Below, piece by piece: positions 1 through 64,000 of a DNA stretch of 64,000 bases. Source of the DNA: Epithemia pelagica (lineage: Eukaryota > Protista > Bacillariophyta); NCBI GenBank assembly GCA_946965045.2, contig OX337228.1, positions 4,092,001 through 4,156,000 of the forward strand, in the 5' to 3' direction. The notes beneath the pieces are model-generated. The model did not search any database. It saw nothing but the letters and a program-made list of their open reading frames with translations, and was not told where the DNA came from. Numbering within the stretch: position 1 is the stretch's first letter; each line of letters starts with the position of its first letter. The position numbers and the translations under genes were made by a program.

Positions 1-226
1 CTGCTCCTCGTGGCGTTGCATCGTCTTGATGATCGTAGCGAAAGCTGCCTCCTTTTACGGCTGCCAGTTCTCCGGCGCCACCTGTTACAACCATAGACCG
101 TGGAGTCGGCTTGTTATTGTGGGCGGCCGTGGAATTCACAATCGTGGGAGGATCATCGCGTGTCACAATGCCGACGTTCTGCGCTCGGCCTTCCGGTGGG
201 TCAAACGATGCCGACTTCCGAACCAT
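1..226 (-). CDS. Possible 5' part of a hypothetical protein running off the window edge
   Basis: ATG at 226-224 opens a stop-free frame to position 1 (MVRKSASFDPPEGRAQ...); divergent from the gene at 822; no recognisable motif. Confidence 0.3.
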   Translation of the reverse strand, partial: MVRKSASFDPPEGRAQNVGIVTRDDPPTIVNSTAAHNNKPTPRSMVVTGGAGELAAVKGGSFRYDHQDDATPRGA

Positions 227-821
227 GGTATTTTAAACTGTAACGTGTGTATCGGCTTGTTGTTGCTGTGTGATCCTACCCTTGTCAGTGGGCTGCACAA
301 AGTGCATCAACACCAGACCTTGCTCAATTGGAGCTACGCACTATACAGCGTGGATCTCTTCCTTCTTCGTTCGCTACTCGCTACATGGATCTTCTCTACT
401 GGATCGTCGACTTTTGTTGGGTACGAAAAAAGGTGGCTCAGTCGGCGTGCACGGGAGCGCTGACATATCATTCAAATCAATATCTGCGTAACATATATAT
501 TTATAATGTCGCGCGCCTCTTCCATTTAAAGAGCGCTACGCACCCATATTTTAGTAGTCCGTCCGTACTTCGTTCCGTAAACTACCAGTCATTCGGTGGT
601 GGTGGCAAAAGGTACCCTCGCCCTCGATCTTTTTGCCGTTTCGCGTTGAGTCGTCGAAAACAAGATCGACATTGAGACGACAACCAAACGAAGGACGACC
701 ATATCCCTCCAAAGATAAGAGAGTGGAAAGATCAGACTGAGAGAGAGAGAAAAAAGGTGGAAGATCATATTCAGTTTTATCCTTGTGTCGAAAAGCTGTT
801 GAAAGGTGCAGGGTTTGCGTC

Positions 822-3800
822 ATGTCCTTTTCGACGTCGGGCAGTGTGTTACCGCAACGTGATCAAACCACCAAAGACGCTGCAATCTCAAGATGGGGTC
901 CCAAAACTGACGAACCACCAAGAGAACAGGCAATAAGAATGGAGAGGTCTCCCAATACCAGCGACTTTGAGGATCTGGAACCTCTGGATGTCGAAGCCAA
1001 GGCTTCCCTTTTGGGTGCGACAACCAATGCAACCACGGCCGAACAATCTACCAAACCTCACGACGAAGATCCATTCCGAGAAAACAACATGCCTCCCACT
1101 CCACTGGATCTCTCCAACACTAACAATGCAGACCAGCCTTCGCGAAAGCGAAAGAATCCGTCACCACGGACGCCTCCGTCCAGTTCGACCGTCAAGAACG
1201 ACATTCCCACCACATGCGCGGTGGTACCTGGCAAGGCGATTCCAATAGAAAAATATTTGGCAGATTTTCGCCTACTAGAAGAGGTAGAATGGGGACCCCG
1301 CCGCGACGAAGATGGCTATGATTCCGATCAACCCTTGGCGCCTCGGCCCAAAACACGCCATACGGAGGAAATATGCAACTGTCATACACCACCGGCTGGT
1401 CAAAAATGGACCTGCCGTAGTGATGATTGTATCAACTACGCATGTCGTGAAGAATGTAGAAGAATTAACTGCATCGAGAAGTGTGGCAATCAACGATTAT
1501 CCCGACGAGAATTCAAACAGGTCGAGGTTTTTGATGCTGGACCAAAGGGATATGGACTCCGTGTTTTGGAGGATTGTGTCAGGGGTGATATAATCCAAGA
1601 GTACACTGGTCAGGCCGTTCGGGAAAGCTCCCTCGCGAAGCTCTTTCGTTCCTATCAGCAAGAGCGTCGGCTCTATATCATGGCACTCGATGACAAGGTC
1701 TTTCTCGATGCTAGAAAGGCTGGGGGCTTGGCCCGCTTTATCAACCACTCGTGCAATCCCAATTGTAAAGTCGAAAAGTGGAGGGTCAAAGGCATTTACC
1801 GGGCAGCTGTCGAAGCACTGCGTGACATCAAGGCAGGGACAGAGCTCACCTTTGACTACCAATGGAGCCGAAAGATTGGGCGTGCTCCGACCAAATGTTA
1901 TTGCGGCGAACCCAACTGTCGAGGCACCCTCGAAATTAGCCGGTCGGTCGAAGAAGTGCAATTAGAACGGCTTCTTTCGGGAAACTGGATCGCACCAAAA
2001 CACAAACGAGCTGATGAACGGATTGTAAACCGCACTATTCGTATTCAACAGAGACCGCCTAGTCACAAAGAAGGGCAGGACAACCCGGAACCCTTTTATT
2101 CCGTCGCCGAAATCACAGACTACAATCATGAAACCAAACTACATCGAATTTTGCATGCTGACTTGGAAGAGCGATGGGAAGATCTCAATGGGGGTGAATT
2201 TGAATGGATGCTTTTGGATGAAGAACTTAGCCCTTCGCGGGCCAACGCCATTGCTCGGAAAAAAGCTCCTTCCTACGCTGGGCCTTCTTCGACAACGTCT
2301 TCTATGGACCATGCGACCAAAGTCAACTCTGGAGGAGGAAGTCTCTTGACGGCCTTCTCATCCAGAGAGAAAAACCAGAATGAGCATCTCTTTTACCTTT
2401 ATATCCAAACACCCATTAAAGAAGCCATGTTTACACAATCCAACAGCTTGAAAGAACGGGTAGAACGCAATTGCCAAGTGTCTATTACGTTACAACAACA
2501 AGCTCGACCACCCCTGCCCTACAATACTGACGATCCTGAAGATGTCACCAAGTTTGCCGCTTTGGATCAATCCTTCGATGGGACTGTTTGGAAAATTTCC
2601 ATATCTGGAAGCGACAAGGATGTTGCCAAAGCGCATGCTTCCCTTTCCAAAAATGTACAATACTGGCAAAAACGACAACAACAAAACGACGATCTACAAA
2701 AGACGCTGCCACTCCATGCAGTGGGGCAACCGGCAATGGTTTCGGGCGCCAGGGGTGATGAGTCCACTAAACTCACCGACGAGGTGATCCTTCCACGTGC
2801 AGTCGTCGACCTCTTCAAGAGGAAACTACCCTCTGTTCGAGAACGATGTCGCAATGTATCAATCCAAATTACACCGTCTGAAAGCAAATCAAAACTAATT
2901 GCTCGGTTACTGTTGGAAGGAAGCTTGCAAACGGACCTTCAGAATGCTCGAATACATATCCGTAATGCCATGATTGCCATATGCAAGGATTTGCCACAAC
3001 ATGATCCGCTCCCCATGGTCAACCTTGGAAATGGAGACAAAATTCCTCGCGATTTTGGTTTTTTGGGTGGGTCGCTTTCCAAGGAAGAGTTTGAATCGTT
3101 GCTCCAGAACAGCAGCATGGCTTTAGGAAGGAATGCGTCGGTTCCAAACGGTCATGGCGCCATTGGACCATCCGACCCTGCAACAGCGGTAATTCGTTCC
3201 AAACAAAAGGAGTTGTCGATGGCCTCTGAAGAGCTTCACCAATCACCTTTTTTCACGAAATTTGAGGCAATGTATGGCCCTCTCTGGATACAATCCGAAG
3301 ACGACATGGGCCGTATCAACGGCAAGAACCAATTGGTGGGCGACGCCACTACGACACAACAGCGCAAAGTCTACTTTGGGTGTGAGCCCAAGAATATAGC
3401 GTTGCGTTGGGCTCTGATTCACAAACGTGCACGTGACATCGTGAAAGGAGTTCGATATATCTACCTGGGATCCGATCATATCTATCTAAGATATCTGCAG
3501 CAAGGCAATTTTTTTGAGTTTGCGCTTCAAACAACGGGTGCAACAATTATGGTTGATCAATCGACCGGAAACCATTTAGTGGTGGATGGAACTTTAAAAG
3601 GCGCTGTGTTTGATGATTCTTTGCCATTACGTGTACAACGCATGACGCCAGTGGAACGAGCAGATCTTGCCGAGGAGCTTTTGGTACTCCAAATTGAAGT
3701 GTACCGGGACCATTTTACTAGGCAGGAGAGTTGGATCTTTGGTCGTGATTGGACAACAATCAATTTTGTCGACGAAGAACCGGTACCAGACAACTTGAAG

Positions 3801-6530
3801 CAAATCGCCGCATCATTTGGTCAACTCGACATGCGGTCGGCTCCTCACAGTTGCATGGAGATCTCTGAGGTGGTCGCTCATCTGGATCTACCAAGTTCTG
3901 TGGCCGCCCATGCTGCCATTATCCTTTATCGATTCGTGGCAGTTGCCACCGATACGCAAATGAAAGCACGTGATTCTGTCTTGGCATGTGTGTTTATTGC
4001 AAACAAGGCACAAAAGATCAAAAGATGGAAACGACTAGAGGTCGTTCTTGAAGCAGGGTACAAGACATTTTACCCCGGCACTCATTTCGACTCCGAGAAG
4101 GAGGAAGTGGTTAAGCTACAGCAGAGAGTCCTAGCTGCAGAACAGGAATTGTTAACAACTCTCGAATATGACGTTTTTGTCAGAGGCATGGATTCATTGG
4201 AGGATGCCGTGACTCATAATGGAGGATTTGCAGATTCGGTTTTCAGTTTGGCGTTCTGTGGACAAGTCCTGGGGGCTGGGGCAAACTTGTGGCTCAAACA
4301 TGGTATTGAGTACATCTTTGCTGCTTCAGCAGCCGTTCTGAAAGCGGACCTAAAAAGGCTTGTCACAACTCTGGGGCTTATTCCAATCAAGGTGTCGACA
4401 ACGCTAGAATTGATTGCAGAAAACGCGAGATATGGAAAGCCAACCTGCGACAAAGTTCCATCAAACCCACTTCTGGAAGGCGATAGGACACGGCTAACAA
4501 AACACATTCCTCGAGTCACTCAATCGTGCAACCTCCTTGCTATTGAAATTGCACAAAATCAATCAACTGATCTCTCGTCGGACCGCCTCAATGACTTACA
4601 TGTGAGCAAATCTAACCTCTGTGTTGCAATAAGAGGGGTTTCACATCAGGTTGTTGTCGACCAGATTATTGACCGGTTAGAAGGAATTGAAATGGAAAGT
4701 GGGTGTCTAATGTTTCTATGTCCGTCCGCTTCGGTTCCCCATACTGTCGACATACGAATCCGGGGTCCATGGCAGTCAGTTGCTATAGCAGACTTCCTTC
4801 TGAGGTCACATGAAGGAACTTCGTCCATTCCTTCTCTTGAAGAGGAAATGCATGAAGCATTCTCATTGAAAATACACGCGAAAACACGTGCTGGATTGGT
4901 TGATGCAAGAGAACTTTGTACATCGAATGGGTGGGGAGGGACCCTGAATCCACTTGGAAACAAAGACCATGTCGAGAAACAACTCGGAGGGAAAAGCTGT
5001 CTCGCTGGCAAACTGTCATCCAATGCACTCAAAGTATCAGGTTTGAGATGGTGGATCCGGCGGACGAAGGGGTTATCCTCAACAGGGTCCATCACCGAAA
5101 TGCTCTCGACAAGAATTGGAGACGGCCATAAATTAGAAGATCTTTCTAAATTGGCTAAGTCTATGGAAGACGAAGATCTTTTCCCAGTGCTTGCATCCCT
5201 TGAGAAGACCAAATCCAAGAAGGATGCAGAAACGCAAAACACATGTCCTCATGTGGCAGTTTCCATGCAACGATGGCCATCAGAAAAAGTAAGCGCAAAG
5301 GAACAGAAACGGTCAAAAAAGTCAACAAAGAAATCCATGGAAATCGGTTTCTCTGCAGGTGCTCTCCAAGAGATGCAGCTTCTTACGATGTTACACAAGC
5401 TTGTACCTTCTCCCCATGGCCATCCAAATTTCATTCTTCCGGTTGGCATTGCAATCCCTCTGGGTGAAGAACAAACCGAACCCCCTCCAACCACATTTGA
5501 AGGTGACGACCCCATGTTCTCACTGTTCAAGACGACCCAGGAAAATGAATCTGCAGCATGGAAAGAAAAGAAAGTAAAGAGTTCGCCGCATTTGGTCTTT
5601 CAACCCTGTCCCTTTGTTCTTCAGCGTTTCTTGTCGCGGAAGAACAACGAAGTTGATCTTTTGGAAGCTTCGTCAGTCTTGTCGTCATGGTTCAACGACC
5701 TGGTATTGGCTCTTGTGCACTGCCATTCAAACAATATCATCTTACGCAACCTTCAACCCGATCAAGTTATCATAGATCGCAGTGGCGTTGTGAAGCTGAG
5801 CAGTTTTTACCGGGCCACCGTACTTGGCGTGGAGGATCGCCGTCATCCCCCCACCATAAACAGTGTTCTCAAAGAAATAAAAAAGAAAGGAAGTTCGAAA
5901 AAGAAGGACGAAGACGATGACGTATCAATTAATCCTTTTGTACCACCAGAGATTCTTCTTGGAAGTCCCAAGTTCACCAAAGAATCGGATGTGTGGGTCG
6001 TGGGATGTATCTTGGCAAATATTCTTTTGGGCAAACCACCGTTTGTTGGAAAGGACAAGCATTCGCTGCTCACATCAATGTACAAAATAGTTGGCATTCC
6101 AGGACCGGAAAACTTTGAAGGGGCAGTTCGGTTTCCAAACTTTGTTAAGCCTACGAAGAAGTACAAGCGTGGTGTGCAAAAAGCTATGGGGCACATGGTT
6201 AAAAGCGATTATGCTTCTAGATACATCAAGGCAATTGATCTTGTGTCGAGAATGTTACATTTGGATCCGATGGAGAGATGCTCGGCCAAAGAAGCGTTGG
6301 ATCATGAGTTTCTCCGAGAGCATCGGGAAAAGATCAAGGGAAGTACATTTCGCCAATCCTACGTCTCAGAGTGGATGGGACTGAAGAGTAGCATCGTTCA
6401 AAGCAGCAGATACTCAAACGGTGACTCAAATGCGCAATCCCAGAGGCGGAGAACACTTATGTTAGCGACGGCCACCGGAGGAGACAGCAATGATGAAAAC
6501 GAAGATGGACTATATAACTTTGAACTCTGA
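822..6530 (+). CDS. Multidomain protein: AWS-SET-postSET (Set2/ASH1-type H3K36 methyltransferase-like), cyclin T/K-like box and C-terminal CDK9-like pseudokinase
   Basis: Single uninterrupted ORF (first ATG 822). AWS cysteines (CNC...C..DDCINYACREEC), SET motifs GPKGYGL, RFINHSCNPNC and ELTFDY, and postSET CYCGEPNCRG at ~1370-1935. Cyclin box (LPSSVAAHAAIILYRF...LACVFIANK...EQELLTTLEYDV) at ~3840-4350. Kinase fold (GFSAGALQEMQLL, PPEILLG, DVWVVGCI, MLHLDPMERCSAKEALDHEF) at ~5250-6320. Confidence 0.85.
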   Translation: MSFSTSGSVLPQRDQTTKDAAISRWGPKTDEPPREQAIRMERSPNTSDFEDLEPLDVEAKASLLGATTNATTAEQSTKPHDEDPFRENNMPPTPLDLSNTNNADQPSRKRKNPSPRTPPSSSTVKNDIPTTCAVVPGKAIPIEKYLADFRLLEEVEWGPRRDEDGYDSDQPLAPRPKTRHTEEICNCHTPPAGQKWTCRSDDCINYACREECRRINCIEKCGNQRLSRREFKQVEVFDAGPKGYGLRVLEDCVRGDIIQEYTGQAVRESSLAKLFRSYQQERRLYIMALDDKVFLDARKAGGLARFINHSCNPNCKVEKWRVKGIYRAAVEALRDIKAGTELTFDYQWSRKIGRAPTKCYCGEPNCRGTLEISRSVEEVQLERLLSGNWIAPKHKRADERIVNRTIRIQQRPPSHKEGQDNPEPFYSVAEITDYNHETKLHRILHADLEERWEDLNGGEFEWMLLDEELSPSRANAIARKKAPSYAGPSSTTSSMDHATKVNSGGGSLLTAFSSREKNQNEHLFYLYIQTPIKEAMFTQSNSLKERVERNCQVSITLQQQARPPLPYNTDDPEDVTKFAALDQSFDGTVWKISISGSDKDVAKAHASLSKNVQYWQKRQQQNDDLQKTLPLHAVGQPAMVSGARGDESTKLTDEVILPRAVVDLFKRKLPSVRERCRNVSIQITPSESKSKLIARLLLEGSLQTDLQNARIHIRNAMIAICKDLPQHDPLPMVNLGNGDKIPRDFGFLGGSLSKEEFESLLQNSSMALGRNASVPNGHGAIGPSDPATAVIRSKQKELSMASEELHQSPFFTKFEAMYGPLWIQSEDDMGRINGKNQLVGDATTTQQRKVYFGCEPKNIALRWALIHKRARDIVKGVRYIYLGSDHIYLRYLQQGNFFEFALQTTGATIMVDQSTGNHLVVDGTLKGAVFDDSLPLRVQRMTPVERADLAEELLVLQIEVYRDHFTRQESWIFGRDWTTINFVDEEPVPDNLKQIAASFGQLDMRSAPHSCMEISEVVAHLDLPSSVAAHAAIILYRFVAVATDTQMKARDSVLACVFIANKAQKIKRWKRLEVVLEAGYKTFYPGTHFDSEKEEVVKLQQRVLAAEQELLTTLEYDVFVRGMDSLEDAVTHNGGFADSVFSLAFCGQVLGAGANLWLKHGIEYIFAASAAVLKADLKRLVTTLGLIPIKVSTTLELIAENARYGKPTCDKVPSNPLLEGDRTRLTKHIPRVTQSCNLLAIEIAQNQSTDLSSDRLNDLHVSKSNLCVAIRGVSHQVVVDQIIDRLEGIEMESGCLMFLCPSASVPHTVDIRIRGPWQSVAIADFLLRSHEGTSSIPSLEEEMHEAFSLKIHAKTRAGLVDARELCTSNGWGGTLNPLGNKDHVEKQLGGKSCLAGKLSSNALKVSGLRWWIRRTKGLSSTGSITEMLSTRIGDGHKLEDLSKLAKSMEDEDLFPVLASLEKTKSKKDAETQNTCPHVAVSMQRWPSEKVSAKEQKRSKKSTKKSMEIGFSAGALQEMQLLTMLHKLVPSPHGHPNFILPVGIAIPLGEEQTEPPPTTFEGDDPMFSLFKTTQENESAAWKEKKVKSSPHLVFQPCPFVLQRFLSRKNNEVDLLEASSVLSSWFNDLVLALVHCHSNNIILRNLQPDQVIIDRSGVVKLSSFYRATVLGVEDRRHPPTINSVLKEIKKKGSSKKKDEDDDVSINPFVPPEILLGSPKFTKESDVWVVGCILANILLGKPPFVGKDKHSLLTSMYKIVGIPGPENFEGAVRFPNFVKPTKKYKRGVQKAMGHMVKSDYASRYIKAIDLVSRMLHLDPMERCSAKEALDHEFLREHREKIKGSTFRQSYVSEWMGLKSSIVQSSRYSNGDSNAQSQRRRTLMLATATGGDSNDENEDGLYNFEL

Positions 6531-6797
6531 CTTACTCATTCGCGTCGATAGTACAAGGTTTGGAACTCCACACATGGTCCTATGGTGATACTCGATACAT
6601 AGGTGCCGGGTGCTGGGGGAGTCCCAACTTCATAAATTTGTTGGTTTGGAGAGTGCATCAAAAATTAAGTTCATAGGTCGGGGAAATATATAAATATGGG
6701 AACGTCTTTTGCGATACTTCGTTTGTAAATTGTACATTTAAATAGAAGGAGCTGGAGCGATCGTTGTGTCCTTTAAACATGCTTATTTATCTTACTA

Positions 6798-9700
6798 TTA
6801 GAGATCTAACATGTGGCGTATGACTGCTTTTTGAACTTCCATTGGGTGATGATCTAAATCATGTGACCGAATATCGGCAATCTTTGCATCTCTAGTCGTC
6901 TGTGACAGTGTAATCTTATCCCTTTTTCGGGCATTTTCCATTACGAAGGCACGCGCCAAGCCACGGGACAGATATCCCCTAAGCTCTTGAATCTCTTCGT
7001 CTAGATCGACATCCGACCTGTGGAGTATGGACACTTGCATGAGGGTTTCCATCAAAACGCGGATTCCTCGCGAATCAAACGCCGAAACAGGATCCATGCA
7101 ATTGGGGTCCTGGCACTCCTCTTCCCTCAAAATTTCCTTTGCCACTAACAAAAGCAGCCACTGAAAGGACTTGAACAGCAACCGTCCTGCCGGTCCCTTG
7201 CGTTCTTCCAAACACGCAAGGATTTGCTTTGCCACCAAATTGTTATCCCTATCAATAACGAAAGCTTCAACCACTGCATGGATACGAAACATGACTTGAA
7301 CTTCCCTGCTTTCGGTCAAGAAGGAGGAGGATCCATATTGAGTCAAGTAATTTCGTAACGTGCTGGTGACTGCCGTTGTGTCGTTATAGGTTTCTCCATA
7401 GGACGTCGCTGCATCCTTGTTGCTGTTGCCACCTGTCAAAAGAGACAATAGGTTGCTTGTCGATACTGTACAAAAACTACAAAGGGTACGGTAACAAGAC
7501 CCTCGTCCTTCCACAACCACAGTAGCAGTGTCATCACCGCCAATCATCTTTACGCGACAGTCAATGCCTTGCAAGAGCCAGGAAATGGCAATACCGGGTT
7601 GTCCTTTTCCCTCCCAGTAGTGCCGATAGCGACATAATGCCACAGCTTCACAGGCTTCCACAAGTACCACGTTTCGATGAGCACCATTCCCACCACCTAC
7701 CCTGGCATTGTTACGAATATTCGTCATTGCACCAGAATTAACGTTGATGTCCATAGTGGCCTGAACTAGGTTCAAGACTTGTTGCGCCCCGGCATCGGAA
7801 TGTGGATCGTATCGATGCAACAACTGCTCCACGAAGGATAGAACTTCTTCCTCAGTGTCCGTGTCGTCCCCGTTGTCCTTATCGCCATTCACAATATAGG
7901 GAAGCAATAACTGGAGTGCTAGACTTGTGGCCGTATCCTTCTTGTCCGTCAAGGAGGATACAATGGCTTCGGCGGCTTGACAGAGAACCTCTGGTTGCCT
8001 GTAGCCCGCACCATCCGGTGACAAAATGTTAGCATCCAGGTACAAACTATGCATTACCGCCAGCTGTTAGCCAATTCAAGAAAAAACGAGTCAGAGTGAG
8101 AGAAATCATGAAAGAGGAGGGTACAGTACGACTTTCCCTTCTTTTTCTCTGGAATCGGGACTTACCAATGTGGCAGGTAGGGCAGCCCCTGAAGCCCCTC
8201 CCAACTGATTCAACACATGAAGACATTGACTGATTCGTCCTTCCATAATGTCCAAGAGAACTTGATCTCCGGCATCCATGAAACTCGTTGTTTCTGCGCC
8301 CTTGTCCAACCTTGTCGCAGCATGTTTAATGCATTTCATGGCCACGTCATGGGCATGTCGTGGTTTCAAATACGGTAATTGATACAACAATTTGGCACAC
8401 ATATGTTCGGCCCAACACGTCCAAGGAACATAGACCTTTTGAATCATGCGGGTTTCGTCCCCGCTAATCATCGTATCGTGATCTTCCTCATGCCAACGTC
8501 CCAACATAATTTTGAAAATGCGTTGCAATTGTGGAATGCGATTGGAGAGCCGAGTGATTGGATGAGTGGCCGAGGAAAGGACATGGACTTGAAGGTATTC
8601 TTGCCAGGTTGCGTGTTTCCGCATCGCTGCCTCCGGAACAAAGTCAACCGGAAAGTCCTCTCGAATGGTACGGGAGGAGTCCCCGCCGCCCCCTAGTTCC
8701 CAAAGACGATAATCGTGTTCCGATACACGCAATCCACGAACATACCAATCCACATTCACATTCCATTCGTCGTAGCCGTTAGTTTCGTCGTCGTCGTCCG
8801 GATCATCGTTGAGAAACGAGTGGTGATAGGGAGGAGGACAAAGTTGGTCATCGTATGCATCTGTTCGTCCTCCGGGAAGAGGCGCCAAAGACAAGAGTCG
8901 TTTCAAACTTGCAAACCCACGAACAAGTTCCAGGGCCGTGTTGTGAAGCGAAGTTTCATCGTCCTTGTCCTGAGTGTTATTTTCCATTTCTTGGCTCTGT
9001 TGATGCAACAAAGCCTTGGCCTGTTGGTACAAAGAGTGGCGTTGCAAGGCATCCCATGCTTGCTCCAGACACCCTCGCAATACACACGCTTCGACATAGG
9101 CCCAATACAAGGACCCGGACGAAGCATTGTCAAGAGGCATTGACGACTCGTAGAGTTCTGGTTGTGTAGCTTCTAGCATTTCAAGCCAATCGGCCTGGTG
9201 CAAGACCGGAGAATCGAAATGGTAGCGTAAGAAGCGAACCAATGGAGCTGTGACTGCACCGGGCATATGAAAGGCATCAGTTCCGCTAAAGGACAACCAC
9301 GGATTGCCAGTGATTATCGCCTTCTCCGCCGCGAGGGAGCGACCAGTCCACGGTGGAGACATGAGAAGTGGAAAAAAGATATCGGATAAATGTATCACTT
9401 GCATGGACAATTTCAAAAACTCTTGATTGCGATGTGATGTCACAGCACTGTCCTTCTCGTTGCCAGCCTCTACAGAATTTGGTCGGTCGTTTTGTTGTTC
9501 TTCCTTCTCCCACCCTTCCAAACACTCTTGAATGGCCTTCCGACAAGTCTCACTCAACATTCGATCTCCCTCACTGCGTAATTGGCAACCACCGCCATCT
9601 TGTTTGTACTCCTTGTGCGCATGGAGGATCTTGATCAAGGCCGCCAATTCGTGCGCATTGCAGCCCGATGCATCTGACCGAATGGTATTCATATCAAGAC

Positions 9701-9824
9701 CCAATGGTTGGGACCCATTGGCGTCCTTTCCATCTTTCCTCGGATCTTCGACAGGATCATATACCGTCAACTGGGCAGGACACCAGGGATCCCACGCTAA
9801 TAATCGCTTTCCTTGTCGCATCAT
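6798..9824 (-). CDS. NUP85: Nucleoporin Nup85-like protein; 2 exons, intron 8064-8165
   Basis: ORFs 8106..9953 and 6798..8054 join in frame via GTAAGT donor (8165) and CTAACAG acceptor (8064). YWAYVEACVLRGCLEQAWDALQRH resembles the Nup85 conserved block. All-helical composition. Confidence 0.65.
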
Positions 9825-10000
9825 GGTGCGGCTGATTTTGGGTTGCGCGATTTTGTGTTCGGGCCATGCTGATTTTGGGGGGAGAAAGAATGTAAGATGG
9901 AAACAACGGGGCAATGATCCACAAAAAGATGAACTCACGCACCCCCTCTTCATGTACTGGTAGCATACATAGAAAATCGAAATGGAGCACGTCGACTATT

Positions 10001-10218
10001 TGTTGAAACCGATCAGTCTTCGTGCTGTACAGGCAACAAAGCTAAAGCAAATTTTTTTATAGATTACAAAGAGTGAGCACTAGATGTCTCCTTCGTTCGA
10101 CGGATCTTATGACCGCTTAGGGCCACATCTTGCCACTCCTCCACGTCAGTAGGATTCTTCATTCTTTGGTCGCTCTTAGCTCTTGGTTCCTGGCTCTGCT
10201 CCTGGTTCTGCTCCAACA
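10001..10218 (-). repeat. 3' LTR of element 1
   Basis: Direct repeat of 15718-15935, with TGTTG...CAACA termini. Confidence 0.97.
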
Positions 10219-12682
10219 CACTCCTTCCCGAAGAATGATGCTTATCGTTCTTTGGGATATTAAACAACAGGTCCCGGAATTTATAGAAGAGTGATCCTTG
10301 TAATGGCTTCGTGTGAAAGTCAGCTAACATGTCACCAGTCGGACAATGTTCGATCTGAATTTCTTTTTTATCCACCCGGTCTTTGATAAAAAAGTACCGA
10401 ATGTTGATATGTTTGGTACGCTTGCTACTTGAGGCCTTTCCATGTTTCTCCAGCAGCATCGCACTCATATTGTCTTGTAACAGTTTGGTTTCTTTGACCG
10501 CATATCCTTGGGCCAGCAAAAACTCCCGACACCACAACATATTGGGCATTGCATCATGCACCCCAATCAACTCACTTTCGGTCGACGAGCGTGCTACCAG
10601 TTTCTGTTTTGCGGACATGCTCATTGCGGCTCCTTCACCAAGACTCATCACCCCACCGGTATGACCTCTCATATTAGGGTGGACTGCGTATGATGCATCT
10701 ACCCACCATCGAATAATCCCTGAGCCGTCACATCGAAGCCGAAGTAATAGATCCGTGGTGCACTGCAGATACTTCATCACGCGAGAGAGTTTCCGCCAAT
10801 CGTCTTCACTTGGTGACTGCACCCTTGTACTGAGGAAAGCAATGGCCACTCTTATATCCGGCCTGCCCCTTTGTGCCACATACATTAACTGCATGGTCAA
10901 ACTATGAAAGTAATCCGCGCGTTCCTTATCCAGCTTTGGACTGTCTTCATTGACATGGAACAGATGGCTGGCCGCGGGCGTTTGTGCACGTCCTTTGAAC
11001 TCCCGTGGCATTTCTTCTATCATTCCGTGAATTGACGACCGCATGTCCACGATCAACTTCTCTGGTTCAGAGAAATCAAGGTACATGCCCAAATAATCGT
11101 GCCGCTTTCCTCGTGAGATGGAAATCTCACCCAGTTGCCCAAACGTTTCCTTGATTTGCTGGATCACGCCGTCAACCACACTTTTCTTCTTGTGCGAGAT
11201 CTTCAGGTCATCAATGTGCCATGTGATGGTGCACTGACTTCCCTCGATCATTTTATTCGCCACACAGGCATCATACGGATTGATTGTGTAGCCCCAACTT
11301 TTGATCACCGCGGTCAGTTTCTCCCAGAACAACCTGGCAGCCCTTAATGTGACATATAACGCACGTAACAATTCAACATATAGGACTGGTTCACCTCGTT
11401 CATACACAACAAATGGTCGGTAGCCTTCGTCAATCTCTAGCAACAAGGTCACCATCAAGCCAGTGATTCTCATGTACACCCCAGGATCCATGATTGCCTG
11501 CATGAATGCTCCTGGGATGTCAATGACCGCTACTTCGCGACGCTCCATGGCATCCAAGATGGCCGTCATGAACACGGCCTCCGTGGCCACGGTGGGCGAT
11601 GATGCATCTTCCTTGGCTATGGTTGCCCGTTGTTTCCGACCATCGGCACAACCTCGACCCTTGATCTTGCCGCAACGTTTACGTTTGAGAAACATTAGAT
11701 AGCCTAATGCTTGTCGGATTTGTTCCTTGGTTAAATTGCTTTTCATCACGGCCTTCATCACTTCTCGGTCGTGGAGCTGTCGCACTTCTTTTTTGACTGC
11801 GGCTACGCCTGGCTCTCCGAACATTTTCACGCCCAGTTTCATCCCCATTTGTGGTGTTGATAAATCCTCGGCGACGGTAGAAGTCACGTAGATGTCATTG
11901 TTGTATCGATGCGCGTAATTTCGTTCTCTGTTGGTGCGCAAGTTGTATCTTGGTTGATCTGGCACGTGGTCACCACCACCACCAGCACCAAAGTTTGGTT
12001 GTTGGGCCTCATTGTCAAGTGCCTGTGGCTCGGGCTGAAAGTTCACTCCTTCATTTGCCACTCCTTCATTTGCCACTCCTTCATTTGCCACTCCTTCATT
12101 TGCCATGTTGTCCTCGTCTGCGTCTTCTGCTTCGATCTCCTCCTCAAGTAGATTGTTATCAACGACTGCTTGATCGACAAAATCCTCTAACAACGCTTGT
12201 TCATGCTCCGCTTGCACTGCCTCCTCCAATACATCATTCTCGTTCTCTTCCTCCTCTTCGTCATGACCATTAAGGTCCTCAATTTCCTCTTCTTCCTGAC
12301 CATTAAGGTCTTCCATCTCCTCCTCGGCTCCATTCCCTTCACCCTGTGCCAATCCATCATCCATCTCCTGTTCCACTCCATCATTCAATGCATCGGCGTA
12401 ATCCTGCTCCAGCTGAGCTAGGTCACCGATTTCCTCATCCACCAATGCTTCGTCATAACGCAGATCTTCATCCTGATCTATGTCAGGCACATAGTCTTCA
12501 TCTTCATCTATAGCATCATCATATTCAAGTGCTAAGATGCGGTTGTCCCGGTCGCCGAATGCTAAGCCCGGGAATGCCTCTTGCGCCAGTGCTAATTGTT
12601 CGACCCGTTTCGTTATACTTTCCGGCATTGGCACAACGGTTGCATGGTTGCGACTGATTACTCGCCCGGATAACAAATTCAA
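10064..12682 (-). pseudogene. Element 1 pol: acidic linker, reverse transcriptase and RNase H
   Basis: RT motifs IKGRGCADG, DIPGAFM, WHIDDL; RNase H motifs DASYAVH, STESELIG, QDNMSA, MLADFHTKP. Separated from integrase by a frameshift in a T5 run at 12681-12685. Conserved ALYG reads ALYV. The ORF ends inside the 3' LTR. Confidence 0.93.
12044..12105. repeat. 15-bp tandem repeat x4 encoding (ANEGV)n in the IN-RT linker
   Basis: CACTCCTTCATTTGC repeated four times. Confidence 0.95.
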
Positions 12683-13735
12683 AAATAATACCCGCCTTGT
12701 TGATTACCTGTGGGTCTCAGGGCCAGTCCACCTTGTGTTCTCGGTGTCATTGAGTTATCGTGGGGCTCGTGTGTTTGCACGTACTGCCCGAACTCAAACT
12801 TGCAGTGACGGTGGAAATCCAACTGTTGTCCTGTTACAATCGTTTTAGGGCTCACATCGGCAGAGAGACCGTTTGCCGCTGGAAATGCATTCAGCCAAAA
12901 CACAGCTGCCTTTGCCATTTCAATCACGAGTACCTTAGGGATCCGATCAAACGGTAATGTGTTGTAGATGCAACGCATCCGATCCTTTATTGTTCGAATA
13001 TAACGTTCGATCTCACCCACATGTTCTTCTCGTGATGACGGATTCAGCCGCATGCCGATTGCATGTAGACCCGTGTTGATCACATCATTGTCAAAAGCGC
13101 CATCACCCATCATTGTCCTTGGGCGTAGATTCCCACGTCGATAAATTCCCACAACGTGTTTGATTGCTTCGATTAAGGACTCGGAAGTCAAGCTTTTCAA
13201 CGCAGTGATGGTCCCAAAACGAATGTGTCGTGATACTGTCGCTAGGAACGGGACTCCGTTCACATGAAGGACGTCCATACTCAACGTGACGTCCCTGTAT
13301 TGTTCAGGGACAGGGAAATCGACAAATGTGTTCTCATCCACACGAACAGGTCGCTTTCTCACTGTCTTGCCCTTGAGGGTGCCAATATCTGGCCCGATGA
13401 TTTTGGCCGCCAATAGCACATCCTTGCTGGTGTACGGACAATTCGGAATCATGTGCCGATCCAGGATGGTCGCTAATTGTCTGTCACTAGGCCGTCCGAT
13501 TTAAATTTGCAGTGACCGTACTCCATATGCTCTATCTACATCATTGGTAGTATAACGTGCTTTATTAGATGCAATCGTCGTAACTAAACCAACAGTAGTG
13601 GCATTGTTGTGCTTGGGGTGCCATTCTGAATAATAGAGGCCTTCTTGGCTGGCACGGAAGGTGTCGATGTGTGTGCCCTTGTGTGATATGTGAAACTCAT
13701 CGGATTGTGCATTGTAATTGATCTCGAACTGTTTT
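12679..13735 (-). pseudogene. Element 1 integrase region
   Basis: GRPSDRQL N-terminal motif; core MDVLHVNG / GDGAF / EHVGEIERYIRTIKDR. In-frame TAA at 13501-13503 and frameshift at ~13733-13746. Confidence 0.9.
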
Positions 13736-13736
13736 T

Positions 13737-15077
13737 TTAACTAAAATGAAACGAGAGAATGTTGACCCACCCATCTGGATGGAACCAAACATCTCCGTAA
13801 TCACGCACTGATGCTATTTGCGTGGTGCTTGTGTGGCCTCCATGGCCGTGGATGTGCATGGTCGTGTCGGTGTCTTGTGGTGGTGTCTTGAGGATGGATG
13901 GATTACTGAATAGGTGGACCGTTGATTGGTTGTCCAATAGCACCCATGTTTTAGGAATGTGAGCCTGTGAAGGAGTAATAGAAAACGAATGTGAGGATAG
14001 TTCACTGTTGTCATTATTTGGCAAATTCAAACTCGAACCTTGTGTTTTGTCGTTGTTCTGTGTGGAGTCGTTGGATTCTCCATGTGTAGGGAAGGCTGTC
14101 CCTGTGTTCGGTTCATTCGGGTGTTGTTGTTGTTGTTGGCCGCCACTTGACATCTCTCGGCGCCCCATGCGAGCATCGATGATAGCTCTGGCATCGGCGA
14201 GTGTTGCGGGGTAAATATTATGTTGGTCCAGGAAGTTATTATGGAGATGCGCTTCGTACTCCTTTTGCTGGCATGCCCTGATAAATCGATTCGCAATCAT
14301 TCGTGCTTGGGCTTCATTCCTGTCGGCTTCAGTTGCATTTCCAGTTCGCCCATTCTTGTGTGCTAACTCATCCACATAGAGTTGATCATAGAGGACAATC
14401 CCCATCTCATCAATCAGTTGTGCTTTTGCTCTAAACACCTCATAAAAACTCTGGACAGACTGTCCAGGGTGACGCTTGAGCGTATAAAAATCCGTTCTGA
14501 TGCGGTCAAGGGCCATACCTGTGTATACCCGACCGCTATCATAAGTAAAAGTAGTTGTCTTGATGAGTGACAGGAGTGCAATCCCATCTCTTGATGCTTG
14601 TATGGTTGGGAAGATGGAAGTTGCCTTTAACTTGTCCTTTAGGAGCTCGGTGCACTGCCCTAGCAGAACACTGTACAGGGAGGAACGAAATCCGTCATAC
14701 GCAATCTCTTTTTCTTGATGTGCCTTGTAGTTGAATTCCCACTCCTTGGCTTCTATCGGGGTTGCAGTTGGTCCAGGTCTTGTTGGTGGTGTTGGTGGTG
14801 GCAGTTGGAGGCTTTCCACGGCTTGTTGAAAATCACGATTGTATTTTGGCCACTTGGTTCCAATGTAACCCACCAATAACTCCACATTTTTCAAGTACTT
14901 CTTCGCCTGGGTATCTTGTGAGTAGTCAAACGTGCACCCTTTTAGGAGTGGCTCTTGTCCTTCGAATTTGGGACCGTGCTGTCCTCTTCCTTGCCGACCA
15001 CCACGTCCTCGTCCTGATCGACCTCGTCCTCGTCCACCTTGTTCACCCGATTGTACATTGTCCGGACGTCCACTCAT
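13737..15077 (-). CDS. Element 1 gag plus aspartic protease
   Basis: Gag block LLGQCT...DGIALLSLIK; protease WVLLDNQSTVHLFSNP; truncated by the frameshift near 13740. Confidence 0.88.
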   Translation of the reverse strand: MSGRPDNVQSGEQGGRGRGRSGRGRGGRQGRGQHGPKFEGQEPLLKGCTFDYSQDTQAKKYLKNVELLVGYIGTKWPKYNRDFQQAVESLQLPPPTPPTRPGPTATPIEAKEWEFNYKAHQEKEIAYDGFRSSLYSVLLGQCTELLKDKLKATSIFPTIQASRDGIALLSLIKTTTFTYDSGRVYTGMALDRIRTDFYTLKRHPGQSVQSFYEVFRAKAQLIDEMGIVLYDQLYVDELAHKNGRTGNATEADRNEAQARMIANRFIRACQQKEYEAHLHNNFLDQHNIYPATLADARAIIDARMGRREMSSGGQQQQQHPNEPNTGTAFPTHGESNDSTQNNDKTQGSSLNLPNNDNSELSSHSFSITPSQAHIPKTWVLLDNQSTVHLFSNPSILKTPPQDTDTTMHIHGHGGHTSTTQIASVRDYGDVWFHPDGWVNILSFHFS

Positions 15078-15078
15078 G

Positions 15079-15675
15079 TTAAAGAATGGTCAGGTTGTGT
15101 TCTTTACGGCGAAATTCCTCGATCTTGTTGTTCTGGTGGTTTCGGACAGCAACTACCACAAAGTCGTTGGTAAACCGCGTTACGTCACCTTTTGCTCCGT
15201 AGATCTTGCCTTTGTGACCCGACAAGTAGATGCCGGTCTTAATTCGCACCCGAGATCCGATTCCCAGTACCTTCACAATGGGTGGTGCCGCTGCTTCAGC
15301 TTCTACACCTTGTGGACTTGTGGAGGTTTGTTCTTGTTCTTCCTCCACCACTTGTGGTTCCTGGTCCGGATTCGTTTGCTCTTCTTCTTGTTGTGCTTCT
15401 CGGTACACCCGTCCTAATTCAGCCTCGTGACTGTTCTTTTGGCGTAACAACGCTTGTTGATAACGAGTTTCTTTGTTGTGTAAGGCTTGACGATACTCTT
15501 GTTCCAAATCGGCTTTATCGGCCCAGTACTTTCGATCCAACGCCTTCACAAGCTTTTCGTGTTCTTCAGCCAGTCGACTGGCGCGTCCTTCGGACAGAAG
15601 CTTCAACCGGATAAACTGCCCAATTAAACGTGACACTGGTGTACTGTTTTCTTCTGGGGACTGCGTTGTGGACAT
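15079..15675 (-). CDS. Extra ORF0 inside element 1 (coiled coil, acidic linker, KOW/SH3-like C-terminus)
   Basis: Intact 198-aa ATG ORF between the 5' LTR and gag; its TAA is 1 nt from the gag ATG. C-terminal GIGSRVRIKTG...KGDVTRFTNDFVVV resembles a KOW barrel. Confidence 0.7.
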   Translation of the reverse strand: MSTTQSPEENSTPVSRLIGQFIRLKLLSEGRASRLAEEHEKLVKALDRKYWADKADLEQEYRQALHNKETRYQQALLRQKNSHEAELGRVYREAQQEEEQTNPDQEPQVVEEEQEQTSTSPQGVEAEAAAPPIVKVLGIGSRVRIKTGIYLSGHKGKIYGAKGDVTRFTNDFVVVAVRNHQNNKIEEFRRKEHNLTIL

Positions 15676-15717
15676 CAGATTGTGCCGGGAAGTACAATGT
15701 AAGCTCTTTGTAATCTA

Positions 15718-15935
15718 TGTTGAAACCGATCAGTCTTCGTGCTGTACAGGCAACAAAGCTAAAGCAAATTTCGTTATAGATTACAAAGAGTGAGCACTAG
15801 ATGTCTCCTTCATTCGACGGATCTTATGACCGCTTAGGGCCACATCTTGCCACTCCTCCACGTCAGTAGGATTCTTCATTCTTTGGTCGCTCTTAGCTCT
15901 TGGTTCCTGGCTCTGCTCCTGGTTCTGCTCCAACA
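15718..15935 (-). repeat. 5' LTR of element 1
   Basis: Direct repeat of 10001-10218; followed by TSD CTATT on the + strand. Confidence 0.97.
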
Positions 15936-16186
15936 CTATTCTCCACGACGTCTAGCACTTCAAGCTCCTCTGCTGATGTCTGTATTCATTCTCTATACTT
16001 TATTTTGTTGCTCCTGCGCAGGAGCTGTTGTCGTTGTTGTTTCGCCTGCAATCTACCTTTATATATCTCCATACTACAACAACAGCAGGCCCAACAAATA
16101 CCCCGACAACCAAGACTATGTCCACAACGAAACACCGGTTCCTGCGACACGTGTGTCAATCACAATGGGTCCAACTTTCACGCCCT

Positions 16187-17430
16187 TTACACGGAAGAAT
16201 AGCGAATGTAGTTGGTGGTGGAGGACGCTGTTTGCGTGCCATTCGGGTGCACTGCCATTTCGGCCTGCAGCAAGAGGGGTGCTTCTTCCGATTGCGACAC
16301 CAAGGATGCCTGGATACTCTCATCCTCATAATCACACGGTCCTTCTTCGTCCTCGTTAATGTTGTTGTCGTTGTTGTTGTTCCACCAACAATTACAACAA
16401 GGTCGTCTCCTGGACTCCATGACATGGTCGTGCCGATGTTGTCGTTTTGTTTGGGATTGAATCTGTTCCAACGACAAGCCCTTGGTTTCTTGGACGTAGT
16501 GTGGAATAAAGAACAAGGCTGCCACAGCCATGAGAATACCGAAACAGGCAAAGGTGAATCTCCATCCAAATCGTCGTTGCACAATGGGGACACCAAATTG
16601 CACGACAAAATTCAACAAATACTTGAGTTCGACCGCCAAGGCTGAGGCGGGACCGCGAATATGGGAGGGAAAGACTTCGGCCACCAACAACCAGGTAATG
16701 GGACCAAAGCCCAGTTGGTAACCGGCCACATAGACACAGAGGGACAACAACACGAGTCGACGTTGCCATTCCGGTGCATCGGTATCGGTCATGGAAGGAG
16801 CGTTCCAACACAAGACCAAAATGGCCAATCCCATGATAGTGGCACAAATTTGCAAGAGGCGTTTGCGGCCCACCGTATCCACCAAGCCGACCGTCACTAT
16901 ACTGACACACAACATGAGACAGGCTGTCCATACCGAGGCATGGCCACCCCATCCAGCTTGTTCCAAAATGACAGTGGCATAACTAAGCACTGCCGGTTGA
17001 CCACTGCCCTCTTGGAAACACAAGAGTCCCAAGGCGACCACCATGGCCCATGTCACTGCGGGATCGGAATCGAGGAGGGATCCCAGTGTCCCACAACATC
17101 CACTGTCCTGCCCCGCAGTCCGTGTCGCTGGTATGGCTTGGCGTGTCGTCCACTGAACCATTTCGTCAAATTCGTTCGTGATATTGTCACGATAGACAAA
17201 CTGCATCGACTCCATGGCTTCTTCCAAGAATCGACATGGACGTTGAGATTCACTCAATTCCTGATAGTCCTCTCGTTGCCCTTCTCCGCGTTCGTGTTCA
17301 GTGTCTTTTTCTTCTGTCACCGTAGAACAGGAGCTAATGGTGGTTTCTTCCGTGGATGTGGAACAGGAACTAATGGCTGTTTCCAAGGATTTGGGGTGTC
17401 CCTCTTCCAATTCTTGTTGATATGACTGTG

Positions 17431-17461
<31 letters not shown>

Positions 17462-18400
17462 ATGCTGAAGTAACAGCCATCGCGTAGATCGTGGCACCCA
17501 AAAGGTCAAGGCCAACATGGGGACACTAAACAATAAGGAAATTTGATACAGCAGGGCCCAATTGTTGTTGTCGCCGTACGACGACGAGGAATGATAGTCT
17601 CCCACGGCATATCCAACCACAATGCCCAGAACAATGAGGGATTCCTTGGCACTGACAATAGCTCCTCGTACCGAACTGGGTGCCATTTCGGCCATGTAGT
17701 TGGGTGCTCCATGCATGACAAAGCCCACGCCAACGCCCAGTACCAATCGACCGAGCAACAACAAGGGCCATCCCACCAGGACCGAGGATTCGGCAAAGAC
17801 GGTGCCTGACGCAATCGTACACAGCGTCCCCACAATATGCAACAAGGCGGCCAACCGTAGTTCCATTCGACGGCCAATGGTGGCAGCCAAATGAAACAAA
17901 ACCAAATGACTTCCCAACAAGGCCCCCAAGGAAATGGCTGAAATAAAGATACCCTCCCGAATCGCAGCATCCGTCTCTTGTTCGGTTGTTGTTGTGGCGT
18001 CCTTGTCGTCGTCCATTGGACCAAACACATGAGACCACCAAACCACGGGCGGCGATACTGTCGCATCCACAGTGGGGGCAGCAAGTATTGGTAAAGTTTC
18101 CCTTGCGCGAGAGTGATGAGAATGGTGCTTTACCTCGAAACTTGGATTGTCATCGTTGTCGTTATTGCCACTGTTGTCATCGTTGTTACTATTATTGTCA
18201 CTGGTGGGGTAATAAAAGTCGTCGGTATGTGTTTGATACAAGTGCTTTGTCGTCGTTTTTGGAATGGGGTTGCTGTTGGCGGCAGGTTGTCGTAGTATAG
18301 CCAAGACAAACGATGTCGCGCCAATGTCATATCCGTAGGAAAAGCCTGAGAAGAAGAAAAACAAACACGCAAGAGATTGACGGCACACCGACCGAACCAT
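16187..18400 (-). CDS. MFS sugar porter (xylose-proton symporter-like / vacuolar glucose transporter-like)
   Basis: GYDIGATS, GRRMELRLA, YMAEMAPSSVRGAIVS, LVDTVGRKRLL, GFGPITWLLVAEVFP and VQETKGLSLE sugar-porter signatures; low-complexity loops including polyQ. Confidence 0.92.
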
Positions 18401-19298
18401 GAGTCAGATTCAGATCCATAAGCTATAGTAGTGAGGTCATGTTTCGGTCGGAACCGAGGATTTGTACACCTACCTCCCAGCGCTGGAGTCAAAAATACGA
18501 GACTGAGTGCCAACCAAGAGATTCGAGGGTTCCTCCTATTTTCATCCTGGAGTTGGTGGTCGTTGTTGCCGTTGGAACCATTGACATTTTGCATGATCTC
18601 TTGTGGTTTGTGGTAAGAAAACCACCGACCGGGCACTTGGTTGTGTCTTGGATGGATCGTGACACGGTCACTGACTCGACCCTGTCAACAACAAAAAAGG
18701 TGGTCGTTTTCTCCTTGCGCTGTTGGAAAGATGCTTGGTTGCCAACACAAGAAACAGCAACAACACAACGATTGGTTGGTGTGATGATACAGGAGCACCA
18801 ACAAAATCCTCGTTACAACGGATCGCGAATAGGAGTAGACACTCAGAGGAGCGTTGAAAAGATCTTGATGCCTTATTATTTTTATCGACGACTAGCACAA
18901 TGGGGGATGAAAGAAAGAGTGGTCGACGACAAATCCCTGTCCTGCCAAAAGACACGGTCGGTGATGAAAGAACAACCTGTCAAAGTTGTGGCGAATGTCA
19001 CGGCCACATGGCTGATGGAAGGTGTCTCGTGTCGTGTGATGAAAAAGTGAAGGTGTCTGTGTCTTGGTTTCGTTCTCCGTCAAGCGTGTCGTAATCAAGC
19101 CCTGTACCTTCACTTCACAGTTTCTTAGGATATGTTTGGTCTTGAATCAAGACCAAAAGGACGGCGGGCTCTCCGCAATCTGGGATTTCATGGTGGCGCA
19201 AATTATCAAGTGACGTGGTTCTCGTTAGGAGTACGCACCCACCACCATGGCGAGTGTTTTCCGTGAGAAATGAGAAAGCGAACCTCCATCCTCCAGCC

Positions 19299-20474
19299 AT
19301 GTGGTTGTGGTGGTGCCGAGTCCCTCAACTGCAACTGCATCCCGTAATAAGGAGGTCTTTGCTGTTGCTGTTTCTCTGTCTGTTGCTGAAGAAGAAGGGG
19401 GAGGCATGGATTCCACTGCAATGCCGTTTGGGGTCTTTTCAAGCAGTAGGTCATTCAACAAGAACGCCCAAAGATCCCCCAAAAGGGGCAACGATCAGGT
19501 TCCGAACAACATCCCCATCATCATCGTGTTTATTCGGCAGCCGAGCCGCGGTATGGCGGCTACAACATGAGGACCAACGGGTCGGACCACCATCCAACTC
19601 AACAACAACAACAACAACGACCCGTAGCACGTCGCTTGTGGCCGAACCGGCAGCGGATTTGGATCAAGCCTTTGTTCAAGCGCAATGGAACATGCCATCC
19701 ATTGTGGAACGTGTCTTGATCCATCAAGAAACCGATGCCATTGATCCCTATCAACTATTAAGTCGACTGGATATGAGTGATACCGATCGCCAGTGGGCCT
19801 TGTACGCCTTGCGACGTTCCGACAACACGACAGGAACATTATCATCATCATCACGCTCTTTGGTCCAAACCGTATCGAACGTATTAACGCCGGCGCATTG
19901 TTCCAAGATTCGTACGTTTTTGGACAAACGCATTGTCAATGATGGTCTCGACAATGTGGATGGCTGTCCCGATTGGCAAGTCAATGTCACACCGGAAAAA
20001 CTGACCAAGATTATTGGAGCCACTGCCGTTGAGCGTCTGTTGGATCTTCCCCACCAATTGTTTGGCAAGACCAACAACAATACAAACTCGGACGTGGACG
20101 ACGACGACCATGACTTTGTGTACGACCGGGTCGGAATTTTTATTCGCTTGTACCAACGAAGCAAACGGCCATGGATGCCGTTTCATCGCGATGGCAATCG
20201 TTGGACCGTCAATGTGGCTCTGAACAATGCCACAGACTATGCCCGAGCCAATGGTGGTGGTGGTGGCCATTTGATTGCCTTGTACAATGGGGCGGTCCAA
20301 CGAATTGGAGCTCGTCAAGAGGGCGATGCGACCTGTCATGCCGGCTATATTCAGCATGCCGTATCCGCCATACTTCCACCACAGCTAGAAACGAAAGATA
20401 CGCCAACGACTACAACCAGAACTGGGCGAAGATACTCAATGATTCTCTTTTTCCATACAGCCACGTCCACATGA
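19299..20474 (+). CDS. 2OG-Fe(II) oxygenase (PKHD/prolyl-hydroxylase-like), possibly plastid-targeted
   Basis: HxD (PFHRDG), distal His (QHAVSAI) and RYSMILFF. Hydrophobic N-terminus ending GEA-W, resembling a diatom bipartite signal. Start codon uncertain. Confidence 0.78.
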   Translation: MWLWWCRVPQLQLHPVIRRSLLLLFLCLLLKKKGEAWIPLQCRLGSFQAVGHSTRTPKDPPKGATIRFRTTSPSSSCLFGSRAAVWRLQHEDQRVGPPSNSTTTTTTTRSTSLVAEPAADLDQAFVQAQWNMPSIVERVLIHQETDAIDPYQLLSRLDMSDTDRQWALYALRRSDNTTGTLSSSSRSLVQTVSNVLTPAHCSKIRTFLDKRIVNDGLDNVDGCPDWQVNVTPEKLTKIIGATAVERLLDLPHQLFGKTNNNTNSDVDDDDHDFVYDRVGIFIRLYQRSKRPWMPFHRDGNRWTVNVALNNATDYARANGGGGGHLIALYNGAVQRIGARQEGDATCHAGYIQHAVSAILPPQLETKDTPTTTTRTGRRYSMILFFHTATST

Positions 20475-20842
20475 CTCGTGCGGAACAAAGATATCTCTGA
20501 TAGAAGTGAATCCTCAGAACGTATGGCAAAACGCGGAGACGCGGCTGGCAATGAAAGCTCCAGGTCGCTTGGACTTGCAGCACAAACCAATGCAAAAGTC
20601 GAGAGGAAGAAACATATGTGACACGGCTGGTAGCAGCCAGAGGAATGACTGACATGACCTAGGCATTCACATTAGGGACCGCCAGCACAATTGATACTTT
20701 CTCCAGAATAGGAATGATAATGACATTAAGTAAAAAGTCAGCATGTTTCAACCAACTAAAATCTTCATACCATTTGTTGGCCTAGAGATATTATTGCTGG
20801 AGAAGTATACAAGGTTTAAGGAGAAAAGTTTCTATAGTTTCT

Positions 20843-21490
20843 CTATGACACGGCACATCCAATTTCCAGATCGGAATTGGCACATAGTTTCATTTCACCA
20901 TGGGCAGGCATTACAGCGTTTCCATGATCCAGTGCATGCTTTCGTTTCAAAACGACTTCCCACATGTGTTCAATTTCCGGACGACCCTTCTGCCCTGTTT
21001 TCCCATTTTCTGGATCAAACGCAGATTCCCAGTGCAAGACCAAATTTCCATGATGGGCATACCAGACCATGGCAGGATTGACCAAACCATTCGGGTACGT
21101 CCCCACCATGGCTTTCTTCTCTTCTTCGGATACTTTGGCATCCTCGGGTGTTGTTACGACGAGATTCTCCAAAATCATGTCGTCTTTCAACCAATTCGCC
21201 AACGCGTTGGTTTCGTCACCAATTACCAAATCGTAACTATGATCTTTGGTCAATCCCCAGGCTTCGTCTGCTTTTTTCGCTCCCACTTCACCTTCACTGG
21301 TCCATGCTATCAATTTCACATTCTCTTTCTTCATAGTCGACTTATGGTGATCTCCCAACTTCTTCAGATACCAGCCGTCGTACTTGCACCATGATCCCCG
21401 AAAAAACACGAGGCAACACAGGTCTGGTCCATGTACAGTCTCATCCAACCACTTTTCTGGATCCGTAACATACGTCTTTTCTTCCGTCAT
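20843..21490 (-). CDS. Thioredoxin-fold AhpC/TSA (peroxiredoxin-like) protein
   Basis: LVFFRGSWCKYD motif, VKLIAWTSE, LVIGDETNALA and LVNPAMV match the AhpC/TSA-like pattern. Confidence 0.7.
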   Translation of the reverse strand: MTEEKTYVTDPEKWLDETVHGPDLCCLVFFRGSWCKYDGWYLKKLGDHHKSTMKKENVKLIAWTSEGEVGAKKADEAWGLTKDHSYDLVIGDETNALANWLKDDMILENLVVTTPEDAKVSEEEKKAMVGTYPNGLVNPAMVWYAHHGNLVLHWESAFDPENGKTGQKGRPEIEHMWEVVLKRKHALDHGNAVMPAHGEMKLCANSDLEIGCAVS

Positions 21491-21906
21491 TCTGCTATTT
21501 ACGTAACCTTGGCTTACTTTGGCGGTGTGGATATGGTTTGGTCGGGGCTATCTCCCTATTCTCTATTTTTGATTGTTGTTGTCGAAATGTGCAATCTGCA
21601 CCCAAAGAAAAAACCCCATGTGATTGGGTAATCGCAATCGCGGTGTCTTTTCCTCGCAAAAAAAGATTCTCCCAACGCAAAGCCCTCATAGCTCATAGGT
21701 CACCTAATACCTCTCTACGGATAGCTCTTGAGGTAGCTAGACTAGAGGAGAGTCAATCGGTTGCCGCCCGCGACGCCCCACCAGAAATGTTATGCGACTG
21801 GAGGTCGCGTAAATGTCTGTCGTGTTTCCCCGTGATTCTATGTTCTATGGCAAATTTCATTTTTCATTTTTCATGAATCAAACGACCAAACGTCCACTGC
21901 TCAAGT

Positions 21907-24559
21907 ATGAAGAGTGTCAACTTCGTTGCTCCTTTGGCATTATTAGCTTTTCCAGGAGCCTTCTCTCAAGAAGGCCAGCGGAGACGCCATGAGCGTGAAC
22001 ATGAAGAAATTGGTGAAATGGGCAACTATTGGGTTGGCACGGGCATACACGACATGTAAGTGGACAAATGTATGGAGTCCTGTTGATTGCCATGTGTCAG
22101 TTGGATTGTATCTTTTTCTTACTTGGAGAATGGGTGCCATCTTTGTGTTTTTACATGCCAGAACAGGTCCAGCAGCTGAAGTCAACATGATGGGATACGG
22201 ACAAGCAGATCAGACAACACATGGCATTCATCAAAGGCTATGGGCAAGAGCATTTGTAATATCGCAATCGCCGAGCATGCACGAGGGGGCTGCCGAACCA
22301 CCAGCAGAGGAGGAAACCAGTGGCCCTCTAGGAAACACCGAGTCCACGGAACACGAGATAAAAAAGTCGTGGTCTCGTAATTTGCGACTGTGGCCGCTCT
22401 CTTGGAGTGGGCTTCGGTCTTCAACATCGACTCAAGAACCACCCCCTCTCAATGCCAACTCCTCGATTTGCTTCGTAAGTATTGACTTATGTATGGGATC
22501 TGACGTTTTGCAAACACGAGTCTTGGATCGACTAGATGAACTTCTTCTCGAGGATGGTGGCAGCCAACCAAATCTCTGTACGCTTGGTGGGTTGACTGTG
22601 AGTGCAACACATACACACAGTGCTCCAGCAGGCTTCCTACAGTATGCCTTGTATCAAGTTCAAAGTTTGGGCTACGTTCCGCAAGTGGTCGATGTGCTGA
22701 TTGAAGGGATCGCTCAGGCCTTGTTGAAAGCCCATCGCCATCTTCGCCCCTCAAACATTTACATGGATGAAGGGCTCTTGTTTGATGCCAATATCAATAG
22801 GTCGCCCACGAGTTATCTGAATAACCCCGAAGCAGAACGTCTGGAATATGAAACGGAAGGTGATACGGATAAGCGCATGTTGCAGCTTGTCTTCGAAAGT
22901 GTGAAGGAGCAAACTGATGATTCAGAGGGGGAACAGGCGGAATTGGTGGGCGTCTTGAACTGGTTTGCCGTACACCCAACCAGTATGAACTCCACCAATC
23001 AGCTCATCTCTGGTGACAACAAGGGATATGCATCCTATGTTATGGAGAAGGGACATAATCCTCCTGGAATGCGAATGGGCGATGAAGAAAAGCATAGGTT
23101 CATTGCCTCCTTTGCTTCTACCAATCTTGGGGATGTTTCTCCCAATACGGCAGGACCTCGGTGCCTCGATTCTGGTTTGCCTTGTGACCCAATCACGTCA
23201 ACCTGCCACGGACGCAATGAACTCTGTGTGGCATTTGGCCCTGGCCGTGACATGTTTGAATCCACTGAAATCATTGGACAAAGGCAGGTTGTAAAAGCAG
23301 AGGAACTGTTGGCATCTGCCCTCGCCAATCGGGACAACACCCGACTCGCGGCGGGTCAGGTCCGGTTTCGTCATGCCTTTGTCGACATGTCCAAATTAAA
23401 TGTAACTTTGGAAAATGGCGAAACAGTTCATACTTGCGCTGCTGCCATTGGCTATGGGTTTGCAGCTGGAACGATGGATGGGCACGGTGCCTTTAATTTC
23501 AAGCAAGGTTCCAACTCGTCCAATCCTTTTTGGAACATGGTGGGGTCCTTTCTGTCTGCACCATCGAAAGCCCAAATTGAGTGTCAAGGGCCCAAGCCCA
23601 TTCTTCTCAACACTGGTTCTATCCACATGCCATATGACTGGGACCCTAATGTACTCCCCATATCTGTGTTTCAGATCAACAACCTTTTTATTCTGAATGT
23701 TCCTGGTGAATTCACAACCATGTCAGGTCGCCGTTTGCGCAAGGCGATATTGAATTTGGTTACACAGGCGGGCTACAAAGATGCTACAGTAACAATTGCC
23801 GGTCTGTCGAACACATACACGCATTACATTACCACTCGTGAAGAATATCAAGGTCAACGTTATGAAGCAGCCAGCACTTTATATGGACAATATACATTAG
23901 AAGCATACATACAAGAGTTTTTACGCATCACCAATGATTTGCTCCATGACCGACCGTCCCAGAGTGACCCAGCTCCCAAAGATCGTGTCAAGAAACAAAT
24001 TTCACTCTTGCCCGATGTAGAGTTTGATGTGATTGGAACAGGCAGAAAATTTGGATCTGTGGCCGACGATGTTAAGGATTCGTACCAGAGCAATGGCCAA
24101 GACATAGTGAAGGTTCTTTTCCGATCAGCCAATCCTCGAAACAACCCCCGAATTCAAGGGACGTTTCTAACGGTGGAACAATTAGGTGACCATGGCAAGT
24201 GGAATGTGTGGATGACGGACGCGGATTGGGATACCAAGTACAAATGGAAAGGAGGATGGAATTATTTTGGAACCTCCTTTGCCGAAATCCACTGGACTAT
24301 TGCCAAGGATACTCCGCGTGGTATCTATCGCATTTGTCATTATGGTACTCGGAGAACTTTCTTGGGAAACACTGGTGGAGTCTTGTATCACCTGCCGGAT
24401 ACGTTAGGGGGATCCGCCATGCTCAATGTGGTGTTGTCGACTGCTCGACTCGTGCTAGAAATCTCCGACGGAGTCCGGAGTTTATTCGGACATCGACATT
24501 TTCATCACTTTCGAGAGTTCCATGGCTGTTCCTCCTCTTTTCTAGTGCATGAAGAATGA
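21907..24559 (+). CDS. Neutral/alkaline ceramidase, secreted; 2 exons, intron 22056-22161
   Basis: Exon 1 (ATG 21907, signal peptide MKSVNFVAPLALLAFPGAFS) splices to give YWVGTGIHDI-TGPAAEVNMMGY. Further motifs SATHTHSAP, WFAVHPTSMN, NLGDVSPN, PGEFTTMSGRR and YEAASTLYG. Confidence 0.93.
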
Positions 24560-24597
24560 ACCTTTTTGTATTGTTACAGCAACCAGTGAACAACACT

Positions 24598-26065
24598 CTA
24601 GGATGTCTTTTTCTTAGAGCTACCTGTAGTGACTAATTTCCCATCCTTGTCGAATTCCATGCTCTTCAGAGGTTGAAATGATCGCCGATGAATGGGAGTG
24701 ACGGCTCCCAGTTCTCGAACCAGGGCCATGTGTGCGGCGGTGGGATATCCCTTGTGTTGTTGCAAATTGTACATGGGATACAAATTGTGATAGTCTCGCA
24801 TCAAGTTGTCACGCACAACCTTTGCCACAATCGAGGCCGCCGCAATGGAATATTCTCGTCCATCACCCTTGGTCATAGTTTCTGCCGCGCAGGGCATGTG
24901 TTCAGGTAACCGATTGCCATCTATCAAGGCATAATAGCCCTTGTTGTCATTGTCCTTATCAATTTCCCCCGTTGTTTGGAGTTTGTCGCAATCGATATGG
25001 CTGGTAGCTTGATTGGTCACTACGTAGCATCCCAAAATGCTCACAGACGTCTTTTCCTGATACGATACCTTGGTTTTGATGTGGGAGAGAGGCTTCCACT
25101 GCGAAGGAGTCTTGTTCTGGTGGATGTGAATCAGCGTGTGCGCCGCCAGGGCCATGCCGTGCATCGTGGCTTGCAAAATGTTGACTTGATCAATGTACGG
25201 CGCATCCATAATGGCCGCGGCCCAGAGCATACCCGGAGAAGCCGTCAAACGCTCAAAGAGATGCTGGCGGTCCTCCTCTTTGGTAATTTTCTTGCTATCA
25301 CAAATACCCGAGACCGTTTCCGGAACCCATGCGGCAGCCGCCACTACATGTCCAAAAACAAGGGGAAATATGTGGCGGTCAGAACTCCGAAACCTAGCAA
25401 GCAATCGTCTTGGAACGTGCAAATCATTTGTCCTTACCCACTGGACCTGCCAATGGCCCTCGCCCTGCCTCGTCAATGCCCAAGACAATGGTTGTATCTC
25501 CTAGTTTTTGACGAATGACATCCTCCTGTGTACGTGGAAGAGAGGGGGCTTCCAAGATTTTCGAGGAAGGGGGCTGTTTGGATTTGAGCTCCATGTCGGG
25601 ATCGGACGCCTTGTCCTTGTCAATAGGGACGGAACTGTTGGTTTGCAGCACCTTTGCTGCACTTGCAGTAGATGGAACTCCTTCGGGTGTGTCATCGGAA
25701 TCTGATATTTTGGACGACGAGGGTGGCAAACCCAGTAATCGTCGACTGACTCTTCTCATTCTCGGAAGACTCCCTTGCACTGGTTTGGACCCACCCCTCG
25801 GTCGTTTGCTAGACCCACCAGATGTCTCACAGGGGTCCTCCGCCATGCCGAAGGATAGAATTGACGACGAACGACGACGAGGAAAGGGAGGTTGCTGGAG
25901 TGGACACGGTGGTGGCGAGGAGAGAGAAACTGCCCAAGCTTGGACCACCCATTGATGACTCCTTATACAAGCAATAGATCGAGGACTTCCCAACAACAAC
26001 AACCAAGAGAGCGGCATGTAGGTGGGCGATGAGAGATGAAAAGGTGCACAGAAGAAAAACGACAT
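24598..26065 (-). CDS. rnhB: Ribonuclease HII (bacterial rnhB-like, probably organellar); intron 25344-25437
   Basis: GIDEAGRGPLAGPV|VAAA, DSKK, IDQVNILQAT, LIDGNR, KGDGREYSIAAASIVAKVVRD, HKGYPT and IHRRSF. Confidence 0.93.
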
Positions 26066-26563
26066 CCTCTATCCTCTTCCTCTCCCCAATGCTGAATTTA
26101 TGAAGGGGAGGCTCGCTGTTCCCACGTAAACTTCATTTGCCCCCCCACCTACCCCGAAGCCCCCAAATTCATCTCTTATTCACGATCATATAAGACTCAA
26201 CCTGTGGGCTCACCAGTCACAGTCACCCCCACATACACGAATCAAACCACACGAGCACATAGTATTGCCCAGTGCCTAGGTAGGTAGAGCTTTGAATCAT
26301 CTAGGTAAGAGTATTCCGTTTCTCACCTCCGCTCGTAACTTCCTCCTATTGTATGTATGATAGAAGAGACGATGGGCGACACTTATCCATGGGCTAGACT
26401 GTGTCATGAAGAACTAATGTGATGCTATGAAGCCAACCCCCACGCTTGAAACCGAATCTATCTATCATGCATGTCTACGGAGTCCGGACGTTGACCATGA
26501 ATGTTTATCTGCCTTGTGCGCCCAACGAGCGCAAGGATACAACGCCCATCTGCCATTGCTTCA

Positions 26564-27514
26564 CTATTTTGCCTTACTGCCTCTACCCGTACGACGGCGG
26601 CTGGGCTTTTGCTCTCCGCTTCCATTCACCCGCTCCCACAATTCCTCCTGGACACTCAGAAGATCGCTCACACCCATGGTTCGTTCTTCCCATGGATTGG
26701 ACATGGAGCTGGCTGGATTCTGACATCTCCTTGCCCTTCTCGCCGCTCGCCGTGAAGCACGATAAGTAGAACTTCGGAAGAAGCTGCTGCTGTTGCTACT
26801 ACTGTCGTTTTCATAGTTGGGTAACGAGACTGATGGCGCCGAAGTTGATGACGACGCCATTGTGGCAGCTGCCTTTTCGCTGGAGGAGTGCAAGGGTCCG
26901 GTGGAACTCGGTCTTTGTGTAGGGCGCTCTGGTGAAGCCTTTGGTGTAATGGTGGGAGGTTGCTCATTGAGTTCATTCCGAAGTAATTCTTGAAGATTTT
27001 CAATAGACTTTTGCGTTTCCAAATGGAACGGAATTGATTGCCGCCGTACTCGTTTCTGCACAATTTCATCGTAGAGGACACGTTGCCGATCCACAATTTC
27101 TTGCATCCGATCTTGAACGATAGCCATGTAGTCTTCGTCCTCGCGGTCCTGAAGAGTTTTCTGTCTATGATCTTCTTGCTCGGAGGATGCCTGAAGAAAT
27201 CGCTCATCCATATCCTCTGAAGCACAAGTCTTTTCAGTCTTTTCATGGGAACGAAACGATGTTATCGTCATTGAATAGGTTCCTGTGTTGGCGTCGTTGG
27301 TGTTGGTAGACTGTGGAAGTGATCGAATCATGCCACACATTTCACAGGAAAGAAATTCTGCCTTCTTGTTCTTGAAAGTACAGTGTTCACATTGCCAGGC
27401 TCCAGCATCCGTGTGGATCAGCCTTCGAGAGATTCCGTTCCAGATTTCTTGGCTGCTTCGCCGCAAAGCCCCCAATCTCGCGCTGGACCGCCTTTGACGC
27501 GTCTCACTGGCCAT
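26564..27514 (-). CDS. Hypothetical protein with a RanBP2-type zinc finger and coiled coil
   Basis: WQCEHCTFKN...CEMC fits the W-x-C-x2-C-x3-N-x6-7-C-x2-C pattern; 316-aa ORF. Confidence 0.75.
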   Translation of the reverse strand: MASETRQRRSSARLGALRRSSQEIWNGISRRLIHTDAGAWQCEHCTFKNKKAEFLSCEMCGMIRSLPQSTNTNDANTGTYSMTITSFRSHEKTEKTCASEDMDERFLQASSEQEDHRQKTLQDREDEDYMAIVQDRMQEIVDRQRVLYDEIVQKRVRRQSIPFHLETQKSIENLQELLRNELNEQPPTITPKASPERPTQRPSSTGPLHSSSEKAAATMASSSTSAPSVSLPNYENDSSSNSSSFFRSSTYRASRRAARRARRCQNPASSMSNPWEERTMGVSDLLSVQEELWERVNGSGEQKPSRRRTGRGSKAK

Positions 27515-27672
27515 GGTTTGGAACCACGAAACTGGTAAGAGTCATAGAAAAACACAGATAGAAAGAACTCTCGAAATCTTCAGCGAGAAGTATGCAAGGC
27601 CAATAAAAATGAAATATAAGATACCCAGTAAAGATCCTTGAAGGCATCCATAGACCGACACCCGGCAAAACC

Positions 27673-27783
27673 AAAGATCGGTCATGTTAAAGACTCGTAA
27701 TCATAAAGAGTGACTATTAGGATCCTCTAGCCTAGAGGTCTATGTCTCGCTAAATCCTCGCTCACAAACGCGACCATTTCTCG
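27673..27783 (-). repeat. 3' LTR of element 2 (non-TG/CA ends)
   Basis: 111/111 identical to 33880-33990; contains a CCTCTAG-C-CTAGAGG palindrome. The left boundary is ambiguous by 5-7 nt. Confidence 0.88.
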
Positions 27784-27935
27784 GTCCCCTCGCGAATCCA
27801 TGGTCCGCTTACTAGGGTATTCGTGCTTCATCTCTTATTCTCGTTCAGCTAGCTCCAAAACCTGCTTATAGCTCGTCTTCAATCGAGTGCAGGACGTACC
27901 CGATCCCAGAGAATCCATTCTGGTGGGAAACGCAC

Positions 27936-30326
27936 TTAATAAAGGATCATTGATGCAAGTCTCGTTCGTTCTGTACCTGTCTGAATCTTAGTCAAAAGGT
28001 CAGCAAGGTTAGTCTTAGACGGCTCAAAGGCGATACGGCAACTTCCATTCGCAACATTCTCTCTGACAAAGTGGTAAGCAATAGCATTCGACTTCTTACG
28101 CAACACCGATTCGGGTTTTGAACTGTTGAGGACCACTGACATCTTATCAACACGAATGTGTGCATGTCCCTCAAGTCCTACTCCCATCATCCGCAACTTA
28201 TACCGTAGGCCCTTTATCATCTCGATGCCCACCTTCAATGCCATGAATTCCGAACCAAACGTCGAAGTCTCAACACTGGTTTGCTTCTTGCTATACCAGT
28301 TTACTGGAGCCCGATTCAAAAAGATGAGAACTCCTGTCCTTGAACGACGAGTTGCAAGGTCACCGGCATGATCGGCGTCAACAAACGCGGTCATTTGCAC
28401 AGAACGGCCAAGAGGTTCTGGAGCATCCGGTGGTAAATCTTCCTTGGCATCCGGATAGTGTGCACTCCAATCGGCAGTCGGCTCCTCGCCATGAATGATG
28501 TAAGAGGGGTCAAGTACTAAGCGAGAACGGTCATGCGTATTGATGTATGCGAAAATGTGAAGCATCGCATGGACATGGCCTTCCCTTGGCCCTGCAAGAA
28601 AGGCTGCCAACATTGACACTTCTGCAGTGATGTCTATCCGTCCAAGCTCGACTAGCCATCGAAGCACACCCATTTGCTGCTGGAAGAAATTCATCCAGTC
28701 ACCATCACAATACGGACTAGTATCCAGTTCTGGCCTATACCCTGAAGGTAAGACTCCAGCTGTTCTCGTCTTGAATTTCATGCCGTGCTTTTCCATCCAC
28801 GTGCTTACATTGCGTATGGCTTCGCTTGCATATCTTTTTGAACTCAAGGCCCAACACCTCTTTGCACTATCACCATCGATGTCGAACGTTTCAACTTGGT
28901 TTCCAAGATATAGTTTGGGAGGGCCGATTGAATTTGGTTTCAATAAATAATGTTGATCTAACATTGTCAAGATGTCTCGTCCCCTGTGTGAGAGCACAAG
29001 GACGTCATCGATATAAATGAAAACATACTCGTAGTATTGTGTTCCATCTGGTTTTGTTGCACGGCGTAGGTAGACGTCTGGGTCTACTCTACACGGAGAA
29101 AACCCCAAGGATTCTTGTAGGGTGGTAGAGAGATGCTCACGCCATGCAAAGGCGCTTGTCTTTAATCCGTAGAGTGCCTTGGTGATGATTGCGTATCGCC
29201 CTTCAAATTCTTTGCCGAATTCCAGACCACAGCGGGTGCAAATCTTTTCATGACAGGGCGCGTTCAGGTACGCTCCTGCAATATCGGCAGCAATGATGTC
29301 TATGTCATTGAGGGCAGCCAGAAGGAAGCCGATCCTCACACTCTCTCGACTGACGACACTCGCGTAGGTCGGGGTTTCTGGTTCCCCTGTTTTGTGTCCG
29401 CCAGCAACATACCGAGCCTTCCGAGTGAAATCCATCTTCACATCGAAAACGATGTGGCAAGGTATAATCTGGTGGCCAACCGGCTGTGGTGAGCCTTCAT
29501 CCAAAATCTTCATGGCCGGAAAAATCTTCGACATTTCAAGTTGAAGGGCCTTAGCCCAGAAGTCGGTACCAGTTTCCTTATCGATTTCAAGTGCACGTTC
29601 GACAGTCTTTGGTATCTCGATACCATATTTCTGAAACTTCCGCATGTACCGTGTCGAAGTCGCTGCCTTGATCAATCGGTCACGTCTCTTTAAGGTGAAA
29701 TGAACCCACCAATCAAATGCCGGTTCTTTATCTATCTGGTTGGCTATCGCATATTCTGCGACCTCTAAAGGATTTGACTCCTTGAGATCTTTTAGCTGCT
29801 CCCAGCTGGAAGAGCCATCTTTCCACTGAACGCACAATGACCATCCACGTGTCGTCCTTTTCTTGTGTTCTCGCCCATTGAGCATGATCGTCCCGTTGGA
29901 TGAGGTGATGGCACTCCCATCTTTCTTGTGATCTATGATCTGATCGATAATGCGGTACCGATTTCCTTCATCATCGAGTTGCTCATAAATATTCTCCGCG
30001 ATCAAATTCGCAGCATATGATTCCACATGCCCGTCCTGGAATTCTACTTCATACATGGAAGTGTCCAGTATCGGGTTGGTTGATGCTCTCCCAATGAGCT
30101 TCCCATCCGCGTCTCTCTTTCTTCTCATGACTTGTCCAGGGTGTAATGAATCGCCTAAAGGCAGCATGACTTTGGCTGAAATCAGCTTATCGTATGAGTC
30201 GGTAGTGTACTCATCCATCTCAGGTTTTGTCACGTCCTCTTGTTCGTCATCTTCATAGGGTTGATAATGTGGGGTTTCGGTTGCATATTCGTCGTCAACG
30301 TCGTCCCCTGGAGCTAGACCCTCCAT
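27936..30326 (-). CDS. Element 2 pol C-terminal part: chromodomain-like segment, RT and RNase H
   Basis: RKARYVAGGH, ADIAGAYL, ALYGLK, YIDD; RNase H motifs FVDADHAGD, STFGSEF and NLADLLTK. Same frame as the upstream PR-IN ORF, separated by TAG at 30330-30332. Confidence 0.92.
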   Translation of the reverse strand: MEGLAPGDDVDDEYATETPHYQPYEDDEQEDVTKPEMDEYTTDSYDKLISAKVMLPLGDSLHPGQVMRRKRDADGKLIGRASTNPILDTSMYEVEFQDGHVESYAANLIAENIYEQLDDEGNRYRIIDQIIDHKKDGSAITSSNGTIMLNGREHKKRTTRGWSLCVQWKDGSSSWEQLKDLKESNPLEVAEYAIANQIDKEPAFDWWVHFTLKRRDRLIKAATSTRYMRKFQKYGIEIPKTVERALEIDKETGTDFWAKALQLEMSKIFPAMKILDEGSPQPVGHQIIPCHIVFDVKMDFTRKARYVAGGHKTGEPETPTYASVVSRESVRIGFLLAALNDIDIIAADIAGAYLNAPCHEKICTRCGLEFGKEFEGRYAIITKALYGLKTSAFAWREHLSTTLQESLGFSPCRVDPDVYLRRATKPDGTQYYEYVFIYIDDVLVLSHRGRDILTMLDQHYLLKPNSIGPPKLYLGNQVETFDIDGDSAKRCWALSSKRYASEAIRNVSTWMEKHGMKFKTRTAGVLPSGYRPELDTSPYCDGDWMNFFQQQMGVLRWLVELGRIDITAEVSMLAAFLAGPREGHVHAMLHIFAYINTHDRSRLVLDPSYIIHGEEPTADWSAHYPDAKEDLPPDAPEPLGRSVQMTAFVDADHAGDLATRRSRTGVLIFLNRAPVNWYSKKQTSVETSTFGSEFMALKVGIEMIKGLRYKLRMMGVGLEGHAHIRVDKMSVVLNSSKPESVLRKKSNAIAYHFVRENVANGSCRIAFEPSKTNLADLLTKIQTGTERTRLASMILY

Positions 30327-30329
30327 CCT

Positions 30330-31916
30330 CTAGCCTAGGACTTGTCTGAGATTGTCGTCGAATTGTTCCTTTTGTGCTTGGAAACTGGGATCATGAGACT
30401 TCTCAACTGACAAGGGCCACACTGATGTTCTGTGGATTACTTTGCCTTTGTCCGTCAATATTTTGGAACTCATGGCTTGTCCTACGCTGATACTTGGACC
30501 GAGCCAGCGCCCCAATTTTCTTCCTTCAAAGCCTGGGTTCGAATACCAGACCGGGTCATACCACTGATGCTCTATCAAGTGGGAGATATCAGGGGTGTCC
30601 CCTGTTAGAGTCTTCATTGGAGGCCCGTCCAGATGTGGACTAGAAGATAAGACGGTATGTGAACGCCGTCTTGCCACCAATTCCAAACAATGGTCCCACA
30701 GGACTGCCGGAGAATTCGCTCGCCTCATCTCTCTTCGGTACATTCTTTTAAGTTCCCGGATGTTAGCCTCAGCTAAATTTTGGTTGGGCGTCCACGCCTC
30801 TATCGGATGGATTTTGCACCCGTATTTGTATGCCGTCTTCCGAAAATTGCCTGTCGTGAGTTCTGGCGCATTGTCTGGGATCACGCTATTAAAGATGCCA
30901 AATTCATCGAAGACACGCTCCAATGTCGTATAAGCCTCTTTCTTCTTCTGCATAGCGTAAAATTGGACCCAGCCAAAATCCGTGGCATATACTTGGCCAC
31001 AAGTATTCTGTCCCAAAGACTTGACATCCGAGAAGAGAGTGTCAGTGTAGACATCTGCTCTTAGTCTGCGGTGCTTGAGTTGGTAAGCGGTGTGTTTGAG
31101 CCGCTTGCTCCCGATAGATTCCAAGAAATCTCGAACTCCCAACTGAGTAGTTTGTTGGTACGTTTTCTCGGCCATGGGAATCCCAATTCCCCATCGTTTT
31201 GAAAGCGTGATGGGATCAACAGTCCCCTTTCGCCTATGCCGCATGTCGGCAATGACTCTTGAGTTGACCCGGACTGTGGCTGCCATTCTCTTATGCAACT
31301 CTCTTGGTCCTTTATTTCTTATCTGGTCAGACTCAACATAGGTTCTGAGTTTCCTTTCATTGACGTCTTCCGTCAAGTCATTCGGATTCCACTCAGGATC
31401 AGAGTTGGTCATGTCGATCCGGTTTGAGGGATCAATTTCTTTGATCTCGTCCCAGCTTGGCTTACGAACCGTGAAGCCACTTATTACTCCTGTCAACTGA
31501 AAAGGGATCTTCATTTTCCCGTTTCCATCATTCAGTGGTGCGATTAGGGAATGTGACGTTCCTGTCCTGTTTTCTTCCTTGATGTATTTCAAGGGAACGT
31601 CATTTATTTCTATCCCTGCCTCCCGCATTTGATTCGGGTTTAGAAGGCACTTCTGCATCATTGGCAGATGCAAAGCTTGATGAAAGTAAAGCAAGTATGT
31701 TTCTCCTGATTCCGGGTCATCATATGCCACGACACCGGTCACAATTGGAGTCTCCTTGATACTTCCCAACGTATTTGTGAAACCACTAACTTCAGCATTG
31801 CCCGTTTCATGGAGTACAAGGCAAATGCTTCCGAGACAGCATGTATCTGCGTGGCTGTCAAGCTTGCATTGAGCTGTAGTGGCCACAATGCCGCTCGAGA
31901 CTCCTTGGATGGAGTG
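30330..31916 (-). CDS. Element 2 protease and integrase
   Basis: Protease LDSHADT; LSKRWGIG; DDE triad in YTDTLF / PDNAPE / QNLAEANIRELKR. Same frame as gag across a TGA at 31917-31919. Confidence 0.92.
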   Translation of the reverse strand, partial: HSIQGVSSGIVATTAQCKLDSHADTCCLGSICLVLHETGNAEVSGFTNTLGSIKETPIVTGVVAYDDPESGETYLLYFHQALHLPMMQKCLLNPNQMREAGIEINDVPLKYIKEENRTGTSHSLIAPLNDGNGKMKIPFQLTGVISGFTVRKPSWDEIKEIDPSNRIDMTNSDPEWNPNDLTEDVNERKLRTYVESDQIRNKGPRELHKRMAATVRVNSRVIADMRHRRKGTVDPITLSKRWGIGIPMAEKTYQQTTQLGVRDFLESIGSKRLKHTAYQLKHRRLRADVYTDTLFSDVKSLGQNTCGQVYATDFGWVQFYAMQKKKEAYTTLERVFDEFGIFNSVIPDNAPELTTGNFRKTAYKYGCKIHPIEAWTPNQNLAEANIRELKRMYRREMRRANSPAVLWDHCLELVARRRSHTVLSSSPHLDGPPMKTLTGDTPDISHLIEHQWYDPVWYSNPGFEGRKLGRWLGPSISVGQAMSSKILTDKGKVIHRTSVWPLSVEKSHDPSFQAQKEQFDDNLRQVLG

Positions 31917-33426
31917 TCAGATTCGTTCTTTGCCTCTATTTTTGCGTTGACTCATGATGGCTACAATTCCGGCATCTCTCGCTTCATTCTGGTCATCTTC
32001 ACTAGATGAGTGACTTTCATCAGTCGTCGAGGTCGACGAACCATCGTTATTCTTCTTCTTCTTGCTCCCTGACGAGACTGCTGATGCAGTACGCTTCTTT
32101 GTGCTGCTATTCTTGGCATCACGAGTTTCCCGGACAAGCTGTTGCTGTTCCTTGGACAGTTTAATCCATTCTTTATAAGGGAAGTACCGATTCGGGTTGA
32201 AGGATTTGTTACCATTCTTTCCATTCCCATTCCCGTTGTTTTTATTTCCTTTATTGTTCACGTGCACGGCTGAGATACGTGCTTTCCTGGTAGTGGCGCT
32301 ATAGGAGACCTTGTTGTCAAGGACCTCGGCCATATAATTTGATGCCAATTCAAAAGATGTACGTAGATTTGGCGTTGCCAGAATTTGATTCTTGGCACTC
32401 TCCAAACGAGGGTCGTGAATTCCTGTAAGAAGCACTCGAATCTTCCTTTCAGTACTGACCAATTCTCCAGTTGATTCTAAATCAGTGAAGGCTCGCTGGA
32501 GCTGTTCGGTGTACCTTTCGTAGGTAAAGTTACGTCTGGTTCCGTCGTAATAACTTGTTTCAAGGGTCTGGTCCGCTTTGGCACGCAACCTTGTTTGGTA
32601 TGCGTCACCCAAATAGTGGCTTTTCAATGCTAAGTATGCAGCACGTCCACAATGCTAAGTATGCAGCACGTCCACTTCTTGCTCGACTGTAGGATTGCAC
32701 CCATCCCCATCCAGGTCCTCCATGCGTAATATGGCGGACAACATCCCATACGGCTTCATTATCTGTGAGGGCTGTCGGCCCGGAATGGGGAGCACGACGG
32801 ATTAATTCATGGAGGTGAGAAGGCGTCGCATAACCTGGGTCAAGGTCGTCAGTTGGAATGGTTTGAATCATTCTGGTATAAGCGGCAAGAGGAATGCCTG
32901 TCACGCCTCTCTTCCGTTCCAAGTAGTCATCTAGATTTTCAAGGACACTTCGAATGTTCTCGACAGCTGTGAGGCGCTCAGGAAGTTCAATGTCGTTGTC
33001 ATATTCCTCTTCACTTTCTTTGAATCGATAGAGGGCTTGGAGATTCTCCAGACTAGCAGAGTTGGCTGCTGGGTCAAAGGTACGTGAGATCTTGGTGAGA
33101 TGCTGGATGTAATATCGCAGCATTTTGAGACGCTTCTCAATGACATGTCCAACGAGAACTCCAGGGTTTTGAATCGTCGTTGGGATGCCTGCAACTGGGT
33201 TAGCCGCATCGTAAGCAGGGTTTGGGATCGTACCCCCTGGCTTACGGGCATTGGTACAAATTTTGGCGATATCATTTTCCGACAGGCCTTGGAAATCGCT
33301 GATGGAAGTTAGTCCTTGTCCATTCAAGGCATCCCGGACGCTCTGGTTGTTGATAAGGAGAGTGTTCTGCAAGTAATCGTTGAGGATTTCAAGCGGAGTT
33401 GGAGGAGCTGGAGGTGCGGCGTCCAT
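31917..33426 (-). pseudogene. Element 2 gag, frameshifted by a 25-bp tandem duplication (32625-32674)
   Basis: Removing one copy of CAATGCTAAGTATGCAGCACGTCCA restores SGRAAYLALKSHYLG and joins ORFs 32605..33426 and 31917..32627. Confidence 0.9.
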
Positions 33427-33428
33427 GG

Positions 33429-33647
33429 TTAGCTTTCAATTTGCAATACTTGTTGGTATTCTTTCAGACTTTCACGTATTCGGAGGAGTGAACGATCCTC
33501 ATCTTTTGGGATTGTCATGTGAGCGATTGAAAGGTAGAAAGCATGCACAGCTGCATTATCGTCCCGCGTCACATAAGTGATATTTGTTATCGCTGGGTCG
33601 CATGGCAGGCTTCTCTTTTCAACGGCAAAGATTGGCGCGTCCGCCAT
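33429..33647 (-). CDS. Short upstream ORF (72 aa) in the element 2 leader, ending 2 nt before the gag ATG
   Basis: ATG at 33647 (MADAPIFAV...), TAA-CC-ATG junction with gag; no recognisable motif. Confidence 0.35.
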   Translation of the reverse strand: MADAPIFAVEKRSLPCDPAITNITYVTRDDNAAVHAFYLSIAHMTIPKDEDRSLLRIRESLKEYQQVLQIES

Positions 33648-33879
33648 TGCCCAGGAGTGTGCGCATCGCAGACCACACTCCTTCACTAGTCCGGTCTGGC
33701 TCCGTTGCAAGTCAGATATTCTACGAGACTAGTGGAACAACCTCAAGGTTGACCATATGGGCGGATCATAGGGACATACTTAGTCCGATCCAGATATTTT
33801 CACTACCTTCCCAGGCCATTGTGCAAGCTTAGCTTTCTCATCCTTTCGTCATGGCTCAGAGTCTTGGGTCTGATAAACC

Positions 33880-33990
33880 AAAGATCGGTCATGTTAAAGA
33901 CTCGTAATCATAAAGAGTGACTATTAGGATCCTCTAGCCTAGAGGTCTATGTCTCGCTAAATCCTCGCTCACAAACGCGACCATTTCTCG
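33880..33990 (-). repeat. 5' LTR of element 2 (non-TG/CA ends)
   Basis: 111/111 identical to 27673-27783. Confidence 0.88.
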
Positions 33991-34291
33991 AAACCAATAC
34001 GCTCTACCATTTTTTATTTTTTCATGTCGGGTTCCAAGTACTCCATGGGGGACGCCGAGAGCCGGCGCGAACAACACACGCCCGCACGACCACGACCCCA
34101 CAACGTCGAAAATAATTGATTTCTGCGTCAAGCCTAAAAAGTGTGTCTCATAAATCTCATGGGCAAGATGGACGACTGACGACTACCTCGTAAAGTGATA
34201 ACATGCGACTCTTAAGGGCCGTAAGAGGGAAAGAAGTACATGTTGTCAACACGACCACAATGCAATAGCCAAGGCCTGATTGCCCAAAGAC

Positions 34292-35575
34292 TTAGCTTTT
34301 CTCAATCCCCTCCATGGCTGTTATCGGATCCCCGGCCATCGTGGAATGCCTCATTCTGACAAAGCATGAAACGAGAGATGCAGTTTGGAGCTCTTGCGAC
34401 GTGCCGAAAGCAAGTCGATGTTCGATGTTGGACAACTGATCCAGGAGGTCTGTTAGTGCTTCCTGTGGTATGTTCTCCAATTCTAGCAGACGTTCGGTAA
34501 TTTCGTGTATCAAATCAACAAGAGCATATCCTTTAGTGTGACATCGTTTGGTCAGTTCATCCGTGGCCTCGGCAAAGGTATGATTGAGCAATATCTTCAT
34601 GATTTCGGTGACATCCTGTGGGATAGGAGAACCTGATGTCAAATACACAGCGTTCTCATCTACTGACTTAAACGACATGGACGTTGCCTGGAGCAAGTTA
34701 AGAACACGACGCATATCGCCACCACTTAGCCTTAGAATTGCTTCTCGACCATCCTTGGTAAGCGGTACATTCTCATGATCGGCCACAAATTGGAGGCGAC
34801 TCCGAATCTGGTCAGCTTCCAATGGAGCGAATCGAAACCGCGTACATCGAGATTGCAGGGCGGGTATAATTTTGGACACATAGTTCCCAATCAGGCAGAA
34901 ACGACAGTTCTTTGTGTACTTTTCCATAATACGTCGCAAAGCAAACTGAGCATCGTTTGTCATGGCGTCTGCCTCATCAAGAATGATGAGTTTGATTCCA
35001 TTTGCAAAAAGCTGCTTTGTTCCAGCAAATTCCTTTATCTCATTGCGAACGACCTAGGAAGAGCAGAGTGGAAGATACGTTTGAGACACAGCTACAGGAA
35101 CGTCAATGACACGTCTTGTCCATACTCACTTCTATCCCACGAGCGTCACTAGCATTGAGTTCCAAAGTCATTGACTTGAATTTCTCCTTATACATTCGTT
35201 TTGCACAGGCAGTAATGGTGGATGTCTTGCCGGTACCTGGTGGGCCATAAAGAAGCAAGTGCGGCAAGTTATCACTGTCCACCAATCTCGTAAGGATTCG
35301 AACAATCTCGGAATGCGCCACCAAATCCTCCAATCTGAAAAAGATTTCATCCAAGTGTTAGAGCCATAAAATGCGGGATGCGGGTTGATATGGAATTCAG
35401 TCACAACGTACCGTTGTGGACGATATTTCTCTACCCATGGCAGATCCTCATGCGCATCGCCCTTTCGTAATGTCATTGGGGCCGGAGTCATCTGAGTTTT
35501 GGAGCTATGTGATTTGACATCGTCAACATCTATGACCTCGATGGCCTTCTGATTCTCCACGTTCTCCGATGACAT
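34292..35575 (-). CDS. RFC5: Replication factor C small subunit (RFC5/yeast Rfc3-like); introns 35335-35411 and 35054-35129
   Basis: PWVEKYRP, LPHLLLYGPPGTGKTS, LELNASDARGI, LIILDEADAMTNDAQFALRR, ALQSRCTRFRF and GGDMRRVLN. Confidence 0.93.
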
Positions 35576-36090
35576 GCTGTGTTGGAATTGGAGACCGGCT
35601 TCGACTTCTGGCCACTGTAACTCTTCAACGAAACTCTCTATTGCGCTCACAGGTCTACAGAAGGGAAATGAGATCAGAACACAAAAAATGGCGCGAGGAC
35701 TTCATCAATCCCGAGTCACGAGTCCCGAACCTCAGAGAGTAGGATAAATGCGACTCCTACTGATACTCCTAGCTAGAGGAGTACCTGCAAAGTATTTCTT
35801 ATATTCTCTTTTTTAGGAGTAAAAAGGATAAGAAGCGCTCCTCCAGCTTGGAGAGAGTCAAATGTATGTTGTCATGGGTGAAGGAAGTTGCCCATGCAAA
35901 TCTATCATGACTGCAAAAGGACACGTAAGTTTTCCATACCGGCTTTAACCTGCAAATGAAGAGAAGCCCAGTCAAAACTTACCATGTGTGGGATATGAAT
36001 GTTTTCTTGGAAGGCTGCCTTCACCGAACGGATCAGCTTCGAAATGGCTTATGAACTGTTAGTCATAGTGTATCTGTGCAAATGACCGGA

Positions 36091-37224
36091 TCATCGAGAC
36101 TTCTGCAAAGGACACGCATCTTTCTTGTGATACATTGTCATTTTGGTTTTGGACGTGTCGTCAAGACTCTGTTTGGCGCAATGGCGACAAAGGTGAGTGC
36201 ACTCATGTTGCAAAACATGGTCGTGGCTCTGTCGACGACATGACAGCATATGCCGAACTTTCTCTCGTCGTTCTTGTCTACGCTGGTTTTCCATGCGATG
36301 GATAATAGAATATCGGCGACTGCGGATAATAGCTGCATCCTTTGCGGCCCTCGCAATTTCTGTCTTGCTCATACCCCGAGCAAGCAGAATAGTATGGCGC
36401 TGGTGAGCGTCTAGCCGATTCACAGCTCGAGGATAGGAGGTGGTAGAATTGTCGTCCTTAGTCAATCCTTCCAACCCACCCGTGTTGCTTGAGTTCGTAA
36501 GCGGAGCATTCTCCAGACACTCCATATGAGTCCATTCCAGTTGAATGGGAGGTCAAGATTGGACGGCTGGGTGGTCCCCAACCGTTCTGGCGAAAAAGAA
36601 AATATTAGCCCCACCAAACAAAACTTTCTTTTTCTTCAAGCTTACAATCGGGGGAGATTGTTCGAGGGTACACTGAGAATCTATGTCGAGGCAGTCTTCA
36701 TCATTCTCTTCATCGATGGAGAAAAGTTCATCTTGACTCTCGGCACGGATGCTGTTTATCCCGTCTTCGAGAGTGCTCTCAATCTGGCCTATATCTTTCG
36801 TTGTCGTGAGTTCTTCGGTTACGCTGTTGTCGTCCTGGGTGTGTAGCAACATGGTTCTTGGAGAGGTTAAGACGTTTCGGAGCAATACATTTTCCAAAGT
36901 CATCGTCCTGGCAACAGATGAAAGGATACCATGCTTTCCCCGGTAGCCATAGAAAGCCTGAGCCAGTTCTAATGATTTGAAAATGATCCCAGCATGGATC
37001 AAATCGGAGAGATTTCGATAGGAAGCTCCGATCATGAAGATTGCACCGTCCACAACAGTGGAGAGTTCTACATCTTCGTCATTACTGATACAATAAAGCT
37101 GTGCGTTCTCCAAAACCTTGAAGAATAAAACGAGTCGGACGGCCTCCTCAATCATGGCTTGCGCCATGAATTGCTCAAGTCGATCAAGCTCTCTAGAAAA
37201 AGTGAAGGTGAAAGACGATCGCAA
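36091..37224 (-). pseudogene. Hypothetical protein interrupted by one in-frame TGA (36553-36555)
   Basis: ORFs 36553..37224 and 36091..36525 share a frame. KVLFGG...VGDHPAVQS*PPIQLEW resembles a recurrent diatom motif (GDNP..SSGPP..LGW), with the stop in place of Gly. Confidence 0.6.
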
Positions 37225-38160
37225 AGATCAATGCAATTTGGTTGGGAAGTGTTTTCTTGATCAATTTACTGGCAGCAGTACTGCAGTGAACACCCCAAGA
37301 ATCTGGTAGGGTATTTTCTCAGTCGGGCAAACAAAAGCCAGTCGCCAGCGAGCCCTGAGCCCTTGTACGAGTATCCGTAATCCGTAGCCTCTATTAGCTC
37401 TAGCCTACGAGTAAAGCTCATGCAATTATTCGTGATTGAAGAATCCATGACCAAATAGACCGTCCGTTATTGTGCCAAAGCGACATTGCAATCTACTCGT
37501 GGAAATTTTCGGTACTGAATCTTCTATAGCTAGCTATACTACATTTTACTCCTAGCTAGAGCTAGAAATCAGCAATCAGCACCTGAATCAGCACGCATGC
37601 CCGTCCATGGAACGAACTCCGACAAATGTGCGCGTTGCTCAACGGACAGACTACTTGGCCTTTACGCCTGATCGAAAATCGAAAAGCAACACAAAGACAT
37701 TATTGTGTGTCTTTGAAAGTTGTTACACAGTTCGACGCTGGGGATGAGCGCGAGCTTGAAACATCGCCTTGTGACTCTTCTTTGCTGTAAAATGAACAAA
37801 CCACACGGCTGTGGGTGCTAGGTTGTATTTACGTTTACTGCATTCTACGTCGGAAACACGTACTTTTAGTACCAGAAAAGTCGGAATCCGCGGTAGTTCA
37901 TCTGGGCGATGTTCTGCCGTTGTCTCTTGGGTGCAGGTTCTCCCTCAAAACCGGCCGACTTTTGTGGTTAACAGCAGCAACTTCTTGCGGTTCTGAAGGC
38001 CTAAGATTGCATGTATTGCATGTTGCATCGTGCCCACACTTACACCCAACAGACAAGCACAAGACTTTTGTGGTAACAGAGGTTACATCATTGAATCAAT
38101 CCCAGAGAGGCACCTCTCGGTTCAATTCGGAATTTTTTGTCTTCACATTCATCCCTCACG

Positions 38161-41100
38161 ATGCAAAGTTCCCAAGCGGGTGGTATGGGAGCTTCGATGC
38201 AAGATATGCAGCGCCTCCAGCAGCAGCTTGCACAGGCTCAGTACCAAAGACAGCAGCAAACTCCCGCCGGTCCGGGGGCCTCGAATCCACAGCTTGTGGG
38301 AGCAGGGAATGGCATGAATCCACAGCAGTTCTCGGGACAGTTCTCTTCTTCCATGTCTCAAATGTCTCAGAATCAGAATAGAGGAGGCCCAATGGGAAAC
38401 ACTACACTTGCCATGATGCACCAACAACAACAAAATCAGCTTCAGCCTAACCAGCAGCAACAAAATCAGCAGCAGGGAGCAGGAAACAGTATGCAAGGAT
38501 CGGGCATGGCCTCCGTGTTTGGAAGTTTTGGGAGTGTCAATCAGGCCCTTCTTCAAGGAAATTCCTCGTCCACTATGGAAGCTAGTACGGGGAGCAGTGC
38601 GCGCCTAATGGCCATGGCGGGGATGAACGTTAACCAAATGAACTCGTCGAACATGCCTGGGATCCCGAATAGATCTGGAAGTACCATTGATTCATCAAGC
38701 ACTGTACAGAACATGCAAGCGATCATGCAACAGCAACAAGTTCAACAGGCAGCTGTACAGAAGAACCAACTTCAAAATCAAATGGGGTTTGGAATGCAAG
38801 CACAGGGTCAAAATCCCTCGCAGCAAATGTTCAATCAGGGAGGAAGCGGTTCTCAAAATAACTTGATGATGAGGTCTGCGGATGGAGGAACTGGGAACCA
38901 GATGAATTCGCAACAGATGATGTTGCAGCAACAACTTGCCAACCTTCACCAGCAAATGCAGGGTCAGCAACAAAACGGCATCAATCAGAATGTGGCCGGT
39001 CGGCAAGGTAATCAAATGATGCAAGGTCAAAATACCTCTCAGCAGAATCTTCTTCAGCAACGACAGCAGCAGTTCCTTCAGCAAATGCAGAACCAGCGAC
39101 GGACTAGTGGGATGTTGAATCAGTCCATGTCGCAAGGTGGACTTAACACTCAGCAGCAGGGACAGGAGATGAATGGCAATATTGGCATGATGCATCAAAT
39201 GATGCAGCAGCAGAATAACAACGTGAACAACAGTTTGAGCAGTAATAATAGCAACATGGGTATGGGAGCGAGTAATCCGCAGGGCAGTTTGGGCTTGAAC
39301 AATCTGCAAAATCCGCAGCAGAACGCCGCCTTACAAGGGGCATTCGTTCGTGGTCCTTTGACGGAACAGCAACTTCGCATCCGTCAGCAGAATATTTTAA
39401 GGGCATCCGCAGAACAACAATCGATGAGTGCAGATTCCTCACAAGTGGCGCAGAGTTTATCGTCGGCAGTGGGTGGATCGGATCACAGCAACCGATCGAA
39501 CACCCCCGGTGCGAACAACAATGGTGCCAGTACAGGGAACACCATGGTTAACGATACCAATTCCTTTATGGGTTCTGGATTAGATGGTCCAGGCGGACAA
39601 ACACAACGGAACCTGGTGCGTCAATCAATCAGTCAAGTACCTGATAACATGAGTGGAGCTTTGAATGATTCGTCCACACATTCTCATTCAACGCGGGGAG
39701 GATTGTCGCAACAGCCACAACAACAGCAACAAGCTCCTCGCAATGCCATGACGTCAAATTCTGGTAGAGGCTCTCTGGGACAACAACAGCAAAAATCGTT
39801 TCTCGACGGTAATTTTGCCGGAGGCTGGCAGTCCAATGCGGATCTCCCCGACCGGAGAAAAGTTATCTTTAGCATATTGGAAGTTATCAAACAAATGAGA
39901 CCCAACTCCAATACTACCTCGACCAAGTAAGTTCATCCATTCCCCTGTTGAAAGGAACAAAAGATGAAGAATTCTGACAAACTTTTGCTTTTTTGGATAG
40001 GTTGCCTCACATGGCGAAGAGTTTAGAAGAGCACTTATATCGATCTGCCCAAACTAAGGAAGAGTACCTTGATTCAAAGACTCTCAAGCAACGTTTACAG
40101 ACGATTGCCCAAGGCCTTGACCTACATCGTCCTCCAGGAAGCACCCAAGGAGGAAATCAGAAACAAGCAGGACAGTTTGCTCACATGGATGTTTCGAGAA
40201 ATTCGATGCAGAGTGACACCCAAGGAAATAACTGGGGAGTCAATAATGCTGGGCAAGGAATGACAATGATGCAGCAGCTCCAACAACAACAAATGCAAGG
40301 AAATAACATGGAGATGCAAGGTAATTCCTCTGGAAGCAATATCATTGATCCCTGGGATGGATCTCGTACCGGTGATCAGGACATGTCTATGATAAACATT
40401 CAACACCCAAACCAAGATGTTGGAGGTCGTAACCAAAGCGTTGGCTGGGCAAACTCAGGGACGGTGGACATGAACAACACGAATCCAATTCAAGTTGATG
40501 ATCCTATGGGGGAGCGTAACAACTGGTCTCAGCCGATGGGAGGGAGGGACGATCCCAATACCCAGAACCATCTTATGAACAAGAACCAAGATATGTCTCA
40601 AATGGGAGATGAAGGCAATATGATCAATCCTGGTTACCCAAACACACCCAAGTTTCAGGACGCGGAGGCCGCCCAGAAGAGAAAAGTGATTTTACAGCAA
40701 CAGCAGCGGCTGTTACTGCTTCGTCACGCAAGCAAGTGCAAGCTTGGTCCAGCATGTACGACAAAGTTTTGCAGCCAAATGGTCACCCTTTGGAAACACA
40801 TGAAAACATGTCGAGATAAGAACTGCAAGACATCGCACTGTCTCAGTAGCAGATGTGTTCTGAATCACTACAGAATCTGCAAAAGCCAAGGCAAAACGGC
40901 TACTTGTGAAGTCTGCGGCCCCGTAATGGCAAAGATCAAGCAGAATGGCAGGGAGGATGGAGTAGGAGACCCCCTTGCCCAGAACTCACAACAGCAGCAA
41001 GATCAGCAACAACTGCATCAACAACAGCTGTTGCAGCAGCAACAAACATCCGAAAACATGTCTTCATTGGCGGCACGAATGATGACGAATCAACGGTCAG

Positions 41101-44100
41101 AGTCATCAGGGTTACAACAGGACATGATGCGGCAACAGATTCCGGATCAGAACCTCCCGTCAGACATGGATTTGATGCAAGATGGTCAAATCAATGATCT
41201 TGGAGGTCAAATGCCCATGCAAGGTAACCAAATGCGCATGGGACCTGGCTCTTCTCAACAGGGAAACCCTGCCCTTGTTGGAAGTGGTGGCATGAGCAGT
41301 AGCGACCAGGCTGAACAGAATCAACTGCAGCAACTTCAGCAACATCAAATGAAGATGCAGCAACAATTGGAAGCCTTAAAACAGCTTCAGGGTCAACAGC
41401 AACAGCTTCTTGACCAGCAAGCAAGACTCCAGGAACAGTCGCAGCGCATTTCAGACATGAACTCGCCTCAGGCACAACAGCTTCGACAACAGCAACTTTT
41501 GCTTGATCAGTTGCAAAAACGTTGTCAACAGCAGCAACTTCGACTTCAACAGGAGATTGAGACACAGTCACAACCGGGTGCTTTGTCTTTAGCTCTGCAA
41601 GAACAGGCTCCAGCATCAGACCCTTCATCTCCCATCCCGTCTGTCTCAGGAGAATCTTCTCCACCAAACGTTGTGTCATCCGTCAATTCTAATCCTGGTG
41701 TTCCTGGTATGGATGATTCAAGTTCCAAACGGAAACGGCGAACGAGTTCGTCAGAGAAAGTTGCTCGGAGAAACAGTGGAAAGGTTAAGCGTACAGGCGA
41801 AAAAGGAAAGGCACTACGACAGCAGTTATTGGAAGCAAAAGCGGCAGAATCACCTGCTGCCGCTGTGACTCTCAAATCTGAGGCCTTCGCAAAGAAGCGA
41901 GCACTAGTACAATTAAATCCGGAGGAACGGGCCCAGAAGAAGAAGAGTGCGAAGGCGGAACTGGGCCCTCTTGCTGGAGAAGCATCTTCACTTATATCTT
42001 TCATGCCTCGTGATATGATTATGCGTCACTTGGAGTCGTTGAACAAGCGCATTCGACTTTCGTCTCGCACTGTCACACACAAGTGTATGCCCGTTGTGGA
42101 GGCTCTCATCGATGATCAGTTCGGCTGGGTGTTTCATGACCCCGTGGATCCCGTGGCATTGGGTCTTCCTGATTATTTTGATGTCGTCAAGAATCCAATG
42201 CATCTTTCTCTTGTAAAGAAGAAACTTGAAAGTGCGATTTATGGTGATATGGAACTGTTTGCGAGGGATGTCCGTCTTGTTTTCGAGAACGCGATCTTGT
42301 ACAATGGGGAGGCAAGTGAAGTGGGTGAGCTTGCGCAAACCATGTTACACAAGTTTGATTTACTTTATCGTGAGGTCGTCCAAGGTACGTTCATGACAGA
42401 GATCCTGTTTCGTGCTTCTGTTGCTCTTCTCTTATGGACGTGTTTATCCAGGTGTAGAGTCATCCCAGCAGAACCTGGAGTCATCTGGACAAGCTTGTGC
42501 ATTGTGTGGAAACCAGACCAGGCGCCTGGAACCGCCTGTCTTGTACTGTCGAGGAAGCTGTGGTATGCAAAGAATCAAAAGGGGTGCAACGTACTTTGTC
42601 GATCCATCGAAATCATGCTATTGGTCTCAAGCATGCTACGAGAAACTCCAACCAGACGAGAAGTTGATACTGGATGATGGCTCTGAAATTACCAAGAGCG
42701 ACCTTTTGGAGTTCAAGAATGATGCAATCCCTGAAGAGGCATGGGTCAATTGTGACGAGTGTCAGTGTTCGGTCCACCAAGTTTGTGCGCTTTTCAGCGA
42801 CAGGACAAACCGATCCAGTGAAAAGTTCACTTGCCCCAACTGCGTGTTGAAGCGTGGTGATGTTGTCGGTTTTCCGGTAGCGGGACAAAAATTTATGAAA
42901 GGAGCAGAAGATCTGGAGCGATGCAAAATGAGTGATGCCATCGAAGAAGGAATGAGGAAAACTCTGGAACAGGCTTACTTAGATCGAGCGAAAGATCTCT
43001 CAGTTGACGTGGACAATGTAGAACGAGCACATGGTCTTACTGTTCGTATTCTCTCGAGCGTCGAAAAGAAACACCATGTTGGTGAAGAGATGGTTCGACG
43101 CTACGGAAGTTCTGGTTGTCCCTCAGAATACCCAGTTCGATCAAAGTGTATCGCCCTTTTTCAAAGAATTCACGGTGTGGACACAATGCTTTTTGCGATG
43201 TACGTTTACGAGTACGGGCATGACTGTCCTGCTCCGAATCGCAGAAGAGTCTACATATCCTATTTGGACTCAGTGAAGTATTTCGAACCAAAATGCTATC
43301 GAACCATCGTTTATCATTCAATCCTTTTGGAATATTTGAGATACGTCAAAGGCCGAGGATTTCACACTGCTCACATCTGGAGCTGTCCTCCGACTCCAGG
43401 AGATGACTATGTTTTCTATATTCGTAAGTTTCGACAATTTGATCAGCTGTCCATGTCTTTCTCCCGATACTCACTTTGCCTCGATGACTGTTTCTCAGAT
43501 CCATCCCATCAACTTTTCCCTCGGGAAGATATGTTAAGAGCATGGTATCACAAGGTTCTTGAGAAGGCAAAGTCGGAGGGTGTTGTTATCCGAACAAGCA
43601 CCTTGTATGATGAATACTTCAACAGTGACATCGCGTTGTCCGATGTCAGCCAGAAGTTTGACCCTCTATGTGTGCCATATTTTGAAGGCGACTACATCCC
43701 CGGTGAGATCGAAAATATTATAAAGCATCTCAAAGAGAAAGGCATAGAGCAAGCTGATGGAGCGCCTGACGAAGTCATGAAGCGGCTCAAACACAATATC
43801 GGGAAAATGAAGGAGAATTTCATCGTGGTGCACTTGCGTAATAGGCGTTTTGCGGCTGCAGTTGAACGAGGTGAAGACGTGTCGTCGTGGCCTGAAGATA
43901 GTGATGAGGAACTTGTTCGCAGCAAACGGGCCAAAATTAGCGGCAAAGAGGCACCTGTTTTGTGGTCAGATTCTTCGGCCAGGAAACAAGACACAGAAGT
44001 AGACATTAAGGAACAAGAGAAGACTTTGGATGGTAGAGGAGACACTCTCAAAATTGGAGAACTCTCAGCTAATGGTCAGTCGACGAAGCGCTCTTTCAAT

Positions 44101-44460
44101 GAAATCGGACCTGCCATATCAAGCCACCTGGCAACTCTCGATCGCCAGAGAACAGTTGTCGGAGATACGAAAGAAGAAGACCCTTCAGTCGAGAGTGACT
44201 TGTTTGAATCTCGTCAAAAGTTCCTCAACTACTGCCAGACCAACCATTGTCAGTTCGATGAACTCCGCCGCGCAAAACACTCGACTCTTATGGTTTTATT
44301 CCAGTTGCACAAAGATCGCCATGAGCCTGTTTCTACCGGTATTTGTGATCGGGTACGGGAACGTAACCAGCGTGTTCGCAAAATTCAACAGCTCATGGAT
44401 GAACGTCGTCGGCAGGCCCAAAATGAGCTCTACCATACTGGAAGTGAAGGAGAGGTGTAG
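38161..44460 (+). CDS. p300/CBP-like histone acetyltransferase (polyQ, KIX-like, TAZ, bromodomain, RING/PHD, KAT11 HAT); introns 39927-40000, 42385-42451, 43424-43498
   Basis: KIX-like LEEHLYRSA...EEY; TAZ QQQRLLLLRHASKC; bromodomain FHDPVDP...LPDYFDVVKNPMHL; PHD WVNCDEC...HQVC; HAT YISYLDSV, AHIWSCPP and PYFEGDY. GT-AG introns restore the frame. Confidence 0.93.
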
Positions 44461-45183
44461 CTGTCGTCTTTCGGGCTTGTGTTTGTACAATGTACATAGG
44501 AGGAAACTACATTCTAGGAGTATCAGTTAATAGAAAGGTTATGTTTTCTTGGTCGCTTCATGCACGGCATCAGATACGAAGGGATGGAATCAATTTGGAT
44601 TGATCCTTCAGCAGTCCAAGTGGGGAGAGTTTGGGGATTGCTACCTATCCGTAGGGTCTCAGGCTACCTCAATCGCTGGTATGGTGACGTATTGGGGACT
44701 CCTGATTGGCTAAAGTAAAAGAGCTCAGGTCATCTCGAGTCACAGTTGAAATTGAGCATTCTATTTCTGAGCGATAGATTATTATTTCGTCATTGAGGTC
44801 CCTCATTATTTACATTTGAGATCTCAACGCGAATACCCTTGACCAGCTTGGGAGTATCCGTATCTGACATTCCCATTTCTTTGACAACTGGTGGGCTACG
44901 AGTAGACACAGGAACAACAACAAGTACAGAGCGAGCGCTAAAAAGTCACATTACTCTCCTTCCCATTTCTTGTCTCTCGTCCTAACAACAGAAAAACCAA
45001 GAACATACACGGATCTGAAAAGCTTCAACACAAAAGTATCGTGGCGATTTGAGATTTCTGTGATACGAAACCAGTTCATTGCAAGAAATAGCTTCTGTAG
45101 TGTTTCAACACGGCCGATCTGCAAACTGGAAATGGCAACATCAGTTTGAATGTGTCATCATCTGTTTCAACAACGAATATCTA

Positions 45184-48100
45184 ATGGAAGAGTCAAGCCA
45201 TGACATTGAATTTGGCACTGTCGGAGAACAGGCCGAAGAAACAGGCTATGACAATAGACCAGATGCAGATGATGACATTGGAAAAGGTCATATTAAGTTT
45301 CCTTCAGGCCAACTTTATGGGCGAAGCAAAGAACTTCATCAGTTACACCAAGAATTTTTATCGATGGAACAGGAGTGTGCAAGCAAAATTGTTTTTGTTG
45401 GAGGGTATTCGGGAACAGGAAAGTCGGCACTTGTCGACAAGTTTATCAAAGAACTCTCAGAGAAGAGCAGTCGCAAAATTTCATACATATCGGGAAAGTT
45501 CGGTCAAATCAAAGCTGGAGAACCGTTCAGGGCACTTGTACAGGCTCTAAATCAATTTGTATTGAAATTATCTCAAGATTCCACAGAGGATGAACTTGAG
45601 CACCTGCTACGACGACTTGCCTTTTCCGATATCTCGTATGGAAGCGATGACGCAGATGTCCTCAAAGGGACTTTAATACCATCTTTGGATGTGTTGCTTA
45701 AAAAGAGGCAACCTCTGTTAAAGCCAGAAGAATCTAGTTGCAATGGAAAGGGAGCAACCATGGATCTAGATTTAAACGCTGTCAAATATGCCTTCACTAA
45801 TTTGATGAAAGCTTTCGCCGAAAAGTCCAGGCCAGTTCTGTTTTGTATCGATGATCTCCAATGGGCTGATGATGCTTCTTTGAAACTTTTGCAAGGACTA
45901 CTTTGTGATAAATCTTTGAAGTATGTCTTCTTCTTTGGGATATTCCGGTCAAATGAGATCGACAATACGCACCACGTATCGGAGATGATGCAGGAGATAG
46001 AGAAGGTCAACGGCGATACACGTGTGTCAAGAATGGAAATATTCAATCTGTCACCAGACAACATTGCTGAATTCATTGCCGACTCAATCGATCGTCCTCC
46101 GGGGGAAGTCGCACCAGTGGCTGAAGCCGTGTACACGAAAACTCTTGGCAATATATTCTTTGTCAAACAGGCCCTTGAGGAACTTGTTCGAAGGAATGCT
46201 TTGTACTATGATGTTGTCATGTTTCAATGGCAATTTGGTGATGTTTCTCGGGTGGAACTGGAGAAGTCTCTCTCCAGTGATGCTGTTGAAATGGTACAGT
46301 CGAAGATTAGGATCCTTCCAAAGGTTCTTCAGACTGCCCTGGCGGTTGCTGCTTTCACAGAGCACACATTCGAATTGGATCTGGTTGTCGCGTTGCTTGA
46401 GGCTGAATCCGAGGAAACTGATTACAAGCAGCTTGAGTCATTGATGCAGTTAGCGTCAGCTGAGGGGCTCATCCTACCCTGTGCTCAGGGCGTTCATGGT
46501 GGTAAGCGTCGCCGCCGTCGAAGCTACAAATTTGCCCATGATTGTATAAGGTAGGCAGCGTGTAATACAGTTCCGAAAGGCATGGAGAGAAATCAGTTAC
46601 TCATTCGAATTGCCAACGTGTTGCAGAGTTATGCGACATTCGAGAAGGATGATTGGATGCTCTTCACAGCTGCGAGGCATCTTAACTCGGTACCCGAAAA
46701 GCTGACAAATCCGACCGAAATGGTGACGTTGAATTTAACGGTTGGTAAAATCGCGAACGCAAAAGGTGCTTTCAATGAAGCTGTTTCATTCTTACACGCT
46801 GCCGCCGATCGCCTCGATCCCATTTCCTGTTGGGAGAATCACTATGAGCTAACTTTAGACGTGAAAAGCATATTGATGGAAACAGAAAACATTTCAGGGA
46901 ACGACCAACGCGCGCTTGATCTACACGAGGAGATCGTTCGTAATGCACGAACCTTGGCAGATAAATCTCGCGCCCATATAGTTTGCGTGGACGCTTTAAG
47001 CAAGAACGGTGATTATGCTCGGGCCGTTGACAAAACCACTAGCATTTTGAAAGCTTATGGAATTGATCTGCCGTCAACTTCCCCGACAGAAATGCAGGTC
47101 AAACGGGAGAAATTCCTCATGAACATGTCGCTTGGTGGCCGTTCTCTGCTTTGTTTGTCTCGATTTCCCATGGCTAACGACGAAGTTTGGGTGGCCCAGA
47201 TACGTCTATGCCAGATGCTTATGCTACTTTCGCAGTATGAGAGGAACTTCAACTATGCCACAATTCTTGGCTTTCGTATATTGAGGCAAGGACTTGAAAA
47301 GAAATCCATAACAAAGGATTTTCCGTTTGTTCTTGTCCTTCTTGCAGGACCACTGAGGCGCGAAGAAAAGTACGAGGCTGCCTTTTCGTTTGCCAATGCT
47401 GCCCTGACTTTAATGGACTTGTTCCCGGGAGGAAAAGGACCTGAATACATAAAATCGAAGATGGCTCTTTATGGGTCCCTGAGCTCTCTTCGTTTGCCCT
47501 TCCGAGATGGGATTAAGAGATTCCTTGATCTAAACAAACAGTTGATTTCGAGGGGGGAAAATGATCTTGGTTTGGGTTGTGGAATGCTAACGATGTTGGC
47601 ATTCTTCAATGCATCATTACCGTTGAATTCCTTCCCCGAGTCTAATCTGCTGTATTTTGAGGAACTATCATCGAATCTCGGGAAGAAGAATATGTGTTTA
47701 ATATTTCAAATGATTCGGCAGTGTCTTTACAACCTCAAAGGTGGGCCCGAGTCATCCCGTTTGCCTGCAGACCTGAATGGGTCTGCGTTCAATGAAGATG
47801 AGTCAACAAAAGCACTTCATGGAGATGCTGCTAGAATGACCATGCGAGATCTCAGCATGATTAGACTGAAACTTGCCGTTGTCTTTGATGTTGAGGCTGT
47901 GATGGATGAGATGCTTGATCGTCTCAAAGATTTTCCGGTGTACGATCTCCCCATTGAACGCCAGCATATTCGCATGTCATATGTTGGTTTTGCATCTCTT
48001 ATTCTAAAGTCAAGAAAGCACATGAAGTGGGCTAAGACTTGCCTTAAGTTTTTTGAGAAACTGGCATCGTTCGGATCACCTAATGCTCCACCAGTGTATG

Positions 48101-48459
48101 CCTGTATGAAGGCCCTGGAAAACCCAAGAAAGACCGTCTTTGACGATGCGATCAGAATTTGTGGGAGTGTCGGTCTGCTCAATCTAAGCGCGCTAATGAA
48201 TGAACGGTGTGGTCTCATGCTCGCAAAAGACAAGAACCAGAACGATATTTCTGGTCTCCATGTTCGTTACCTAAAGAACGCGTTGTGGTTGTATCATGAA
48301 TGGGGCGCGATGGGCAAGGTGGAACATCTACAAAGGCGGTTTCCATTTCTTCGTACGACTTTGAGAGAAAAAACGCCATCTCACATAAGTTCCGTGAGGA
48401 GAAATTCTCTGCTCGAAGGGCCTAGAATAGCATCATGGAGTGGGGCGCATTCCTGCTGA
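45184..48459 (+). pseudogene. STAND/AAA_16-type ATPase with TPR-like helical domain, copy A; in-frame TAG at 46552-46554
   Basis: LYGR, Walker A GYSGTGKS, Walker B CIDDLQWAD, TLGNIFFVKQ. The two ORFs share a frame; AHDRIREAA reads AHDCIR*AA. Confidence 0.85.
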
Positions 48460-48581
48460 AGTTATTATATGATGATTACATTCCGTCTTTACCCCTAGTG
48501 TAGTGGGTATCACTTATTCACCTCGTGGCGATACCCCAATAAATTGGGCAAAAGATCCAATATCAAGAACTCTAGAGACTA

Positions 48582-49014
48582 CCGTAATTTGCGGATTCCT
48601 GTCCCCCCTATAGTCCTGTCCCCCCCACTCCCTTTAAACGTACATGGCCCCCTAACTTTTTATCTGTAGGTTCTTTCTGGGCTTATGGGTTACCCCCACA
48701 TTCCTCACGTTCCGAGCTTTCTATCACACTGCCTGACATTACATGGGAGTGAATCAAAGAGGAGAAACAAGAGATAAAGCATGATGGGTATTATGATTAG
48801 GGTTAAGGCTACGCATTGAAGCACGGTCTTTCCCCTGACTGGAATTGTGCGACCAAACCTTCTCTACAACCCCGAGGTTGAAAATTAATTTACTAAGAAA
48901 ACAATTGTAGTGTGTGAATGGAATCTTAAGAAAAATTATCCAAAATTGCGTAGTCCTGTCCCCCTCCTCTTAATTTTTGTACATTCCGGGGGGACAGGAA
49001 TCCGCAAATTACGG
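48582..49014. mobile_element. Non-autonomous Tc1/mariner (pogo/Tc2-like) MITE, 433 bp
   Basis: Perfect 27-bp TIRs CCGTAATTTGCGGATTCCTGTCCCCCC (48582-48608, 48988-49014) and TA flanks on both sides. Internal TAGTCCTGTCCCCC repeats at ~48611 and ~48951. No ORF. Confidence 0.9.
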
Positions 49015-49338
49015 TAGGTAGAGAGGAGGAATGTGAAAAGCTAACAGACTACCTATGACCACTGGTAACACTCTGCCGTAGGTAGCTATTAGTAACGCAT
49101 AATAATTGAATCATCCATCCCGTATCCCGTTTGCCTCTCCCCTTTTTCTTGCTCTCCTCTCTCTCGTCTTGCCCCCCCCCCATTTTTCCAACGATGACAT
49201 GAACAAAAGTTCCACACAGACATAGAGCTTGTAAAACAAGACAACAGACAAAGCAAAATCTCTGTTCTGCTCGTGGTCTAAAAAGTATGGTTAATCATAT
49301 GAATCAATCCAGGTCTTGACCTATTGAGTGTCACGAAA

Positions 49339-52300
49339 ATGGAGGATTGTAGTAGACAGATTGAATTCGGGACTCTTGCTGAACAGACTGATGAAACACA
49401 CTATGATAACAGACCTGATGCAGACGATGATATTGAAAAAGGACGTATTAAGTTCCCCAACGACAAACTGTACGGGCGAAACGAGGAACTCCAACAATTT
49501 CACAGTATTGTTCAGTCAGTGCTTGCAGATGCGGTCAGCCGGATTGTTTTTCTGGGAGGGTATTCTGGAACAGGGAAATCAACACTTGTAGATGAGTTCA
49601 TCAAACAAGCTGCCAAAGCGAACCTAGGTAGGCAATCTCGCGCACGTTTCTGGAAAGTTTGGTCATATCAGATCGGGAGACCCTTTCATTGCTATCTCAC
49701 AAGCACTGAACATATACGTTGCTAAAGTGAGCCAGGTTTTCGACGACAGTCAGCGTAAGCGTCTTTTGAGTCGTCTTTCCAAAGTTGGTATTTCGTCGGG
49801 AAGCGATGATGCCATTGTTCTACGCGACACACTGGTCCCTTGTTTAGAGTCTCTACTTAATAATACATCATCCACTTCAGCGGAAGAGGGGAATCATGAG
49901 GTTGGTGGTGGAACGAGCATTCGACATGATATGAACAGCATCAAGCACGCGTTCAACAATCTCATCAAAGCTCTTTCCGAAGAAAACAGTCCTTTGCTTT
50001 TATGTATCGATGATCTCCAGTGGGCGGATGATGCATCCCTACAGCTGATCCGTGGATTGCTTAAGGACAAGACACTTAAGAGCACATTGTTCATTGGCAT
50101 GTATCGATCGAATGAGGTAGATGAGGATCACGAGCTAACGAAGATCATGCAGGAAGTAGAAACCTGTCGTGGTACTGAGTTTGTTTCCCGAATCAAAATC
50201 TTCAACCTTTCGCCAGAAAGTGTTCTCGAATTTATTGCGGATTCTATTGACCGGGAACCCCAGGATGTTGGACCGGTTGCTGAAGCAGTCTACACAAAAA
50301 CACTTGGCAATATATTTTTCGTAAAGCAGGCGATTGAAGAACTTGTTCGGAAAAACGCTCTGTACTACGATATGATGATGTTTGAGTGGCAGTTTAGCGA
50401 TGTTTCACAAGTAGAGATGGAAAAGTGTCTTTCCGATGATGTTATCAAGATGGTGAAGGCAAAGTTGCTTACACTTCCAGAAATGCTGCAGCGCGCACTG
50501 GCTCTTGCAGCCTATACAAAGAACGATTTCGATTTAGATTTGCTCTCTGGTTTGTGTGCCAAGGATTCTGTTACAAAGGACCTCGTGGAGCTGGAACACA
50601 CGATGAAACAAGCAAACGTGGAAGGATTGGTTTTAACTGACCTTGCCAATCGGAAGCCCAATAGTCATCACCGTGGAAATAAAAGCTACAGGTTTGCCCA
50701 TGATCGTATTCGTGAAGCGGCGTGCGCCTCCATTCCTGAGGGCACAGAAAGAGACAAAGTTCTAGTTCACATATCGAAAGTTCTTCTTCAACGTGGTTCA
50801 CCAGAGAAAGATGATTGGATGTTGTTTGTAGCCGCAAGGCACCTAAACTCTGTTCCAGTAAACCTGACCGACGCTACCGACGTTGCAGCCTTAAACTTGG
50901 CTGTTGGAAAGATTGCTTACTCAAAGGGAGCATTCCGTGAGGCAGTGGTTTTCTTGCGAAGTGGAGTAGAACGACTGGACTCCTCATCTTGTTGGAATGA
51001 TCACCATGAGCTGACACTGGACCTGAAAAGTACCCTGATGGAAACGGAGAACTTTTTAGGGAATCAAGAGAAAACGCTCGACATTTCCGAGGAAATAGTC
51101 GCCAACGCTCGAACACTTGCAGAGAAATCCCGTGCTCATATAGCTTGTGTGGCCGCTACAGCAAAAAAGAGTGAGTTTTCGCTTGCTGTGGACAAAGCCG
51201 CCCAAATTTTGAAAATACATGGCATCCATGTTCCAAAAAGATCTCCGACGAAGATCCAAGTAAGACGAGAGAAAGCCCGTCTCACGCTGGCATTGCGCGG
51301 ACGATCACTTGTTTGTCTGTCGAAATTTCCTATAGCAAGTGATGAAATTGTTGAGACGAAGATGAAGCTTGTTCAGATGCTGACGATTTATGCACATTTT
51401 CAAAAGCAAGCTAATCTTCCCACAATGTTAGGTCATCGAATGTTACGGGAGGGATTGAAGAAGAGAGCGATAACCAAAGATTTCCCCTTTGTGCTGGTGC
51501 TTTTGGCGAGTCCTCTTCGACAGCAGGAGAAGTACAATGCCGCCTTTTCGTACGCAAATGCCGCTATTGCCCTCATGGCACGTTTTCCCGAGGAGAGAGG
51601 GCTCGAATTTTTGAAAGGAAAAATGGCCCTCTATGCGTCACTGCGATGTTTGCGGTCTCCATTCAGAGATGACATTGAGACATTCTTTGATTTGAACAAA
51701 CAGCTTCTCTCGAAAGGAGAAAACGGAAGTGGCTTGGGTGCTGGGATGCTCGCAATGTACTGTTTTCTCGATGCATCTCTTCCGCTGAGTTCCCTTCTCG
51801 AGCCAAAGTTATTGCTGTTTGAAGAGGCGGCATCTGAGGTTGGTATCAAATCGTTCGTCCTCGTTTTCCGCATGATCAGGCAGTGTTTGTATAACCTACA
51901 AGGATGTCTCAATGCTTCGTTTGTACCAACGGACCTGAATGGCTCAGCATTTAATGAAGAAACGGTGATGCCAGAGCTAGGAGGGGAGACTGCGCGGATG
52001 ACTTTTCGAGACATTTCTATCATTCGGCTTCAACTTGCTGTCATTTTTGACAGTGAGACTGTCATGGACGAAATGTTGGATCGACTCGATAAGTATCCGG
52101 TAGATGACCTTGCAATAGTGCGACAGCACATTCGTATGTCGTACGTGGGTTTCGCTTCTCTCATATTGAAGTAAAAAAAACACCAAAAGTGGGCCAAAAA
52201 ATCCATGAATTTTTTTAGAAAGACTTTCTCTCTTTGGTTCAACGAATGCACAACCGGTGTATGCTTGTATGAAGGCTCTTGAGAAACCCAGCGAAGAGAC

Positions 52301-52616
52301 TTTCGAACAGGCCATACAAGTGTGTGGTAATGCTGGCCTCTTCAATCTGACTGCTTTAATGAATGAGCGATGTGGATTAATGTTGATGAACCAAAACGCT
52401 TCAAACGACAAGGTGGAAAATTATCTCAAAAATGCAATATGGTTGTACCACGACTGGGGGGCTACAGGAAAGGTTTCACATATGCAAACTCGCTTTCCAT
52501 TCCTGCAGAACGCGATGCAAGAAAAGGTTCCATCGCAACTTAGTTCCGTAAGACGGAAATGCTCCATGCTCGGAGTACCAAGAACTGCGACAGTCAGTGA
52601 CACACCGTCAAACTAA
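49339..52616 (+). pseudogene. STAND/AAA_16-type ATPase with TPR-like domain, copy B; frameshifts at ~49625 and ~52216, TAA at 52172-52174
   Basis: Collinear with copies A and C across three ORF fragments; same Walker A/B motifs. Confidence 0.85.
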
Positions 52617-52818
52617 ACCTCTAGGAGTACTTCCGTTTGAGGACAATGAAGTTTGCCGTGGACTCGACCCGAACAGTCCCATCATTGAATAACTCTGACG
52701 TTGCGAAGTTATCATCTACTTTTTATATCCAGTTGATTCCACGCGATCAGTCCATTCACTGCACCACTCTTACGCTTGTCGAGAAGGCCTGAAAGTCTAT
52801 ATCTTCGAGTGCGACTGC

Positions 52819-56795
<3,977 letters not shown>

Positions 56796-57123
56796 GGCCT
56801 TCGGCGCTGTGTTGTTGCTTTGTTTTGAGACCCGGTTTTTTTTCTGTCCAACTGATGCGGTCGCGAGAAAACTTTCAGTCACGTATAGATTTCTCCATGA
56901 AACGTGTAATATAGTGTATAGTGGTCCTAAGAAGGTAACCTTTGAAGTATGATGTAAGAATGGGACATGATGTATGAATGCTACTACTAAAATCACTAAT
57001 TTATTCTGCAACAGAAGCAGAGGGTTATTGTAGAACAGAATAACTCCAAGAGATCCAGAGCCCTGAAAGAATCAGGATAAAAGAAGATCTCCCGACAACG
57101 CAAGTTCTTGCAGTCTCCCGGTT

Positions 57124-60100
57124 TTAGTTCGAATGTAAGTCACTCAATGTTGCAGTTCGTGGTACCCCAAGCATAGCACACTTTCGTCTCACGGAGCTGA
57201 GCTGAGATGGAACTTTCTCTTGCATCGCTTCTCGAAGGAATGGGAAACGGGATTGCATCTGTGACACCTTTCCCGTTGCCCCCCAATCATGATAAAGCCA
57301 TATTGAATTCCTCAAATAATCTTCACATAGTTCTTTGTCTGGATTCTTTATGTCTTCGTTCATGAGCATCAGTCCGCATCGTTCGTTCATGAGAGCGGTG
57401 AGGTTAAAAAGACCGGCATTGCCACAGATCTGGATGGCATCGTCAAACGCCTCAACCGAAGGCTTGTCCAGAGCTTTCATACAGGCGTAAACAGGTTGAG
57501 CATTGGGCGATCCAAACCGTGAAAGCTTCTCGAAAAATTGTAACGACGTTTTGGCCCACTTGGCGTGTTTCTGCGAGTTCAACATCAACGCGGCGAAACC
57601 GACGTAGGACATGCGAATGTGTTGCCGTTCAACTGGCAAATCGTATACCGGATACTCATCCAGACGATCCAGCATGGAATCCATTACAGACTCATTGTCA
57701 AAGATCACGGCAAGTTTTAGTCGGATGATACTTATGTCCCGGAAAGTCATTCGTGCAGTGTTTCCTTCGAGCTCATCCATTACTTGAGCTTCATTGAAAG
57801 CCGCGCCATCAAGTTCTGTCGGAATCGGGGATGCCTTCATACCGCCTTGAAGGTTGTAGAGACATTGTCGAAGCAAACAGAAAACCACACGAAATGATTT
57901 GATCCCTAAAGTGACTGCCATCTCTTCCAGAAGCAACAACTTCGGTTCAAGAAGAGAATTCAGCGGTAGAGAAGCATTTAGAAACGCGTACATACCAAGC
58001 ATCCCTGCTCCCAATCCCATACCATTTTCTCCTTTGGCAAGTAAAAGCTTGTTAAGCTCCAAGAACGTCTCGATGGCTTCTCGGAACGGCAATCGAAGAC
58101 AACTCAAAGAACCATACAGGGTGAACTTCCCCTTTATGTATTCGAGCCCTGTTTCCTCCGGATAACGATTCATGAGAGCAATAGCCGCATTCGCATATGA
58201 AAATGCCGCCTCGTACTTTTCGTCCTTGCGCAAAGGGCCTCCAAGGAAAACCAATACTCCGGGAAAGTCCTTCGTGATCGCCTTCTTAGCTAAACCTTCA
58301 CGCAGCATTCGGAACCCAAACATTGCAGCAAGATTTACTTGTTTCTCGAAATTAGCCAACCTCATCAGGAGCTGGACAAGCCTCATCTTTGCAACGAGAA
58401 CGTCATCTTTAGCAACCGGAAATTTGGCTAAACACAGCAGCGACCTGCCGCGAAGAGCGATTTTTAAACGGAACTTTTCACGTTTCAAATGGCCGTCTGT
58501 TGGAGTGACAGAAGGTATATCGAGACCATATAGTTTCAAAATCTCGGTGGCCTTGCTTATAGCATCCGAAAATTCACTGCTTTTACTGGTCGCATCAACA
58601 CATACAAAATGAGCACGTGTTTTCTCTGACAAGGTGTGCGCCTTTTTGCATATTTCGTCAGACAATGAAAGGGCTTTCTCATGACAACCAATTGAGTTCT
58701 CCGTTTCCATCAAAGTTGATTTCAAGTCTAAGGCCAATTGATAATGATCTTCCCAGCATGAGGAATCCAGGCGGTCTGACCCAGCACGGAGAAAGACAGC
58801 TGCTTCATTGAATGCTCCTTTCGAATTCGCGATCTTTCCAACAGTCAAGTTGAGCGCGGCCATGTCGATTGCGTTCGTCATGGTGCTGGGAACAGAGTTC
58901 ATGTGGCGTGCAGCCGAAAAGAGCATCCAATCGTTTTTCTCTGGTGTACCCTTCTGTAAAAGTACTTTTGATATTCGAATCAGCAACCGATCTCTCTCTG
59001 CGCCTGACGGGACAGACGCACACGCTGCTTCACGGATTCGGTCATGCGCAAATAGGTAGGTTCGTTTGCCACCGCGCTTACCCCTTGGTCCCACAGGGTT
59101 CGATTTAAGAATCAACCCTTCTATGAAAGCTTGATTCAACATCTTGTCTAGCCTCATGGTAGTCATTTGCATCGATTTTGATGAGAGTAAATCTGCCAAA
59201 AGATCCAGTTCGATGGTATTCTTTGTGTAGGCAGCAACAGCGAGAGCTCGTTGGAGGGAGTTTGGCAACGTACGTAACTTCGACTGCACCATCTCAATGA
59301 CATCGTCAGAAAGGCATTTTTCCAGCTCTACCCGAGACACATCTCCGAATTGCCATTGAAACATAACCATATCATAGTACAATGCATTCTTCCGAACAAG
59401 CTCCTCGAAAGCTTGCTTCACGAAAAAAATATTGCCCAGTGTTTTCGTGTAGACAGCTTCAGCAACTGGGTCGACTTCCTTGGGAGATCTGTCTATACAG
59501 TCAGCAATGAACTCGGCGATGCTGTCTGGGGAAAGGTTGAAGATTTCCATTCGTGTTGTCAATTCTGTACCCCGAGCCTCTTCTATGTGCTTCATAGTCT
59601 TGGACAACTCATGATCATCATCAATCTCGTTTGCCCTATACATTCCAATGAATATAACGCATTTGAGCGTTTTATCAGATAGTACCCCCTTCAAAAGGTC
59701 CAAAGAAGCGGCATCAGCCCACTGCAGGTCATCAATGCAAATCGAAATCGGCCGACTTTTGTCAGCCAGAGCCTTGACAAATCCTTTCAGAGCAAACTTG
59801 ATGGCAGAGATGTCATGAATGAAACTTCCGCGAACTTCTGCGTTCTGGTTACTTTTGGCAGACTCTGGTGCATCTCTCTGGAGTAAACCATCCAAAGAAG
59901 GAACGAGGGTTTGCTTCAAAATGATTGCATCATCACTTCCTGCCGATATCCTGACTTTGGCTAGCCTTCTCTGGAGCGATTGTATCTCTTTCGTGCTAGC
60001 ATCTTGTGTTAACTGTAACACGTATTGATTCAACGCATGCGAGATGGCCGAGAATGGCTCGCCTGCTTTGATTTGCCCATACTTTCCGGACAAGAATCCA

Positions 60101-60402
60101 ACGTTGCCTTTGCCATTTCCCCGTAGTTCTGTTTGAAAGCGGTCAATGAGAGTAGACTTTCCGGTCCCAGAGTATCCCCCTAAGAATATTATCCTGCTGG
60201 TGAAATCGTTTTCAAATGATTTGAAGATATCATGAAGCTGCAGAAGTTCCTTTTCTCGCCCGTACAACTTTTTGTCGGGAAACTTGATGCGACCCTTTTC
60301 CAAATCATCATCGGCGTCGCATCTCTCATCGTAATAGGCCTCATCTTCTTGTTCCGCTAAAGTTCCAAACTCAATCTGGTTGTAATCTTCCATTGATCCC
60401 AT
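57124..60402 (-). CDS. STAND/AAA_16-type ATPase with TPR-like helical domain, copy C (intact, 1092 aa)
   Basis: KLYGREKE, GGYSGTGKS, CIDDLQWAD, GNIFFVKQ, YLFAHDRIREAA and C-terminal YHDWGATGKV. No kinase, GAF or HisK domain. Confidence 0.9.
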   Translation of the reverse strand: MGSMEDYNQIEFGTLAEQEDEAYYDERCDADDDLEKGRIKFPDKKLYGREKELLQLHDIFKSFENDFTSRIIFLGGYSGTGKSTLIDRFQTELRGNGKGNVGFLSGKYGQIKAGEPFSAISHALNQYVLQLTQDASTKEIQSLQRRLAKVRISAGSDDAIILKQTLVPSLDGLLQRDAPESAKSNQNAEVRGSFIHDISAIKFALKGFVKALADKSRPISICIDDLQWADAASLDLLKGVLSDKTLKCVIFIGMYRANEIDDDHELSKTMKHIEEARGTELTTRMEIFNLSPDSIAEFIADCIDRSPKEVDPVAEAVYTKTLGNIFFVKQAFEELVRKNALYYDMVMFQWQFGDVSRVELEKCLSDDVIEMVQSKLRTLPNSLQRALAVAAYTKNTIELDLLADLLSSKSMQMTTMRLDKMLNQAFIEGLILKSNPVGPRGKRGGKRTYLFAHDRIREAACASVPSGAERDRLLIRISKVLLQKGTPEKNDWMLFSAARHMNSVPSTMTNAIDMAALNLTVGKIANSKGAFNEAAVFLRAGSDRLDSSCWEDHYQLALDLKSTLMETENSIGCHEKALSLSDEICKKAHTLSEKTRAHFVCVDATSKSSEFSDAISKATEILKLYGLDIPSVTPTDGHLKREKFRLKIALRGRSLLCLAKFPVAKDDVLVAKMRLVQLLMRLANFEKQVNLAAMFGFRMLREGLAKKAITKDFPGVLVFLGGPLRKDEKYEAAFSYANAAIALMNRYPEETGLEYIKGKFTLYGSLSCLRLPFREAIETFLELNKLLLAKGENGMGLGAGMLGMYAFLNASLPLNSLLEPKLLLLEEMAVTLGIKSFRVVFCLLRQCLYNLQGGMKASPIPTELDGAAFNEAQVMDELEGNTARMTFRDISIIRLKLAVIFDNESVMDSMLDRLDEYPVYDLPVERQHIRMSYVGFAALMLNSQKHAKWAKTSLQFFEKLSRFGSPNAQPVYACMKALDKPSVEAFDDAIQICGNAGLFNLTALMNERCGLMLMNEDIKNPDKELCEDYLRNSIWLYHDWGATGKVSQMQSRFPFLREAMQEKVPSQLSSVRRKCAMLGVPRTATLSDLHSN

Positions 60403-60636
60403 GTTGACGGCCTGATTGGTTTCATTGAGGGAACGTGGAATGCGGATGTGCTTTTATTTCTCCCCTCCGTCTCGTTTCAGAATCCGGTGATGCTTGAGAT
60501 TGACCCATTTAGATAGAGGTGTGAAGCGAGATGCTATAACCACGTCACCCATCATCTATGCTAGTGAGCAGTCTTCCAGTTTTGGTTGGACCTTGGAGGA
60601 CCGACCCACCCAACACCCAACACATTCACATTCACT

Positions 60637-61576
60637 CAAGGATGTAAGTAGGTCACGTCACGGACCCCCTTACTGACTTGACGTGACCAGATTTTGACCA
60701 AAGGGTGACTTCTTTTAATCCAATTAGTCAAATGGGTGACGCATTAGGTACTCCGCAATAACACACATTTACTAAGCTACGGATGCTTACATCTAATGAA
60801 GAGTGATCTCTAGATCTGATGTTGACTCTCCATCTCCTAATGGTACTTGAACGCTCCCATAATAGTCGGGAGACTCGGGAGTGGTCTAGGTTGTTTGTTG
60901 TTGTGGCACTGTTATTCCTTGGCGTTGCTTCCCGTGTCAATGTGCGTCCATTGCCATTGTTCTTCATGAAGTGAGCACATGCCTGGCATTTACTCAGGTG
61001 TTTCTTGCAATTGTCAGGACGTTTTCGGTGCTGCTTGGGTTGTTTGGGTGCATACCAAAGTTGATGAGTCTTGTGTTTGTCCATTATTTGCTGGAAGTCT
61101 CTCTCGCAGTGAAGACAAATGACATACATGTTACCAGTTCGTCGTCCAATCTCTTTGAAGTGCCTGTAGAGGTCACGGTTTGCTGCATACGATGAGCGTT
61201 GCCCTTGATTTTTCTTCGTTCTATCTGGTGCTTGTTCTCCATGCGCTGTTGTTTCTGCTGCTGCATCCTCTTCTTCTTCGTTATCACATTCATTAGAAGA
61301 GTCACCTTCACCTTCAGGGTCGTACTCCTCGTCTTCATCCCCGGATGACACAGGTGGTTGTGGTTCATCGTCTACCTCCATGCTTCTTGTTTTTTTCTCA
61401 TTTTTGTACGTTTCTCGTCGCATGGAATTGCACCAACGAAGCCCGGGGAAGAAAAAAGAATTTTTTTAAATTGGTCACCAAATTGGTCACGGCCCAATAG
61501 GCTGACGTGACTTGTGACGCTTTCGGTCAATTCGTCAGACGTAAAAAAAACTGACTTGTCAGCACTTACATCCTTG
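60637..61576 (-). mobile_element. Internally deleted hAT-like DNA transposon (940 bp)
   Basis: 13-bp TIRs CAAGGATGTAAGT / ACTTACATCCTTG; TTCACT flanks both ends; nine GTGAC/GTCAC subterminal pentamers; BED-finger ORF inside. Confidence 0.75.
60728..61423 (-). CDS. BED zinc-finger ORF (probable N-terminal transposase remnant)
   Basis: LYRHF...VICLHC...KKHLSKC pattern after an acidic N-terminus; no DDE core. Confidence 0.6.
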   Translation of the reverse strand: MRRETYKNEKKTRSMEVDDEPQPPVSSGDEDEEYDPEGEGDSSNECDNEEEEDAAAETTAHGEQAPDRTKKNQGQRSSYAANRDLYRHFKEIGRRTGNMYVICLHCERDFQQIMDKHKTHQLWYAPKQPKQHRKRPDNCKKHLSKCQACAHFMKNNGNGRTLTREATPRNNSATTTNNLDHSRVSRLLWERSSTIRRWRVNIRSRDHSSLDVSIRSLVNVCYCGVPNASPI

Positions 61577-62210
61577 TTCACTGGCATTCTTCTTGTACAT
61601 CACTATTCCCTATAGCTAAAATTGTATGATAATGCAAACTATCAGTATAAGCAATATTACTGTAGTCCTCCCCCAGCGCGAGCAAGGAGTACTCGTAGGA
61701 GTACGAGTATTGTAAGAAGGTCACTCGTACGAGTAGTACTCCTACTAGGAGTACGTACAATAGTATTAATCCTAGCTCTAGGTAAGGAATACGCGTAAAG
61801 AGGTCCAATCATCAATCATAGTTCCACGGATTCGTGACACAACTACCTAAGACCTAAAGTACTAAGATCTTAGGGGTAGGAGCCGCATCCGCAGGGGCTT
61901 CCGTGTAATGGCACCGTTGTAGATCCTTGAATTGATCCAGAGTCAGTTACCTTGGTAAGATGTAAGAGTAGTTTGTGGGTGGAGGAACTCTGAACCTGCT
62001 CCTAGAACTACAGATGTTGCCGAAAACCAGGGCTTGGTGATGCTCGGAGATGTCATCCTACCTAGTAGAGTTATCGACGACATCCGATTGCGATTTGGGG
62101 CATGCAGAAAAAATACCTCCACCACCAGGCGATGAAATGGATATTCGTCCTACGACTCAGCAATTGTTTCTGCTAATGTATCCAAAGAGTCTTCATTCCT
62201 TCCAAAAATA

Positions 62211-63080
62211 CTATTGACCCTTCCTATCACGTGAATTGACAAACTGCTCCTGCCAAGCCGCCAGATTCTCCTTCATTCGCTTGTTGAGCTTGCAAACAGG
62301 CCGCTGAGGCTTGATGCCTTGATCAAAGGCTTCTTGCCAGGTCCTGAATAGGCCGGCCTTCACAAGACACGCGCACATGACAGTGGTGGATCGACCTCTA
62401 CCATGGGCGCAATGGACAAGAACATCCCCGCCTTGGGAACTTGCGGTGAGTGCGAATGACGCGGCGTCTTCAAGTTGTTCAGGTGTAGCCGGAACCCCAT
62501 CCCAAGTAGGAATGGAGAGGTAAGAACGTGTATTGTTGATACAACTTTCAGGAAACTCGACAGTTAAGTCAATGACACCGGCCCAATTCTTTCCTAGTTC
62601 GTTGGAATTGCACCCTCCGACCCACCATCCTGGTTGTACCTCGGACGCCGGCGGGACCCTTTCACGAATAATTTTACCCTCTTTTTCAATCTTCTGCGTT
62701 CCTGTCATCAGGTGAATATTTGTATACAAAATCGTCGGAATATGAAATGGGAAGAATAGTACGTAACTCCATAGCGAAACCGTCCCATGCTTGGTATTCT
62801 TCCCCAGTATACCCATCCCTACTTCTAGTTTGAAAAGAACAGCGATGAGAGCATTCAGAACAGTGGAATATCCCAGCACAAGAGCTGGTACAGCACGCCA
62901 AAGGGCAATGCTGTCATCCCTCCCATCGCTTCCATCGAAGATCCGACGAGTACCATGGCCCAACAAATCGTAAAGAGTGATTTTTGCTCCTGCATCATTC
63001 TTCATGAAAAGAGAGTATCCCACGTATGAAATGCCTGACAACGCAACATATTTCAACCAGACTCCATGAACAGTTCCCAT
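62211..63080 (-). CDS. Dual-specificity protein phosphatase with N-terminal membrane helices (YnbD C-terminal-like)
   Basis: CX5R loop VLVHCAHGRGRS, VIDLTVEF, PTWDG acid loop, and hydrophobic N-terminal segments. Confidence 0.88.
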   Translation of the reverse strand: MGTVHGVWLKYVALSGISYVGYSLFMKNDAGAKITLYDLLGHGTRRIFDGSDGRDDSIALWRAVPALVLGYSTVLNALIAVLFKLEVGMGILGKNTKHGTVSLWSYVLFFPFHIPTILYTNIHLMTGTQKIEKEGKIIRERVPPASEVQPGWWVGGCNSNELGKNWAGVIDLTVEFPESCINNTRSYLSIPTWDGVPATPEQLEDAASFALTASSQGGDVLVHCAHGRGRSTTVMCACLVKAGLFRTWQEAFDQGIKPQRPVCKLNKRMKENLAAWQEQFVNSRDRKGQ

Positions 63081-63550
63081 TGTATTTTTTCAATTGCAGG
63101 GACAGACAAACTAGTGTAAGTATCACTGCGATCTTCGATGATGCCGGATGGCGGATGGTGGTGTTGGGACGAACGTATTCCCACACTTTGACTCTAACCT
63201 CTGACCCCGATGAGAATCCCTCCACGTTACCATCTCGTCCCGCGTGTGCAGTCACGCATGCATAGCATATAAAACATAAGCCCCCAGAAGTCCTTTAAGA
63301 ATCCACGTACCAGACAAAATTTGATTAGCAGCAATTTGGCACGACTCGCGCTACTGGTATATGGAGGTGAAGAAGTAATATAAACGTCTGGCGAGCCGTT
63401 GTCAATCTTCGCTTATCCGGGTTAATTGGGAGAATCGCTCACACTTTGTAGAACGTTTCTGTCGACTTTCTTCTCATTAAAGCAAGACCATCAGGCTGCT
63501 GCTGGGATTTCTGGATTGCGGACGGTAGGTCGGTTTCGGTTTGTAGTACA

Positions 63551-64000
63551 ATGACCATGGCGCTCGTTGACAAGGAGAATCTTGAAACAAACTCTCCAAC
63601 AAAGACAGGATGGAAGCGTGGATTGTTGACCCCCAAAGAAGCATTCGAGGCAGAAGTTGACAAAGCCGACGCTTGCGCTCACGGCAGTGACGAAGCCAAG
63701 GCAGAGAGGGGACAGCGATGGAGCTTGAAAGATTTTGAAATTGGGAAACCGCTCGGAAGAGGCAAGTTTGGTTCTGTCTACCTTGCTCGTGAGAAAAGAA
63801 GCAAGTATATTGTAGCAATCAAGGTGCTTCAAAAATCACAGCTGCTCAAAGCGGGTGTCGAACACCAGTTAAGACGAGAAATTGAAATACAGAGCCATCT
63901 GCGACACCGAAATATCCTCCGTATGTACGGCTACTTCTATGACGCCAAGCGAATCTACCTTATCCTGGAGTACTCTCCAGGTGGTGAACTGTACAAACGT
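63551..64000 (+). CDS. Aurora kinase, 5' part (runs off the window)
   Basis: [26 protein letters not shown]...VAIKVL...[27 protein letters not shown]...[11 protein letters not shown]. Confidence 0.95.

Follow-up and report, generated by a model that had tools for sequence, protein, structure and literature searches.

The window, by which we mean the whole stretch of 64,000 nucleotides of Epithemia pelagica DNA that was analysed, contains near its start an open frame at 783..6530 on the + strand. The first ATG of this frame is at position 822 and there are no internal stops, which agrees with the single intron-less ORF described in an earlier note on this DNA. Pfam recognizes three domains in the encoded protein, SET, Cyclin_N and Pkinase, and profile searches and AlphaFold (AF2) models extend the domain list as follows.

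822..6530, + strand: whole coding sequence, 1902 amino acids plus stop, without evident intron
1371..1931, + strand: AWS-SET-postSET catalytic unit (aa 184-370; matches Set2 6nzo_S at 1.5e-40, then ASH1L, NSD1-3 and SETD2)
1548-1862, + strand: Pfam SET (aa 243-347, E 7e-20)
2010..2231, + strand: Tudor-like five-strand barrel (aa ~397-470; profiles and AF2)
2394..2702, + strand: KH-like domain 1, provisional (aa 525-627; beta-alpha-alpha-beta-beta-alpha in the AF2 model)
2772..2990, + strand: second small alpha/beta domain, provisional (aa 651-723; beta-alpha-beta-beta-alpha)
3246..3641, + strand: third conserved alpha/beta domain (aa 809-940; AF2)
3735..4493, + strand: double cyclin box (aa 972-1224; Pfam, profile and fold)
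3861-4175, + strand: Pfam Cyclin_N (aa 1014-1118, E 2.5e-5)
4617..5141, + strand: cyclin-kinase linker domain (aa 1266-1440; beta-alpha-beta-beta-alpha core in the AF2 model)
5223..6398, + strand: CDK-fold pseudokinase (aa 1468-1859; Pfam, PDB profile and Foldseek)
5253..5264, + strand: VAVS in place of VAxK; the ATP-anchoring Lys is Ser in 118/120 orthologues
5346..5384, + strand: PSTAIRE-equivalent alphaC helix GFSAGALQEMQLL, near-invariant; helical at A4 residues 528-542
5742..5750, + strand: LRN in place of HRD; S, T, N or A at the Asp position, never D, in 120 sequences and the divergent relatives
5802..5810, + strand: SFY in place of DFG; G, S or A at the Asp position, never D, in 120 sequences and the divergent relatives

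Database searches returned 197 full-length homologues, and all of those that carry organism names are from diatoms (Epithemia, Nitzschia, Seminavis, Amphora, Cylindrotheca and Cyclostephanos). A long frame of this kind could be an artefact, either two or three adjacent genes that happen to be read through or a decaying copy peculiar to one lineage, and the E. pelagica sequencing data, which are contig-level with no run recorded as RNA, leave some room for that reading. Against it stand the 5.7 kb without a stop, the single copy of the gene in the genome, the almost continuous conservation from aa 150 to 1860, and more than 100 sequences with an identical full-length architecture, among them complete ORFs in three diatom transcriptomes (Cylindrotheca closterium, Extubocellulus spinifer and Thalassionema nitzschioides). 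We regard the artefact as barely credible and as effectively refuted. Contig-level runs are colinear with the window and show no joints over 701-6700; the X3 contigs span 701-6470, with none in 6501-6700, such contigs being blind to transcript ends. A single transcript in E. pelagica is suggested by the open frame together with the transcriptomes of the other diatoms. The E. pelagica protein is the orthologue, in single copy, of a diatom-wide family that also has more divergent relatives. Residue conservation in this family was scored on an alignment of 120 sequences, and that of the SET motifs on the 116 sequences covering the region.

The AWS-SET-postSET unit is of the Set2/NSD/ASH1 class, in keeping with the Set2-like methyltransferase originally proposed. 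The 35 best PDB sequences are all Set2, ASH1L, NSD1-3 or SETD2 (1.5e-40 to 2e-30 over aligned aa 184-370), and the H3K4 and H3K9 enzymes in the PDB score far more poorly. The NHSC motif, the FDY motif with its catalytic Tyr and the zinc-binding Cys residues of post-SET are invariant in all 116 orthologues covering the region. Judged by these motifs the methyltransferase is apparently catalytically intact; it would fall in the KMT3, H3K36-type class, with histone and H3K36 specificity taken from family membership only. Set2 is the top PDB match and SETD2 (KMT3A), which has the same catalytic core, follows at ~3e-33. The diatom family differs from both in lacking SRI and WW domains, and the C-terminal two thirds of its proteins are made up instead of Tudor, KH-like, cyclin and pseudokinase domains. 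The earlier note took SRI and WW to have been replaced, and their absence is borne out by Pfam, which finds neither domain in the window protein or in the 120 orthologues, whereas animal SETD2 matches in the same database bear both PF08236 and PF00397. A six-frame search of the E. pelagica genome for SRI (PF08236) gave no match, but genome-wide absence is weak evidence here because the control genomes were prokaryotic and were also silent. The catalytic cores of NSD1-3 and ASH1L (KMT2H/KMT3B class) are about equally similar to that of the diatom protein (ASH1L 5e-39, NSD1 2e-37), and like these enzymes it bears a putative chromatin-reader domain, although it is without their PWWP, PHD, BAH and bromo domains. 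The E. pelagica genome has a separate NSD-like gene, L002, with PHD fingers.

The earlier note described the protein as a self-contained module, a description that missed the Tudor, KH-like and linker domains. For the segment that follows post-SET, the family profile finds multi-Tudor proteins (PTM/DIR17 and LBR Tudor; metagenomic library), and against the PDB the profile of this segment, A6, matches 7de9_A at 6.4e-7, which we take to be a plant Tudor that binds H3K4me1. The AF2 model of the segment has five strands at a pLDDT of ~90, and Pfam Tudor is matched in just 3/36 orthologues. The diatom segment is a single copy, in which it differs from the PTM/DIR17/PDS5-type Tudor of 7de9_A.

The KH-like assignment of the domain that follows is provisional and is drawn from its modelled fold, for which Foldseek returned KH1-2 of IGF2BP3 (E ~1e-2). 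Pfam KH_1 was matched in 4/36 orthologues and clearly in divergent relatives, and an hhalign comparison of the canonical KH of P0258/P0323 with the mid-region of the family gave only a weak hint (E 0.055, probability ~1%). No GxxG loop is evident in the KH-like domain of the window protein. The second alpha/beta domain is modelled at a pLDDT of ~90 and forms a conserved block among the 120 sequences. The third has an occupancy of 0.9-0.99 among orthologues and, like the linker domain between cyclin and kinase, gives no Pfam match; the linker is conserved across the family, including an LRWW motif. The AF2 model of the part upstream of the cyclin-kinase module reached a pTM of only 0.52.

The cyclin box was said to resemble cyclin T/K, and the searches agree. 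The Pfam Cyclin_N score of the window protein exceeds the cut-off by a narrow margin (24.4 bits versus 23), and the domain was matched in 30/36 orthologues at E<=0.05, the best at 1.5e-7. The family cyclin profile matched cyclin T1 (1.6e-6) and cyclin L2 (1.4e-3) in the PDB and nothing else, and the top 15 Foldseek matches were all cyclin T1/T2, with cyclin K next in rank. The VIA comparison gave a Z of 18.3 for 221 residues (rmsd 3.2) that span both repeats and residues 8-256 of cyclin T1; in its ranking cyclins T and L2 are within one Z unit and cyclin K is ~1.7 lower. Both five-helix cyclin repeats are present in the AF2 model and in the VIA comparison. Three residues, R1037, K1062 and E1107, are the same in all 120 sequences and align with the AaK and lE positions of cyclin T1. 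In cyclin A/CDK2 it is the Lys and Glu of the first cyclin box that contact the CDK.

The C-terminal domain has the CDK-type fold that was originally proposed. Pfam Pkinase covers aa 1617-1831 (E 2.5e-21), which corresponds to the C-lobe part of the Pfam model alone, and the kinase profile finds CDKs as its best PDB matches (~1e-34). The whole fold was modelled, and the top 50 Foldseek matches of the kinase domain are solely CDKs (TM 0.68-0.77 over ~365 columns). The substitutions in HRD and DFG are exactly where the earlier note had placed them, and VAxK reads VAVS as it had stated. The Lys and Asn of HRDLKPxN are gone as well, the window protein reading LRNLQPDQ. There is no Gly-rich loop, again as first noticed; the beta1-beta2 hairpin is missing from the AlphaFold model, which puts helices in its place. 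Conservation is good in the APE/P+1 region and throughout the CMGC C-lobe, the Arg of HRD is retained, and the activation segment has a long insert that is poorly modelled by AF2. Because the Gly-rich loop, the VAxK Lys and the Asp residues of HRD and DFG have been lost, the domain is a pseudokinase and not a CDK, and with all catalytic residues gone along with the Gly-rich loop a role as CTD kinase is impossible.

One might ask whether this is instead an atypical kinase that remains active through non-canonical residues, as WNK and CASK do. The fold is complete and retains both APE and the Arg of HRD, and the Ser that replaces the VAxK Lys is found in 118/120 sequences, so that this position is constrained. 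Five independent catalytic elements are jointly missing, however, namely the G-loop, the Lys of VAxK, the Asp of HRD, the Lys/Asn of the catalytic loop and the Asp of DFG. Moreover, the substitutes at the two Asp positions vary freely among orthologues (S/T/N/A and G/S/A), which means that no compensating catalytic residue is conserved; such variation is as would be expected under relaxed constraint. An active kinase is in our estimate very improbable.

The label CDK9-like was not upheld, sequence and fold both pointing to a generic CDK. CDK9 is outside the 60 best PDB sequences, which include PfPK5, Pho85, CDK2/3 and CDK12/13, and an assignment to a CDK subfamily was abandoned, as the PDB scores fail to discriminate (112-122 bits alike for CDK1/2/3/5, Pho85, PfPK5 and CDK12/13). 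The nearest active paralogue in the E. pelagica genome, by E-values over unequal spans, is a separate active CDK12/13/9-like kinase, and a CDK9/12 ancestry of the pseudokinase is weakly suggested. Since that kinase exists, nothing has been replaced at the kinase level. The alphaC helix has the family consensus GFSxxALQEMQLL, and CDK12 in the database reads GFPITAIREIKIL. The earlier note had aligned this helix with that of CDK9; a near-invariant helix is indeed found at the right place, but statistics do not by themselves back its likeness to CDK9/12, a profile restricted to the N-lobe having given no significant kinase match in the PDB. The assignment of the N-lobe rests on the match of the whole modelled domain to CDKs.

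The kinase catalytic residues have thus been lost selectively, as the SET residues, the cyclin Arg/Lys/Glu and the alphaC helix are all retained. The fusion is kept across diatoms, and the HRD and DFG Asp residues are gone from the whole family (120 sequences) and not from one degenerate copy; the earlier note would have been refuted had orthologues kept HRD/DFG, but none of them does, and the loss is both old and shared by the entire family. The divergent relatives (P0258/P0323, P0280-82, P0191 and P0262) likewise lack the catalytic Asp in their kinase domains, whereas a true CDK12 aligned beside them retains HRD and DFG. The catalytic death of the fused CDK-cyclin pair predates the diatom radiation. 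The P0280-82 group combines SET with a dead kinase in ~1400 aa, and one member of its cluster comes from a foraminiferan transcriptome set. Searches for relatives, including those with this group, returned no Phytophthora proteins. A BLASTP alignment of the mid-region of P0258 with the window protein is limited to the cyclin region (9e-13). P0197 (KH, cyclin and kinase, 984 aa) was considered as a variant without SET and is probably a fragment, because its 90% cluster includes the 1972-aa P0258 with an N-terminal AWS-SET.

Taken as a whole, the protein is an apparently intact SET enzyme that also carries Tudor, KH-like, cyclin, linker and dead CDK-fold domains. Its base is a catalytically intact AWS-SET-postSET unit of the Set2/NSD/ASH1 class, and where Set2/SETD2 have their SRI/WW tail it has, in order, a Tudor domain, KH-like domains, a double cyclin box, a linker and a CDK fold. 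This last domain is incapable of phosphate transfer, having neither a Gly-rich loop nor the Lys of VAxK, the Asp of HRD and DFG or the Mg-binding Asn. The AF2 model of aa 985-1860, which comprises cyclin, linker and kinase in 876 residues, has a pLDDT of 80.9 and a pTM of 0.84, which points to a rigid module and is at most indirect evidence of a cyclin-kinase contact. A complex prediction of the cyclin (A1) versus the pseudokinase (A2) scored 0.22, short of the mark of 0.34, and counts neither for nor against binding. That the alphaC helix and the cyclin Lys/Glu hardly vary is accounted for most simply by a contact of the cyclin-CDK type. We consider it more likely than not that cyclin box and pseudo-CDK associate intramolecularly in a non-catalytic unit to which the cyclin stays permanently bound. 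For the further step, in which this unit and the Tudor domain act as a docking or targeting device that determines where or when SET methylates chromatin, we see roughly even chances. The ligand of such a device would most plausibly be a normal partner of transcriptional CDKs, for example an elongation factor or the CTD of Pol II; that it is the Pol II CTD specifically seems unlikely.

The earlier note went further and proposed a pseudo-P-TEFb that replaces SRI/WW and tethers the methyltransferase to Pol II without phosphorylation; spelled out, such a scaffold would bind the Pol II CTD in the manner of a substrate-trapping kinase and so link H3K36 methylation with elongation. P-TEFb/Ctk1 (CDK9-cyclin T/K) phosphorylates Ser2 of the Pol II CTD and so recruits Set2 for H3K36 methylation, and in yeast Set2 recruitment needs the Ser2P made by Ctk1. 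This background speaks for the proposal, as do a cyclin box nearest to the cyclins of CTD kinases (T, K, L and Ctk2), a well kept APE/P+1 region and CMGC C-lobe, and a family missing SRI and WW in a genome whose six-frame search for SRI gave no match. The kinase, however, is not specifically CDK9/12-like, the activation segment has its long, poorly modelled insert, the SRI search of the genome had no positive control, and the Tudor and KH-like domains offer alternative routes to chromatin or RNA. Tethering to Pol II by a pseudo-P-TEFb is purely inferred, and we give the proposal little credence.

Somewhat less doubtful, yet still unlikely, is a module unrelated to Pol II, which would serve autoinhibition or allostery of SET or provide a binding platform for further partners (inhibitors or activators of CDKs, RNA-processing factors, RNA), with the Tudor and KH/CCCH-type domains doing most of the targeting. 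The divergent relatives have a canonical KH_1 with GKxG and a CCCH zinc finger placed between SET and cyclin, the Tudor domain directly follows post-SET, the conserved linker domain is without an assigned fold, and enzymes of the Set2/NSD/ASH1 class are subject to autoinhibition, all of which would suit such a role. On the other hand, the diatom KH-like folds have no evident GxxG and match KH weakly, and the near-invariance of alphaC and of the cyclin Lys/Glu fits either reading and gives this one no specific support. The preferred reading, a non-catalytic cyclin-CDK unit used for docking, may be carried to its most specific form, in which a stramenopile single-chain dead copy of a CTD kinase, with a cyclin T-like box locked onto the pseudokinase, reads an elongation factor or the CTD of Pol II and does the job of SRI, while the Tudor and KH/CCCH-derived domains add input from histone marks and possibly from nascent RNA. 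In that form it is improbable; if true, it would be to our knowledge the first CDK-cyclin pair that serves as a recognition module and not as an enzyme.

The fused CDK-cyclin pair, with its cyclin-contact helix under strong purifying selection, offers a clean natural case of a pseudokinase retained for its binding surfaces, and the module is joined to a chromatin writer that is canonically recruited through just the class of kinase which the pseudokinase resembles. The one study of H3K36me3 in Phaeodactylum describes "lineage-specific motifs IV-VII" in the SETD2 homologues of diatoms, leaves them unexplained and never mentions a kinase or cyclin (PMC10421102). If the present family is a major diatom H3K36 enzyme, these motifs may match the Tudor, KH-like, cyclin T-like and pseudo-CDK domains. 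Genetic tools in diatoms such as P. tricornutum and T. pseudonana put these hypotheses within reach of a test.

Among known systems, P-TEFb (CDK9-cyclin T1), CDK12/13-cyclin K and yeast CTDK-I are most like the C-terminal module, in the cyclin (nearest T1/T2, then L2, K and Ctk2), in the CDK fold and, by residue pattern, in an alphaC helix with GF..AL.E...L similar to that of CDK12. In the diatom protein, unlike in these systems, cyclin and kinase are on one chain with the cyclin first and the catalytic residues are lost, and CDK9 is no better a match to its kinase than CDK1/2/5. As far as we could find in the literature, the cyclin box, the Tudor domain and the conservation throughout diatoms are undescribed, but a fusion of a dead kinase with a methyltransferase has already been noted in Phytophthora. 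The Phytophthora kinome paper (Judelson and Ah-Fong 2010) devotes one sentence to a fusion of a histone methyltransferase with an inactive CDK-like kinase, PITG_14137 of P. infestans, with orthologues of this structure in P. ramorum and P. sojae only (PMC3019232). That protein, compared here by description only, is reported without mention of a cyclin box, Tudor or KH domain (PMC3019232). CDK-cyclin fusions such as PITG_21617 were reported from oomycetes, ciliates and Theileria and as absent from diatoms (PMC3019232). These differ from the diatom protein in having the cyclin C-terminal to the kinase and no SET domain attached, and resemble it in carrying CDK and cyclin on one chain and in a change of the catalytic Asp, in the fusions to Asn, that is conserved across species (PMC3019232).

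The open frame runs from 783..6530 on the plus strand, with its first ATG at 822, no internal stops and a product of 1902 aa. An earlier note on this DNA had placed a SET domain, a cyclin box and a CDK-type kinase fold in one ORF, and Pfam recognizes all three in this single stop-free frame:

aa 243-347, + strand: SET (E 7e-20)
aa 1014-1118, + strand: Cyclin_N (E 2.5e-5; 24.4 bits against a curated cut-off of 23)
aa 1617-1831, + strand: Pkinase (E 2.5e-21; model positions 97-263 only, the C-lobe)

The gene is single-copy in the 60.5-Mb assembly. Searching at full length brought up 197 proteins (1100-2250 aa) that share the same SET...Pkinase layout. Every named source is a diatom (Epithemia clementina, Nitzschia, Seminavis, Amphora, Cylindrotheca, Bacillariaceae MAGs and Cyclostephanos), the nearest being E. 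clementina with 66% identity. Complete or near-complete transcriptome ORFs from Cylindrotheca closterium, the polar centric Extubocellulus spinifer and the araphid Thalassionema nitzschioides show that one transcript spans all domains in other diatoms. Conservation is near-continuous over aa 150-1860, variation being confined to a few linkers and to the first 150 residues, and the fusion is old and conserved.

The kinase had been described as catalytically dead, and the positions reported for its LRN and SFY motifs proved exact:

nt 5253-5264, + strand: VAVS in place of VAxK
nt 5346-5384, + strand: GFSAGALQEMQLL, the alphaC helix
nt 5742-5750, + strand: LRN in place of HRD
nt 5802-5810, + strand: SFY in place of DFG

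Alignment to PfPK5 and CDKs puts LRNLQPDQ over HRDLKPxN and SFY over DFG, so that neither Asp (catalytic or DFG) remains, nor the Lys of the catalytic loop, nor the Asn that binds Mg.

Residues at catalytic positions (alignment of 120 family members)
VAxK Lys: Ser 118, Ala 1, Thr 1
HRD Asp: S 40, T 40, N 24, A 6, others; D never
Catalytic-loop Lys: Q, L, N, others; K once
Mg-binding Asn: Q 103; N once
DFG Asp: G 65, S 35, A 9, others; D never

Two further motif residues are retained, the APE Glu in 117/120 and the HRD Arg in 114/120. Is this then an atypical yet active kinase? The lost positions vary freely, as expected with no catalytic constraint remaining, which argues against such an activity. 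Divergent relatives found by the family profile (database proteins P0258/P0323/P0219, P0280-82, P0191 and P0262) are without the same catalytic residues; a true CDK12 placed on the same model has both HRD and DFG. HRD and DFG are retained by none of the 120 members or the divergent relatives, so this copy is not merely degenerate, and the domain is best described as an ancient pseudokinase.

An AlphaFold2 model of aa 985-1860, built from a 36-sequence alignment (mean pLDDT 80.9, pTM 0.84), retrieved exclusively CDKs among its top 50 Foldseek matches (CDK5, 2, 1, 12 and 3; TM by target 0.68-0.77 over ~365 columns), and the whole bilobal kinase fold is predicted to be present. Ahead of the VAVS strand the model has helices and not a beta1-beta2 hairpin, in keeping with the reported lack of a Gly-rich loop. 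The designation CDK9-like stands only in part: CDK-like is firm, but CDK9 is absent from the best 60 PDB chains of the kinase profile. The leading chains (PfPK5, Pho85, a Cryptosporidium CDK, CDK3, CDK2 and CDK12/13) lie within 10 bits of one another, and a profile of the N-lobe only matched no kinase in PDB. Transcriptional CDK ancestry is more weakly indicated by three observations. The alphaC consensus GFSxxALQEMQLL resembles GFPITAIREIKIL of database CDK12 sequences; CDK12s were the only true kinases retrieved with P0258; and the best-scoring active paralogue in the genome, L009 (G000:C2:3072072-3075716), is of CDK12/13/9 type (CDK12 1.3e-64, CDK9 5e-62), a soft ranking given the longer stretch matched. 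L009 has HRD and DFG in a 1300-aa open frame.

The cyclin box had been likened to cyclin T/K, and it is closest to T1/T2, then to L2 and K. A single-sequence search was marginal (cyclin T1, E 0.11); a 36-sequence profile against the whole PDB found only cyclin T1 (1.6e-6 to 2e-5) and cyclin L2 (1.4e-3), and Pfam Cyclin_N was matched in 30/36 orthologues. An AlphaFold model of aa 395-1470 (pLDDT 73.8, pTM 0.52) contains two five-helix cyclin repeats. Its top 15 Foldseek matches are cyclins T1/T2, followed by cyclins K, H, L2, C and A. VIA-align gave Z 17.2-18.3 for cyclin T1/T2, 17.4 for L2, 16.0-16.6 for K, 16.0 for Ctk2, 15.7 for D, 15.5 for C and 15.1 for A, the best cyclin T alignment covering 221 residues (chain residues 8-256) at rmsd 3.2. 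These results identify a cyclin that is complete, belongs to the transcriptional group and lies nearest to T.

The methyltransferase, claimed to be Set2-like with AWS, SET and post-SET, aligns over all three (aa 184-370) with PDB chains of Chaetomium Set2 (6nzo_S; E 1.5e-40), ASH1L (5e-39), NSD1 (2e-37), yeast Set2 (3e-34) and SETD2 (3e-33); H3K4 and H3K9 enzymes score far below. We assign it to a predicted H3K36-type KMT3 class in which the Set2, NSD and ASH1 branches are not separable. All 116 orthologues that cover NHSC, the FDY tyrosine and the post-SET cysteines keep them unchanged, and the SET domain is under selection for catalysis. Pfam finds neither SRI nor WW in the protein or its family, and both in animal SETD2 of the same database; a six-frame genome search for SRI, which lacks a positive control, gave no match. 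The genome has a second KMT3-type gene, L002 (G000:C1:1189876-1193433), with NSD-like PHD fingers in one ORF (21-956) and an AWS-SET, 39% identical to that of the window, in the next (1036-2445); the two ORFs are probably parts of a single gene interrupted by a short intron or frame change.

The earlier note overlooked Tudor, KH-like and linker domains. Among 1.8 billion representatives, a profile of aa 395-1470 had ~50 strong family matches and two distant sets. The segment directly after post-SET matches proteins of repeated PTM/DIR17- and LBR-type Tudor domains, its profile finds the 66-aa Tudor chain 7de9_A (6.4e-7), and aa 405-464 are modelled as a barrel of five strands. The interval from Tudor to cyclin holds three alpha/beta domains, all well modelled (aa 525-627, 651-723 and 809-940). 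The first has a KH-like beta-alpha-alpha-beta-beta-alpha order, Foldseek matches it to IGF2BP3 KH1-2 (E ~1e-2), and Pfam KH_1 is found in 4/36 orthologues. GxxG is not visible in the window copy, hhalign of KH against the family mid-region gave E 0.055, and the assignment is provisional. The linker domain joining cyclin and kinase (aa 1266-1440) is conserved, with a modelled beta-alpha-beta-beta-alpha core and no Pfam match.

P0258 and P0323, a divergent branch of the family from metagenome and MMETSP sources (1972-2470 aa), have AWS-SET, Tudor, a CCCH zinc finger, an unmistakable canonical KH_1 (GKxG loop), Cyclin_N and a dead kinase, the finger and KH_1 lying in the Tudor-cyclin interval. 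This layout suggests an ancestral RNA-binding middle region. A shorter lineage of ~1400 aa (P0280-P0282 and P0328) has SET and a dead kinase, with VRS for HRD, GGL for DFG and no cyclin match in Pfam. One cluster member occurs in a Bolivina argentea transcriptome set, and the lineage may be non-diatom, or may stem from a contaminant or symbiont in a foraminiferan sample.

How might these parts work together? The alphaC helix ranks among the best-conserved parts of the protein, in contrast to the drifting catalytic positions. R1037, K1062 and E1107 are invariant (120/120) and fall on the conserved Arg, Lys and Glu in the first repeat of cyclin T1; the Lys and Glu are kinase contacts in cyclin A-CDK2. 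The pTM of 0.84 over 876 residues, against 0.52 upstream, indicates that the predictor is confident of the relative placement of cyclin, linker and kinase. AlphaC conservation, invariant K1062/E1107 and this pTM would fit a putative contact by which the cyclin holds the pseudokinase within the chain; a two-chain prediction of cyclin with pseudokinase scored 0.22 against a mark of 0.34 and counts neither for nor against binding. The structural half of the earlier interpretation, a Set2-type methyltransferase fused to a cyclin and a dead CDK-fold kinase, is supported and extended; the functional half, in which a pseudo-P-TEFb would tether the enzyme to Pol II, is a hypothesis. Most likely the protein would be an active H3K36-type writer whose targeting or regulation comes from a Tudor reader together with a non-catalytic docking unit of CDK fold, locked by the cyclin. 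That this unit binds the Pol II CTD is attractive, if rather improbable; a role directed at RNA or at partners, or regulation of SET from within the protein, is a tentative proposal at least as likely. Since L009 and the NSD-like L002 are also in the genome, the pseudo-module adds to the transcriptional CDK machinery and does not replace it.

The bare fusion of SET and dead kinase has been glimpsed before, in the Phytophthora kinome, with orthologues reported only in P. ramorum and P. sojae (Judelson and Ah-Fong 2010, PMC3019232). That paper also has separate fusions, which carry a conserved Asp-to-Asn change and are reported missing from diatoms; their order is kinase then cyclin, whereas here the cyclin comes first. 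Lineage-specific motifs IV-VII were described in diatom SETD2 homologues with kinase and cyclin unmentioned (Phaeodactylum H3K36me3, PMC10421102), and automatic annotations read "Protein kinase domain/SET domain". We found no further description of the combined architecture in the searchable literature, which also appears silent on the cyclin T-like box, on the Tudor and KH-like domains, on conservation across diatoms and on the loss of catalytic residues throughout the family. The protein belongs to known kinds, KMT3 methyltransferases and CDK-cyclin pseudo-enzymes.

Two downstream ORFs, 8106-9953 (-) and 6798-8054 (-), lie on the strand opposite to the SET gene. The 615-aa product matches the nucleoporin Nup85 (6.6e-13), the 418-aa product has no Pfam match, and a functional link to the SET gene is not evident for either. 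Reads over the stretch come from four public runs of one study, none on record as RNA, and their contigs are colinear with the window, without joints. Position 2521 is A in the window (TAC, Tyr567) and G (TGC, Cys567) in contigs of runs X1 and X4 and in database protein P0001, an allelic difference or consensus error in a poorly conserved linker. Over 701-6700, contigs of X4 carry an extra GATC after 1987 and loose ends at 2534 and 5175; these GATC breaks and insertions look like a Hi-C library signature and not variation of the gene.
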